Below are positions 1 to 64,000 of a stretch of DNA of 64,000 bases, one piece after another (within the stretch, counting starts at the first letter, position 1; the number at the start of each line of letters is the position of its first letter). Location of the stretch: assembly GCA_034530615.2 (NCBI GenBank), contig JAVRCV020000032.1:96001-160000 (forward strand), written 5' to 3'. The notes under the pieces are model-generated. The model ran no database searches. It saw only the letters and a program-made list of their open reading frames with translations, and was not told the origin of the DNA. Made by a program: the position numbers and the translations under genes. Source of the stretch: Aulosira sp. ZfuVER01. Lineage in GTDB: Bacteria; Cyanobacteriota; Cyanobacteriia; Cyanobacteriales; Nostocaceae.

Positions 1-105
1 AGTGCGTTTAATTACTAAGAAATACCCAAAAACCTTACCTTGTAATTACCTATATTTTGTAACAGTAGGGTATTTTATGGTGTAGCTTAACGGAAAAATT
101 GCTGC

Positions 106-142
106 CAAGATCCCCGACTTCGTTAATAAGTCGGGGATCTTG
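106..142. repeat. Perfect 15-bp inverted repeat (REP-like palindrome / possible terminator)
   Basis: CAAGATCCCCGACTT (106-120), 7-nt loop, AAGTCGGGGATCTTG (128-142); a degenerate relative lies at about 2560-2591. Confidence 0.75.
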
Positions 143-581
143 ATTCAAATATGATTCCCGTATAGATGGGAAAAACTAATCAAATTATTAGTATTTTTTA
201 CCAAAGTATAGATTGCAAAAGAATTCATCAGTAAAGTTGATTTGATATTGTGCTTTATTGTCAAGTAAATTTGACACTTTTTTAAAGTAATAAAGGCGAG
301 TAATTTTACGGTGAAGTCAGTTATAAAAGCTATGAATTTTACCAAGATTTTAAACATTTTTTATTACAATTTGTTACATTGATAGAGGTAAGCCAAACCA
401 AATTCTCTTTGGAAAAGTATTGGCTTATTCATCAATGCAAAAATCAGTAGTAAAACATACCAAATGTCCCAATTTCACCATAAGAGTACAACTTATTTCA
501 AGTAAAGTACTGTAAGCAACATTACCGTGGGAAAATCAGAGAATATTCAGAAGTAGAGATTAGAGAGGAAAACCCTATAAT

Positions 582-2489
582 ATGCATCTGAGCGAAATCA
601 CCCATCCCAATCAGTTGCACGGTTTATCGATTCGGCAGCTGCAACAAATTGCCCGTCAAATCCGGGATAAGCACCTACAAACGGTAGCGGCAACTGGGGG
701 ACACCTGGGACCAGGTTTGGGTGTTGTAGAGTTAACTTTAGGGCTTTACCAGACACTGGACTTAGATCGGGATAAAGTTATTTGGGATGTAGGACACCAA
801 GCTTATCCCCATAAACTAATTACAGGTCGCTACAGCAACTTCCACACCCTCAGGCAAAAAGACGGAATTGCTGGTTATCTCAAGCGCTGTGAAAGCAAAT
901 TCGATCACTTTGGTGCCGGACACGCTTCCACCAGTATTTCCGCAGCTTTGGGTATGGCTTTAGCCCGCGATTTAAAAGGGGAAAAATTTAAATCCGTTGC
1001 TGTAATTGGTGATGGTGCTTTAACTGGAGGGATGGCTTTAGAAGCTATCAACCATGCAGGACACTTGCCCAAAACTAACCTACTGGTTGTTCTCAACGAC
1101 AACGAGATGTCCATCTCTCCGAATGTAGGCGCAATTCCCCGCTATCTCAACAAAATGCGCCTCAGTCCACCTGTGCAGTTTTTCAAAGATAATTTGGAGG
1201 AACAATTCAAGCACATTCCTTTTGTAGGTGAATCCCTGTCTCCCGAACTCGGACGCATCAAAGAAGGGATGAAGCGTTTAGCGGTTCCCAAAGTTGGTGC
1301 AGTTTTTGAAGAATTGGGCTTTACCTACATAGGTCCAGTAGATGGGCATAATTTAGAAGAATTAATTGCTACTTTCCAACAAGCACATCAAATACCAGGG
1401 CCAGTTTTGGTACACGTAGCAACAGTCAAAGGTAAAGGCTATGAAATTGCCGAACAAGACCAAGTAGGCTACCATGCCCAAAATCCTTTCAATATCTCAA
1501 CTGGCAAAGCTATTCCTTCTAGCAAGCCCAAACCCCCAGCTTATGCCAAAGTCTTTGCCCACACTTTAATCAAACTCGCTGAACAAAACCCTAAAATTGT
1601 TGGGATTACGGCGGCGATGGCAACAGGAACAGGCTTAGATAAACTGCAAGCAAAACTACCCAATCAATATATTGATGTAGGCATTGCCGAACAACACGCT
1701 GTCACCCTAGCAGCTGGACTTGCTAGCGAAGGTATGCGCCCCGTCGCTGCTATCTACTCTACCTTCCTACAACGTGCTTACGACCAAATCGTTCACGATG
1801 TCTGCATTCAAAACCTACCAGTGTTCTTCTGCTTAGATAGGGCGGGAATTGTGGGTGCTGATGGCCCTACCCATCAAGGTATGTATGACATCGCCTATCT
1901 GCGTTGTATTCCGAATATGGTGTTGATGGCACCTAAAGATGAAGCCGAACTACAACGCATGATCGTTACCGGTGTTAACTATACCAAAGGAGCGATCGCT
2001 ATGCGTTTCCCTCGTGGTAATGGTCATGGTGTACCGCTGATGGAAGAAGGCTGGGAACCTTTAGAAATCGGCAAAGGTGAAATTCTTCGCACTGGCGATG
2101 ATGTGTTAATCCTCGGCTATGGCACGATGGTTTACCCAAGTATGCAAGCTGCGGAAATTCTCAGCGAACACGGTATTGAAGCCACTGTCATCAATGCCCG
2201 ATTCGCCAAACCTTTAGATACCGAATTGATTTTACCTTTAGCTAAGAAAATTGGGCGCGTTGTCACTTTAGAAGAAGGCTGTGTCATGGGTGGCTTTGGT
2301 TCTGCTGTAGCCGAAGCCCTACTCGATGCCGATGTTGTCGTCCCTGTGAAGCGCATTGGTGTACCAGATATCTTAGTCGATCATGCGACACCAGATGAAT
2401 CTAAGGCAGCATTAGGTTTAACTAGTCGTCAAATCGCAGAAAGAGTTTTGTCAGCTTTCTTTCAGAAGCAGCTATCTGCTGTTAGCTAA
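582..2489 (+). CDS. dxs: 1-deoxy-D-xylulose-5-phosphate synthase
   Basis: [23 protein letters not shown]-binding GDGALTGG...[12 protein letters not shown] and DRAG..GADGPTH motifs; GAGGA RBS upstream. Confidence 0.97.
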
Positions 2490-2514
2490 CTACTTATTAA
2501 AGGATAATTAATCG

Positions 2515-2554
2515 AAAATACACCCAACAGTTTAACTGTTGGGTGTATTTTTTT
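2515..2554. terminator. Probable bidirectional intrinsic terminator between convergent dxs and aminotransferase genes
   Basis: AAAATACACCCAACAGTT / AACTGTTGGGTGTATTTT stem with T-tract on + and A-tract on the other side. Confidence 0.8.
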
Positions 2555-2610
2555 CATAAAAACCCCGACTTTTTCAAACAATCGGGGTTCTGGATCTGGT
2601 TTAGGAAAAA

Positions 2611-3792
2611 TCAGTAATGAATGCCAGCTTGTTTAAACCTGTGCAAAACTTCACCCAAGCGATCGCAATCTGCAATTAAACTGATCCTGACATAGCCTTC
2701 ACCTGCAACCCCAAAGGCATTACCGGGAGTCACCACAACACCAGTTTGTTGCAAGACATCTAGAGCAAAATCTGTAGAACCAATGCCCACAGGACATTTT
2801 ACCCAGAGATACATTGTGGCTTTGGTTTTGGGAATATCCCAACCCAACTTTCCTAATCCTTCAATCAAGAAATCGCGGCGGGTGCGGTAGCGTTGTTGGA
2901 CTTCATGCAAATAGACATCTGGCAGTTGCAATGCGGTTTCGGCTGCGGTTTGCAAGGCGGCAAAAATGCCATAATCCAAGTTGGTTTTTAAGGTACGCAA
3001 ACCTTGAATTACATGGCGGTTCCCCACCACAAACCCAACGCGCCAACCAGCCATGTTGTAGGTTTTCGATAAGGTGTGAAACTCTACACCAATTTCTTTG
3101 GCACCGGGAATTTCTAATAAGCTAGTTGGTTGATAACCATCAAAAGCTAATTCGGCATAACACAAGTCATGCACTAACAGAATTTCGTATTTGCGGGCAA
3201 AGGCGACGATTTCTTCAAAGAATTCGCGGGGTGCAGTGGCGGCTGTTGGGTTGCTGGGATAGTTGAAATAGAGAATTTTCGCTTTTTCAGCAACCTCATC
3301 GGGAATCGCGGCTAAATCAATTAACCAATCATTCTCTGGCTTCAGAATCAAGCTATAAACTTGCCCCCCAGCGATTACCGGGCCGCGAAAATGGACGGGA
3401 TAGGAAGGAGAGGGTACAAGAACTATATCACCGGGGTTGATGTAGGCGATCGCTAAATGGGCTAATCCTTCTTTAGAACCCATTAGCGGTAAGGCTTCGC
3501 TATCGGGATCGAGGGTGACACCATAGCGGCGATTGTACCAATTAGTTATGGCACGGCGGAAACTAGCAGTCCCTTCAAAGGGTGGATAACCATGATTTGC
3601 CGAATTTTGTAAGGCGTGCATTGCTGCTTCTACCACAGGCTGTGGCGTCGCACCATCAGGGTTTCCCATCCCCAAATCAATCAAATCCAGCCCTTGTTCT
3701 CTTGCCTTGGCCTTTAGTTCATCGAGACGGGCAAATACATAAGGTGGTAGCTTCTGTATACGTTCTGCTGGGACAATCCAATCCAAACTCAT
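2611..3792 (-). CDS. Class I/II PLP-dependent aminotransferase (aspartate / LL-diaminopimelate aminotransferase-like)
   Basis: DLGMGNPD, NYPSNPT, HDLCY and SKTYNMAGWRVG (PLP lysine) motifs; start overlaps the stop of the upstream gene. Confidence 0.9.
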   Translation of the reverse strand: MSLDWIVPAERIQKLPPYVFARLDELKAKAREQGLDLIDLGMGNPDGATPQPVVEAAMHALQNSANHGYPPFEGTASFRRAITNWYNRRYGVTLDPDSEALPLMGSKEGLAHLAIAYINPGDIVLVPSPSYPVHFRGPVIAGGQVYSLILKPENDWLIDLAAIPDEVAEKAKILYFNYPSNPTAATAPREFFEEIVAFARKYEILLVHDLCYAELAFDGYQPTSLLEIPGAKEIGVEFHTLSKTYNMAGWRVGFVVGNRHVIQGLRTLKTNLDYGIFAALQTAAETALQLPDVYLHEVQQRYRTRRDFLIEGLGKLGWDIPKTKATMYLWVKCPVGIGSTDFALDVLQQTGVVVTPGNAFGVAGEGYVRISLIADCDRLGEVLHRFKQAGIHY

Positions 3793-4979
3793 TCCTCAAC
3801 CTCGTCACTTATTCCCATGACTGAGACGCGATTTACCGTGTCTCGATTATCTACTGGTGCAGTGGTAGAAACCATCGCTGCCATTAACTGTTCCAGCGCC
3901 ACTTTAAACGGTAGTCGATGGATATCTGAAGTTGGAATTAGTGCTACTTCCGCTGCTGTTTGCAGTTCAGCTAAGGTAATTTTGCCTAATCCCAAATCGC
4001 TCAACTTTTGAGGCAATCCAATCTCTGCATAAAACTTCAACAATTGTTGCCGTGCTGCGGCTGCTAGTTGATTGCCCTGTACCATCTCTTCTAAACGCAG
4101 TTGCACTAAAATTCCATAGGCAACTTTCTCACCGTGAATACTGCTATGTCCGGCAATATGAGTTAAACCATTATGCACAGCATGAGCGGCAACGGTACGA
4201 CACTGTGCCCCTCCAATACCGCCAACTACTCCAGCCATTAAAACTGTGGCGTCTACAACTTCTCGCCAAATTTCACTACCTGGTTCTTGTAAGGCGGTGG
4301 CTGATTTTTGCAATAAAATATCGCGTAAAACTCGTGCTTGTTGGACAGCAGCAATAGTTAAAGTTTGTTGTGAGTGTCCGCTACTTACTGAAGCTTCGTA
4401 CCATTTTGCGATCGCATCGCCAATTCCTGCTACTAATGTATGCTGTGGCGCAGTTTGAATCAATTCGTAATCGAGTATGAGTAAATCGGGACAGCGAGAT
4501 AATGCCACATCATAAAGAAACGCCCCTGCTTCAGAATATACATTCGAGAGGGCAGACCAAGCCGCACAGGTAGCTGCTGAGGTGGGAATTGTCACCACTG
4601 GTAATTGCAACTGATGGGCGACTAACTTCGCTGTATCTAAGGCTTTACCACCACCTACACCGATAATTAAATCAGCTTTATGCTCTTTTGCTGCCTTGCG
4701 CAAAGATTTCAAGCTGGCTTCACAGCAATCTGCACCGTAGGAAGCTTGGGCAATATGTAACTGTTGTTGTGCTAAAAATGGTTGCAAACTCTCTTGAGTA
4801 ATAGCAAGAGTGCGATCGCCTGCCACAATTAAGGGACGACTTCCCAAACTGGCAATCTCTGCTGATGCCGATTCTAAGATGCTGCAACCACGAAGTACTT
4901 TTGCTGGCGCGATCGTCAGCGTCAAGAATGAATTAGATGTTTGAGTAGACAAGGTTTGAGTGGAAGATTGATTGGGCAT
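3789..4979 (-). CDS. Iron-containing alcohol dehydrogenase family, glycerol dehydrogenase-like
   Basis: GVGGGKALDTAK, TIPTSAATCA, AGIGDA, HAVHNGLT and HGEKVAYG motifs; ATG at 4979 preferred over the TTG at 5021. Confidence 0.88.
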   Translation of the reverse strand: MPNQSSTQTLSTQTSNSFLTLTIAPAKVLRGCSILESASAEIASLGSRPLIVAGDRTLAITQESLQPFLAQQQLHIAQASYGADCCEASLKSLRKAAKEHKADLIIGVGGGKALDTAKLVAHQLQLPVVTIPTSAATCAAWSALSNVYSEAGAFLYDVALSRCPDLLILDYELIQTAPQHTLVAGIGDAIAKWYEASVSSGHSQQTLTIAAVQQARVLRDILLQKSATALQEPGSEIWREVVDATVLMAGVVGGIGGAQCRTVAAHAVHNGLTHIAGHSSIHGEKVAYGILVQLRLEEMVQGNQLAAAARQQLLKFYAEIGLPQKLSDLGLGKITLAELQTAAEVALIPTSDIHRLPFKVALEQLMAAMVSTTAPVDNRDTVNRVSVMGISDEVEE

Positions 4980-5054
4980 ATTAATAACTAGTTTGCCAAA
5001 ACCTTGATATTTCTTAATCAAATTAAAAATGCAAATAGGGATTATGCCGAATAG

Positions 5055-5306
5055 TTATAAGTTAAGCTGATTGCCACTATGAGGAATCAATATGACTCTA
5101 TCAAGCCTTTTACAAACTGATTGAGCAGTTTGACAGTATGGCTCAACTCTAGAGTGCCAACTAGCCTGAAATTCCGAACTATTAAAGTTTTGAATAATCG
5201 TATAACTAATTAACAATACCACTCCCAGAGAAGGAAGGAAAAGGCTTTGGTCATTTGGGTTTGGGGCTGAGGAAGAACCAATGATTTTTCCTGCCACCAT
5301 TACCAA
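5055..5306 (-). CDS. Hypothetical small protein with one hydrophobic segment
   Basis: 83-aa ATG ORF co-oriented with downstream genes, hydrophobic LFLPSLGVVLLISYTII; no family recognised. Confidence 0.4.
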   Translation of the reverse strand: MVMVAGKIIGSSSAPNPNDQSLFLPSLGVVLLISYTIIQNFNSSEFQASWHSRVEPYCQTAQSVCKRLDRVILIPHSGNQLNL

Positions 5307-5606
5307 TTACTTACTAAAGTAATATCTTAATCTAAAAAAAATAATTATTGTATACTGAAATACAAAAAAGATAATGTTTTCCTGATAACAGGCAAGTTAG
5401 ATTATGCTTACAGGAATATACTTACTAAATACGGCAGTATCAATTGTGCAAAAACCTTGCCGCATATAACAAATATTAATTCAATAGCGTTGGAATATAC
5501 TCTTGATGACTGATGCAAACAACACAATTTGTGTAATAACGAAACCCAACATTTTAAGGTTTGTTGAGTTTCGCCTGTCTGCTACATTTGGACTGCTCTC
5601 TCGCTA

Positions 5607-6341
5607 TCAGGGCTTGCGTGCTGCGAACATCAAAAACAGCGGAATACGCTTTCGCCGTTCGTAGATTTGCAGATCTTGAAAGTGTTCGCGTTGCGGACGC
5701 GCTTCACGCAAATCCTCAACAATCAATCCAGCTTCATTCAGGAGATGGAAATAGTCTTCAACTGTGCGGTGATATTTTTGCACCGTGCCGCCGAGCCAAT
5801 GGGTGACTCGCACTCCAGTCTTAAAATAGTTATCGACAACCCAATCTTGGCGGCGCGTCCCAGAAGTCCAGCCTTGGTCACAGGAAGTAATCGTGGGATG
5901 TTCGACCGAAAACACGAACCTTCCCTCAGGTGCGAGTGCATGGAATATCTGGGTGCAAATTGGTGCTAGATCTGCGACATAATGCAGGGAAAGTCTTGCA
6001 ATCACCAGATCAAATGCTGCGTGTGGATACGTCCAGTTCTCAATCGTCTGCTCAACGATCTGACCTGCCGTGTCAGCAAGTGTCTTGGTTGCAACAGTAG
6101 CCATCTTGTGCGAGCCTTCGATACCAGTGTAGCTCGCAGCACCCTGATGAAGGAGTTCTCGCCCAATTGCTGCATCGCCACACCCCAGATCGAGGATACG
6201 TTTGCCAGTAATGCATCGAATAAGATCCATAATCACTGGCTTTTCTAGCGTATCGTTCGCCGTATCTGCACGTTGACGATGGCGCATATAGGTTGCAAAA
6301 ACCGCCTCATCGTCATAAAAGTTTGGGCCTGTCTGCTCCAT
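5607..6341 (-). CDS. Class I SAM-dependent methyltransferase
   Basis: ILDLGCGDA motif I, FDLVIARLSLHY, VFSVEHP; GGAGG RBS before ATG 6341; visibly more GC-rich than the flanks. Confidence 0.88.
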   Translation of the reverse strand: MEQTGPNFYDDEAVFATYMRHRQRADTANDTLEKPVIMDLIRCITGKRILDLGCGDAAIGRELLHQGAASYTGIEGSHKMATVATKTLADTAGQIVEQTIENWTYPHAAFDLVIARLSLHYVADLAPICTQIFHALAPEGRFVFSVEHPTITSCDQGWTSGTRRQDWVVDNYFKTGVRVTHWLGGTVQKYHRTVEDYFHLLNEAGLIVEDLREARPQREHFQDLQIYERRKRIPLFLMFAARKP

Positions 6342-6410
6342 CGGTGCTATGCCTCCGCAGTAGGCTGATGACATCATCGGCATATTAGCAGATCAACAAT
6401 GAGTACAGAT

Positions 6411-6508
6411 TATACCAATTCAAATAATATTTGCGATACATAAATGATTCGTAAGCGTACAATATTGTTCCCTATCCATCTGTCGCACTCTTGTTTTTAA
6501 TTGGTATT
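6411..6508. mobile_element. Short non-coding MITE-like repeat with ATACCAATT terminal inverted repeats
   Basis: ATACCAATT (6412-6420) ... AATTGGTAT (6499-6507) with inner TGCGA/TCGCA symmetry; related ends at 63257-63352. Confidence 0.6.
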
Positions 6509-6803
6509 AGTACGGGGAGCCATCCAACTATTTAATATTCGATTTGGATTATTTAGTAAAAATGTACTATTTGTTCGTCCCATTAATTTTGATAGTACAG
6601 TATAATCCCCTAATTAAATAATTTCTTGGTGCATTTATAAGGGATAAAACCCATAATTATATTTAGCTCACACTTTAGTGTGATTACTAATTATGTAACG
6701 ATGACTATTATTTACAGCTACAGTATAATGTCCAAGTTAGAATATGATTGTTTATCAGTTTTTAGACTAATTTTTTGACGATAAGCAACTCTAAATTTAG
6801 CGC

Positions 6804-7004
6804 GTGAATTATCCAGTAAATCTACAGATATATGCCCCATCGATTACTTCCCTTGAAGAACGTGACTGGAAGGTAATGACTGAACTGTTTGATCGGGATG
6901 ATAGTGATGAAATTGAAGCCGATATCAACAGCAGTCTAATGTTGATGATACCTGAGCCATGTTGGGGAGACGATCCTTTTGAATTTTTGCGCGAATATCT
7001 TTAA
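6804..7004 (+). CDS. Hypothetical small acidic protein
   Basis: 66-aa GTG ORF filling the gap and convergent on the ABC ATPase; acidic, C-terminal WGDDPFEFLREYL. Confidence 0.55.
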   Translation: MNYPVNLQIYAPSITSLEERDWKVMTELFDRDDSDEIEADINSSLMLMIPEPCWGDDPFEFLREYL

Positions 7005-7033
7005 AAATTGAAGATGCAAAGCTTGGGCAATGT

Positions 7034-7795
7034 TTAAACAGCGTTGAGGCGGCTGAGGAAAGTACGCAGGCGATCGCTTTGGGGATGTGTCAGAACTTCA
7101 TGTGCAGAACCTTGTTCTACCACAAGACCCTGGTCTAGGAATATGACTCGGTGTGCGACTTCCCGTGCAAATTGCATTTCATGGGTAACTACTACCATTG
7201 TCATCCCCTCTGCCGCCAATTGCTGCATAACTTGTAGAACTTCGCCAACCAGTTCTGGATCTAAAGCGCTGGTGGGTTCATCAAATAGCATAATCTGAGG
7301 ATTCATGCATAAACTGCGGGCGATGGCTACCCGTTGTTTTTGTCCCCCAGAAAGTTGTTCTGGATAAGCAGAAGCTTTGTCAAAAAGACCAACTTTTTCT
7401 AGATACAATCCTGCCAATTGGGCACTTTCTTTAGGTGTTTTTCCCAATACTTTACGCGGAGCCAACGTCAGATTTTCTAGCACACTGAGATGGGAAAACA
7501 AATTGAATTGCTGAAAAACCATCCCTACTTGTGTTCTGAGTTGTCGTAACTGACTATAGTTGATATCAGGCTGGGATAAGTCAATTCCATTGACTACTAA
7601 ATGCCCATAATTAATGCTTTCCAAACGATTAAAGCATCGGAGGAGAGTGCTTTTACCACAACCAGAAGAACCAATCACTGCAACCACTTCTCCCCGATTG
7701 ATTTCACCAGTGATTCCTTTAAGAACTTTCAGAGAGCCAAAGCTTTTTTCGATATTTTCAAAAATAATCGCAGGAATAGAATTGTTCATTGCCAT
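7034..7795 (-). CDS. Polar amino-acid ABC transporter ATP-binding subunit (GlnQ family, BgtA-like)
   Basis: Walker [23 protein letters not shown] signature, [17 protein letters not shown]. Confidence 0.93.
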
Positions 7796-7799
7796 ACCA

Positions 7800-7860
7800 T
7801 TTTGGATTTTAGATTTTGGATTGGAAAGACAAATGACTAATGACCAATGACAAAGGACAA
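7800..7860. repeat. STRR-type heptamer tandem repeats
   Basis: TTTTGGA/TTTTAGA x3, then GACAAAT-like x4-5; similar runs at about 20939-20962, 31716-31742 and 37412-37493. Confidence 0.75.
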
Positions 7861-7897
7861 CCCTGATAACTTCAACTCAAATAATTTGCCTGCGGAA

Positions 7898-8923
7898 TTA
7901 TGAAACTTTGCCACTACCGATGAGATACAGCAACGCCATGCGTACAGCTACACCACTGGTAACTTGTGCTTGAATCAGGCTAAATTCTGGGTCATCCATT
8001 AAATCGGAGCTAATTTCTACACCACGATTGACTGGGCCTGGATGCAAAACTTTGACATTAGGCTTGCAAAGTTGCAGTTTAGCGCGTGTAATACCAAATA
8101 ATTGATGATATTCTCGCAAACTGGGCAGTAAATGTGCAGTCATGCGTTCTTTTTGCAAGCGCAAAGTCATGACAAAATCAGCATCGCGCAAAGCCGGTTC
8201 AAGTTGCCAATGTAAAAACAACTGGCGCTGATTAGAAGTAGTGATTTCTGTTTCCTGTGCTGTTTCTTCAGCGAAATACTCAGCAAATAACTTTGGTAAA
8301 AGCGTCGGTGGCGCGGCTAAATGTACTTCTGCACCACTAGCAGTCAAACTCCAAATATTCGATCGCGCTACGCGAGAATGGAGAATATCCCCGACAATGG
8401 CAATCTTTTTACCTTTTAAAAGTTCGATGCGGGGATTAGCTGGATCAATGAGACTACAGATGGTAAATAAGTCTAGCAGTCCTTGAGAAGGATGCTCATG
8501 TTGACCATCGCCAGCATTTAACACACTCACCTTCACACCTAGACGATCCATTTCTTGAGCGATCGCATTTGGTACTCCTGCTTCTCGATGGCGAATCACC
8601 ATGATATCCGTTCCCATAGCCAAATAGGTTTTTGCCGTATCGAGAATTGTTTCTCCCTTAGTCATCGAAGAAGTAGCTGCGGCAAAGTTCAGTGTATCTG
8701 CACTGAGGCGTTTAGCTGCGATTTCAAAACTACTGCGAGTGCGGGTAGAAGGTTCAAAGAATAAATTCGCCACCACCTGTCCCTGCAAAGTCGGTACTTT
8801 CTTCGTCCGTCGTGATAGCACCTCTTGGAAACTAGCAGCAGTCTGCAAAACTGCATCGTATTCAACGTTAGAGAAGTCAGTAAGGGAAAGAATGTGATGT
8901 CGATTCCAGGTGGTACTAGGCAT
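7898..8923 (-). CDS. pyrB: Aspartate carbamoyltransferase catalytic subunit
   Basis: [30 protein letters not shown] and HPGPVNRG motifs. Confidence 0.97.
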
Positions 8924-9155
8924 AAATATTGATCGGTTTTTGATGTAGAGACATGATTGAGTGATTCTCTACAGCTTTTAATTTACATACGCAGAGGCAA
9001 TAATACCACCTGTGTTCTATTTAGATAGCTATTTACGCCAACAAGGAAGAATCAAAATATTAGCTTAACATTCAAGCCCGTCGAGAGGTTTTTAATGATT
9101 GCTACCATTTATTTTTACTCTCAGTTAAATTGAGAATTTGCATTTTGAATTGTTT

Positions 9156-11933
9156 ATGAAGCGACGCTCATATATGCTCATAGGGTTCTTGCTCAGTCTG
9201 CTCCTCAGTACTGTACCCTTTTCTGGCAATTTCACTGAGGCTGCAACGCCAACAGCAGTCGCACCTGTATCTTCTGGGCTTTCGCTCTCTCAAGGGGTGC
9301 AAAAAACGGTGTTGGACAATGGCTTAACGGTACTTACCAAAGAAATACATACGGCTCCAGTAGTCAGTGTGCAGGTATGGTATAAAGTAGGCTCTCGTAA
9401 TGAAGGTAAAGGGGAGAGTGGTATCTCTCACCAATTAGAACATTTGATGTTTAAAGGAACTAAAGATCGTCCAGTGCAGTTTGGGCGGTTATTTAGTGCT
9501 TTAGGTAGTCAGTTCAATGCGTTTACTAGCTACGATGAAACGGTCTACTTTGGCACAGTGCGGCGAGACAAATTAGAAGCACTGCTGACTTTGGAAGCCG
9601 ATCGCATGGTAAATTCCTTAATTGGGCCGGAGCAACTAACAAGTGAAAAACGAGTGGTAATATCCGAGTTGCAAGGGTATGAAAATTCACCCAGCTATCG
9701 TCTGAGTAAGGCAGTAATGCAAGCTGCCTTCCCAAACCGAGCATACGGTTTATCTGTGGGAGGTACAAAGGCCGATGTCGAAAAATTCACGGTTGAACAG
9801 GTACGTAATTATTACCAAAGATACTACAGTCCAGAAAATGCCACTTTGGTAATTACAGGGGATTTTGCTACAGAACCTACACTCAAAGCGGTTAGAGAAA
9901 CTTTTGGCAAAGTACCTCAACGAGAAAAGAAAGATACGGGGATGCAGGGAAGTAAGGACGCGGTGACTTCCGCTGCTACTCAAAAAGCCCCCATTGTTTT
10001 AAAGCAACCAGGAAGTGCAGCACTCCTGCAAGCAGTGTATCCACTGCCAAACATTAACCATCCTGATGTTCCAGCAATTGATGTGATGGATATGATCTTG
10101 ACGGGTGGACGTAGTTCTAGGCTTTACCAAGCTTTGGTAGAATCTGGATTGACTAGCTCAGTCAGTGGTAGCGCCGCAGAACTTTTGGAACCGGGTTGGT
10201 ATGAAATTAACGCGACGGCAGCTCCAGGTAAAGAGTTAGCAAAAATTGACCAAGTACTGCAACAATCTTTGTTGAAACTGCAACAGCAGCCAGTTACTAA
10301 GGAAGAATTAGATCGCGCCAAGACGCAACTACAAGCTAATTTTGTCTTGAGTAACCAGGATATTACCAGTCAGGCACAACAGTTGGGGTATAACCAAACG
10401 ATTACTGGAGATTACCATTTTGTTGAAAAATATCTAGCTGCGATCGCCAAAGTTACTCCACAAGATATACAACGAGTAGCAAAAACTTACCTGAACCCAG
10501 CTAAACAAACCATCGGTTTCTTTGAACCAACTCAACCAGATGGCGAACAAGCCTCTGCTAGTGGTGGTTCTGGTCGCACCGTAGAGAATTTTAGCCCAGG
10601 TAAACCTGTAGATCCAGCAGAATTAGCTAAATACTTACCTCCCGCTACCTCTGCTACTAGTTCGAGCCAACAAGCCCTGCCAGAGCAGTTCACCTTAGCA
10701 AATGGATTGCGGGTGCTGCTGTTACGCGATCGCAGTGTCCCTACTATTAATCTGAGCGGACAAATTGATGCTGGTACTGTGTTTGATGGCAATCAAAAAG
10801 CTGGGCTAGCCAATTTAACTGCTAGCAACTTAATGAATGGCACGCAAACTCAAAACGCTTTGACTTTAGCAAAAACTTTAGAAGACAGGGGAGCTAGCCT
10901 AGACTTTGGTGCTGGCCGTGAAGGAGTAAGTATTAGCGGCCAAGGGCTATCAATGGATCTGCCAATATTAATTCAAACTCTGGCGGACGTAGCACAAAAT
11001 GCCACCTTCCCAACCGACCAATTGGAACTGACTCGTCAACGGGCATTAACCAGTTTGAAAGTACAACTCGATGACCCCCAAACCTTGGGAAGAAGAGCAT
11101 TCCAGCAGGCAATTTACCCAGAAAATCATCCCTTCCACAGCTTTCCTACAGCCGAAAGCTTAAAGAGCATTACTCGTGATGATGTGCTGCGCTTCTACAA
11201 GCAACACTACCGCCCGGATAATACAACGATCGCTTTAGTTGGTGATTTTGAGCCAGCTAAAGTCAAAGCTTTGCTGAATCAGACTTTTGGCAAATGGCAA
11301 GCTCAGGGTAAGCCCCCAATTCTCAACTTACCTAACGTACCTTTACCCCAAACTCTCAAACGCCTCAACAAAGCAATTCCCGGCAAGGCAGAGGCTGTAA
11401 CATACATTGGTTACAATAGCATCTCCCGCAGAGATCCGCGTTTCTATGCAGCGATGGTGCTGAATCAGATTTTGGGTGGCGATACCTTGTCTAGCCGCTT
11501 GGGTACAGAAGTACGCGATCGCCTAGGTTTAACTTATGGTATTTACAGCGCCTTTGCTGCGGGAATCAATCCCGGGCCCTTCTTAATTCAAATGCAGACA
11601 GATCCCAAAGATGCTGAAAAAGCGATCGCCAGCACCCTCGCTTTACTCAAACAGATCCGGGAGCAAGGAGTGACTGAAGCAGAATTGAACACCGCAAAAC
11701 GCTCAATTTCCAACAGCTACCCTGTAGATTTAGCCAATCCTAGCGATGTCGCAAATATTGTTTTGGGTAATGCTGTCTACGGCCTTTCACCGAGGGAAAT
11801 CCGTGACTATCCTCAACAAATTGAGTCTGTAACTATGACTCAAGTGCAACAAGTCATCAAGGAGTTAATTAAACCAGAGAATGTGGTAATTGTAACCGCT
11901 GGATCTGAAGTTACTGCACGCCAGGGCAGCTAA
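9156..11933 (+). CDS. M16 family (insulinase/pitrilysin-like) zinc peptidase with signal peptide
   Basis: HQLEHLMFKGT (HxxEH), NAFTSYDET, duplicated M16 architecture, N-terminal signal sequence. Confidence 0.92.
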   Translation: MKRRSYMLIGFLLSLLLSTVPFSGNFTEAATPTAVAPVSSGLSLSQGVQKTVLDNGLTVLTKEIHTAPVVSVQVWYKVGSRNEGKGESGISHQLEHLMFKGTKDRPVQFGRLFSALGSQFNAFTSYDETVYFGTVRRDKLEALLTLEADRMVNSLIGPEQLTSEKRVVISELQGYENSPSYRLSKAVMQAAFPNRAYGLSVGGTKADVEKFTVEQVRNYYQRYYSPENATLVITGDFATEPTLKAVRETFGKVPQREKKDTGMQGSKDAVTSAATQKAPIVLKQPGSAALLQAVYPLPNINHPDVPAIDVMDMILTGGRSSRLYQALVESGLTSSVSGSAAELLEPGWYEINATAAPGKELAKIDQVLQQSLLKLQQQPVTKEELDRAKTQLQANFVLSNQDITSQAQQLGYNQTITGDYHFVEKYLAAIAKVTPQDIQRVAKTYLNPAKQTIGFFEPTQPDGEQASASGGSGRTVENFSPGKPVDPAELAKYLPPATSATSSSQQALPEQFTLANGLRVLLLRDRSVPTINLSGQIDAGTVFDGNQKAGLANLTASNLMNGTQTQNALTLAKTLEDRGASLDFGAGREGVSISGQGLSMDLPILIQTLADVAQNATFPTDQLELTRQRALTSLKVQLDDPQTLGRRAFQQAIYPENHPFHSFPTAESLKSITRDDVLRFYKQHYRPDNTTIALVGDFEPAKVKALLNQTFGKWQAQGKPPILNLPNVPLPQTLKRLNKAIPGKAEAVTYIGYNSISRRDPRFYAAMVLNQILGGDTLSSRLGTEVRDRLGLTYGIYSAFAAGINPGPFLIQMQTDPKDAEKAIASTLALLKQIREQGVTEAELNTAKRSISNSYPVDLANPSDVANIVLGNAVYGLSPREIRDYPQQIESVTMTQVQQVIKELIKPENVVIVTAGSEVTARQGS

Positions 11934-11944
11934 TTGTTTTGGAT

Positions 11945-11969
11945 GTAGAGTGAGCAATACTCACTCTAC
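11945..11969. repeat. Palindromic repeat / possible terminator between convergent genes
   Basis: GTAGAGTGAG-CAATA-CTCACTCTAC; related to the TAGGGTGGGCAxTGCCCACCCTA family. Confidence 0.65.
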
Positions 11970-12011
11970 TGCACAAGCTCATAACGAACTTGTGCAATTC
12001 TGTAGTGAATA

Positions 12012-14009
12012 CTAATGTCCCAATAATTTATCCCGCAGATGCTTAATGCGATCGCGCAATTTTGCCGCCTCTTCAAATTCTAGTTGTTTCGCCGCTTCTT
12101 TCATCTGTGCTTCGAGTTTCGCAATCAAGTCGGGAATGTCTTCTAAGGGTAATTCATCTATATGTTCATCTACTACTTTTAACTCGGTTGCATTTAACCG
12201 TCGGGAAACTTCTAAAAACGACAAAATCGCATTACTTGATTTTTTCACAATCGGTTGAGGTGTAATTCCATGCATTTTGTTATATGCCATTTGAATTCCC
12301 CGCCGTCTATCTGTTTCTTCAATGGCTTTAATCATGCTATCTGTTAAGTTATCAGCATACATGATTGCTTGTCCTTTGATATGACGTGCGGCTCTCCCAA
12401 TAGTTTGAATTAAGGAACGTTCGGCTCGCAAGAATCCTTCTTTATCTGCATCCATAATTGCTACTAAGGAAACTTCTGGTAAATCTAAACCTTCCCGCAG
12501 CAAGTTGACTCCCACTAACACGTCAAATTTACCTGCACGTAATTCTTGTAAAATTTCAATGCGTTCAATGGAGTTAATTTCTGAATGCAAATAGCGCACG
12601 CGAATGCCATTATCTTCCAGATACTCTGTTAAATCTTCCGCCATACGCTTAGTTAATGTAGTCACTAAAACTCTTTCCTGGCGGTCAACCCTGTCTTTTA
12701 TTTCTCCTAACAAATCATCAATTTGTCCTTCTGTAGGACGCACGAAAATTTCTGGATCGATTACGCCAGTTGGTCGAATTACTTGCTCAACTATCTGACC
12801 TTCAGAAACTTCTAATTCCCAATTTCCTGGGGTTGCAGAAACAAAAATACACTGATTCACTTTCTCCCAGAATTCATCAGCTTTTAAAGGACGGTTATCA
12901 GCAGCACTGGGAAGTCGAAATCCGTGCTCAATTAATACTTTCTTCCTAGCTTGGTCGCCGTTGTACATCCCGCGAATTTGCGGTACGGTAACGTGAGATT
13001 CATCGATAACTAACAGCCAGTCTTTCGGAAAATAATCAATTAAACACTCTGGTGGTTCCCCTGCTAGCCTTCCTGCAAGGTGGCGCGAATAATTTTCTAC
13101 GCCATTACAGTAACCGACTTCGCGCAACATTTCTAAGTCATAGCGGGTACGTTGATCTATGCGTTGCGCTTCTAATAATTTCCCGGCTGCTTCTAAGTCG
13201 GCTTTTTGCTGTTTTAATTCGGCGGCTATATCATCACAAGCTACTTCTAAGCGTTCTTCTGGGGTGACAAAGTGACGTGCTGGGTAAATATTTACAGCTT
13301 GTAGGCTATTAATAATTTCACCTGTTACGGGGTCAATATAGCGAATCGCGTCAATTTCATCGCCAAAAAATTCTACCCGAATAATTCTATCTTCATAGGC
13401 GGGGCCAATTTCTAACACGTCCCCCCGGACGCGAAACCGTCCCCGACCCATTTCGATATCGTTGCGCTTATACTGCACATTTGCTAAATCCCGCAAAATT
13501 TGCCGCTGATTCACTTCCATACCTATCTGTAGAGGGATGGCAGCTTTAAAATATTCTGCTGGCATTCCCAAACCATAAATGCAGCTAATGGAAGCAACGA
13601 CTATGACATCACGGCGTTCAAAAAGCGATCGCGTCGCTGAGTGACGCAACATATCTATTTCATCATTAATCGAAGCTGTTTTCTCAATATAAGTATCGGT
13701 AACGGGAATATACGCTTCTGGCTGATAATAGTCGTAATAACTAACGAAATACTCGACAGCGTTCTTAGGAAAGAACTCCCGCAACTCGTTACAAAGTTGT
13801 GCTGCTAGAGTTTTATTGTGCGCCAGCACCAAAGTAGGCCTACCAACTTTCTCAATTACCGCTGCTACTGAAAATGTCTTACCAGTTCCCGTAGCGCCCA
13901 GTAAAGTTTGGTAACGGTTCCCCGATTGGATACTGCTTACTAGTTGTGCGATCGCTTGAGGTTGATCGCCTGTTGGACTAAAGGGAGCTTGAAGACCAAA
14001 TTCTGTCAT
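12012..14009 (-). CDS. uvrB: Excinuclease ABC subunit B
   Basis: [41 protein letters not shown] and C-terminal UVR coil FEEAAKLRD. Confidence 0.98.
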
Positions 14010-14258
14010 ACAGTTGTGCCAGAAATACCCTTTCCCATAGTAGCGATCTCACTCTGCACTCGTGGCACTAGATTAGTTAAACGAATAAATAGCAATCTTT
14101 ATTTATAAAATTTTACTTATTGCATTTACTTATGTGTACATTTTGAAGATAATTATACCTATATAAGGTTTTTTAAGGTTAAACTCTCTTATATAGAAAA
14201 AAATTCACATCAGTTTAATTATTGTAAAAACTAGTTAACAAACCGGAGGGATTAAGTT

Positions 14259-14729
14259 ATGAGCATCAGTAGCACTGGCAAAGCAGTCAGTCCTCGGCAA
14301 AGACGAGCCAAGCTTAAAGGAGAAAGTACAGTGGAAGTAGAAAATAATCAGGGTAATAGCTTGAATACAGATAAAGTGGAACAAGGTAAGGATAAGCCAG
14401 TGCAGAATGAGACATCCGGAACACTAGCGATCTCTGGAATTCGTCCCATAGGCGCTAGCGACTTAGAAGTTGCTGAAAAACTCTCAATTGCTGGGGTGCG
14501 TCCTGTTAGCACCAGTAACTTAGAAGTCGTTGAAACTTATAACGCAATGGGTATTCGTCCAATTGGCGCTAATACATTCCAAGTTGTTGAAAGTATCAAT
14601 CTCTCTGGTATTCGCCCAGTTAGCTCAAGTTCATTGGTAATTTCTGAAAGCTATTCAACATTCGGCAACCGACCGATAGCATCAAATGAGATTGACAATT
14701 CTGAAAACCTGATGGGTTTTCTAGATTAG
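14259..14729 (+). CDS. Hypothetical protein with five 19-aa GxRP[IV] repeats
   Basis: GGAGG RBS, ATG, internal repeats, downstream terminator. Confidence 0.8.
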   Translation: MSISSTGKAVSPRQRRAKLKGESTVEVENNQGNSLNTDKVEQGKDKPVQNETSGTLAISGIRPIGASDLEVAEKLSIAGVRPVSTSNLEVVETYNAMGIRPIGANTFQVVESINLSGIRPVSSSSLVISESYSTFGNRPIASNEIDNSENLMGFLD

Positions 14730-14753
14730 ATAAAAAATATCACCATAACTTTA

Positions 14754-14790
14754 AAAACCCAGTTTTTTTCCAAAACTGGGTTTATTTATT
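14754..14790 (+). terminator. Intrinsic terminator
   Basis: AAACCCAGTTTT...AAAACTGGGTTT stem followed by a T-rich tail. Confidence 0.65.
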
Positions 14791-15128
14791 GAAAATTCAA
14801 CAATATTGCTGTGAATGAGCAAGTTTTTTTCAAAAATAAATTCATACATAACTCTTATTTAATTTTTAAAAATTACAAATAAATATAGGTAGTAAGTTGA
14901 GCAATGCCCACCCTATAATTAAGCTTCAAATATAAGCAATTTTAAAAAAATCAAATTGAATTCCTAATATACCAGATGTAATCTGTCTCTTAGCAGAGGT
15001 AACTAATATATCTTGTGACAGAAGGCTAAGCAAAAACTTTTAAGCTACTTTGTAAGAGTAATCACAAAAAGGTTCAGAGTTAGAACACAACTTTGACACC
15101 AATTTGTTATTAAATAAAGGAGTAGAAA

Positions 15129-15311
15129 ATGAGCATAGAAGATCGTGCAAAAGCCACAGCTAAAAATATTGAAGGTAAAGCTCAAGAAGCATTAGGTAAC
15201 GTCACTGGCGACCCAGAAGATAAGGCTGAAGGTAAAGCTAAACAAGCCGAAAGTGAAGTCCGCCACGGCATAGAAGATGTAAAAGATAACGTCAAGAAAA
15301 AACTTGACTAG
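15129..15311 (+). CDS. CsbD family general stress protein
   Basis: IEGKAQEALGNVTGDPEDKAEGKAKQ pattern typical of CsbD; AAGGAG RBS. Confidence 0.88.
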   Translation: MSIEDRAKATAKNIEGKAQEALGNVTGDPEDKAEGKAKQAESEVRHGIEDVKDNVKKKLD

Positions 15312-15582
15312 AGCTAATATCTTTTTGCTTAAGTTTTAGAAATAGGACATGGGTGCAACCCACTTCTACAAAGAGGATGGCTGTTTTTTAATTACCTTAT
15401 ACCCTTAGTATTCTCTTTATATATAAAGGTGAATATTAGGGGTATTGTAGCCTTTCTTGATCGAGACTTTTTAAATTAAAGTGAAAAGCTTTTTTTAAGA
15501 TAGGCATCTAAAACTATAAATTAAAATAGCGCAACCGGACAAGCTATTTAGTTACTCTTCAATGATTTTTAGGAGGTAAAAA

Positions 15583-16026
15583 ATGATTCTGCTACAGCAG
15601 AGTCGCAAAATCTTGATGACTGGCATCTTGATTTTGGTTCTGACAATAACCACTGCCTGCGGCAGTAGTAATTTGGCGCAAGTTGACCGCCCAACAACCA
15701 GCACGCCAGCAATTGGTCGAGATGTAACCTATACCGAATTAGAGCGAGGTAATAGTCCCGCAGGACAAAATTTTGGTAACTGGGTTGTACAAACATCTAA
15801 GGGATTAGTTAAAGATGCCTATGTACGTGACAATAACAAACTAGGCGTTGTTATTTCCCCACAAGTGCGCCCTCAAGAAGTACGACCATTAGCAAAATCT
15901 TTAGTACAAGGGTTTCGCAAGCAATTTCCCAATCAAGATTTAACAGTTTTGGTCTATGCTCCTGACAAAAAACTGATTTTAACAGCTAAGTACGACACTC
16001 AAACAAGCCAAATTCAGTATAGCTAA
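15583..16026 (+). CDS. Putative lipoprotein, unknown function
   Basis: AGGAGG RBS; signal peptide ending ITTACG (lipobox). Confidence 0.8.
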   Translation: MILLQQSRKILMTGILILVLTITTACGSSNLAQVDRPTTSTPAIGRDVTYTELERGNSPAGQNFGNWVVQTSKGLVKDAYVRDNNKLGVVISPQVRPQEVRPLAKSLVQGFRKQFPNQDLTVLVYAPDKKLILTAKYDTQTSQIQYS

Positions 16027-16109
16027 TTGCTGAGTTGGTTTTGTAGAGAACTAAAATTCCCAGAATTTCAGGTAATTAAAAAATTGACCTGTAAAAGGAG
16101 AGAACCAAA

Positions 16110-16631
16110 GTGACAAGCAGCGAACAATACAAGCGTCAAATAATGAAAGATTTGGCAGAGGGAAATGTCGAATCTTTAGATGATGTGGCTACCGATTCAA
16201 CCACCGAATACGAAAACTTTGACGATTTTGCTCAACGCACTACACCAGATCAGCGTCGTCAGTTGTTTGGTCGGTCTTTACATCCAGAAAAGATTCCCCC
16301 CAGCCAAATGGAGCCGGAATTACAAAAGGCGATCGCTCAAATCAAACCCAACGAACGGGACGATGTAGCACGCGCCTTTTTCAAACATCTGAAGGAAAGA
16401 GGACTAGATGAACGTCATCTAGAGCAACAACTAGGTCTTTCCACTCATCATGCTGGCCGGATGAGTGCTGATGATGTCAGTAAGCTTGCATCCTTCGCCT
16501 ATCACAACCACCCGGATATTTTCCGTGAGGTGTTAGCAGAGCAACCAGGGATTATTAAGTTTCTCAGCAATCCCGTTGTCGCAGGCATTATCGGCATTGC
16601 CGCAGCCAAGTGGCTAGGTAGACATAAGTAA
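16110..16631 (+). CDS. Hypothetical protein, probably co-transcribed with the lipoprotein
   Basis: AAGGAG RBS before GTG; 173 aa, C-terminal amphipathic/hydrophobic helix. Confidence 0.8.
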   Translation: MTSSEQYKRQIMKDLAEGNVESLDDVATDSTTEYENFDDFAQRTTPDQRRQLFGRSLHPEKIPPSQMEPELQKAIAQIKPNERDDVARAFFKHLKERGLDERHLEQQLGLSTHHAGRMSADDVSKLASFAYHNHPDIFREVLAEQPGIIKFLSNPVVAGIIGIAAAKWLGRHK

Positions 16632-17345
16632 GTAGTGAACAAGTAAGAAAGTTAGAAACGTAGGTGGGCAATGTCCACCTTTTATTTTGCTCGTTCTGGG
16701 GTGACGCTTAGAAAGTAAAAAATTTTTAATGTCAGCTAAACTATTCTGAACGTATAAATGAGTAAGTAAGAAGCTCACCCAGAAAACTTAAAATTCTAGG
16801 ACAGATGTATCTAAAATTTTCTTACAATAAATAAAATTTATCCAAAATAATACTAGTATAATAAGTAACATTATTTTCCTCTGCTTAGATATAAATTTAT
16901 AGAAATTTTATACAGTATCTAGATTATTAACAGTGGTTTCCCTTGGAAGCAAGATTTAATTGGCAGCTAATGTATTTTGTAAACTGTTTATTATAGTAAA
17001 GATTTCATAAACTACAGCCAAAGTAGTTGAATATATTTACGTACTCTGTAAAACTAATTCGTGTATGCATAGGGTAATTACGCAGTATCACTACTATCTT
17101 GAAGATGATAAGTTAAGGCTGAAAGCTTGAGTCATATTGATGACTACTAGTTGATGCGATACATCTATTTATCTGTTTGGTGCTCAATTGTTCGAGATAC
17201 TGGCAAACCTTAAGCATCTTGCAAAAATAAACTGTACAAATTTAAGTTCACTTTTGCGTAAAAAGTGTTCGATTTGTTTTGGCGATATTTCTGACTATCG
17301 GGTACATCTACCATCAACCTTCACTTCTGAATTGGAATTAATTCA

Positions 17346-18254
17346 ATGAATAGATTTGGTATCCGAAAACAGTTGCGGACAGTTTGTGTCAAAGCAACAT
17401 CTATTGCTTTGAGAAAAGTTGACATAGGGCAGGCAAATGCCAGCCAAAGCAGACTGAAAACCCTTTCAGCTTTCAGCATGGCATCAGTATTATCAATGTC
17501 TGCTTTGGCTTTTCAAGCAACAGCAAACGCAGCTGGTATCAAAAGAATTGACCAATCTGCTTTTACACCAGATGCAGGACTGATCACCTTTAGCGAATTT
17601 GGAGTTGGTACAGTTAACCCAACTTATACTCCATCTCAATACGGTGGTGGTGCTGATGCACCGACTGTACAATTTGGTGGTGCATTCCAAGGCCAGACCG
17701 TAGGTTTAGCACCTATTCCCCCTGGTGCTGCTGCTACTGGAGTAGTTAACGGTACACCCACTGCAACATTGGCTCTAAATCCTAATTCGCCTAATACATT
17801 TATTACTGGTGATGGTGCCAACCCAACAAGTCCAGTTTTGTCAGGCTCACCTATATTTAACGGACCCGTTAGTATTTTGTTTGATAAAGATATAGCTGGA
17901 GTAGGGTTAGACGGTGGCTTTTTCAATGCTATAGGCGGAACTGCGATCAGCGCATTTGCTAGAAACGGTTCATTGCTAGGCTCAGTACTAAATGCAAAAA
18001 CAGGAATTGAATTTCTTGGATTGGTAACTGAAGACGGTCAAAATAGAATTGCTGGCTTGCAGTTCAGCTTAGTTGGTGCAGAACCATTTGGGTTTGCCAT
18101 TGATAATTTACGCTTTGGACGTGCTGGTCAAGTCGTACCCCCTAATGATGTTCCCGAACCTTTGACTATTTTGGGTACATTGACAGCCGCAGGTTTTGGT
18201 GTAACTTTGCGTCGCAAACAAAAGCAGCAACAAAAAGCTACGGCAAAAGCGTAA
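17346..18254 (+). CDS. PEP-CTERM sorting domain surface protein
   Basis: Signal-like segment ending ANA, Gly/Pro/Thr-rich body, C-terminal VPEP + TM helix + RRKQK basic tail; true start uncertain. Confidence 0.9.
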   Translation: MNRFGIRKQLRTVCVKATSIALRKVDIGQANASQSRLKTLSAFSMASVLSMSALAFQATANAAGIKRIDQSAFTPDAGLITFSEFGVGTVNPTYTPSQYGGGADAPTVQFGGAFQGQTVGLAPIPPGAAATGVVNGTPTATLALNPNSPNTFITGDGANPTSPVLSGSPIFNGPVSILFDKDIAGVGLDGGFFNAIGGTAISAFARNGSLLGSVLNAKTGIEFLGLVTEDGQNRIAGLQFSLVGAEPFGFAIDNLRFGRAGQVVPPNDVPEPLTILGTLTAAGFGVTLRRKQKQQQKATAKA

Positions 18255-18867
18255 GCTAGCTACTGCAAGTAGTAGATAGTTGTGTACAAATAAACCATGT
18301 GTTGGGTGCTTAATAATTGAGTTGTAAAATTTATAACTCAATTATTAACATCCCCCAGTTGTTTAATAAAGGTATGGTACTCACGCTTACTGAATTTGTT
18401 GTGTAAATAAATAGTTATTTTTACAACTTGTAGAATAGATTTACACAAACTTTATACAAAAAGGAACCTACTTTTCTTTGAGAATCCTGATGAAATCTGC
18501 TTTGCGGTATAAAATACAGTAAATTGATAAAACATTAAGAAATCAAAGATTTGATTAAGTTCAGCTAAAATCCTTGATTATAAATACTTAGCAAGTAATG
18601 ATGATTACGGTTTTTTCAGGATAATTACGGAAAAATACCAATACAGTCAAGACGAAACAGAGATGGAATACTTCACTCAGTGTTATCGCTGACTGTATAG
18701 GCAATAAAAAGAATTAATGTTTGTCAGGGCTTTACCAGGGTAAAACTACCATTAGCTTGAATACTTTTCCACTAGTGGCGATCGCAGTGTTGATTTTGGT
18801 GTTATTTTACCTTTCCTGCTACCCCAGTGGAAAATAACCAATTTTAGGATGTAGCTGGGTTTTAAAG

Positions 18868-19083
18868 GTGATGACTCTGTGGAAACAACTGCGAATCATG
18901 GTTTTGGCTATAACCTTCGGTGGTGTCATCTTCGTTTTAGTAAAGGTTTTTCTGACTACAAGTATCAATAAGCCAAAACCAGAACAGTCTCAGCGTGAAT
19001 CTAATACTGTTGCATTGTTTGAAGACCATATTTGCATAAGATCGCGTTTTCATGCAGACTATAATGCTGTTCCTCCTTGTTAA
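18868..19083 (+). CDS. Short protein resembling the N-terminus of cyanoexosortase A-associated proteins (possibly truncated)
   Basis: WKQLRIMVLAITFGGVIFVLVKV resembles from memory the N-terminal anchor of that family; lies between the PEP-CTERM and HpsJ-like genes. Confidence 0.5.
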   Translation: MMTLWKQLRIMVLAITFGGVIFVLVKVFLTTSINKPKPEQSQRESNTVALFEDHICIRSRFHADYNAVPPC

Positions 19084-19253
19084 GAGGACAACCAGGAAAT
19101 TACTACACAAGGGTTGTATCTAAAAAGGTATCTTGCCAACTTACGTAACTAAAAGGTGTTAACCAACGTCTGGTGTTATTTGAATTAATCACGGCAAAAC
19201 TTTAGATTCTCCTGAACTCAGTCAAATCTCTGTTTTTTTATTGTGCTAGAAAC

Positions 19254-19979
19254 ATGACTAAATCAAGTAGCGATAAATTCATTCCCGGTTTGGTACAAGA
19301 GTTACAAGAATTTGCTTTCAGTCAAGCAGGCTCAACAAAAATTTTGCGAATACTTGGCTATGGACTGCTGCTATTAGCATTGTTCGATGTCGCTGAGATG
19401 CTGTTTCCACCAAGATTTATGAATCCTGTTTGGGAATTTCAGACTTTCGGCGCACTCGTGGAACGAGTACCTGTGCCTTTAATTGGTTTAGCGCTGATAT
19501 TTTATGGAGAATTTCATTCTCGAAGCAAATGGGAATTCCTGAGTGTAAAACTTTTATCTTGGTTAACTTTATTGTTAGCTGTAGTCTTTTTGTTACTAAT
19601 ACCTTTAGGAATTGGTAACACTGTTCGTCTCAGTAAACAAAGTGCTGCGCAGATTACTAATGTATCTAAACAACAACTATCTCAAGCGGAACAGGTAGAA
19701 CAGCGACTTAGTGAAGCTACACCAGAACAAATAAATAATTTATTGAGGTCACAAGGTCGTTCATTGCAAGGTAAAAGTACCCAAGAAGTCAAAACTCAAA
19801 TCTTATCAGAAGTCTCTAAGGCTAAATCACAAATTAAAACCCAAGCACAAGCTACTGAATCTTCTCAGCGTCTAAACTTACTCAAGAATTCTGTTAAATG
19901 GAACCTTGGAGCTTTAGTTTCCGCAGCTTTATTTTTTAGCTTTTGGAAAGCAACTCAATGGGCAAGAATCAGTAGGTGA
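19254..19979 (+). CDS. HpsJ-like membrane protein (cyanoexosortase-associated type)
   Basis: PPRFMNPVWEFQTFGALVERVPVPLIG, three TM helices, Gln-rich coiled region, KNSVKWNLGA plus final TM. Confidence 0.8.
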   Translation: MTKSSSDKFIPGLVQELQEFAFSQAGSTKILRILGYGLLLLALFDVAEMLFPPRFMNPVWEFQTFGALVERVPVPLIGLALIFYGEFHSRSKWEFLSVKLLSWLTLLLAVVFLLLIPLGIGNTVRLSKQSAAQITNVSKQQLSQAEQVEQRLSEATPEQINNLLRSQGRSLQGKSTQEVKTQILSEVSKAKSQIKTQAQATESSQRLNLLKNSVKWNLGALVSAALFFSFWKATQWARISR

Positions 19980-20063
19980 TAATAATATAAAAACTTTGTC
20001 AACGCCTGAATTTTTGAGAAATTTTCTATCAAAATTCAGATAGCATAAGCCTCTGTAAAAAAG

Positions 20064-20086
20064 TAGGGTGGGCATTGCCCACCCTA
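20064..20086. repeat. Perfect palindromic REP-like repeat / terminator between convergent genes
   Basis: TAGGGTGGGCA-T-TGCCCACCCTA. Confidence 0.75.
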
Positions 20087-20117
20087 TGTTCTTGTATTAT
20101 CGTTAATTCAAAATAGG

Positions 20118-20825
20118 TTACACTTTAGCTAGTTCTGGTGTAGGACGTTTACTGTTGCGAATTGCTGTAATTGCCTCAGCATAATCCGGAGCGTTAAATA
20201 CAGCTGAACCAGCAACGATCGCATTAGCTCCAGCTTCCAAAACCTGCCAAGTATTATTGGCTTTGAGTCCGCCATCGACTTCAATCCAAGGATCGAGTCC
20301 GCGTTCATCACACATCTGACGCAACTGGCGAATTTTGGGCACTACAGCTGGAATAAAGCTTTGTCCCCCAAAACCAGGGTTGACGCTCATAATCAGGATT
20401 AAATCGCAGAGTTCCAGTACATACTCAATAAATTCCAAGGGTGTGGAAGGATTAAGTACAACTCCTGCTTTTTTACCCAGTTCTTTAATTTGTCCGAGAG
20501 TGCGGTGCAGGTGCGGCGAAGCATTATGTTCAGCGTGTACGGAGATAATATCAGCACCTGCTTTGGCGAAGCCTTCTACATACTTTTCTGGCTCCACAAT
20601 CATTAAGTGGACATCCAATGGCTTCGTTGTCACCGGGCGAATCGCCTCCACAACCAGAGGACCTATTGTAATATTAGGTACAAAACGACCGTCCATTACA
20701 TCAACATGAATCCAATCTGCTCCCGCAGCGTCAACAGCGCGAACTTCGTCACCTAAACGGCTAAAATCGGCTGATAGGATAGACGGAGCAATCACAATGG
20801 GCTTTTTAGATAGGTTTTGGGTCAT
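20118..20825 (-). CDS. rpe: Ribulose-phosphate 3-epimerase
   Basis: [45 protein letters not shown] at 20825. Confidence 0.97.
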
Positions 20826-20970
20826 GGTTAGTGGGTTTTCAAGCATCCTCGTCTGTAAGCATTGTAACAAAATATTTAGCAATCGCTCATAAATTTGATC
20901 TTGGTTTTATGAGGGCAAGAGGGATGAGGGGACACGGGGACAAATGACAAATGACAAATAACTATTGACT

Positions 20971-22587
20971 ATGAATAAAAAACTAATTTGGCTATTTTGG
21001 GGACTGAGTGCTTCTTGTTTGAGTGCGCCAGTATTAGCTTCAGCTTTACAATCTTCTTTAGGAACCAACGGTATTGATGCTCTCAGGCTACATCAACCTC
21101 CTTATAATTTAAGCGGTCGCAAGATTGCCATTGGTCAGGTGGAAATTGGGCGTCCGGGAATGTTTGGTTGGGATAAAGCAGTGTCTAAAAATCGTTCTGT
21201 ATCCCTAGCCGGCATTTTCTTACGCAATAGTCCAGCTAAATCAAATAGTGGTGTTGACCCTCATGCTTATAATGTTGCTAGTGTGATGGTTAGTCAAGAT
21301 AAAGCTTTGCCGGGAGTTTCCCCAGAAGCGCGATTGTATTCTTCGGCTGTTGGCTCAACCAAAAACATGGGACAACCAGAAGAGTGTTTATCGGCACAAC
21401 ACATTGCACTTCAAAATTCTGGTGATATTCGTGCCATTAATTTTAGTTTTGGTGAACCTCTAAACCGCGATCCGCGTCCTGAAGCTATTTTAGATGGAAA
21501 TGCTTTACTTACCCTCTGTATTGATTGGTCTAGCCGTGTTCATGATGTCTTGTATGCGATCGCAGGCAACCAGGGGAAAGGCGGTATTCCTATTCCTACA
21601 GATAATTTTAATGGAGTAAACGTGGCTTTTTCATCCCGCCGAGAAGGGATTTTTAATAAAGTTGACGTTTCTAACCTCGCAAGTGCTTACCAGAGAGTAG
21701 GCGGTAGGCTAGCTGGGAAGGAGTTTAATATTGGTGGGCGTGGTGCTATCAGTTTAGTTGCGCCTGGTAATAATATATCTCTGCTCAATCCCGATGGTAA
21801 AGTCAATAAGGTTACGGGTACAAGTTTTGCCGCACCTCACGTTACAGGTACTGTAGCTTTATTACAGGAATTTGGCGATCGCCAGTTGCGCACCCAACAA
21901 CCTCACTGGAGTATCGATTCTCGCCGTCACCAGGTAATGAAAGCTGTATTGCTCAATTCCGCAGACAAGCTTAAAGACAGCGGTGATGGCTTGCGCTTAG
22001 GAATGACCCGAACAATTATTGATAAACAAAATCAAGATTGGCTTGCTTCTAATGCTTATCAAGACCCAAAAATTCCCTTAGATTCCCAAATCGGAGCCGG
22101 CCATTTAAATGCATTTCGCGCTTATCAGCAATTTAGCGCAGGTCAATGGCAACCATCAACTCCTGTACCTGCTATTGGTTGGGATTACCGGATAGTGAAT
22201 ACGCTTGCGCCTGTAGAATATGGGCTAGCAAAACCTTTAAAACAAGGAAGTTTTGTCGCGATTACTTTGACTTGGGACCGATTGGTAGAGCTAGATGATA
22301 AGAATAAAAATGAGCTTTATGATATCGGAGATACATTCCGCGATCGCGGTTTGAATAACCTCGACCTCTATCTGGTAAAAACTGATGCTCAAAATCCAGA
22401 TGCTGGTACTGTTTGTTCGTCAATTAGCCAAGTTGATAGTGTAGAACACATTTTTTGTCCTATTCCTGCTAATGGGAATTACAAAATCCGCGTCCAAATG
22501 CGCCAACAAGTCAACGAAGCCACTCAACCCTACGCTTTAGCTTGGTGGACTGTACCTGTTAGTTCTATTGGGGAATTTAAAAAATAA
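20971..22587 (+). CDS. Secreted S8 (subtilase) family serine peptidase
   Basis: Signal peptide; DPHAYNVA (His), AIAGN (oxyanion Asn), GTSFAAPHV (Ser), C-terminal NNLDLYL beta domain. Confidence 0.87.
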   Translation: MNKKLIWLFWGLSASCLSAPVLASALQSSLGTNGIDALRLHQPPYNLSGRKIAIGQVEIGRPGMFGWDKAVSKNRSVSLAGIFLRNSPAKSNSGVDPHAYNVASVMVSQDKALPGVSPEARLYSSAVGSTKNMGQPEECLSAQHIALQNSGDIRAINFSFGEPLNRDPRPEAILDGNALLTLCIDWSSRVHDVLYAIAGNQGKGGIPIPTDNFNGVNVAFSSRREGIFNKVDVSNLASAYQRVGGRLAGKEFNIGGRGAISLVAPGNNISLLNPDGKVNKVTGTSFAAPHVTGTVALLQEFGDRQLRTQQPHWSIDSRRHQVMKAVLLNSADKLKDSGDGLRLGMTRTIIDKQNQDWLASNAYQDPKIPLDSQIGAGHLNAFRAYQQFSAGQWQPSTPVPAIGWDYRIVNTLAPVEYGLAKPLKQGSFVAITLTWDRLVELDDKNKNELYDIGDTFRDRGLNNLDLYLVKTDAQNPDAGTVCSSISQVDSVEHIFCPIPANGNYKIRVQMRQQVNEATQPYALAWWTVPVSSIGEFKK

Positions 22588-23246
22588 ATAGGGTTAAGGT
22601 TCGAGGGTCAAGGGTCAATAGGTAATAGTGATTTTTATTTCTCCCTAATCTACCTCATCCTCCTTGTCCCCTGCTCCCTGCTCTGTCTTCCTTGTCTTCA
22701 CAATTTTGTAGTTAGCAATTTAGTACTTTAAAAGATAATGAGGGGTTTTACCCAACATACTGTTATGCTGAACATCTGCTATTGAGTAAATCATTAGGTG
22801 GGTTACTACTTTTTTCAATTCTGCAAACAATTACCAACGCATTTATCCAGGCAAAATTTAGCGATAGGTAAAAAGTATTTATACTTGTTCTAGGATAGCA
22901 AAGTCTCCCTCACACGAGAGAAGCTTTGCATAGAATTCAAAACCAAATTATTAAATTTATTGATTGCTAAAAACCCAAAGCCAAGTAACCATTCTTTTTT
23001 TGTAGTTTAAAATACTTTTATCGAAAAATCAGGAAATAATTAATAATCAATTATGTGTATTGCCTATTCAATTAGCCAAGAGTAGCTTGCACAAGTTCCA
23101 TTGAATTCATGCAAATGATTTGCTGTTACCAAAACTGTAACAGCCCAGTTATTTTGCCGTTTGAAATGCCATAGTTAACAATTGATACGTCATTAGCGTC
23201 AATCTTAAAAGACGGCTAAAAAATCTATGGCGAACGAGGTGGCAGA

Positions 23247-24575
23247 ATGACTCAGCAGAAATTTAGTGGTGTGAAAGACAATTTCTTGCAAAGACGTTAC
23301 GGTGTTCGGTTAGGAAGACGTTATGTGCTGGCGGCTGCTGGCGTTGTACTTTTGGGTGTATTAGGCTGTTCTCATGTCAATGGCGATCCGAGTGCAATGG
23401 CCCAATCTAGTTTGCCTAATTCAGAGTTACCCTTGTCAAAAAAAACTGCTGCCCCCGATCCAAAATTAGTTAATGCTAACAATAAATTTGGCTTCAAACT
23501 ATTTTCGGAAGTTCAAAGAAACGAAAGTAGTGAAAAGAACGTTTTTGTTTCTCCTTCGAGTGTAGCGATCGCTTTGGCTATGACCTACAATGGCGCTAGC
23601 GGCTCTACACAAAAAGCTATGGCGAAAACCCTGGAATTACAGGGTATGAATTTGTCAGAAATTAACTCATCTTACGCAGCATTAAAGCAGCTGTTAGAAA
23701 ATCCTGATGCTAACGTCAAACTGACTATTGCTAACTCGCTTTGGGCTAATAAAGACGCTACATTACAGCCAGATTTTCTCCAGAAAAACCAGGAATTCTA
23801 TAAAGCTCAGGTAACAAATTTAAATTTTCAAGATGCGGGAGCACCCAATACTATCAATAATTGGGTCAAAGATAATACCCAAGGAAAAATCAACAAAATA
23901 GTTGATAGGATTGAGCCAGATCAGATGCTATTTCTAATTAACGCTATATATTTTAAAGGACAATGGAGCAACGAATTTAATAAAAGCAAAACTGCTACAT
24001 TGCCTTTTTATCTAGCATCTGGCAAACAAAAACAACACCCAATGATGTCGCAAGATGGTGACTATAGATACCAAGAAAATGAAAAATTTCAAGCAGTAAG
24101 TTTACCTTATGGCAAAGATGGTAAAGTCAGCTTTTATATCTTTCTGCCTAAACAAAACTCCAACCTACAAGCCTTCTATCAAAACTTGAATGCTGAAAAC
24201 TGGGAAAAATGGATGACTCAATTCCGGCGGCGGGAAGGATCGATTCGTTTACCTCGGTTTAAAACAGACTACGACGTTACCCTCAACGATGCATTAAAAG
24301 CTTTAGGTATGGGGGAAGCTTTTACCAAACAAGCTAATTTCTCTGGTATCGGTAAAAACCTGGCAATTAGCCAGGTGATGCATAAAACCTTTGTGGAAGT
24401 CAACGAAGAGGGCACTGAAGCCGCAGCCGCAACTTCAGTAGGAATAGTGGCAACATCTGCTACTCAAAAACCAGAACCATTCAAAATGATTGTTGACCGT
24501 CCCTTCTTTTGTGCTATTCGGGATAATCAGACAGGTAGCGTGTTGTTTATGGGTTCAATTATGGAACCGCAGTAA
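23247..24575 (+). CDS. Serpin (serine protease inhibitor), probable lipoprotein
   Basis: NVFVSPSS, INNWVKDNTQGKI, LINAIYFKGQW, hinge EEGTEAAAAT, DRPFF; lipobox-like VLGC. Confidence 0.95.
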   Translation: MTQQKFSGVKDNFLQRRYGVRLGRRYVLAAAGVVLLGVLGCSHVNGDPSAMAQSSLPNSELPLSKKTAAPDPKLVNANNKFGFKLFSEVQRNESSEKNVFVSPSSVAIALAMTYNGASGSTQKAMAKTLELQGMNLSEINSSYAALKQLLENPDANVKLTIANSLWANKDATLQPDFLQKNQEFYKAQVTNLNFQDAGAPNTINNWVKDNTQGKINKIVDRIEPDQMLFLINAIYFKGQWSNEFNKSKTATLPFYLASGKQKQHPMMSQDGDYRYQENEKFQAVSLPYGKDGKVSFYIFLPKQNSNLQAFYQNLNAENWEKWMTQFRRREGSIRLPRFKTDYDVTLNDALKALGMGEAFTKQANFSGIGKNLAISQVMHKTFVEVNEEGTEAAAATSVGIVATSATQKPEPFKMIVDRPFFCAIRDNQTGSVLFMGSIMEPQ

Positions 24576-24577
24576 AC

Positions 24578-24608
24578 AATTCAAAATTCAAAATTCAAAA
24601 TTCAAAAT
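24578..24608. repeat. Heptamer tandem repeat (AATTCAA)x4
   Basis: Directly visible between the serpin and AI-2E genes; its reverse complement occurs at 63323-63347. Confidence 0.85.
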
Positions 24609-24657
24609 AATTGCTTTTGAATGAACCTTCTACACATCTGACTTCTGCCTTCTTACA

Positions 24658-25836
24658 CTACGGTGAAGTAGCTTCTGATACGCTCAGGGGATTTTTCGCT
24701 TCAGCTTTTGGGGATACTTCTGGTGCAACAGGTGCAGCTATTTCCCCGGAATTGGCATACTCATCATTATCGCCGCTCAGTGCCACAGGACGTATGACAC
24801 TGATAGCGGTTTTAATCACTACAGCAGTGGGTACTGCCACAATTACACCTAGAAGACCCCCAATTCTCGCCCCTGTCAATACTGAAATTACTACCAAAGC
24901 TGGGTTTAAACCTGTAAAGCTCCCTAAAATCCGGGGAGCAATTAAATTTTCTAGAATTTGCTGGACGATAACTGCTGCCATTAAAACTCTTGCCCCCATC
25001 CAGAAATCTTGTAGCGACACCAATAAAGTAGTCAGGGCAATGCCGACAGAACCGCCAAAGGGGACGAGAGCCATGATGCCAATAGTTAAGCCAAATAACA
25101 AGCCAAATGGCACTTTTAACCACAAAAATGTGGGGATGAGAGCTGATGCCATACAGGTAGATAAAATCAGCTGAGTGATAAAGAAATTTTGAAAGCTCAG
25201 GCGTACTGTTTGAGAGAAAGGCTCACGAAATCTCGAGGGTAGCCATTCTACTAAACTTTGCCAGAGTTCACCCCCATGCTGTAAAAGATAGAAAGTCAAA
25301 ATCATTGTCAAGACGAAATCTAGCAAACTAGTGACTGTAACTACAGCTAGATTTAAAACTTGTCCAGCGATCGCTTGCAATTGTCCCTTGACGCGATCGT
25401 TAATTTGCACAACTAGAGCATCAAGATTAATCGGTAAGCCAAAAACTTCTGCTTTCTCGTTTAACAGCATTAACTGGGAACGTCCCGAGTCAATCAACTC
25501 TGGTAAGCGAGCCACTAGTTGCTGTGCTTGAGTAAGGGCTAGCGGAAACAGGGTGACACCCAACGCTAATAAAATTGATAAAGCCAATAAAAAGACTAAA
25601 ATAGCAACCGGCTCTCGCCTAGCACCGTGACGCTCCATCCAGCTAACGGGGTAGTTGAGCAGAAATGCTAGCACTGAGGCTCCGACTAAAATAACTATCA
25701 AGGAATGGAAATAACTAAAAATTGACGAAATTGCCCAACCATTAAGCACTAACAGCGGAATGAATAACGCGATCGCTCCGATCCGCGCTATGGGTGTTAG
25801 TGTTTCCCACCAGTCGAGTAGCTTGCGTGTCTGCAT
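24658..25836 (-). CDS. AI-2E family transporter
   Basis: LAFLLNYPV, LVPFGG, QQILENLIAPRILG, GLNP and GLLGVIVAVP motifs; multiple TM helices. Confidence 0.92.
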   Translation of the reverse strand: MQTRKLLDWWETLTPIARIGAIALFIPLLVLNGWAISSIFSYFHSLIVILVGASVLAFLLNYPVSWMERHGARREPVAILVFLLALSILLALGVTLFPLALTQAQQLVARLPELIDSGRSQLMLLNEKAEVFGLPINLDALVVQINDRVKGQLQAIAGQVLNLAVVTVTSLLDFVLTMILTFYLLQHGGELWQSLVEWLPSRFREPFSQTVRLSFQNFFITQLILSTCMASALIPTFLWLKVPFGLLFGLTIGIMALVPFGGSVGIALTTLLVSLQDFWMGARVLMAAVIVQQILENLIAPRILGSFTGLNPALVVISVLTGARIGGLLGVIVAVPTAVVIKTAISVIRPVALSGDNDEYANSGEIAAPVAPEVSPKAEAKNPLSVSEATSP

Positions 25837-25945
25837 CTTTAGCCGATTACAGGATAGAACTAAATAAAAATCCTTCTTTACAGCTTATTATCTCTAACTA
25901 CATAACTCTCATTCATCCTCCTAGTTTAGGATTAGACTCAACCAA

Positions 25946-26425
25946 ATGGAAAATTTTCAATCAAATCACAATTCACCTGCATCTGAGTCAAGAGATGGGG
26001 AGACAAGGGGACACGGAGACGCGGTGAAAGGATTCTCCGCGTCTTCATCATCCCAATTCCTCGACCCCGATCAAAACTCAGCCACCCCTAAAACCGAGCT
26101 GCTTATCTATCTGATTCCAGTGATTGGCTTTTTCCCCTCTTTGTGGACTCTCTATCGCCGTCAAGGAAGTCGGGAACAACTAGCTGCTAGCCGCCTGTCT
26201 ATTACTTTGGCATTTACCTGGTTTTTGGGATATCTTTTATTAGCAACCGGGGCTGAGACTTCAGAATTTTTGGGACTGCGACTATTAATCCTCAATACTT
26301 TTCTCACTTCTGGGTACTTTTTAGTGAGTGTTTGGTTGATTTTTCGTCTCATTCAGGGCAAATCTAGCCGTTTGCCAGGGTTTAGTCGGGTTGCCGAGCG
26401 AGTGGTTGGGAAGTATTTATCTTAA
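25946..26425 (+). CDS. Hypothetical membrane protein
   Basis: YLIPVIGFFPSLWTLY followed by two TM helices. Confidence 0.75.
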   Translation: MENFQSNHNSPASESRDGETRGHGDAVKGFSASSSSQFLDPDQNSATPKTELLIYLIPVIGFFPSLWTLYRRQGSREQLAASRLSITLAFTWFLGYLLLATGAETSEFLGLRLLILNTFLTSGYFLVSVWLIFRLIQGKSSRLPGFSRVAERVVGKYLS

Positions 26426-26701
26426 TGTCTAAGTAATAATTAGGTCAGTAGTTTTACTTAATTCTTTCGCAAATTCGAGATTATATCTCAAGGGATCTGG
26501 TCAAAGTCCTTTATTGTTGTCATACTGCAATAACACATCATCCAATTTGTCGAAAAAAAAGAAAAAGACTGCTATAAGTGTTGTGGTTGACACAACAATG
26601 AAAAAGTTAGCACTAATAATTAAGAATTAGCTATTATGGTTTGATTTGTCTGCATATTTATTAGTCTGCAAATGTACCGAATTTGATCAGTAAGTGTGAG
26701 G

Positions 26702-28132
26702 ATGTCTGTGACCACTCAAAGAACTTCGGCGGAAGAGAACCCTTCGGCAAACGTTGCCAAAGATAACAAAAAAAAGCCCCAAAATTCTAAATCAGGACGT
26801 TGGTTGTGGTTTTGGGTAGGTATGAGCGGTATTGCGATGGTTTCAGCTACAGCAGGAGCGCTGTTGGCCGTTTCTTTAACCAGTACGCCTTTACAACAAG
26901 CCCAACTTAGCCCCCAAGAAGAAGCAGTATTCGATGGCGATCGCATTTCTGGCGGTGGGTTGCGATTTTCCGAATTAACTCGCCCTGTAAATATCTTAAT
27001 TATGGGGATGAGCGTACTCCCACCTGATATTCAAAATCCTCCCGCCGACACCAAAAATCTACGTTACCTACCTCAGGTCAACTCTTTTGATGGTCTTGCT
27101 GATGTCATGCTCTTGATCAAATTTGATCCAGAGACAAAAAAAATGACTATGCTTTCTATTCCCAGAGATACCCGCACACAAATAGAAGGGTATGGCGTGA
27201 AAAAAATTAATCATGCCAATATGGAAGGCGGGCCAGCTTTAACTGCCAAAACCGTCAGCAATCTTTTAAATGGAGTAGCAATCGATCGCTATATCCGAAT
27301 TAACGTTTTGGGAGTTGCTAAATTAATTGATGCTTTGGGCGGCGTTACAGCCTACGTCCCCAAAGATATGAAGTATCAAGATGATTCCCAGCATTTGTAC
27401 ATCAATTTGAAAGCAGGCAAACAGCATCTTAATGGCGATCAAGCACTGCAATTATTAAGGTTTCGCCATGATGAACTCGGAGATATTGGGCGGATTCAGC
27501 GGCAACAAATGGTACTCCGTGCTTTGATGGATCAGTCACTTAACTTGGGAACTGTGGCTAAATTGCCAAAAGTGCTTGATGTAGTTAAAGAACACATAGA
27601 TACTAACTTGACTGTCGAAGAGTTGGCAGCATTAGTAGGTTTTGGAGCGCGCACCAATCGCTCAAATATGCAGATGTTAATGGTTCCAGGTCGCTTTAGC
27701 GAGAAAGGTGAATTTGATGCTAGCTATTGGTTGCCAAACAGAAGTGCGATTGCCAAATTAATGGCACAACACTATGGTGTAGAATCAACGCAAGCACAAG
27801 AACAGCAAACTATTGAACCGAGTTCTGTGCGTGTAGCAATTCAAGATAGTACAGGTAGTGATTTCGCTACTCTACGGCCTTTAATCAAATCGTTAGAAAA
27901 AGCTGGATATCGCAATATTTATGTATCTAAGCCTTGGAGTGAACCTCTAGACGTAACTCACATTGTTGCTCAACAAGGTGATGGCAATAGCGCTACATCA
28001 ATTCGCGATATTTTGGGATTTGGCGAAGTACGTGTGGAAAGCACTGGTAATCTCGGTTCTGATATCAGTATTCAAGTGGGTCAGGATTGGTTACAACAAA
28101 AAGCTCTTCTAGAGAAATCTGCTCAACCTTGA
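26702..28132 (+). CDS. LCP (LytR-CpsA-Psr) family protein with C-terminal LytR_C-like domain
   Basis: N-terminal TM, SIPRDT, KINHA, LLRFRHDELGDIGRIQRQQ, TNL; start could be 26696, 26702 or 26708. Confidence 0.92.
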   Translation: MSVTTQRTSAEENPSANVAKDNKKKPQNSKSGRWLWFWVGMSGIAMVSATAGALLAVSLTSTPLQQAQLSPQEEAVFDGDRISGGGLRFSELTRPVNILIMGMSVLPPDIQNPPADTKNLRYLPQVNSFDGLADVMLLIKFDPETKKMTMLSIPRDTRTQIEGYGVKKINHANMEGGPALTAKTVSNLLNGVAIDRYIRINVLGVAKLIDALGGVTAYVPKDMKYQDDSQHLYINLKAGKQHLNGDQALQLLRFRHDELGDIGRIQRQQMVLRALMDQSLNLGTVAKLPKVLDVVKEHIDTNLTVEELAALVGFGARTNRSNMQMLMVPGRFSEKGEFDASYWLPNRSAIAKLMAQHYGVESTQAQEQQTIEPSSVRVAIQDSTGSDFATLRPLIKSLEKAGYRNIYVSKPWSEPLDVTHIVAQQGDGNSATSIRDILGFGEVRVESTGNLGSDISIQVGQDWLQQKALLEKSAQP

Positions 28133-28298
28133 GCTTGAATCTGACTCTGATGATGCAACAGTGATTAGTCTTTAATTATCAAGCTGCACTACTTAAATTA
28201 AAATTTGATTCTTGTTACGTTTCATGCCAACTTAGGCAAAATTCAAAAATGTTAATTCTCTCAAGGGTTAGACATACTGAATATCAGCATCATTAAAC

Positions 28299-28329
28299 AA
28301 AAAGGCGTGGGGAAAAACCTCACGCCTTT
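28299..28329 (-). terminator. Intrinsic terminator downstream of the 50-aa ORF
   Basis: AAAGGCGTGGGG / CCTCACGCCTTT stem; the A-run on + is a U-tract on the - strand. Confidence 0.7.
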
Positions 28330-28372
28330 AGTTTATTAATTTCAAAATATCTCCTTGTAACTAATCTATTAT

Positions 28373-28525
28373 TTACCAATAATCTGCCATACCTTTTCTG
28401 TAAGGATCGCCTGTAAATGGTTGAACACCAATCACAGGATAAGCATCATCATTAGGGCCAAAAATTCGCATTGCAGCTTCAGAAATAAACTGGGTTATGC
28501 TAGCGATGATTCTGGAAATAGCCAT
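28373..28525 (-). CDS. Small 50-aa protein (below the ORF-track cutoff)
   Basis: MAISRIIASITQFISEAAMRIFGPNDDAYPVIGVQPFTGDPYRKGMADYW; AAGGGG RBS and its own terminator. Confidence 0.8.
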   Translation of the reverse strand: MAISRIIASITQFISEAAMRIFGPNDDAYPVIGVQPFTGDPYRKGMADYW

Positions 28526-28897
28526 AATCTTAACCCCTTTTTAGAGTCGCTTTAATTGGTGATGTCTATACTTTAGTCTGATATGAGGTCCTAGCTTAAA
28601 TCCTCAATATATCAACAATCTCTGCAATAATTTTTCAGATATGTTTGCAATACTTAAGCTTATTTGTGAGTTTGACTTCTCTGTTTAATTCTAATTGTAA
28701 ATCAGCTATTTTTTAAACCCTACTCTTACAAAGATGCTGCTAATTTTTACGGGAAACTATCGTTACATTTCATTATACTTCTGGCAAGTAACTTTCTATA
28801 TTATTAGTTATAACTATTAAAAAATATTAAATAAACTATGAAAATTAGATTAATCTGACGCTATATTCCCAATAAATTGGAGAAACTCACCAATGGC

Positions 28898-28930
28898 TTG
28901 ACATTATTTATGGTGAAAGTTACCATAAAT
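28898..28930 (+). promoter_or_regulatory. Sigma70-type promoter overlapped by an NrtR operator
   Basis: TTGACA (28898-28903), 17 bp, TACCAT (28921-28926); perfect 9-bp arms ATTTATGGT-N7-ACCATAAAT match the GT-N7-AC core of NrtR sites. Confidence 0.85.
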
Positions 28931-28961
28931 ATAACAAGCATTCTTGTAAGGACGCTCGGGC

Positions 28962-30377
28962 ATGACTACTTTCCCGGACTTGGAGAGATATACAAACAAT
29001 CAACAACAGCAAAGTTACCTTAACCAGGAACTGAATTTTGCTGCTGAGGATTACAGCCTTTTGACTGACCTTTATCAATTAACGATGGCAGCTTGTTACA
29101 CAGGTGAAGGTGTAGAGCAAAAACAAGCCAGCTTTGAATTATTTGTCAGGAAGTTACCAGAGGGTTTTGGCTATTTAATTGCAATGGGGCTAACGCAAGC
29201 CTTGGAATATTTGCAAAAATTGCGTTTTAGTTCCTCTCAGATAGCAGCCTTACAAGCGACAGGAATTTTTGCCCATGCGAGCGATCGCTTTTGGTCATTG
29301 CTAGCCGCAGGGTGTTTTACTGGAGATGTATGGGCAGTACCCGAAGGAACCGCCGTGTTTGCCAATCAGCCATTGCTGCGGATTGAAGCACCACTTTGGC
29401 AAGCACAACTAGTAGAAACCTATTTATTAAATACGATTAATTATCAAACTTTAATTGCCACCAGAGCAGCAAGAATCAGGGATGTAGCAGGAGAACAAGC
29501 AACACTTTTAGAATTTGGCACAAGAAGGGCATTTAGTCCTCAAGGTTCATTGTGGGCGGCGCGGGCGGCGTTAGCAGGGGGATTAGATTCAACTTCTAAT
29601 GTGTTAGCCGCGCTACAACTCCACCAAAAGCCAAGTGGTACGATGGCTCACGCCTTAGTTATGGCACTATCAGCAATGGAAGGTACTGAAGCACAAGCTT
29701 TTAGCGCATTTCATCGATATTTTCCGGGTGCGCCATTGTTGATTGATACTTACGATACGATCGCTGCTGCCCAAAAGTTAGCTCAAAAAGTAAATTCTGG
29801 TGAAATGCATTTGACTGGAGTGAGGTTAGACTCTGGAGATTTGGTGAGTTTGTCCAAACAAGTGCGATCGCTCCTTCCTAGCGTGACAATTTTTGCTAGT
29901 GGCGATTTGGATGAGTGGGAAATTGCCAGATTAAAAGCAGAGGGTGCGGAAATTGATGGCTATGGATTAGGTACAAAGCTAGTTACGGGTACGCCTGTTA
30001 ATGGTGTTTATAAACTTGTAGACATTGATGGTATCCCCGTCATGAAAGAATCCCGTGACAAAGCTACCTATCCCGGACGCAAGCAAATTTTTCGCTCGTT
30101 TGCCGGAGGGACAATCAAAGTAGATAGATTGGGATTAGCTACGGAAATGCCTTTGGGCGAAGAACCTTTGTTGCAACTGGTGATGAAAGCAGGGAAACAT
30201 CTGCAACCGCCAGAGTCTTTAGCAACAATTCGCCAACGTACCGCAGCCTCGGTTGCTAGTTTACCGCCGGAAACACGACGCTTAGATCGTCCTGTATCGG
30301 TGAATGTGGAAATTTCTGCCGCATTACAAGAGTTGACACAAAAGACTCACAAACGAATCGCAGAGGCACAGAAGTAA
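28962..30377 (+). CDS. pncB: Nicotinate phosphoribosyltransferase
   Basis: LLTDLYQLTM, EFGTRRA, GTMAH, LIDTYD, GVRLDSGD, GVYKL. Confidence 0.95.
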   Translation: MTTFPDLERYTNNQQQQSYLNQELNFAAEDYSLLTDLYQLTMAACYTGEGVEQKQASFELFVRKLPEGFGYLIAMGLTQALEYLQKLRFSSSQIAALQATGIFAHASDRFWSLLAAGCFTGDVWAVPEGTAVFANQPLLRIEAPLWQAQLVETYLLNTINYQTLIATRAARIRDVAGEQATLLEFGTRRAFSPQGSLWAARAALAGGLDSTSNVLAALQLHQKPSGTMAHALVMALSAMEGTEAQAFSAFHRYFPGAPLLIDTYDTIAAAQKLAQKVNSGEMHLTGVRLDSGDLVSLSKQVRSLLPSVTIFASGDLDEWEIARLKAEGAEIDGYGLGTKLVTGTPVNGVYKLVDIDGIPVMKESRDKATYPGRKQIFRSFAGGTIKVDRLGLATEMPLGEEPLLQLVMKAGKHLQPPESLATIRQRTAASVASLPPETRRLDRPVSVNVEISAALQELTQKTHKRIAEAQK

Positions 30378-30378
30378 A

Positions 30379-30981
30379 ATGATGAGAATTGCTTTATTTG
30401 GTACTAGTGCCGATCCACCAACAGCTGGGCATCAGGAGATTCTTAGTTGGTTGTCTGAGCATTATGATTGGGTGGCAGTTTGGGCGGCGGATAATCCTTT
30501 TAAAACCCATCAAACAGCATTGGTACATCGGGCAGCAATGTTGCAATTGTTGATTGCGGATATCCAGACATCACGGCACAATGTTGCGTTAGAACAGGAA
30601 TTAAGTAGTTTCCGAACTCTAGAGACAGTGGCCAAAGCGAAAGTTTGTTGGGGAGAGGATACCGAGTATACCTTGGTGATTGGTTCAGATTTACTGAATC
30701 AGCTACCCCGTTGGTATCAAGTTGAAGATTTGTTGCGGCAAGTGCAATTATTAGTAGTGCCGCGACCGGGATATGCGATAGATGAGTCTAGTTTAGAGGG
30801 AGTGCAAAAGCTAGGCGGGAAAATTGCGATCGCCAGTTTGACTGGACTAGATATTTCCTCCACAGCCTATCGCGAACATGGAGATTCCCAAGCGCTTACC
30901 CCCTCTATCGTCGCTTATATTAATCAAGAGCATTTGTACAAATGCCAGGACGCAACCACAAAAAGTTTCCAACTCCGGTAA
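30379..30981 (+). CDS. nadD: Nicotinate-nucleotide adenylyltransferase
   Basis: FGTSADPPTAGH (HxGH-like), IGSD, W..., ISST motifs; operon context. Confidence 0.9.
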   Translation: MMRIALFGTSADPPTAGHQEILSWLSEHYDWVAVWAADNPFKTHQTALVHRAAMLQLLIADIQTSRHNVALEQELSSFRTLETVAKAKVCWGEDTEYTLVIGSDLLNQLPRWYQVEDLLRQVQLLVVPRPGYAIDESSLEGVQKLGGKIAIASLTGLDISSTAYREHGDSQALTPSIVAYINQEHLYKCQDATTKSFQLR

Positions 30982-31688
30982 ATCAACAACCTTTGGCTGA
31001 TTTTAAAGTTGGTGTTGATAATGTAATTTTTTCTGTAGATACTGCCCAAAATCGACTGCTCGTGCTGTTGGTGATGCGACAACAGGAGCCATTTTTAAAT
31101 TCTTGGAGTCTTCCCGGTACTTTGGTGCGTCAAGGCGAATCTTTAGAAGATGCTGCCTATCGGATCATGGCTGAAAAAATCCGCGTGAAGAATCTCTATT
31201 TAGAACAGTTATATACTTTTGGCGGACCGAATCGCGATCCACGGGAAGCCACTGATAGTTATGGTGTGCGTTATCTCTCCGTGAGTTATTTTGCCTTAGT
31301 GCGGTTTGAAGAAGCAGAATTAATTGCTGATGGCGTTACTGGTATAGCTTGGTATCCGGTGAAACAATTGCCACAATTAGCATTTGATCACAATCAAGTT
31401 TTGGCTTACGGACACAGGCGTTTACGCAATAAGTTGGAGTATAGCCCGGTAGCTTTTGAAGTTTTGCCAGAAATGTTTACTTTAAATGATTTATATCAGT
31501 TATACACGACAGTTTTAGGCGAAAACTTCTCCGATTATTCTAATTTTCGCTCTCGTCTACTCAAGTTAGGTTTTTTGTGCGATACCGGAATTAAGGTATC
31601 CCGTGGTGCTGGCCGTCCGGCCAGTTTGTATAAATTTGACGCTGAAGCCTTTGCCCCCTTTAAGGATAAGCCTTTGGTATTTATTTAA
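30942..31688 (+). CDS. nrtR: Nudix-related transcriptional regulator NrtR
   Basis: Degenerate Nudix box (WSLPG...GESLEDAAYR), LEQLYTF..P.RDPR, LAFDH, winged-HTH FTL..L..LY...NFR...GRPA.LY. Confidence 0.9.
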   Translation: MPGRNHKKFPTPVNQQPLADFKVGVDNVIFSVDTAQNRLLVLLVMRQQEPFLNSWSLPGTLVRQGESLEDAAYRIMAEKIRVKNLYLEQLYTFGGPNRDPREATDSYGVRYLSVSYFALVRFEEAELIADGVTGIAWYPVKQLPQLAFDHNQVLAYGHRRLRNKLEYSPVAFEVLPEMFTLNDLYQLYTTVLGENFSDYSNFRSRLLKLGFLCDTGIKVSRGAGRPASLYKFDAEAFAPFKDKPLVFI

Positions 31689-31744
31689 CTCTAAAGTCAA
31701 GAGTCAACAGGCAATAGACAAATGACCAATGACAAACAACTAAT

Positions 31745-33484
31745 ATGAAAATTGCGATCGCTCAACTTAATCCTAAAATTGGTGATTTAACGGGTAACGC
31801 CCAACAAATTCTGCAAGCAGCGCAAAAAGCAGTAGCATCTGGCGCGCGGTTGTTGTTAACGCCAGAACTTTCTTTGTGCGGCTATCCCCCGAGGGATTTA
31901 TTGCTAAATCCTAGTTTTGTGGCAGCAATGAATACTACTCTGAAAAAATTGGCGAGAGATTTACCGCCAAATTTAGCTGTTTTGGTAGGAACTGTAGAAG
32001 AAAATCTCAAAGCAAACACCACAGGCGGTAAATCTTTATTTAATAGCATTGCTTTATTGCTAGGCGGACAGGTAAAGCAAGTTTTTCACAAACGGCTTTT
32101 ACCTACTTATGATGTATTTGACGAAAACCGCTATTTTGAACCGGGGTTACAAGCTAACTATTTCACCTTGGACGATCTCCATATTGGTGTGACTGTTTGC
32201 GAAGACTTATGGAATGATGAGGAATTTTGGGGCAAACGCACTTATGCAGTTAACCCGATTGCGGATTTAGCTATTTTGGGTGTGGATTTGATTGTGAATT
32301 TATCTGCCTCACCTTTCAGTGTCGGTAAGCAGAGATTTAGAGAACTCATGCTGAAGCATAGCGCCGTGCGTTTTCAACAGCCGATGATCTATGCTAACCA
32401 AGTCGGTGGCAATGATGACTTGATATTTGATGGTTGCAGTTTCGCCTTAAGTCGTCAAGGTGAAATTGTCTCTCGTATCCGTGGTTTTGAAGCAGATCTG
32501 GCAATAGTTGAATTTGACGAGAAACAACGAGATTTTAAATTAGGTAAAGTCGCACCTTTATATCTGTCTGAAGACGAAGAAATTTGGCAGGCTTTGGTTT
32601 TAGGCGTGCGCGATTATGCCCGTAAGTGTGGCTTTTCTAAAGTAGTACTGGGTTTGAGTGGGGGGATTGATTCTTCACTAGTAGCTGCGATCGCTGTGGC
32701 GGCACTTGGTAAAGAAAATGTCTTCGGTGTCTTGATGCCTTCTCCCTACAGTTCTGAACATTCCATCAGTGATGCTTTGGCATTAGGGGAAAATTTAGGT
32801 ATAAAAACTACTATTTTACCAATTGCCGAACCCATGCAAACCTTCGATCGCGCTTTAGGTGAGTTGTTTGCTGGGACTGAGTTTGGCATCGCTGAAGAAA
32901 ACCTGCAATCTCGGATTCGCGGTAACTTATTAATGGCGATCGCTAACAAATTCGGCTATCTGCTTTTATCAACTGGTAATAAATCAGAGATGGCAGTTGG
33001 TTACTGTACTCTGTATGGTGATATGAATGGCGGGTTAGCAGTAATTGCAGACGTTCCCAAAACCCGTGTTTATTCAATTTGCCATTGGTTAAACCGTAAG
33101 GGTGAAATGATTCCCCAAAATGTCCTCACCAAAGCACCCAGCGCTGAACTCAAACCAGGCCAAGTCGATCAAGATTCTCTCCCACCCTATGAGATTTTAG
33201 ATGACATCTTAGAACGCCTGATTCACAAACACCAATCAGCAGCCGAAATAGTCACCGCTGGACACGATCCAGTAATTGTAGACCGAGTCATCCAAATGCT
33301 TGCCCGTGCCGAATTCAAACGTCGACAAGCACCCCCAGGCTTAAAAATCACCGATCGCGCCTTTGGTACTGGTTGGCGGATGCCAATTGCTAGTAGCTGG
33401 GCTGCTTTAAAAAATGCCTCCCAATCTAAAACCATTCCTAGCTTAGTAGGTGGGGATGGCAAAGATGACAATCTGCGAATATAG
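31745..33484 (+). CDS. nadE: Glutamine-dependent NAD+ synthetase
   Basis: Nitrilase-fold N-terminus (TPELSLCGY, K..LP.Y.VFDE, VCEDLW) plus GLSGGIDS, ENLQSRIRG, TGNKSE, GYCTLYGD, PSAEL. Confidence 0.96.
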   Translation: MKIAIAQLNPKIGDLTGNAQQILQAAQKAVASGARLLLTPELSLCGYPPRDLLLNPSFVAAMNTTLKKLARDLPPNLAVLVGTVEENLKANTTGGKSLFNSIALLLGGQVKQVFHKRLLPTYDVFDENRYFEPGLQANYFTLDDLHIGVTVCEDLWNDEEFWGKRTYAVNPIADLAILGVDLIVNLSASPFSVGKQRFRELMLKHSAVRFQQPMIYANQVGGNDDLIFDGCSFALSRQGEIVSRIRGFEADLAIVEFDEKQRDFKLGKVAPLYLSEDEEIWQALVLGVRDYARKCGFSKVVLGLSGGIDSSLVAAIAVAALGKENVFGVLMPSPYSSEHSISDALALGENLGIKTTILPIAEPMQTFDRALGELFAGTEFGIAEENLQSRIRGNLLMAIANKFGYLLLSTGNKSEMAVGYCTLYGDMNGGLAVIADVPKTRVYSICHWLNRKGEMIPQNVLTKAPSAELKPGQVDQDSLPPYEILDDILERLIHKHQSAAEIVTAGHDPVIVDRVIQMLARAEFKRRQAPPGLKITDRAFGTGWRMPIASSWAALKNASQSKTIPSLVGGDGKDDNLRI

Positions 33485-33600
33485 TAGACATCTTGCAAAC
33501 ATCCGAATTCAAATACAAACAAACCACAGATAAATCAACGTTTATCTAGTCTATCTGTGGTTAATATCCAAAACTCCAACTTTTACAACAAGCCAAATAG
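33485..33600. mobile_element. Degenerate MITE-like repeat with internal ACCACAGAT hairpin
   Basis: Ends TAGACATCTTGCAAA ... TTTTACAACAAGCCAA, inner AACCACAGATA / TATCTGTGGTT; sister copy at 62522-62629. Confidence 0.55.
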
Positions 33601-33942
33601 TCATGCTAATAGACCATTGCATTAATTCGTAGCGAATAGACATTATTAATACTCTGCGTACCTCCGCGCCTTCCTCCTTATCCCTCTGCGTTTAAAAAAT
33701 TCATACCCTGATGCACAGCGATACCAACTTCAAACCTCATCTGATTATTATTTTTGCAGAGTGATTAAGTTGCATTAAACATAAATTATCTTTGCCCTCC
33801 TTTACATCTAACTTCAATTTATAAAAAGCAACCTCTTGTGAGACGTTGAGTACTGGCAAGTAGCATAATATTACATTTACAAAACAGCAGACACTGTGGC
33901 ATAAATATGACACTATAGAAGCAGTAAGACATTCTCAAACAC

Positions 33943-34209
33943 GTGAGTCAACCAGACCCAATCTTAGCGAAAATTCTAGCGGGGACTTCTGATACAGCAA
34001 TCCCTTTCGCTCAAATATGGCAACTTTTAATCAGACTAGGCTTTGATGAGCAAATTCGTGGCGGAAATTATATTTTTACCAAAAAAGGTATTGAAGAAAT
34101 ATTAAACATCCAACATAAAAAAGGCAAAGCTAAAGCCTATCAAGTGAAACTAGTGCGTGCAGTCATTCTCAAGTACCAGATAGGAATTAATAATGAACCT
34201 TCACTATGA
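33943..34209 (+). CDS. hicA: HicA-family toxin-like protein, catalytic His apparently absent
   Basis: IPF..I..LL..LGF....RG...IF.K.GIEEILNIQ...GKAKAYQVK pattern; overlaps the downstream hicB. Confidence 0.8.
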   Translation: MSQPDPILAKILAGTSDTAIPFAQIWQLLIRLGFDEQIRGGNYIFTKKGIEEILNIQHKKGKAKAYQVKLVRAVILKYQIGINNEPSL

Positions 34210-34405
34210 AATAATTCTCTACTGGAGCGAAGAAGACCAAGCATTTATTGCTGAAGTTCCAGAACTACCGGGATGTGCTGCTGATGGGGAAACTTATCAA
34301 GCAGCACTGCAAAATATCCAAATTATTATGCAAGAATGGCTAGAAATTGCTCAAAGATTAGGGCGTCAAATTCCTGAACCTAAACAACACTCATTAACTA
34401 CCTAA
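34193..34405 (+). CDS. hicB: HicB-family antitoxin (short form without DNA-binding domain)
   Basis: YWSEEDQAFIAEVPELPGCAADGETYQAAL...W...G..IPEP. Confidence 0.9.
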   Translation: MNLHYEIILYWSEEDQAFIAEVPELPGCAADGETYQAALQNIQIIMQEWLEIAQRLGRQIPEPKQHSLTT

Positions 34406-34545
34406 GTTAGGAAAACTCCGAGCAATTTACTGTAGGGTTGTCAATGCTATCCCTGTCTACTATGTTTCGTCTAATTATTTAATTTATCATCGCCTGATAT
34501 CTGCTTCAGACGATATATTAATGAGTGCTTGTATAACAGATACAG

Positions 34546-34854
34546 CTATTCATCTTTTTGATCAAATAATTCTAACAACCCAACTGTACCGACAAAAAAA
34601 GTATAAGTAGCATATTGTATTGGCATCTTATTTTTGGAAGGTGCATAAAAAGCTGCTATAAAAGCCTCAATTAAATGGCAGCTAACGGCAAAACGTTCAA
34701 TCCAAAAAATAGGATTCAGGCTGCTTGGTACTTGAATATTATTTGCTCCTGCATAAATATTCAATAATTCTAAGCCAATTGCACTGGCTATCAAAACTGT
34801 AGATATAACTTTTATAATAGGGGAAATTTTTTGCTTTATGTCCTTTAAATTCAT
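34546..34854 (-). CDS. Hypothetical small membrane protein
   Basis: 102 aa with three hydrophobic segments, HLIEA and TFFVGTVGL motifs. Confidence 0.7.
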   Translation of the reverse strand: MNLKDIKQKISPIIKVISTVLIASAIGLELLNIYAGANNIQVPSSLNPIFWIERFAVSCHLIEAFIAAFYAPSKNKMPIQYATYTFFVGTVGLLELFDQKDE

Positions 34855-35094
34855 TTTTTCAACCGATTATTTTATAATAACTTATCTCAAGTAATAATTA
34901 CTAACATAAAGTTAGGCATATTTAGACCATTTCTAGGCAACTGCATTCTGTGGAATTTTAAGTGTTTTCTTTATATTTTTAAGCAGTAGTTAACTATAGA
35001 TTAGCTTAAAGAATTTTTATTTTCAAGATAGAGGACAACGCAGAGAGATCCAGAGTAATGGTGTAATATTTAAATTTGAGATGCAATGTGTGAC

Positions 35095-35364
35095 TTAGGC
35101 TTCAGCATCAAGATTTACTTTAGGACTAATGTTTAAGACATGAATAATTCTGTCTCTATCGTAAATAATATAAATTATACGATAATCAAGCACATAAATA
35201 CGCCATCCTTCAGTTTTAGCTATTCTTTGACAATTTAACGGTCTGGGGTTTTCAGCAAGATTCCAAATCTGATCGATAACTAGTCGGTAATTGTAAGGCT
35301 GACAATTGTGTAAATGTCTCAACTGTTCAAGAGCAGGGCATTCTTTGATAAAAATTTGATACAA
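35095..35364 (-). CDS. RelE/ParE-superfamily toxin-like protein (divergent)
   Basis: LAENPRP..C..I...EGWRI...DYRIIY.I....IHVL.I pattern; TTG at 35364 is 8 nt from AGGAG, alternative TTG at 35370 overlaps the upstream TGA. Confidence 0.75.
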   Translation of the reverse strand: MYQIFIKECPALEQLRHLHNCQPYNYRLVIDQIWNLAENPRPLNCQRIAKTEGWRIYVLDYRIIYIIYDRDRIIHVLNISPKVNLDAEA

Positions 35365-35366
35365 TT

Positions 35367-36158
35367 TCAACGCTCCTGTTCAATTTTGGCAAGTGCTTGC
35401 TTAAGCGGAATAGCCTTACCTTCAAAAGTCTGGGTAGCTTTAAAGGCACGAATAGATTCTTCTTCATCCTTATCCATAACTGCTCGCTCAAAAGGAATAG
35501 CCTCAGATATATACGTCTGAGCAGCTAAATAGGCACGAAGAGATTCTGATTCTTCTAAAATTATTTCACGCTTTTTTTTCAGAATTGGTGTTTTGTGTTG
35601 CAAAAAACCTTCAAGCTGAATTGCACTGCAACCCATGTCAAAGGCAAACTCAATAGGAGAACCTCCACCTAATTGGGGTTCGTAAAATCCTAGTGTTTCA
35701 TAAAACCCAGTAGCAAATGTGATTGCAGCACTGTCCCCTATTGAATTATTCATGCCTATTACATAATCAATATGTTGGACAATTGCCTCTGCTTGAAATT
35801 CAGAGTAACAGGCATTCAGCAACACACATTCTATTTGCTTAGAAAACAGACCAAAAAGTCCAGCCAGCGCTTCTCCTGTTACTAGTTTTCCTTTTCCAAT
35901 TTCATGCTCAAACAATAATCCTTGTTTCCCTAGGCCATGTCCACAAAAATGGACAATGTGTGGTTGATACTGTAACAATGCTCGACGAATATCTTTTGGA
36001 CGTACGGCAGAATAAGGCTGGAGTAAAAAATTATCGCGATGTTTAGACCCTCGCAAAGCTTCTTCAATCTCACGCACTTCTTCACCCAAACGTAGGCGTG
36101 CTGTTTGGCTGGGATTTGCTGGTAGAACCAAGATCGTTTTTTTCACGTAATTAAACAT
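35367..36158 (-). CDS. CHAT (caspase HetF-associated) domain protein fused to a duplicated antitoxin-like C-terminal motif
   Basis: ANP....LRL.EEVREIEE, IVHFCGHG (His), VLLNACYS (Cys), FATGFY; tail has 2 x ES[LI]RA...AIP motif. Confidence 0.85.
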   Translation of the reverse strand: MFNYVKKTILVLPANPSQTARLRLGEEVREIEEALRGSKHRDNFLLQPYSAVRPKDIRRALLQYQPHIVHFCGHGLGKQGLLFEHEIGKGKLVTGEALAGLFGLFSKQIECVLLNACYSEFQAEAIVQHIDYVIGMNNSIGDSAAITFATGFYETLGFYEPQLGGGSPIEFAFDMGCSAIQLEGFLQHKTPILKKKREIILEESESLRAYLAAQTYISEAIPFERAVMDKDEEESIRAFKATQTFEGKAIPLKQALAKIEQER

Positions 36159-36383
36159 TAAAAATGTGAATATCAGCGCATTCACACTTTTTTACCACTC
36201 TCACCAAATAAAAATCTGTAATCCTTGTTTCAAAGGAATTTTTGCAATATCAAAACTGTTAACGATTAATATCAGCACATACCAGATACACAAAGAATTA
36301 CTACTCTGATTTTCAGAGTATGAGTGTGTGTTTTTTTATAACTTAAGAGTGATTTAAATAGGATGGAATATAAACCTACTTTC

Positions 36384-37391
36384 TCATCCCAGACCTAGTA
36401 AATCTGCACGAGGTTTAAAGGTTTCAATTTGGCGGATTTTTTCGTATAGTTCTTGTTCTTCCGGACTAATAGTTTTTGGCGTAACTATTTGAATTTCCAC
36501 CAACTGATCGCCACGTTTACCACTGTCATTAGGGTAGCCTTTATTTGCTAACCGAAATCTTTGACCAGATCTAACTCCTGGGGGAATGGTCATTTTCACA
36601 GGGCCATCAAGAGTTGGTGCTTCTACCTGTCCTCCCAAGACAGCTTCACTGGGAGTTACGGGTATCTGGCAAAATATATTAGAACCGTCTAGTTTAAATA
36701 AGTGATGTGGCTCGACGGTAATTTTTAAGTATAAGTCACCGCCGCCAATGCCTTGGTCACGTAGTCGGATAGTTTGACCTGTGACCATACCAGCAGGCAT
36801 AGTTACTTCTAGCGATCGCCCATCTTCCAGGCGAATGCGTTCGTTACCACCTACATAAGCTTTTTCTAATGGTAGCGTCAATCTGGCTTCTATATCCCGA
36901 CGGGCGGGACGTGGTTGGCTTTTGGGTACTGTGTACTCTACTCTGCTTTTAGGGGAACGGAACGGATCGCTATTTGTGCTGCTAGTTGAACCATTTCTGG
37001 TGTCTTTACGACCAACACCAACACCGATTACTTGATTAATAAAACTTTCAAAATCTGCAAATTGGCTAGGATCTACTTCTTGAGTGCTGTTGCGGTTGTT
37101 AGCACGATTATCCCAAGCTTTACCTTTTGGCGTCTGTTTGTTGGCAAAGCCTTTTTGCTTCCAGTAGCGGCTAAATTGGTCATACTGCGATCGCTTGGCT
37201 GGATCGGAAAGGACTTCATAAGCCTCACCAACAACCTTAAATTTTTCCTCTGCTGCTTTGTTTCCAGGATTCAGGTCAGGGTGATACTGTCGTGCTAAAC
37301 GCCGATAAACCTTTTTAATTTCCTCGCTTGAGGCTTCTTTAGGTACTCCTAAAATTTCGTAGTAATCGCGAAAATTCTGCAAATTTTGCAT
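36384..37391 (-). CDS. dnaJ: DnaJ-class co-chaperone (J domain plus C-terminal domain, no zinc finger)
   Basis: [40 protein letters not shown]; directly downstream of dnaK. Confidence 0.93.
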
Positions 37392-37562
37392 AGTTCAGTT
37401 ATTCAACTTTAAATTTTAGATTTGAGATTTTGGTAATAGGTAATGGATTCTGTCAGTTGTCAGCTAATAACAAATTACCAATTACCAATAACCAAATCCG
37501 AATTTTGAAGCAATTTCACTCGCTTTTCTGGAATACTCAATCCATACGGTAGCTCAGGAGTA

Positions 37563-39824
37563 CTACAACCAATCATCATCATCGTCATCCCAGTTGTCCT
37601 GGTAGCTTGGACGAGGTGGTTTGCGAGAAGACCGATTATCAGAGGAGGAGGAACGATTATCTCTGCCAAAGTCTCTGTTAGAGTCTCTGGTAGAATCCCT
37701 GCCATAATCCCTGTTAGAGTCCCTGCCATAGTCCCTTGTAGAGTCTCTACCATAATCTCTGGTAGAATCCCTGCCATAATCCCTGTTGGCGTCCCTGCCG
37801 TAGTCCCTGGTAGAATCCCTGCCATAATCCCTGTTTGAGTCCCTGCCATAGTCTCTGGTAGAATCCCTGCCATAATCCCTGTTGGAGTCTCTGCCAAAGG
37901 AATCACGATCCCAGTATGAATCTTTGGGATAATCGCGTTCTCGTTCTTTGTCGCCACCAGTAAAGATGTCGCGAATCGTACCAAATAAGTCGTCGTCTTC
38001 GTCCTCAGCATAATACTGACGAACTTCCCGGTTTAGCTCATACAAAGCATCTTGCAGGTCGGCGTAAGATTGGTCAATGCCGCGATCGTCATTGTCTTTT
38101 AAAGCGTCCTTCAGTTCCCGACAGATGTTGTCAATGCGTTGGCGGCGGGTGCGGGCAAACTGCATCCCAAACTCTAACGCTACTTCTCTAAGTTGTCGTT
38201 CGGCTTGGCCAATCAACCCTTCAGAACGAGTCCGCTTTTCTACTCGTTCTTTGCGTTCCCGGTCGATATCAGCATATTTTTGAGCATCCTGAATCATCCG
38301 GTTTACTTCTGACTCACTCAACGTAGAAGCACCTTGGATGGTTATACTTTGCTCTCTACCAGTGGTTCTATCCAGGGCTGTTACTTGTAAAATCCCGTTA
38401 GCATCAATATCAAATGACACCTGAATTTGGGGAATACCTCTCGGCGCTGGGGGTATGCCATACAACTTGAAACGTCCTAAAGACTTGTTATTTGTTGCCA
38501 TTTCCCGTTCGCCCTGAACTACGTGGATTTCCACAGTATTCTGGTTATTTTCTGATGTGGAGAAGATATCAGAACGGCGTACTGGGATGGTGGTATTGCG
38601 GGGAATCAATTTTTTCATGACACCCCCGATGGTTTCCAAGCCTACAGATAGGGGTGTTACATCCAAAAGCAGCACATCTTTGAGTTCGCCTGCCAGAATA
38701 CCAGCTTGAATTGCTGCGCCTACTGCTACTACTTCATCGGGGTTGACGTTTTCATTGGGTTCTATGCCAATTAGGTCACGCACTAACTGCTTAACCATTG
38801 GAATTCGGGTGGAACCACCTACTAACACCACTTCTTCAATGTCTGTAGGTGAGAGTCCAGAATCTTTTAATGCTCGTTTGACTGGAGTCCGCAACCTTCC
38901 TACTAAATCACCGCACAAATCCTCAAATTGGGAACGAGTGATGCGAGTTTCTAGATGTTTGGGGCCATCCTCAGTCGCGGTGATAAAAGGTAAATTAATA
39001 TCGGTAACGCTGACAGCAGAAAGTTCGATTTTGGCTTTTTCCGCAGCTTCCATCAGACGTTGTAAAGCTTGGCGATCGCGTCTTAAGTCTACACCTTCTG
39101 CTTCTAAAAATTGCTCTGCTAACCAATCTACAATTTTTCTGTCAAAATCATTACCACCAAGCTGAGTATCTCCACTAGTAGCTTTAACTTCAAAAACTCC
39201 ATCACCAACTTCTAGAATCGACACGTCAAAGGTACCGCCACCTAAATCGAATACTAAGATAGTTTCCGTACTACCACGATCCAATCCGTAAGCTAAAGAA
39301 GCGGCGGTAGGTTCATTGAGAATCCGTAAAACATCTAAACCAGCAATTCTGCCAGCATCGCGAGTGGCTTGCCGCTGAGAATCATTAAAATAAGCAGGAA
39401 CCGTAATTACTGCGCCGGTTACTGTTTCGCCCAAGTAGGTGCTGGCATCATCTGCCAATTTCTTCAGCACCATTGCCGAAACTTCTTCGGCGGCAAATTC
39501 CTTATTCAACCGGGGACAAGCAATCTTAATATTACCAACTTCGTCTTTGCGGATAGTATAGGGTACACGCTTTGATTCTGGACTCAGCTCGCTATACCTG
39601 CGCCCAATAAAGCGTTTCACCGCAAAAAAAGTATTTTGGGGATTCAGGACAGTTTGTCGCCGTGCCATTTGTCCCACTACCCTTTCGCCTTCTTTACTAA
39701 AGCCAACAACGGAGGGGGTTGTGCGCATTCCTTCTGCATTGGCAATCACCACCGGCTTGCCACCCTCCATCACGGCGACTACTGAGTTGGTTGTACCCAA
39801 GTCGATGCCGACTACCTTGCCCAT
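37563..39824 (-). CDS. dnaK: DnaK/Hsp70, cyanobacterial DnaK3-type with extended tail
   Basis: [35 protein letters not shown]; ends WDDDDDDWL and pairs with dnaJ as in DnaK3 loci. Confidence 0.96.
37653..37892 (-). repeat. Coding tandem repeat in the dnaK tail: 20 RDxx tetrapeptides, 24-bp unit RD[SA][NT]RDYG
   Basis: Eight RDYG units visible in both protein and DNA. Confidence 0.95.
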
Positions 39825-40129
39825 GCGTTACTCTTCTCCTAAATGTGTCTTACTATTACTATATTTATTATGATTGGGCGAGACTGCTTCTAGCTTTTTG
39901 CTCTGGGATGAAAACCCCTCAACGGTATAATAGTCATTATTAGGTGAGGTTTTAGCGAAAGAAGCTAGTTGCAAGACTAGGATAACATTGAGGATGGTTG
40001 GTGTGTCCAAAGACTATCCATACCTGTTTTCCAAAGATTTTACTGGTTAATAGTCAAAAGTCATTTCTCTCCCTCATCTCCTCCTCCCCTCCTGTCTGCA
40101 AACTTTGATATTGCGACTATATTTAAACA

Positions 40130-40975
40130 TTGAATTTAAAAGAACGATTACAAACTCACCTGACAGAAGTAGCCAGAGAACGCGATCCTTACATGGCGAC
40201 AGCGGGACATTTTTTTGTCCAAGAATATATTCGTCAGCAATTTGCCCAATGGGGAAGTGTGGAAATCCACACCTTTGAAGTCAGGGGCAAAACCTGCCAG
40301 AATCTCATACTAAATTTACCTGTTGAAGCTCGGCAAAAACGGAAGTTGCCACCGATTTTAATTGCTGCTCACTATGATGGTGTACCGGGAACAGTAGCAG
40401 CTGATGATAATGCTACAGGTGTGGCGGTTTTATTGGAATTGGCAAGGAAGTTTGCAGATGAACCAGCCAGATATCCTTTAAGACTGGTTGCGTTTGATAT
40501 GGAAGAATATGGCTTGCTGGGTAGTGCTGACTATGCAGCTTTGTTACGCCAGCAAAAGCAACCATTACGCTTGATGTTGTCTTTAGAAATGCTGGGTTAT
40601 AAAGATTCTACGCCTGGTAGCCAAAGTTACCCACCGCCCCTGGAACGCTTTTATCCAAATTGCGGTGATTTTATTGGTTTAATTGGTAATCTGCGCACAA
40701 TACCTGACTTAGTTAGCATGAGTCGGAGTATTCGCAAAGTGGGTGTAGCTAGTCAATGGCTACCCGTACCGAATCGGGGTTTAATTCTACCGCAAACTCG
40801 ACTAAGCGATCATGCACCATTTTGGGATGCAGGCTATCCCGCAATTATGGTTACAGATACATCATTCTTACGCAACCCACATTATCACAAGCCCAGCGAT
40901 ACTATTGCTAGCTTAGATTTAGATTTTCTCACAGGGGTATGTGAAGGGTTAGAAATTGCAATTAGGCAGTTATGA
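40130..40975 (+). CDS. M28 family metallopeptidase
   Basis: AAHYD, ADDNATGVA, FDMEEYGLLGS, SLEMLG, SDHAPFW, YHKPSD. Confidence 0.92.
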   Translation: MNLKERLQTHLTEVARERDPYMATAGHFFVQEYIRQQFAQWGSVEIHTFEVRGKTCQNLILNLPVEARQKRKLPPILIAAHYDGVPGTVAADDNATGVAVLLELARKFADEPARYPLRLVAFDMEEYGLLGSADYAALLRQQKQPLRLMLSLEMLGYKDSTPGSQSYPPPLERFYPNCGDFIGLIGNLRTIPDLVSMSRSIRKVGVASQWLPVPNRGLILPQTRLSDHAPFWDAGYPAIMVTDTSFLRNPHYHKPSDTIASLDLDFLTGVCEGLEIAIRQL

Positions 40976-40984
40976 ACAGTCAGC

Positions 40985-41917
40985 CTAGTTGCCAACGCTG
41001 AAATCTTCGGTATTAGTTAAATTGTCACGACGCCGCACATTTGGAGTTAGGCTAATCAAATCTTCGATATTGCGCTTCATTGTATTGCAAATTGTATCTA
41101 AGGGTAAGTCGTTGGCATCATAACCAAAAGGGTTTTCTATTTCTAAGCCAATCGCTTCAATACCAAATAAAGTAAAACTCACTAAAGCCGTAATTACACC
41201 CGTCCACCAGCCTAGACTATCTACCATTTGAAAAGGTAGTAAGAGGCAATAAAGTAGTAAAAGTTGCTTCAGATGAATAGCATAAGCAAGTGGCATGGGT
41301 GTTCTTAAAATTCGCTCGCAAATTCCTAAATTATCTACCAGATTATTCAATAACTCTTGCATAGATGTTAATTGATAGCTATTTAAGCAATTGCGATTAT
41401 ATTGCCGTTGTAGGTAATCTCCAATCCAAAAAGCCACCTCTATCGGAGGATTATTCATAATCTTCAGTTCTAAATACATCGAAGGTGGCATTAATTCTTG
41501 TAACTCACGATTTACAGACTCGCCCCGTAAATGCAATTTAGTTGCTACAGCAAAAGCCACTAATAGATGTAATGCTGTAATTTTATCTTTTCTATCCTCT
41601 GGGGAAACTTCATCAACACTCACCCAGATTTGCCGCGCCAGGTTCCGGACAGTATTGACTATAGAACCCCAGCTTTTTCTACCTTCCCAAAAACGCTCAT
41701 AAGCTGTATTTGTACGGAAGACAAGTAATAAACCTAAAACAATACTAGGAATCACACTGCCTAAAATAGGCTGGGAAACAGGCAATTTAAAATAGTGAAG
41801 TATCGAAACAACAGTACCGAAAATCCCACACCCTAGCACATTTTTAGCAATTGCTTTGAGAACTGAACCTTTTAGCTGTAACACTATTGGAACCCGTTGT
41901 TCTTTGTCAGTTGTCAT
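40985..41917 (-). CDS. Bestrophin-family ion channel
   Basis: LGLLLVFRTNTAYERFWEGRK, CERILRTPMP, EIENPFG.D.NDLPL. Confidence 0.93.
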   Translation of the reverse strand: MTTDKEQRVPIVLQLKGSVLKAIAKNVLGCGIFGTVVSILHYFKLPVSQPILGSVIPSIVLGLLLVFRTNTAYERFWEGRKSWGSIVNTVRNLARQIWVSVDEVSPEDRKDKITALHLLVAFAVATKLHLRGESVNRELQELMPPSMYLELKIMNNPPIEVAFWIGDYLQRQYNRNCLNSYQLTSMQELLNNLVDNLGICERILRTPMPLAYAIHLKQLLLLYCLLLPFQMVDSLGWWTGVITALVSFTLFGIEAIGLEIENPFGYDANDLPLDTICNTMKRNIEDLISLTPNVRRRDNLTNTEDFSVGN

Positions 41918-42243
41918 GCAATTTACCTAGATAACCAATAAGGTGTGCGAATGATATTTTAAAAATAATAACTCTAGGCGTAGCACAATTGACAACAATG
42001 ATTCTATAGGATGATACCTACAGCCAGAACTTTTTACTAGTTTTTTGGCGATAAATCTCTACTAATTCTCCTCTGCTGGAGGATGTTCGCCCATAAAATC
42101 CAACACGTGACGCAAATTAACTACATCCTCTCGATTTAATCATAGTGTTTCTATTTAAAGTAGGTTTTATGTCTCTTGACTGATAAATTAGCCTGCCGCA
42201 GTCAACATAATGGGCAGAGATAAAACAGTAGCAAGGACAAATC

Positions 42244-42459
42244 ATGACTGAAAAGTTAAACAAAGGCGACAAGGTGAAGTGGAATACAGCCCAAGGCGAA
42301 ACCACTGGCGAGGTGGAAAAAAAATTGACTTCACCTACAGATATCAAAGGCCATCATGTCGCTGCTTCAAAAGACAATCCCCAATACTTAGTCAAAAGCG
42401 ACAAAACAGGGAAAGAAGCTGCTCATAAACCTGATGCTTTGGAGAATATTGAGGAGTAG
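42244..42459 (+). CDS. DUF2945-type (Tudor-like) small protein
   Basis: KGDKVKWN...G.V, AS.D.PQY.VKSDKTGKEAAHKP.AL. Confidence 0.8.
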   Translation: MTEKLNKGDKVKWNTAQGETTGEVEKKLTSPTDIKGHHVAASKDNPQYLVKSDKTGKEAAHKPDALENIEE

Positions 42460-42468
42460 TTTGTCTTT

Positions 42469-42807
42469 ATGAGTAAAGATGTCAAATCAGTAATAGATGA
42501 GTTTTATTCCTCAGTCAACATGACACCCAAGGAACTAGAATCTTGGTTGAAGACAGAAGAATCGCAATCGGTAGGACAAAAAAAGAACGACGATGAGTCA
42601 ATCGGGCATAAATCCGGTAAGCGGATCGTAGAAATGTTGCATAAGGAAAAAGATGACTACACTGATGATGATTTATCGCAGATGAAAAAAGTCGTCAGCT
42701 ATATCCATCGTCACTCAGCGCAGCCGCCGGAAGGTGATGTAGAAAATACGCGCTGGCGTTATTCATTAATGAATTGGGGATACGATCCTTTGAAAGTTAC
42801 AAGTTAA
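42469..42807 (+). CDS. DUF3140-type protein
   Basis: VNMT.KELE.WL.TEES.SVG, ESIGH.SG.RIV, WRYSLMNWG.DP; GAGGAG RBS. Confidence 0.82.
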   Translation: MSKDVKSVIDEFYSSVNMTPKELESWLKTEESQSVGQKKNDDESIGHKSGKRIVEMLHKEKDDYTDDDLSQMKKVVSYIHRHSAQPPEGDVENTRWRYSLMNWGYDPLKVTS

Positions 42808-42847
42808 CACGGAGGAGTTGTTTTAACTCCTCACTCGTAGCTATAGT

Positions 42848-43231
42848 TCAGCCAAACCAGTGAGATGGTTCCAAACCAGGTTGAACTTTTTCACAAAGAT
42901 GATGGCTAATCCAATCTGACTTTTCTTGGAATATTGAGTAAATACCTTGATGAATCAAATTTTGGACATGGAGTTGTTGTTCTAAAGGACTACGAGGTAG
43001 CTTGTAGTTTAGCAAGCATTCTTTTTCTACCTCACCATAGGGAAGCCCTTCAGACATAGGGTAAAAAAGGCAAGGAATACGGCTAAGAACAAAAGCAATT
43101 AACTCTTGGCGCAAGTCAGGAATGGCAAAAGCTTGTTGGTAAGGCTGGTATGGATATGTATCCAATACACTTTCAATTTCTCCTAAAACGGATTGTTGTG
43201 TTAAATTAACTACCGTTTTCATAAATTTCAT
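42848..43231 (-). CDS. Conserved-looking hypothetical protein (possibly ComFB-like)
   Basis: VNLT...V..EIE.VL..YP..PYQ.AF..PDLRQ.L.A.VL; AGGAG RBS. Confidence 0.7.
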   Translation of the reverse strand: MKFMKTVVNLTQQSVLGEIESVLDTYPYQPYQQAFAIPDLRQELIAFVLSRIPCLFYPMSEGLPYGEVEKECLLNYKLPRSPLEQQLHVQNLIHQGIYSIFQEKSDWISHHLCEKVQPGLEPSHWFG

Positions 43232-43882
43232 CTCCTTTGTTATCCAGTCAATAACTTGTATAGGAACAAATTTCTAGGTGCTAATCTTTTCAAGATAACC
43301 AGCTAGAAGGAATTTGCATTAAGAGATGGTCTAACCCTGAATCAAAATTTCTATCTCGGTACAATTATTAAACATCTATCTTCTGTATATTAGTAGTTAA
43401 AACTTATACTTAAAATTAGTACAAATTCTAGGAACAGCACTCAATAGGATGAGAAAGTACCGATGTTATATCTCTCTAATGCTAATTATTCCAAAATTTT
43501 CAATTTAGTATCAGGAAACTACACAAAACGCAGCATAACTTTTGGGGATCAATTCTTTTGGTAAATCAGCAGAATTAATTCTTGTTAAATGTTAACTAAG
43601 CTTAACCGTGTTTTGTCCTTTACATTACTTATTGAAAGTAATAACACTTATTACCAAAGTATTCTGATTTTTGAATTATGCAGTCTAAACAAATTACTGT
43701 TTTGTACATTCATTTAGCAAATTCCTAAAATAGTAACTTACTATACTGAAAAACCAGTCTATTCATAGATAAATTCATTCGGGGAAAAAGTTGAAAAAGT
43801 TAACATTATATTGAAGTGGATACCGCAGCTGATTGTTAATTACAACATCAACAGCTATGTCCGAAAAAACTCATATCCCAAG

Positions 43883-44006
43883 CAATACTTTTCGGATAAG
43901 TACCAAACACCTCTTTGGCGATTTGGGAAAAGGGTAAAGGGTAAGGGGCAAAGGGTGCATTTCAACCTTTTCCCTTTTACCTTTCCCCTTTAACCGAAAA
44001 GTCTTG
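43883..44006. mobile_element. 124-bp MITE with 18-bp TIRs and exact 10-bp target-site duplication
   Basis: ATATCCCAAG at 43873-43882 and 44007-44016; TIRs CAATACTTTTCGGATAAG vs revcomp CAAGACTTTTCGGTTAAA (15/18); internal heptamer hairpin. Confidence 0.88.
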
Positions 44007-44523
44007 ATATCCCAAGAGAGTGATACGCTATTTTTATACTTTGTTAAAAGAAAATTTACCAAACTTGCTTTTACAAATTTTTGTAACAAGTTAATTTAAA
44101 AATGATTGTGATACTAGATGGCAATAAAACCTATAGTTGAAATTGTGAAATTGCCTCAGCTAACGTACACCTAGATCAAATGTTCTGATGTTATGGCTGT
44201 CCAGCAGTCAAGAGGGGTCAAAGCTGGAATATTAGCGTAGCGGCTTGCCCGCAGGGTAGCAACTGGCTTCAAAAGTCCAAGCTAGGGTTTGACCCTAAAT
44301 TTGTGAGAACTTGAGCGCTCAATATACTAATTTAAATGCGTTATAGCTTATTAGTAAAGATGTACCGTTAATAAAGTTGATAAACTTATGCGATCGCCTA
44401 ATTCATCCCAATTTAAAAAAGAATGGGATAGATAGATTCACATCAAACTATACCCAGAAATTCCCAATCTAAAATCTAAAATGTTACAAGTTCTTAATAT
44501 ATAAAATTGTTCACAAACCCCAG

Positions 44524-45825
44524 CTAAATAGGCAGAATCATTATAAAGGTTGTTCCCTTACCGGGGCTTGATAAGCAATTGATTTGCCCGTTGTGTTTAT
44601 CAACAATAATCTGGTAGCTGATAGCTAATCCCAGCCCGGTGCCCTTGCCTACAGGCTTGGTGGTGAATGATGGCTCAAAAATCTGAGCTTGCACCTCTGG
44701 AATCATTCCCGGGCCATTATCTTCGATACAAATAGTGACAGTTTTTTGTTGAGGCTCAATCGATGTAGCGATCGTAATAGTATTAGGTTCAGCAGCAATC
44801 TCTGGATAACACTGGTTGCGATCGCAGTCATCAAATGCATCGATAGCATTGGCTATGATATTCATAAATACCTGGTTGAGTTGTCCAGGATAGCAAGCGA
44901 TGGGGGGTAATTTCCCGTATTTTGTGACAACTTGGATTTTAGGGCGATCGCCATTACCTTTGAGCCTATGTTTCAACAGCATCAAGGTGCTATTTATCCC
45001 TTCGTGAATTTGATACTCCACCTTAGATGACATATCTGAGCGCGCAAAGGTTCTCAGCGATAAGCTGATTTCCTTGAGGCGCTCAATTCCTTGAGCCATT
45101 GATGCCAATAATTTGGGCAAATCCTCAGTCAGATACGCTAAATCGATTTCTTTAACTAACTCTTCAATGTCCGCATCTGGATGTGGTAGCTTTTCTTGAT
45201 AGAGGTGTAACAGGCGCAACAGATCTTTGACATATTGCTCAATATGAGAGTAATTACCGTTAATAAAACCAACCGGATTATTAATCTCATGCCCAATACC
45301 TGCAACCAGTTGTCCTAAGGTAGACATTTTTTCACTTTGGATGAGCTGTAGTTGGGTTTGTTTTAACTGTTGTAGAGATTGGCTTAATTCGGCTGTGCGT
45401 TCTTGCACTCGTTCTTCTAATGTTTTTGTGAGATGGGAAATTTTCAGGTGTAACTTTAATCGGGCAATTACTTCTTCTTGTTGAAAAGGTTTGGTAATGT
45501 AATCAACTGCACCAATTTCCAGCCCTTTTACCTTATCTGTAGCATCAGATAAAGCTGTCATAAAAATGACTGGAGTATTTTGGGTAAGTGGATTAGCTTT
45601 CAGCCTGCGACAGGTTTCAAATCCATCCAGACCAGGCATCATCACATCCAGGAGAATCAGATCGGGATGGGCGTATTCTGTTTGTTCGATCGCTGATTCC
45701 CCATCTGTGGCCATGAGTGCTTTCCAGCCACATCCTTGAATCGCTTCTGATAGCACTTTGAGATTGTTGGGGTTGTCATCTACTAAGAGAATATGCATTG
45801 GCTTCAAAAGAGGATTGGTCATCAT
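44524..45825 (-). CDS. Hybrid response regulator / histidine kinase (REC-HisKA-HATPase)
   Basis: [26 protein letters not shown]-box, [29 protein letters not shown]. Confidence 0.94.
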
Positions 45826-48596
45826 TGGTGTAACTCCGTTGTGACAAAAGATTTAAGGAATTTACGGATTTTTGCGGTTTGGAAGTTGGCAGTAAATTTG
45901 CTCAACTCAGTTGCAAAAGGAGTTAGCTGACTGTCTTGCTGAATTAGCTCTTTTATCATTCCCTCAATCGCCGCAATATCTCCCATCATTGCCAGATGAT
46001 AGAGTTGTTGCAAAACATCCTGTGAAGGTAGAACCAATTCAGCAGGTGCTTTTTGCTCAGGTTGGGGAAATGACTTCTCTGGTGTGGACTGAGCATAAAT
46101 CCACTCGACTTTGAGCAGCGAGCGCAATGCATTGAAGAGTTCATTAATTTGCAGGGGTTTAGGTACAAATGCCGTTGCGCCTGCTTGCAAACTCCGCTGC
46201 TGATTTTCCTCAAATACATTAGCGCTAGAGACAATAATCGGAATATTACGAGTTTGGGGATTTTCTTGTAAATGAACCATGAGTTCAAAGCCATCCATAT
46301 TAGGCATGGCTAAATCAAGCAAAATTACATCCGGGTGATGTTCATTTAGTATCTCTAACCCATATTTGCCGTCGCTTACTTCCAGGGTTCGACAGCCAAT
46401 TCCTTGCAGCAAAGTGGTCAACATACAACGGTGCTTGGCATCATCATCAACAATGAGAATTAGAGGTGCAGTACCCTGAATGCCGATGATTTTCTGATTT
46501 TTGGGAGGAATTGTTCCTGTTTGCCAGTCATGGGTTACTGGTATTGCTACTGTCAAATCCAGCCAAAAGAGACTACCTTCGCCTAAATGGCTCTGTACTT
46601 GAATTTGGCTGTCCATCAATGCGGCAATTCTTTGACTGATCGCTAATCCCAAGCCAGTACCTTCAGATTTTCGTCCAGCTTCACCTACTTGCTCAAAAGC
46701 CAAAAAGATTTTTTCTAGTTGGTCTGGTGACATCCCAATACCTGTATCTTCAATTTGGAAGCGCAACTTCTGATGTGTCATTTGGGGAAACTCTCGATCG
46801 ATGACATCTACTTTGAAGGTGACGCTACCTTTGTCTGTGAATTTGATGGCGTTACCTAGTAAATTGATCAAAACTTGCCGTAGTCGCTTTTCATCTATTT
46901 GAATGGCAACTGGTAGGCGATCGTCTATTAAGACGTTAAATGCAATTCCTTTCTGCTCAGCTCGAATACTGCAAATCTCGGTGACACTATGTAAGAAAGT
47001 GGGCAGATGTACATTAGTCGCAACCAATTCTAATTTACGAGCTTCAATTTTTGAAAGGTCAAGAATATCATTGATCAGCATCAGTAGGTGTTTCCCACAA
47101 TCGTGGATAATGCTGACTCCTTCTAGGTTTTTCTTTGTCAAGTTTGGCGATGCTTCTAATATCTGTGCAAAACCAAGGATGCCATTAAGAGGTGTGCGTA
47201 ACTCATGGCTCATATTTGCCAGAAACTCACTCTTGGCTTGGTTAGCAGCATCAGCCGCTTGCTTTGCTTCTAATAGTTCGCGAGTTCTTTCTTCAACTTT
47301 GAACTCCAGAGTTTTGGAATAATCCAATAATTGAGCGTTAGCAATTTCTAGTTGTTGATTTGCCTCTTCTAACTTCTGCTGTTTATAGGCATTTGTTGTG
47401 GCAATCACGCTGCTAACGAATGCGGCTAAAACAGGTGTGACTGGAATGAGAACACCATGTAAAAACATTCCGTAGCTACCGCCAATGAATGCTCCACTGA
47501 TGCCAAGAGTTGCCCAAAGAATTTTACCACCTGGAATCCGTCGCCCAGTACGCGCACTTGCTAAGTACCAACTACCACTTGAACCGATCGCAGTCCACAA
47601 AATAATCCACAATGACAAAGAAACTTGAGAAACGCCATGTAGGCTTGTTTGTCCTGTTTTTGCCTCTCGCACCAGTTGAAGAGCAATATTGGCATGGATA
47701 ACAACGCCGGGTGTGGGCTTTTGGGCAGAAATTAAGGAGGAACTAAAGGGTGTGCTAAAGAAGTCATTGGTACTAGTGGCAGTAGAACCAATAAACACCA
47801 TGCGATCGCGCATGAGATTGGCTGGAATGCGCCCTGCTAAGACATCACGCATTGCAACTGTGCGAAATGCCGCTTCTGAACCATGCCAATTCAGCAGAAT
47901 TTGATAGCCACCTAAATCAGCATCGGGGTACCCTGCTTCTCGATCGCCTAGTGGTAAATAAATTGCCTTACCTAATTGAAACTTTTGCTGCTTGGGGTCA
48001 ATGCTTTCTAAAGTAATCTTTTCCGCTTCTAGGTACTTGAGCGCCACAAGGGTTGCCAGCCCAGCTTTCAGCGTGCCTTGCTCTTTGGCATCAACCGCTG
48101 TCAAAAGGGCACGACGCACAAAGCGATCGCCATCTAACACCAAATCTGCTAATCCTACTTGCTCGAGTTTTTTCAATTCCGGCGGCGGATTGACACGTTC
48201 TCCGGTGATTTTCTCAACACCAATTAAATTGGGAGTGCTGCGAAAGATTTTAGCAAGTTCTTCATGTCCGCTTCCCTCTGGTAAATCTCGATACAGATCC
48301 AAGCCAATGGCTCTAGGTTGCTGCGCTCGAATTTTATCTAGTAATTTTGCTAATGCCCAATCTGGAACTGGCCATTTACGCACAGATTGAATATCTTGTT
48401 CATCGATTGTGACAATCACAATTTCATCAGCGATCGTTTCAGGCGATCGCTGACGAACCCATTCATCACGAATTTTCCATTCAACTAAATTGAAAAATCC
48501 CAATGATTGCCCGGCAATGACAGTCAAAGCAACACTGGGAGTAATAATTAAAATACTACGAGTACGTTGGATAAAGGTCTTAAATCTGCGCCACAT
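45822..48596 (-). CDS. CHASE2-domain hybrid sensor histidine kinase
   Basis: [10 protein letters not shown]....[22 protein letters not shown] (CHASE2), three TM helices, [13 protein letters not shown], HATPase, REC. Confidence 0.94.
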
Positions 48597-48740
48597 ATTT
48601 GCGCCAAATAGGAGTTAAAGGCTGGGTGGACGGGAAGGCAGACAAGGAAGTGTGGGGAGTGTGGGGAGTGTGGGGAATTATCTTCCCTATCTCCTCATCT
48701 TCCCTCCATATCTTCCTTTTGCCCCCTTCCCAAATTGCTC

Positions 48741-49874
48741 TTAGTTCGCAGATGCTAATAATGGAGCTGTGACAATCTCTTTCAAGCTAACTGACGAAAG
48801 AAGTTCGTCCCATTGCTTGGAAAGAGTTACATTGTTAGGTTGTGTAGTATGTAGGGCTGCAAGTGTTGCCACACAGTCATACCAAACACCATTTTTACCA
48901 AAAGCAGCTGCCCGTTTCAGTGCATCTTCCTGTTGCATCGCTGCTGCCAGTTCGGCAGTAGGCTGGATGCGCTGAATCCAACCATCTACGTAAGGTGTAC
49001 TGGGGCCGAGTTGTCCGTCAACTTTAACAGCTAGGAACCATTGGTAGTTTTTCCCAACTGCTAAAGCGGGTGCATTAGCTGGTAATTTAACTGCGATGAC
49101 TCCAGCTTTCCCTGCGATCGGAATGGTCATTTGATGCTGGGTATTGCCAGCTTCATCCTTGAGGCTGAATACAGCTTCTTCCGCATTAGAAGCAGGGAGA
49201 TATACCAGAATTGTCGGACGTTCAGACACAGTTGTGCCATAGAAGTTTTGAGGTAGGAGTGCAATTAGGGCTGCGGGGCCTCCTGCTGCTACAGTTGAAG
49301 GATTTAAGTAGTAAGTACCAACGCGAGAAGCTCCCCCACTAGCTTGTTGAGGAGCCTCTTTCCCAGAAGCAGGTGTAAAGAGATTGCCTCTGGAAGCGCC
49401 TCCGGTTGCTTGTTGGGGCGTACCCTTCCCGGCGCTAGGTGTAAAGAGATTGCCTCTAGAAGCGCCTCCGGTTGCTTGTTGGGGCGTACCCTTCCCGGCG
49501 CTAGGTGTAAAGAGATTGCCTCTAGAAGCGCCTCCGGTTGCTTGCCTAGGGGCACCTTTACCTGCACTTGGTGTAAAGAGGTTGCCTCTAGAAGCGCCTC
49601 CGGTTGCTTGCCTAGGGGCACCTTTACCAGCGCTAGGTGTAAACAGATTACCGCGAGAAGCACCTCCGGTTGCTTGACTAGGAGCGCCTTTACCAGAAGC
49701 AGGGATAAAGAAACTACCACGAGAAGCACCGCCGGTTGCTTGGCTAGGAGCACCATTATTGATTGGTGGGGTAAATGTCACAGCATGAACGCTATTCCAT
49801 GTACTACTAGTAAGCAGAGCGATGACGCTCAATGTACTGGCTAAATATCGATGTTTCACAAGCTTGTACCTCAT
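48741..49874 (-). CDS. Secreted DUF928-domain protein with N-terminal 22-aa tandem repeats
   Basis: Signal peptide ending VHA; GTT.SERPTILVYLP, Y.WF, GWIQR, NGVWYD, W..LL.SV.L (DUF928-type). Confidence 0.87.
   Translation of the reverse strand: MRYKLVKHRYLASTLSVIALLTSSTWNSVHAVTFTPPINNGAPSQATGGASRGSFFIPASGKGAPSQATGGASRGNLFTPSAGKGAPRQATGGASRGNLFTPSAGKGAPRQATGGASRGNLFTPSAGKGTPQQATGGASRGNLFTPSAGKGTPQQATGGASRGNLFTPASGKEAPQQASGGASRVGTYYLNPSTVAAGGPAALIALLPQNFYGTTVSERPTILVYLPASNAEEAVFSLKDEAGNTQHQMTIPIAGKAGVIAVKLPANAPALAVGKNYQWFLAVKVDGQLGPSTPYVDGWIQRIQPTAELAAAMQQEDALKRAAAFGKNGVWYDCVATLAALHTTQPNNVTLSKQWDELLSSVSLKEIVTAPLLASAN
49323..49754 (-). repeat. Coding tandem repeat, 66-bp unit, 6 full + 1 partial copy
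   Basis: Consensus GAPxQATGGASRGNLFTPSAGK; central copies nearly identical at DNA level. Confidence 0.95.
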
Positions 49875-50046
49875 AGGCAAAGTAACAAAAAATACTATTA
49901 TTCTGATTGTGGGAAGAAACTTGTAAAATCGGTTTCTACAAAAGTCAAAGGTTGAAATACCTACTAGCAATATAAACGAATTTTGACTGTCGAACCGTAA
50001 AAAATATGCGTAAATTACTGGCTTTCTAGTTCAGTATATTTACGTA

Positions 50047-52608
50047 TTAAAGCCAATTACCAACCAAAACAAAGGCAGACCAAAAGAAAGGATCGTGGAA
50101 ATCAGTTTGGCGAATCAGGTTGATTTGAGCTTGGCGCAGTGCCTCGGCTTTGGTGATTTTGGGCTTTCGTAATTGCTCATAAAAGCGCGTCATCAGCATC
50201 TCAGCTGCTTTATCTTTAACAGGCCAGAGAGTGGCAATAGTTGAGCGAGCGCCAGATTTGACAGCCAAGCCAGCTAGTCCCAGAACGGCGCGATCGTCGC
50301 CAGCTGCTGTATCGCACGCACTTAGTACTAGCAACTCGATCGCTTTTGATGAATCACCAGTACGATTTTTGAGGAGTTCGGACAATTCTTTGACGTTCAC
50401 TTGTCCATCCCACGTAAGTAAGAAGGTATCTTCGAGACGGGAACTAAACTGTCCGTGGGTTGCTAGATGGACAACATCAGCACTAGTAAATTTCACGCTA
50501 TTGGCAAGGGCTTGATTGGTGAATTGCTGGTTGAGCAACATTGAAGATGGCACTGCCTTCGAGATTTTCTTGACTTCTGATTCCACAGCAGGCAAAGCAC
50601 TAAAGCCATTACGAGATTCGCTGATACCGCCAACGATCGCATCAATGCGCTTTTCCTGAAGCGATCGCGCAGTCATCAATTGCATTCCTGGTGAGAGGGC
50701 CACCGCATACTTCTCGATTAGATATTGCTTACCGTCATACAGGGCTGCTATAGGAATATTACGTAAGCGTCCATCTAAAACGAATACTAGTGTTTTGCTG
50801 TCTTGGAAGGCTCGATCCATCTCCGCAGGGCGAATTAGCCAACTATACACTTCTTCGGATAGGCGATCGCGCTCTTTGGAATCTGAGACAGGATTCAAGC
50901 CAACTAATAATTTATCTAGAGTTTGTTCGATGTCGGCTTGAGATTTTTGTGTCACATAGTAACGCAACGGTTGTCCAGTTTTGGAGAGGATGACTGCAAG
51001 GCGATCGCTTAAGATAATTGGATAGACAACAGTTGCATTCGGGTCAACTTGGTCAATCTGCTGTGCCCGATCTAAACAAGCTTCCCTAAAAAAGTTATCG
51101 AGTTCTGCGACTTGCAATGCTTCAATCAGATCGCGAGCTTCCGTCAGTGCAGACTGACTGGGTTGTCCATCTAGGAGTAAACTGACAAGTTCGCGGTAGA
51201 CAGGCTCTACGCTTTCACGGAAGGAGAACTGCACATCAGGGTTGACAGCAACCAAATCCCCTCGTAGGGACTTTAAGGCTTTGACTGCTTCAGTATAGGC
51301 ACTAATTGCTTGGGGGCGATCGCCTTGTTGTTTGTACAACTGTCCTACCTGCCAAGCAGATTGAGCAATAATATCGTCAGCTTGGAGTTGACGCGCAATG
51401 TTCAGGGATTTCTGAGTTAATTCCTGTGCTTGTGATAACTGCTGTGTACGACGATAGAGTTTTCCCCATTGATGTAGTGCATAAGCTTCTGCTTGAGCAT
51501 CTTGGATTTGTTGTGCAGACTTGATTGTACTCGCCATCAGTTGTGCCAAGTCTTTCAGCGGTACGATTTGGTAAGAATTTGACAGCCGATTTACACTGGC
51601 AACAAAATTAATAGCTGCGTAGAGGGAAGTGTGGCTAGGAGGCAGTTCTCCTAGTTGTTGTAGTAGTTGCGGTGCGAGTGGAGTAGCCAACTCAAGTTTG
51701 TCATAATCGAGCAAAAGTTTGAAACGCCCTAAACTTGCTTGTAAGCGATCGCCTGGATTTGTTGCTACCTGTTCTGCCTGTTCAAAATAATCTAATGCTG
51801 TCTGTGGATCTTGCAAGTCAGCGGCGATTTTTCCTAGGTTCAACAGGATAGAACTTAATTGAGGTTTAGTTTCAAGTTTGCTGGCGATCGCTAAACTTTG
51901 TTCTAACACTTGTTGACTTCTACTAGAATCACCAATCGTTTGCAAAGCTAAACCAACCGATCGCAACCCACTAACTTTAACTTCCGAATCTGGCATTGCT
52001 CCTAACTTTTGATTTAGCGCCTCCAACTGCTGTTTAGAACGACGATAAAATCCCAAACTTTGTAAAGCTTGTGCAGAGTTGATTTGACTACCCAAGCTGC
52101 CCAATTGGTCGCCTGCTTGTTCATAATATTTTTGCGCTTGTTGCCAACTTTCCAGGGCGATTTCCGCTTTACCAGTATGTAGTTGTAAATTCCCTCGTGT
52201 ATTCAGTACTTGTGCCCAAACAATTGCGTCGGCAGGAGGTGACATTGTTTGCAATAGTTTGATGCTTTGTTCAATAGATTGGCTAGCTGCTTCCCACTGA
52301 TTAAGTTCTTGTTGCGCTAATGACAGGTAACTCAAGCTGAGAGCTTCATTGGTGCGATCGCCTTGGGTATGGTAGTTTTGTACTGCCGTTTGCCAAATCG
52401 TCACTGCTTCTGCAAAGCGTCCCGAACGGTAGAGGTTTCGCCCTTGTTCTAGCCAATTGTTAGGCTGAGTTGATGCTGATACATTTAGGGTAGAAGTTGT
52501 CAGTAATGGCACGGATGCTCTAGCAGGTGTAATAGTCACTGCCAAACACAAACTTAAAATACTCAGACAGATATATAGCCAATAGTATTTTTTAATCGGG
52601 AAGGTCAT
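50047..52608 (-). CDS. Secreted TPR-repeat CHAT (caspase-like) domain protein
   Basis: Signal peptide ending ARA, TPR-like helices, VHLATHGQF (His), LVLSACDTA.GD (Cys), ATLW.V.D, ALRQAQ, PFFWSAFVLVGNW. Confidence 0.93.
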   Translation of the reverse strand: MTFPIKKYYWLYICLSILSLCLAVTITPARASVPLLTTSTLNVSASTQPNNWLEQGRNLYRSGRFAEAVTIWQTAVQNYHTQGDRTNEALSLSYLSLAQQELNQWEAASQSIEQSIKLLQTMSPPADAIVWAQVLNTRGNLQLHTGKAEIALESWQQAQKYYEQAGDQLGSLGSQINSAQALQSLGFYRRSKQQLEALNQKLGAMPDSEVKVSGLRSVGLALQTIGDSSRSQQVLEQSLAIASKLETKPQLSSILLNLGKIAADLQDPQTALDYFEQAEQVATNPGDRLQASLGRFKLLLDYDKLELATPLAPQLLQQLGELPPSHTSLYAAINFVASVNRLSNSYQIVPLKDLAQLMASTIKSAQQIQDAQAEAYALHQWGKLYRRTQQLSQAQELTQKSLNIARQLQADDIIAQSAWQVGQLYKQQGDRPQAISAYTEAVKALKSLRGDLVAVNPDVQFSFRESVEPVYRELVSLLLDGQPSQSALTEARDLIEALQVAELDNFFREACLDRAQQIDQVDPNATVVYPIILSDRLAVILSKTGQPLRYYVTQKSQADIEQTLDKLLVGLNPVSDSKERDRLSEEVYSWLIRPAEMDRAFQDSKTLVFVLDGRLRNIPIAALYDGKQYLIEKYAVALSPGMQLMTARSLQEKRIDAIVGGISESRNGFSALPAVESEVKKISKAVPSSMLLNQQFTNQALANSVKFTSADVVHLATHGQFSSRLEDTFLLTWDGQVNVKELSELLKNRTGDSSKAIELLVLSACDTAAGDDRAVLGLAGLAVKSGARSTIATLWPVKDKAAEMLMTRFYEQLRKPKITKAEALRQAQINLIRQTDFHDPFFWSAFVLVGNWL

Positions 52609-52714
52609 AGATATTTACAGATAGTGTAAGAGTTTGTTTAGTAAAGTAATTGTGTAGCGACAGAGTGGGTTTTTATTAAGAGATTGCCTGTTAAGTTTGA
52701 CTTTCTCCAGAGAA

Positions 52715-55207
52715 TTAACTCTTAGGAAGTGCTGCACAAGTTAGCTGTGGCTGTATGTTTGTAGGAGATTTTGCCGCAACTAATTCAACTTTGCCTTGGG
52801 CGTTACGATGCCAGGAAGTTGCTTGGACAAGAACCTCTGATGATGTAGGCGTTTGGGCAGTCACATTGCCAGTTTTGCGGAATGCAGAGATATCGCGAGT
52901 GTCAGACCAAGTGCGATCGCTCCCTACTTCTCTTGTCGGATTTTGCGGCACACCACCTCGTCCTGTCGCCACGAAAGTACTACCAGTATTGGCAGAACAA
53001 CCTGTAGCTATTTGTTGGGATGGATCGGTGATATTTACTGGTAATTCAACTAAACCAGAATTGGGATCGATACCAATATTATTAATTTCCACTGTCCCAT
53101 TGACATTAAATGCGGAACTAGCTGTAATATCATTGGTCAAATCTGCTCTAGGAGTTAGAGTATTGACGTATTCTAGACCGATAATACCTTGAGTAGTGAT
53201 GTTAATATTACCACCACGACCTTGAACCGCATTGGCGATAATGTCGCTGTTTTCTAAACCTACAATCACAGGCGAGGTAATTGACAAGTTACCACCATTA
53301 CCTGTGCCCGCAGATGTAGCAGAAATAACGCTATCGTGACGCATCAGCAGGTAATCTTGTAAGTTTAATCTGACATTTCCCCCGTGACCAGAGGCGGTAG
53401 ATGCAGTGATGTTGCCTTGTTGGTCTAGAACAATTGAGTTAGCATTTATCTGTAAATCTCCAGCTTTACCAGTTCCATCATTTTTGACGCTCACTGCTCC
53501 GCCATCGATCAGGCGTAACAATGGTGTGTTGATTATTAAAGAACCTGAATTGCCAGTAGGTACCGGAGGGAGTTGAAAGATAGCTTGAGTAACAGGATCG
53601 GTCTTCTCGGCGTTGGAAAAAATGCGTGCGGGTAATTCAGTGACAGGACCTTCGGTAAAGCGATCTGCAATATCTATGGATTTAGAAGCGTTGACTACCA
53701 CGCTACCAGCCGAACCACTTGCTACAGTCGTAGAACCTAAAGATCCTCCCTTTTGGATTGTTAATCTAGCAGTATTGATAACTGCGCTATTTGCATTACC
53801 CGATCCCTGAGTGAAGGTAGCGAGACTACTGCCAGGATCTGTAATTTCCACTAGATCCGCGGCATTCACTTGGATTGCTCCACTCTGTCCAGAACTGACA
53901 GCAACAGAAACAATATTACCATTATCGAAAAGCTTGACATCCCCAGTGGATACTGTGATATTTCCTGCATCACCGCTATTTACTGAAAATGTGACGAGCG
54001 CAGTATAAATCGCTGGATTGGCGCGGTTAAAGCCACCGATCTCGGTTATACCGCCCACATTGGTGACAATGTTTGCACCTGCTGTTTGAGACCGAGTTCT
54101 AGTCACAATTCTTCCGCCATCTTGAAGGAAGAGGTTGGTGGCCGAGATTGCTATATCTCCTACCTCACCTGTACCAAAATTGTTACTTTGGATCAAACTT
54201 CCCAATTGACCGTTGGCTGTATTTCCTGTAATACTTAGGGAACCTGTGGCATTAGCTGTAATTCCCCCAGAGGATTGTGTTCCCAGGTTTTGGAGCAAAG
54301 CAGCAGAACCCTCAGTCAAACTAATATTTTGTCCTTGTAATAGGATTGAGCCGTTGCTGCCACTGGCATTCAGCAGCGATTGTTGCGCCAGATGAATATC
54401 ATTAAATTGTTGCACGTTGGAATAATCACCAATCCAGCCTGTTGGAGTAGGTTTAAGTCCAACTTGTCCATTCCTGACACTGCCCACTTCTAGATGCCCA
54501 CTACCCTTGGTGGAAGCAACCCCACCGGAAAAGTTCACTCCAGCGCCAATCAACGCCAGTGTTTGATTTGTTCCAGCTTGTAATCCGGGGGGGCTTTTGC
54601 TGGCATTAGCTTGACCAAAGCCAGTACTATCTGTCAACAGGTTTCCCAGTCCCTGTACGGTAATGGTTCCTGAGTTTTGACCCATCTGCAAGCCGATAGG
54701 TACACTCATAGTTAGTAAAGGAGTACTATTAGCATTTACTGCACTAAACTCTGCACCATCGCTAAATTTAATACTATTTGCTGTCGTTCCTAGAAATGAA
54801 CCACCTATATTTAAACTGGCATTTTCTCCAAAAATAATCCCATTAGGATTTAACAAAAATAAATTGGCGCTACCATTGGCTTTGATTAAACCATCAATAT
54901 TAGATGTACTACCGCCAGTGACTCGCGCAAAGATATTCTCAATGGTGGTGGCATTGTCGAACAAGGCAGAGCCTTTGCTGGGAATGGAAAATTGGCTGAA
55001 GCTGTGAAACAGATTATTGCCTGTGACAGTGCCATTAGTAATCGTGAAGTTATTGCCATTCTGGAAGACAGTAGTATTGAGGCTGCCATCTGAAGCTATC
55101 TGAGCATTTGCGTAGCTGTTGCCAAAGAACATGATTCCGATTGGTAGCAGTATAGAACCTGCCCATATTCGATTCATCAAACTCAAATAAACAGAAAGCA
55201 GCCTCAT
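52715..55207 (-). CDS. Filamentous haemagglutinin-like exoprotein (TpsA), copy 2
   Basis: Signal peptide, NLFHSFSQF, RVTGG..S.IDG, FLLNPNGI (TPS domain), GxxGxxxI beta-helix repeats. Confidence 0.9.
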   Translation of the reverse strand: MRLLSVYLSLMNRIWAGSILLPIGIMFFGNSYANAQIASDGSLNTTVFQNGNNFTITNGTVTGNNLFHSFSQFSIPSKGSALFDNATTIENIFARVTGGSTSNIDGLIKANGSANLFLLNPNGIIFGENASLNIGGSFLGTTANSIKFSDGAEFSAVNANSTPLLTMSVPIGLQMGQNSGTITVQGLGNLLTDSTGFGQANASKSPPGLQAGTNQTLALIGAGVNFSGGVASTKGSGHLEVGSVRNGQVGLKPTPTGWIGDYSNVQQFNDIHLAQQSLLNASGSNGSILLQGQNISLTEGSAALLQNLGTQSSGGITANATGSLSITGNTANGQLGSLIQSNNFGTGEVGDIAISATNLFLQDGGRIVTRTRSQTAGANIVTNVGGITEIGGFNRANPAIYTALVTFSVNSGDAGNITVSTGDVKLFDNGNIVSVAVSSGQSGAIQVNAADLVEITDPGSSLATFTQGSGNANSAVINTARLTIQKGGSLGSTTVASGSAGSVVVNASKSIDIADRFTEGPVTELPARIFSNAEKTDPVTQAIFQLPPVPTGNSGSLIINTPLLRLIDGGAVSVKNDGTGKAGDLQINANSIVLDQQGNITASTASGHGGNVRLNLQDYLLMRHDSVISATSAGTGNGGNLSITSPVIVGLENSDIIANAVQGRGGNINITTQGIIGLEYVNTLTPRADLTNDITASSAFNVNGTVEINNIGIDPNSGLVELPVNITDPSQQIATGCSANTGSTFVATGRGGVPQNPTREVGSDRTWSDTRDISAFRKTGNVTAQTPTSSEVLVQATSWHRNAQGKVELVAAKSPTNIQPQLTCAALPKS

Positions 55208-55240
55208 TATTAGTCTCCTTTTATACCTATTTAATATTCC

Positions 55241-57766
55241 CTAAATGTTATTGTTCCTAACATTCAAAATGTTTGAATTGCTGGACAAATCAACTCTTGG
55301 AACCGCAGCACAAGTTAACGGCGGTTGGATATGTGCAGGAGATTGTGCCGCAATTAATTCAACTTTGCCTTGGGCGTTACGATGCCAGGAAGTAGCTTCG
55401 ACAATGACAGTTGGTGATGTAGGTGTTTTGGCAGTTACATTACTAGTTTTGCGATATGCAGAGATGTCACGGATATCAGACCAAGTGCGATCGCTCCTCA
55501 CTTCCTGCGTGGGATTTTGTGGTACACCACCCCGTCCCGTAGCCACAAATTTACTGCCTTGTTCGCTGGCACAACCTGTAGCAATTTGCTGCGATGGATC
55601 GGTAACATTTGCAGGTAATTCTACTAAGCCAGAATTGGGATCGACACCGATGTTATTAATTTGAACTGTGCCACTAACACCAAATTGGGAACTGGCGGTG
55701 ATGTCATTTTCTGGGGTAAGTTCAGGACGAAACTGCAATCCAATTAAACCCTGAGTGGTGATTTGAATATTGCCGCCCTTCCCTTGAAAGGCATTCGCAA
55801 TAATGTCACTGTTTCCCACTCCAGCAACGATTGGTGCATTGATATTGATATTACCGCCATTACCATTACCGCCTGCGGTAGCTGCGATCGCGCTATTGCT
55901 ACGCAGCAGCAACAACTTCCCAACATCTAAAGCGATATTCCCGCCATTACCCGATTCTGTTGCTGCTTGGATGCTGGCTTGACGCTCTAATCGAATGGTA
56001 TTAGCTGTAATGTTGAGACTGCCACCATTGCCGCTACCTTGACTAGTAACACTCACTGTTCCACCATCCATCAATTTCAGGTTGGGTGTAGTAATGCGCA
56101 CATTACCCGCATTGGCTGTTAGTATGTCTGGCAAACGAAATAGCTGCTGAAATTGTGGATCTAATCGTAAGACAGATGAGTTGATGCTGCTGTTATTGCT
56201 CTGATTGCGTCCAGCGATTTCAATCGATTCTGTAGCGTTAATACTCAGATCTCCACCATTACCAATAAAAAATGTAGTTGCAGCAACAGCTCCCCCATCG
56301 AGAATTTGTAACTTAGCTGTATCTAGGGTTAAGATTTTGGCATTTCCCATTGCAAATGTAGTAGAGCTAATGTTGCTATATAGTCCGAAAGGGTTTTCTC
56401 CCATCACAGTGGTGCGATCGTTGCGAATTGTCACCTTACCACTAGAGCCACTACCAAATGTAGCTGAACTCAATGAAGCGCCACCTGATACTACTAAACT
56501 ATTGCCATTAACAAAGATGTCGCCTGCGTTCCCCGAACTATAATAGCTAGATGTGCTTAGGGTACTAATGCCTGTAGGATTGATTGGTGAAAAGCCAGAT
56601 AATTCAATTGCACTTGCCTGAATTTCGATATTGCCACTTGCAGCCTTTCCTAGAGTAGAACTATTCAATCCTGCTCCCTGTTGGAGTGTCAGCTTGGGAG
56701 TAATGACGCTGATATCGCTACCAGCTGCACTGCCGAAAGTTTCACTGCGAATCCCACTCCAAATTGCAGCATCGGTTCTACCAATCATGTCTATCGCTGC
56801 TGATGCTTGCAGGTGAATTTTACCTCCGGCTAAATCACCGAAATTTTGTGCCAGTATCAGTGAACCATCCGTGAATTCAATATGTCGCCCCTGAACCTGT
56901 ACAGATCCCGCATTGATTCCACTTACATTAACTAGCGATCGCTGTGCTAGTTGAATATCGCCAAAGCTTTGCCCATTTTCATAACCCAAGGTATAGCCTT
57001 GTACTGTGGGTATGAGGCTGACCAATCCTACACCACTCACGCTGCCTAATTCTACTTGCCCCTGTTGAGCAGTTAGAGTTGCCCCATTCAGATCCAAATT
57101 GCCCCCTACCAAAGCTAGGGTTTGTCCTGGCTGTACCCGCAGTTCGCTAGCACTAGGAGTCACAGTTATTGGCGGCAATCCATTGGGATTGGGATTTCTT
57201 AAGGAGTGTCCGGTGCCTTGGACAATGATCGCCGCCGGATTGCTGCCCATTTGCAAACCAATGGGAACATTAATGCTTAAAAGGGGCTGAGTTTGGGAAT
57301 TAATTGCACTAAACTCTGCACCATCAGCAAACTTAATGCTATTTGCAGTTGTACCAACAAACGATCCACCAATATTCAGTTGAGCATTAGGGCCAAATAA
57401 AATGCCACTAGGATTAATCAAAAATAGGCTCACAGGATGATTGCTGTTGATGGTTTGAATTATGCCATCAATGTTAGAAATGCTACCTCCTGTAACCCGG
57501 CCAAATATAGTAGTTATGTTTGGTGTGTTGACTACATCAAAGATAGCTGAAGTACCAGTAGGAACGCTAAATTGCTGGAAACTGTGAAATAAATTACTGT
57601 TGGCAGCACTGCCGTTATTGATGATAAAATTGCTACCACTTTGTGAAACATTTGTATTAAGAGTGCCATCGGACGTAACCTGGGCGTTAGCAAAGCCACA
57701 CCAGAGAAATATGCTACCTGTCAAAATTCCATTAACCAAATTCCAGCAAATAGAAGGCGCTTTCAT
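55241..57766 (-). CDS. Filamentous haemagglutinin-like exoprotein (TpsA), copy 1
   Basis: Signal peptide, NLFHSFQQF, FLINPSGI, beta-helix repeats, same C-terminal module as copy 2. Confidence 0.9.
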   Translation of the reverse strand: MKAPSICWNLVNGILTGSIFLWCGFANAQVTSDGTLNTNVSQSGSNFIINNGSAANSNLFHSFQQFSVPTGTSAIFDVVNTPNITTIFGRVTGGSISNIDGIIQTINSNHPVSLFLINPSGILFGPNAQLNIGGSFVGTTANSIKFADGAEFSAINSQTQPLLSINVPIGLQMGSNPAAIIVQGTGHSLRNPNPNGLPPITVTPSASELRVQPGQTLALVGGNLDLNGATLTAQQGQVELGSVSGVGLVSLIPTVQGYTLGYENGQSFGDIQLAQRSLVNVSGINAGSVQVQGRHIEFTDGSLILAQNFGDLAGGKIHLQASAAIDMIGRTDAAIWSGIRSETFGSAAGSDISVITPKLTLQQGAGLNSSTLGKAASGNIEIQASAIELSGFSPINPTGISTLSTSSYYSSGNAGDIFVNGNSLVVSGGASLSSATFGSGSSGKVTIRNDRTTVMGENPFGLYSNISSTTFAMGNAKILTLDTAKLQILDGGAVAATTFFIGNGGDLSINATESIEIAGRNQSNNSSINSSVLRLDPQFQQLFRLPDILTANAGNVRITTPNLKLMDGGTVSVTSQGSGNGGSLNITANTIRLERQASIQAATESGNGGNIALDVGKLLLLRSNSAIAATAGGNGNGGNININAPIVAGVGNSDIIANAFQGKGGNIQITTQGLIGLQFRPELTPENDITASSQFGVSGTVQINNIGVDPNSGLVELPANVTDPSQQIATGCASEQGSKFVATGRGGVPQNPTQEVRSDRTWSDIRDISAYRKTSNVTAKTPTSPTVIVEATSWHRNAQGKVELIAAQSPAHIQPPLTCAAVPRVDLSSNSNILNVRNNNI

Positions 57767-57805
57767 CTAGCAGTTTCCAACAATACTTATATAAATAGAG
57801 TTCCC

Positions 57806-59578
57806 TCAAAACGGTGAATACTGCACGGAGAAGTACAAACCATTTTCCTGAAGCGATCGCTTTTCACCCTCTACTGATGTCAGCGGAATACCCCAATCCA
57901 AACGGGCTGAGAAGTTATTACCCTGTTTCCATAGCAGCCCTAATCCAGTACCTACTAACATACTTGGTGAAGGATTGTCGCCTTTGGTATTCCAACCTTT
58001 ACCAATATCGATAAAGGGTGTCAGTTGTAGCACTCCTCCCAGCTTGGGCGCGCGTAAAATCGGCAAGCGAAACTCTGCCGAAAACAACATGCCATTGTCT
58101 GTGAGTAATGTGTCTTGGCGATAGCCCCGCACACTTACCTGTCCGCCCAGGCCAAATTGTTCTAAGGGCACTAAGGAATCTGCTGCTAGTTGTAAATCAC
58201 CTCTAGCTAAAAACAAAGTATCTGGTGCCAACTGTCGCACCCACTGCGCCTGTCCCCGCCAAGCGAAAAAGCGGCTATCTGGTTCATCTTCGCTCACATT
58301 GGCATCAAACCAATCTACACCCAAGCTAAATTGCGATCGCACTGCAAACACGTGCTGATTGCTGCGCTGGGTATACTCCTGAAAAAAGCGGAGAGCCGAA
58401 ATATTGGTTCTTCCTTGGGCATCTGCACCAGGTGAAAGTCGAAACGGGCCAATGTTATCAATGCCCAACTCTGTTTGGCTTTCTTGGCGCGAGAACGATA
58501 ATCCCACAGCTAAATCCTGAGTAGGTTTTTGCAGTAATGGTTGGCGATAGCCAAATTCGTAAGATGTCGTATTTGATTGAATATCTAAGACGCTGAATGG
58601 TTCTTCAATCACGTTGTTCCAACCCTGATTAAAACCAAACCAGAGAGTGCCGTTGTCAGGATTAATCGGTAGTGCGTAATTGAGATTGATTGTATTACTG
58701 CCATCGGTATTGGCGTATCCCACATTCAGGGTATCGCCTAAACCAAGTAAATTAGCTTGTTGTAGATCTATTCCCCGACGGAAACTACCAACACTGGGCG
58801 ATCGCCCATTATCGAGGGTAGCTGTGAGGGAAAATGTGTCGGCTTCTTGAATCTCGACTTGCAATATATTGGTTCCCGGACTTACACCCATCTGCAATTC
58901 AGCTGATAGATTTTGAATTCGCGGATCGAGGCGTAGCAGTTGGAGTTTTTCCATTAAGCGCGGTATATTTAAAGGCTTTCCCGCCCCAAGTTGAATGCGA
59001 TCGCGAATGTATTGACTACGCAATCGTCTATTACCTCTGATTTTGATTTCTTGCAGACTACCTTCGATAACCTGAATTTTAATCGTCCCAGCTTCTACTG
59101 TCTGCGGTGTAATTAATGCCCCTGTAGTGACATAGCCTTTATCAGTGTAAAGCTTCGTAATCGCATCTTTGATTTGCAGTAATTCTGCAAATGTCAATTC
59201 TCTGCCAACGAAGGGATTGGTAATTGCAGCCAACTGTTCTGGTTTGAAGACTGTACTGCCAACAACTTCAATGCGATCGACCCGAAATTTGATATTAGAA
59301 TCATCCTGTGCGGGAATTGACGGCTCTGGTAGTGTGGGCGGTGGAAGTAATTGATTGTTTTCTGGCGGCTTTGGCAACACATCCGCAGGTAAGGGGGTTA
59401 CAGGAACCTCTTCTATCCTTCCAGGCGGCAAGTTCTGAGGATTTGGAGTTTGGGCGTAGGCGTAGCCCGACGTAGTCATCGCGTCCTGATAGTTACTCAG
59501 TACCGTGGCTAAAACAAAGCTAAATGTCAGAGATTTGAGAGGTCTATTCAATGTTGACGTATATCTGACGGTAGTCAT
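57806..59578 (-). CDS. ShlB/FhaC/HecB (TpsB, Omp85 family) secretion/activation protein
   Basis: POTRA motifs (IT.LY..KGY, I.VIEG), GG..SVRGY loop, terminal aromatic residue. Confidence 0.92.
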   Translation of the reverse strand: MTTVRYTSTLNRPLKSLTFSFVLATVLSNYQDAMTTSGYAYAQTPNPQNLPPGRIEEVPVTPLPADVLPKPPENNQLLPPPTLPEPSIPAQDDSNIKFRVDRIEVVGSTVFKPEQLAAITNPFVGRELTFAELLQIKDAITKLYTDKGYVTTGALITPQTVEAGTIKIQVIEGSLQEIKIRGNRRLRSQYIRDRIQLGAGKPLNIPRLMEKLQLLRLDPRIQNLSAELQMGVSPGTNILQVEIQEADTFSLTATLDNGRSPSVGSFRRGIDLQQANLLGLGDTLNVGYANTDGSNTINLNYALPINPDNGTLWFGFNQGWNNVIEEPFSVLDIQSNTTSYEFGYRQPLLQKPTQDLAVGLSFSRQESQTELGIDNIGPFRLSPGADAQGRTNISALRFFQEYTQRSNQHVFAVRSQFSLGVDWFDANVSEDEPDSRFFAWRGQAQWVRQLAPDTLFLARGDLQLAADSLVPLEQFGLGGQVSVRGYRQDTLLTDNGMLFSAEFRLPILRAPKLGGVLQLTPFIDIGKGWNTKGDNPSPSMLVGTGLGLLWKQGNNFSARLDWGIPLTSVEGEKRSLQENGLYFSVQYSPF

Positions 59579-60277
59579 TTTTTATCCTTTTTGTCGCTCC
59601 CAGACAAAGAAAATATGTGAGTCAAGTCAGTTGATATAAAGCTTTTGGTCAGTCAATCGCACCCACCCTCCGATCGCAGATAACTGTGTCCGTCAGATGT
59701 TTAATCAAAAATAACCAGTAAATTTCCCCTGTGCTGCTTGCGGTAATTGAGCTAAAGATAGAGAAACTACCATGAAGCAACAACTAAATGGATACAAATT
59801 AATGATATTTTTTAGACTTCTATTATAAGTACTAATTCTGAGGATAATCTGAAGATTTATTTTTTAAAGGCTCAAATAGCCTGGTTTATAAGGCTATGAG
59901 TTGAGAGAGCCGCATGACTGTTGATTTACTAAGTGCCTATATTTACACTAGTATATAAGTAAATAGAAAACTGACTAAAATTATAGATTTGAGCAATACT
60001 TATGAAGATGGGCGATCGCCTTTGACAACAAACAAGCAATTGATGCCGTTAAGTTATGAATATGGCAACAATGGTTAAATATTCTCAACTAAATTAATAA
60101 CTGCTAACTGCAACTACAGTTCATACCCTCCGACCTGATGTAACATAGTCAAGCACTAGATCGTGCAGATAAATTTGCCGATCAAATTCCGATCTTGCAA
60201 CAAACGTTACTAAATGGCTGCTGAAGGCTAATAGTAGAATAGGGTACAGAAAGCAGCACGGAAGGGAGGAAGGGAAA

Positions 60278-61120
60278 TTGGATGAACTGAGGGCGGCTCT
60301 AGAGCTAGCAACTGAAGAAGAATTGCAAGATTTAACGGCAATTCTGTTTAGTCGTAAGTTCAATCCTTTAGACTACGTTCACACACCTGAACCAATCGTA
60401 GTTCAAAGTCAAGACCGCAAGGCTTGGTTAGATACACTAGAGGATCGTTTTCGCTTTTTGGCAGCAGATGGGATGACGGTATTGCGAGGACGCACCAGCC
60501 AGGTAACTTACCGACAAGCGTTAATTCAAGTATGTAAGTATTTAAAAATACCCTATTCTAGCCAACTGGCAACAGTTGATTTAGAAGCAGAAGTATTTTT
60601 GCATTTATTAGGGCACGTATGGAAAAAATTGCCTGAACAAGAAAAGCAAAAATTAACTTTACAGGTGCAGCGTCACCTAATCAAATCAGAAGCTAAAGAA
60701 CCATTACCACTTTTATTGCAACGTGACCCCTTAGGATTAATTTTTAAAGGTGGTAGTGCCATAGCCGTAACTTCTGTGATCCAACCGCTTGTGCTGAAAC
60801 AAATTGCCCGCCAATTTGCTGCACATTTTGCGACCTATCAAGTAGCCAAACAAACTGCTATTCAAGGGACAGCAGCCACGACTACGCAGTTTCAAAGCTA
60901 TGTAGCCCTGCAAATGGCACGGCGGGGTATGACGGTAAATGCAGCTCGTTATGGGGCGGTGCGTAGTGTTTTTGCTTTTGTTGGGCCAGTAATGTGGGCT
61001 TGGTTTTTTGCAGATTTGGGTTGGAGAGCGATCGCCACTAACTATGGTCGCATTATTCCGACTATCTTTGCGTTAGCGCAAATTCGTCTTACCCGTAGTG
61101 AATGTTGGGAGCCAGCTTGA
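60278..61120 (+). CDS. YaaW-like family protein
   Basis: DELR.ALELAT.EEL..L, RF.FLAADG, C-terminal ATNY.RIIP.IF.LAQIRL; strong purine-rich RBS before TTG. Confidence 0.8.
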   Translation: MDELRAALELATEEELQDLTAILFSRKFNPLDYVHTPEPIVVQSQDRKAWLDTLEDRFRFLAADGMTVLRGRTSQVTYRQALIQVCKYLKIPYSSQLATVDLEAEVFLHLLGHVWKKLPEQEKQKLTLQVQRHLIKSEAKEPLPLLLQRDPLGLIFKGGSAIAVTSVIQPLVLKQIARQFAAHFATYQVAKQTAIQGTAATTTQFQSYVALQMARRGMTVNAARYGAVRSVFAFVGPVMWAWFFADLGWRAIATNYGRIIPTIFALAQIRLTRSECWEPA

Positions 61121-62421
61121 AACAAGCTTTTTATCATCCCAATCCCGCTTTGCAATTGCCTTGGAATTTGACTCAAGTGGGACTTGTTCTCTTCCCATTG
61201 AGTCCCTTTTTGGGGGCTGTATTAATAGTTTTGGCATCCTTAATTACTGTGGTGCGCCAATGGGGCAAAATTATCAGCCGCCCTCTCAATTGGGGATTTG
61301 CTGTTCTGAGTATATTGCTGATTGTGACTGCTGGATTTGCATATCAAAAAACCCCAGCTTTCGTCGGTTTATTTAATTTTATACCCTACTTTATCGTTTT
61401 TGCCGGACTGAGTGCCCTAATTCAGAAAATCCCCCAATTGCGGCAAATAGCTTGGATTTTAGTAATTGCTTCTGTGCCAATCACTATTCTGGGCTTGGGA
61501 CAGTTATTTTTAGGCTGGAGCCTGAATTTAACGTTTTTATGGGTTGTATTAGAGTGGGCGATCGCACCTGGAGGAGAACCACCAGGTCGGATGTCTTCAA
61601 TATTAATGCACGCTAATACCTTAGCTGCTTATTTAGTCATAATTTTTACTTTAGGTTTAGGGTTAGGGTTGGAACAATGGCAGTTAATTAAGAAAACAAT
61701 TCAAAATTCACAAGTTCCCCTTATCTTTCTGATTTTCACGGGAATTCTCAATTTCATTGCCTTAATTTTTACCAACTCACGCAATGGCTGGGCGATCGCA
61801 ATTTTTATCTGTTTAGCTTATGCACTATACCAAGGTTGGCGCATCCTTGTAGGTGGCGTTGCTAGCATCGTTACGTGCGTTCTGTTAGCAGCTTTTTCTC
61901 CCTCACCTATCGCCCAGTTTTTTCGCCGCTTCGTTCCTGCTTTCTTTTGGGCGCGGTTGAACGATGATATGTATCCCGATAGGCCTGTTGCTTTAATGCG
62001 CAAAACCCAATGGGAATTTGCCTGGTCTTTAACTCAGCAACATCCTTGGACTGGTTGGGGTTTACGCAATTTTACTGGACTATACCAAGCTAAAACGCAG
62101 ATTTCCTTAGGTCATCCCCACAACTTATTTTTGATGCTATCGTCTGAAACTGGTCTGCCAAGTACTCTGTTATTTTGTGGCTTAATCGGTTGGATCTTAA
62201 TAGCATCTATTCAACTACTAGGAAATTCAAAATTTCTACATCAAGAAGATAGATTGATATTTTTCACTTATCTCGTAGTTTTGTTTGGCTGGTTGTTATT
62301 TAATACTGTTGATGTCACCCTCTACGATTTCCGGCTAAATACGCTTTCATGGTTAATGTTATCTGCTGTTTGTGGATTAGTTTATCGCTATGAACAAGAC
62401 CAGAGATTGAAAGCTCAATAA
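61102..62421 (+). CDS. O-antigen ligase / Wzy_C family membrane protein
   Basis: Many TM helices, TNSRNGW, P.TGWG..NF, HPHNLFL....ETG. Confidence 0.88.
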   Translation: MLGASLKQAFYHPNPALQLPWNLTQVGLVLFPLSPFLGAVLIVLASLITVVRQWGKIISRPLNWGFAVLSILLIVTAGFAYQKTPAFVGLFNFIPYFIVFAGLSALIQKIPQLRQIAWILVIASVPITILGLGQLFLGWSLNLTFLWVVLEWAIAPGGEPPGRMSSILMHANTLAAYLVIIFTLGLGLGLEQWQLIKKTIQNSQVPLIFLIFTGILNFIALIFTNSRNGWAIAIFICLAYALYQGWRILVGGVASIVTCVLLAAFSPSPIAQFFRRFVPAFFWARLNDDMYPDRPVALMRKTQWEFAWSLTQQHPWTGWGLRNFTGLYQAKTQISLGHPHNLFLMLSSETGLPSTLLFCGLIGWILIASIQLLGNSKFLHQEDRLIFFTYLVVLFGWLLFNTVDVTLYDFRLNTLSWLMLSAVCGLVYRYEQDQRLKAQ

Positions 62422-62521
62422 AATTAGTCTTGCAGTCAATTTTGAGTATTAGGCTGTAAAGTATTGAATTTGCACGCTGAATCATAAGTTTAGCCCGAGT
62501 GTTTAACAGCAAACATTGCAA

Positions 62522-62629
62522 TATACCTCTTACATAAGTCGATTTTGTGGATAGCAAACCACAGATGAACACCGATATTTATCTGTATGCATCTGTGATG
62601 ACTTTTGTCAGATTTTTGCAAGCAGTCTA
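62522..62629. mobile_element. Degenerate MITE-like repeat, sister of 33485-33600
   Basis: Ends TATACCTCTTACATAA ... TTTTGCAAGCAGTCTA; inner CACAGATG / CATCTGTG hairpin. Confidence 0.55.
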
Positions 62630-62742
62630 ATATTTAAGCAGATCGCCTGAATGACATTCATGTATAGATAACATCCTATTTTCAGTGTATACACCGGAGC
62701 CATTTATGATTGACAGTTAATAAAATTACTATATTCACGTCT

Positions 62743-62855
62743 GTGAGTGTGGCTAATCAAAGTTAGTCACTGTTGCTGATTGTTGGGAAGGTGTACGGAT
62801 AACCCTTCTGGGGGTTTTCCTGCATGATAGGCATCTCTTGTAGATGCCTTTTTTT
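62743..62855 (+). ncRNA. Candidate small RNA (three hairpins ending in an intrinsic terminator)
   Basis: GC-richer island in an AT-rich spacer; stems GTGGCTAA/TTAGTCAC, GAAGG/CCTTC, AGGCATCT/AGATGCCT + T-run; TATATT just upstream. Confidence 0.4.
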
Positions 62856-62895
62856 ATATCTTTTTTGTTATAAAAATATCTTTTTTGTTATAAAA
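62856..62895. repeat. Exact 20-bp tandem duplication
   Basis: ATATCTTTTTTGTTATAAAA x2. Confidence 0.9.
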
Positions 62896-63255
62896 GTATC
62901 AAGAATATTGCCTTAAGAAATCTCAGGATTTACTAATGAAAACATATCGAGATGTTTCAATTTATGAGGATGGTAGTCTATTGATTAATTGTCAGCATTA
63001 CTAATAATATAAGCTGCTGGAGTTTTGGACTTGGACAAAAATTACAAAGTTTGCATATTTCGTTATTCTTTTCTGATGCCTATAATAAACGAGGTATTGC
63101 CCATTTCCAATTAGGAGACAGAGAGCAGAGGCTGATTGGCAAAAAGCAGCCGATATGCTTCAGTAAATGAAAAATTAACCCAGAAATAAAACAGAGATGC
63201 ACACCGATAAATTCTCTGTGTTTATCGGTGTGCATCTATTGTGAAAAAGATTTCT

Positions 63256-63352
63256 TATACCATTTCACCAAAAATATGATGCAGACGCAAACCCTGGAAC
63301 CTTTGCTGAGTCTCAATTTCTTAATTTTGAATTTTGAATTTTGAATTGGTAT
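63256..63352. mobile_element. MITE-like repeat with ATACCA ends containing heptamer repeats
   Basis: ATACCATTTC ... GAATTGGTAT (9/10 inverted match) enclosing (AATTTTG)x3. Confidence 0.5.
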
Positions 63353-63496
63353 CACTCCTTGGAAACAAGAGGATTATAGAAACAAATCTGAGTTGCATTC
63401 ACATCAAAGCGATCGCCGTAGTAACTCCTATGGTGTAAGCACTCGGTAGAATGGTTTTGTCTGTAATCAAAAAATCATGCCTCAGTAGCCAACCTT

Positions 63497-64000
63497 ATGC
63501 TCACAACAGCTGACTTTCTTCAATACACCCAATGGTCAGGTATTGCCACGTTGGTGTTTGCCGCCTTAGCAGTCCTGAGTTTTATTTTTAAATGGGGCAT
63601 CCGCTTTCGGCTGGTGGGTACAACTGGCTTTATGCTCGTACTAACGGGTGGTTTATTTGCTCTATCGTTAGTACCCTTGAGTCGCACTGTGATTCCTGGT
63701 GCGGTGCGGTTCACTCTCGTTTATGACAATGGTTCAACACAAGCAGTAATTGCTACCTCACCGCAGATTACTCCTTCAGAATTAGAAGCTACCTTACGTC
63801 AAGCGGCTAGTAATCTGTATTCTTATGGTCGCTTAGGTTCGCGAAATGAAAACTACCTAACGATTCGTGCCCGGACTCTGATCCACCCAGAACCAGGGGT
63901 TTCAGTACCACTATACTTGGGAGAGGTAAAGCGATCGCTAGTTAGTCGTGAAGACTCGGAGATAGCTGTGGAAATTTACCCAGAGAAATTTGCTCAGTTG
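63497..64000 (+). CDS. ycf51: Ycf51 family protein (runs off the window end)
   Basis: Open from ATG 63497 to the end: WGIRFRLVG.TGF, IPGAVRFTLVYDNG, LEATLRQAASNL.S.GR, HPEPGVS.PLYLG. Confidence 0.85.
   Translation, partial: MLTTADFLQYTQWSGIATLVFAALAVLSFIFKWGIRFRLVGTTGFMLVLTGGLFALSLVPLSRTVIPGAVRFTLVYDNGSTQAVIATSPQITPSELEATLRQAASNLYSYGRLGSRNENYLTIRARTLIHPEPGVSVPLYLGEVKRSLVSREDSEIAVEIYPEKFAQL

Follow-up and report, generated by a model that had tools for sequence, protein, structure and literature searches.

Type II pairs of a RelB-like antitoxin (PF18506) and a RelE toxin, compact CHAT proteases, and two-gene modules with a protease domain in the antitoxin gene are the described systems closest to the locus analyzed here. 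The toxin family PF05016 covers both the RelE and the ParE types. For RelE, R61, R81, and Y87 are described as important and K52 and K54 as less so; Y87A lowers activity, and K54A alone has little effect (Neubauer et al., PMC2807027). SAVED-CHAT of type III-B CRISPR-Cas (structure 8TL0), whose catalytic dyad is named H375/C422, is described as activated by filament formation (bioRxiv 10.1101/2023.06.23.546230). Protease-domain antitoxins are represented by RosmerTA, which carries an ImmA metalloprotease domain (PMC10440598), and DdvA-DdvS, a TPR-CHAT anti-sigma factor, links a CHAT domain to a module that binds a partner (PMC11506125).

In the window, that is, the whole analyzed stretch of 64,000 nt from Aulosira sp. 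ZfuVER01, a CHAT gene and then a RelE/ParE-fold gene lie on the minus strand, directly behind dnaK-dnaJ. Downstream of dnaJ (36384..37391, minus strand; Pfam DnaJ and DnaJ_C domains), the CHAT-tail ORF occupies positions 35367–36158 (minus strand). ATG 36158 is also in frame; however, the gene probably starts at GTG 36146, because this codon is aligned with the ATG of five orthologues. The partner gene (35095..35364, minus strand) probably starts at TTG 35364 and encodes a protein of 89 aa (35364–35095), because this codon lies 8 nt after a Shine-Dalgarno AGGAG (35373..35377, minus strand) and lines up with the orthologue starts. A preceding sequence-only reading of this DNA had described the two genes as coupled, with the AGGAG in the last CHAT codons and a partner start overlapping or abutting the CHAT stop; the position of the AGGAG stands, whereas the stop-overlapping TTG (35370), merely 2 nt behind the AGGAG (35377–35373), is the less likely start. 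The AGGAG was found in 6 of 6 fusion loci, as opposed to 0 of 4 aligned loci of plain (unfused) antitoxin-RelE pairs, and in three of the six fusion junctions it overlaps the CHAT stop codon. A conserved upstream block with a TTGA hexamer (36216..36244, minus strand), aligned in five fusion loci and putatively promoter-like, accompanies the cassette; in the genome G013 it is situated further upstream, and there cassette and block are found on the opposite side of a gene for a small membrane protein. A sigma-70 promoter scan, which performed at chance level (4 found, 6.0 expected), did not call this block.

The neighbors in the window are dnaJ, a small membrane ORF, and a hicB-like pair, and there is no defense island at the site. 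The latter pair (33943–34405, plus strand), a second toxin-antitoxin-like pair 700 bp from the cassette, is common to several congeners; it is HicB-like by Pfam, and its upstream 88-aa ORF gave no significant family match. A cluster of four genes at positions 28962–33484 (plus strand) resembles, judging from its motifs, an NAD salvage set of phosphoribosyltransferase, adenylyltransferase, NUDIX regulator, and NAD synthetase. Behind dnaJ, a near-perfect palindrome (36302–36320), also present in G013, may be a terminator or an operator, and the C-terminal end of DnaK (37563–39824, minus strand) consists of approximately ten imperfect repeats of 8 residues (RDYGRD-type), which differ between relatives.

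The CHAT (caspase-like, clan CD) protease domain (35574..36146, minus strand) matched PF12770 with 37.5 bits against a cut-off of 24 (E 2.3e-9) and the PADLOC chat profile with an E-value of 5.8e-19, and its structural model had a pLDDT of 89. The closest solved CHAT was SAVED-CHAT 8TL0 (E 6e-19; Z 23.5; rmsd 2.5 over 187 residues). The predicted catalytic His (H74 of P0001; 35937..35939, minus strand) and Cys (C117 of P0001; 35808..35810, minus strand) were assigned by alignment to the 8TL0 dyad with a constant numbering offset of 20. The compact CHAT domain with an intact His (HFCGHG) and Cys (LNACYS) described by the sequence-only reading is thus present, both motifs lying in the CHAT-tail ORF. 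The dyad was kept in 7 of 7 fusions and also in 61–62 of 62 unrelated CHATs, so its conservation is uninformative about the cassette specifically; the fold is caspase-like with an aligned dyad, and proteolysis itself is predicted. The maximum-likelihood (ML) dN/dS of the CHAT domain was 0.19. Six other compact CHATs, including stand-alone paralogues, are encoded in the same genome, and sister CHATs carry TPR, GUN4, CVNH, bDLD3, EAD7, NB-ARC, Mrr, or CHASE2 domains in place of the tail. The stretch LKKKRE, previously taken for a basic linker, turned out to be nothing special but the ordinary basic end of this CHAT family (stand-alone paralogues end in KKNS or KKRQ). In the model, the last CHAT strand passes straight into the helix of the first tail repeat (pLDDT 95–97), without a flexible linker.

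The tail consists of two repeats, the first at residues 201–229 (35472..35558, minus strand; a predicted helix) and the second at residues 230–263 (35367..35471 including the stop codon, minus strand). The two copies, 29 aa apart with 11 of 22 residues identical as noted before, also share 67 of 105 nt in their duplicated DNA. A profile built from the C-termini of six stand-alone antitoxins, with no fusion sequence included, matched them with 32.6 and 30.9 bits (i-E 4.6e-8 and 1.6e-7 among 17,621 segments) and, in a whole-genome search, with E-values of 2.2e-6 and 3.1e-6; these scores indicate similarity beyond chance. The same profile recovered the fusion tail in all five fusion genomes searched, as the top match in four of them, and by BLASTP repeats 1 and 2 shared 14 of 22 and 15 of 29 residues, respectively, with the L006 antitoxin. 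Pfam and NCBIfam gave no match for the tail alone, no solved structure matched antitoxin or tail by sequence, and a PADLOC "gop" match (E 0.009) was rejected as weak. A short-protein homologue search with the tail gave no candidate, and the stand-alone antitoxins were found through genome searches.

These antitoxins are 66–67 aa long, and each is followed by a canonical RelE. PF18506 (RelB-like) matched plain antitoxins at residues 4–35 (3 of 3 scanned), whereas a Pfam scan of the fusion protein did not find this N-terminal domain. DNA over the tail-toxin junction is collinear between the fused and the plain antitoxin-RelE forms. Comparison of the two forms shows that, by homology, a cyanobacterial CHAT domain replaced the N-terminal half of the antitoxin, and that the toxin-binding tail was multiplied to two or three copies. 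Both proposals made earlier on this point, as far as they concern homology of the tail to the C-terminal helix of an antitoxin and a protease in place of the N-terminal half, are borne out by the profile and BLASTP matches and by the position of the CHAT domain.

The partner ORF matched ParE_toxin (PF05016) with 25.8 bits against a cut-off of 23 and is predicted to adopt a RelE fold (pLDDT 91.9; TM 0.78 to 1WMI), in agreement with the RelE/ParE-like ORF reported downstream of CHAT; by its sequence, its ancestry is RelE-type. We mapped residue positions on the E. coli RelE chain and counted them in the 6 fusion partners and in 44 plain toxins, the 44 pairs of the plain set having been drawn from the best 80 of 195 loci and from four family loci. 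The K52 position was kept in 5 of 6 fusions and 44 of 44 plain proteins, and R61 likewise in 5 of 6 and 44 of 44 (the plain count being largely fixed by the search pattern); a basic residue at R81 occurred in 6 of 6 and 41 of 44. In contrast, K54 (0 of 6 versus 43 of 44), G79 (0 of 6 versus 44 of 44), and Y87 (0 of 6 versus 42 of 44) had disappeared from the fusion partners, two of which have an aromatic residue one position before that of Y87. Net charges ranged from −4 to +1 in the fusion partners, compared with a mean of approximately +8 in plain toxins. The window partner has R at 52, Y at 54, R at 61, K at 81, D at 87, and a net charge of +1, and thus lacks the complete RelE catalytic set (K52, K54, R61, R81, and Y87) and the basic surface, and the G078 partner has additionally lost K52 and R61. 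Some toxicity may still remain, given that R61 persists in 5 of 6 partners, that all 6 have a basic residue at R81, and that K54A on its own has little effect in RelE. The partner has probably ceased to act as a ribosomal RNase, although this loss of activity is likely rather than certain.

The partner nevertheless appears far from decayed. Its hydrophobic core is kept at 24–25 of 26 positions, and its ML dN/dS was 0.20 in the core and 0.56 over the whole protein (p 0.001 versus 1), compared with 0.16 for plain RelE. In a neutral simulation with substitutions only, both ORFs would stay open with a P of 0.005 (one branch, 0.35 changes per site). Because the ORFs are open, the core dN/dS is 0.20, and the Shine-Dalgarno is conserved in 6 of 6 loci, the partner is, as far as substitution patterns indicate, still under selection for its fold and expression, not for a ribosome-facing surface. 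Outside the core, its dN/dS of 0.68 was indistinguishable from 1 (p 0.09), compared with 0.21 for plain toxins, and relaxed constraint fits this value as well as a regulatory role does. Tail repeat 1 gave an ML dN/dS of 0.45, and the plain antitoxin 0.15. Positive selection was tested and not shown (G000–G013 tail, pN versus pS, p 0.10; non-core dN/dS 0.68).

These counts bear on the sequence-only reading's first suggestion, in which the CHAT protease cuts its own tail and frees a still-toxic partner, either a weak RNase or a ParE-like protein binder. The retained K52 and R61 positions and basic R81 agree with it, protease-domain antitoxins exist in RosmerTA, and RelE/ParE-fold proteins can act without RNase chemistry (PMC10440598); however, K54, G79, Y87, and the basic surface are gone in 6 of 6 partners, G078 lacks K52 and R61 as well, no flexible linker precedes repeat 1, and a near-neutral surface is ill-suited to binding the ribosome, gyrase, or another conserved target, given the non-core dN/dS of plain toxins. 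We consider the release of an active toxin doubtful, and this scenario the least probable of those discussed here. The second suggestion of that reading, regulation of the protease by the RelE-fold partner, fits better.

When we searched 389 family genomes with the tail, 12 matches were obtained, of which 5 were fusions, 5 were stand-alone antitoxins, and 2, in G358 and G190, lay in unrelated ORFs and were dropped. With 10 candidates scored per genome, the intact fusion cassette was found in 6 of the 389 genomes from four genera: G000 and G013 (g1) with two repeats, G024 and G157 (g11) and G152 (g60) with three, and G078 (g38) with two, the first degenerate. A seventh fusion protein, P0004, came from a 902-bp metagenome contig, and the cassette also occurs in the records Calothrix sp. 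NIES-2100, Trichormus sp. ATA11-4-KO1, and Nostocales LEGE 11386, whose proteins duplicate ones already counted. The search for a CHAT-tail gene followed by RelE that had been proposed with the sequence-only reading thus disposes of the possibility, raised there, of a decaying recombinant unique to this strain, all six cassettes being intact. The genome searches read through stops, so broken fusion copies could have been detected. At the order level, the fusion was not found among 400 genomes queried with P0004 (6 candidates scored per genome) or among 360 genomes searched with a C-terminal profile (11 candidates per genome); it was likewise absent from viral contigs and from the 15 of 80 plasmid matches that were listed, and the best 80 of 268 metagenome loci contained one fusion, a duplicate of one counted above.

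The 3′ end of dnaJ marks the site at which every fusion or plain cassette of the family was found, and each of the six fusion cassettes is no more than approximately 1 kb away from it. Of the 389 genomes, 7 have a plain antitoxin there: four copies are intact and accompanied by RelE, and three are broken; fusion cassettes are intact in 6 of 6 cases, in contrast to plain copies, of which 3 of 7 are broken. Neither form was found within 1.5 kb past dnaJ in 13 of 14 congeners and 2 further g60 genomes. In L003, L099, L212, L217, and L218, other unrelated small genes occupy the site, which marks it as a high-turnover spot.

In phylogenetic trees, the seven fused CHAT domains formed one branch among 76 rows (SH-aLRT 87, quick search), and the six partners formed one branch among 50 rows (96/96) with a stem of approximately 1.4 changes per site, two of them being long branches; the trees indicate that each fusion gene has a single origin. 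The best explanation of the alignments and trees is that the cassette was derived once from a RelB-like (PF18506)/RelE pair behind dnaJ. The toxin, as sequence comparison shows, kept its fold, gained its own ribosome-binding site, and lost most features for cutting mRNA on the ribosome. Synonymous distances of the cassette are of the same order as those of dnaJ but lower, both between G000 and G013 (0.14 versus 0.30) and between G000 and other genera (0.75–0.88 versus 1.0–1.5). The cassette may have been inherited vertically and lost many times, or it may have been transferred within the family.

The same antitoxin tail occurs as one near-intact copy on GmrSD nucleases, membrane proteins, and others (at least 69 long proteins, of which 23 were inspected). 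P0114, P0116, P0118, P0126, and P0130 are GmrSD-type restriction nucleases of approximately 620 aa (some partial) whose C-terminal end is a copy of the tail. A subset of P0121–P0146 comprises diverse predicted membrane proteins of 284–318 aa with no clear Pfam family and the same tail at the end; sequence comparison sets them apart as a second family that captured the tail independently. Further joins of the antitoxin are to GUN4 domains in the N-terminal position (P0094, P0097, P0100, and P0107), to an unannotated 250-aa domain (P0080 and P0088), and to CopG-DUF2188 (P0112 and P0120), and some of these may be read-through or gene-calling artefacts. Because the tail is found on several unrelated proteins, its capture seems easy and need not be regulatory, and it may begin as simple addiction.

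Capture of this kind is the core of an explanation that needs no switch: a deletion fused CHAT to the antitoxin tail, and the fusion was fixed because it neutralized an active RelE, a toxin that subsequently became blunted and persists as a structural cap that folds or protects the tail, with CHAT acting like a stand-alone paralogue. Capture by at least three unrelated protein families is in line with this account, as are a dN/dS near 1 on the partner surface, the fast turnover of the site with 13 of 14 congeners lacking the cassette there, and the stand-alone CHATs of the same type in the genome. Nevertheless, a harmless toxin and its tail should be lost, yet 6 of 6 cassettes are intact at synonymous distances of up to ~0.9–1.0; the tail has been multiplied, not lost; and the Shine-Dalgarno site was gained and then retained, including at loci where it and the CHAT stop codon overlap. 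We therefore regard this explanation as rather unlikely, though a serious competitor to regulation of the protease by its partner.

The preferred reading requires the tail to bind the partner. The predicted tail-partner complex scored 0.59 versus 0.00 for the best control, the runs agreed in at least 84% of contacts, and the partner pLDDT was at least 76; in the benchmark, among 157 solved complexes, 18 reached the mark with scores of 0.60 or under, as did both of the mismatches that passed out of 215. The pair is of a textbook type, and plain pairs make up 44 of the 50 alignment rows, so the score speaks for likeness to such pairs, not for binding by this copy; predicted support for binding of the partner by the tail is weak. 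Net charges of tail and partner were inversely related (Spearman −0.88, n = 6 related, non-independent rows), which is suggestive. Fusion tails have drifted from the acidic composition of plain antitoxins, which bind basic toxins.

The multiplied tails might instead serve as bait: active RelE-family toxins, or similar proteins from mobile elements, would be lured to the two or three sites, and their binding would cluster and activate CHAT, with the disarmed partner as a placeholder that sets the threshold. The predicted multiple binding sites, the fast-evolving interface, the inverse charges, and the wide occurrence of plain toxin relatives (44 pairs) would suit such a sensor. However, the composition of the tails has drifted away from that of the acidic antitoxins, whose targets are basic toxins; tests did not show positive selection, and the six charge rows are non-independent. 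We judge a bait sensor improbable, only slightly less so than a protease-gated toxin.

Our preferred reading, tentative and short of an even chance, is that the roles in the module are inverted: the protease would be the effector, capped by the disarmed RelE fold by way of the tail repeats. The RelE fold would still bind the repeats, and the bound partner or partners would block the self-association that this type of CHAT needs for activity, a step proposed because repeat 1 begins directly on the last strand of the protease. Loss or displacement of the partner, through shut-off of host translation or a competing incoming protein, would switch proteolysis on, leading to growth arrest or death of the infected cell in the filament; the cassette contains no substrate gene. 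Stated in full, a once-toxic RelE, acting via its old antitoxin interface as a switch with two or three sites, would inhibit a caspase-like death protease and sense translation shut-off or invading proteins in multicellular cyanobacteria, a version that we hold somewhat more tentatively still. More generally, tail capture by unrelated genes may be a way in which such switches arise. If true, an immune switch was assembled from spare parts, the toxin becoming an inhibitor and the antitoxin tail the control arm of a protease, and there would be an experimental handle on the abundant compact CHAT proteases of cyanobacteria and on programmed death in their filamentous members. Since relatives show, at one locus, both the ancestral pair and the derived cassette as well as decayed copies and empty sites, the transition is directly testable with two small genes.

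Compared with described systems, the cassette is neither a standard RelBE pair nor a CRISPR- or CBASS-linked CHAT effector. As in RelB-like (PF18506)/RelE pairs, an antitoxin-type gene lies upstream of, and is coupled to, a RelE-fold gene, and the gene order, the homology of the antitoxin C-terminal helix, the RelE fold, the collinear junction DNA, and the chromosomal site are shared; the differences are the protease in place of the antitoxin N-terminal domain, the two or three tail copies, and the large loss of RNase and ribosome-binding features. With SAVED-CHAT, the cassette shares the closest solved CHAT fold and the aligned His/Cys dyad, without its SAVED sensor, CRISPR/CBASS context, or PCaspase substrate gene; no SAVED or TPR sensor, adjacent cas or CBASS operon, or substrate gene was found in the cassette or its neighbors. 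RosmerTA likewise has a protease domain in the antitoxin gene of a two-gene module, but its protease fold is another and its toxin is active, and the portion of its description available to us contains no borrowed RelE-binding tail (PMC10440598). DdvA-DdvS (Z 14.5) also ties CHAT to a partner-binding module, but it is described as a membrane protein whose active site is incomplete and which holds a sigma factor (PMC11506125). Sister CHATs carry bDLD3, EAD7, TPR, and NB-ARC at the tail position, as do caspase effectors with effector-associated or death-like adaptors; those adaptors are described as recruiting by homotypic contacts, whereas the adaptor of the cassette would be a heterotypic antitoxin-toxin interface (PMC7159879, PMC8195603). 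The word RelE is absent from the main texts of these two papers, and their supplementary domain tables could list the architecture; in the literature, judged mostly by titles and abstract openings, a CHAT-tail gene with RelE was not found described. Both parts belong to known families; their combination would form a switch of a new kind if the control logic is indeed inverted.
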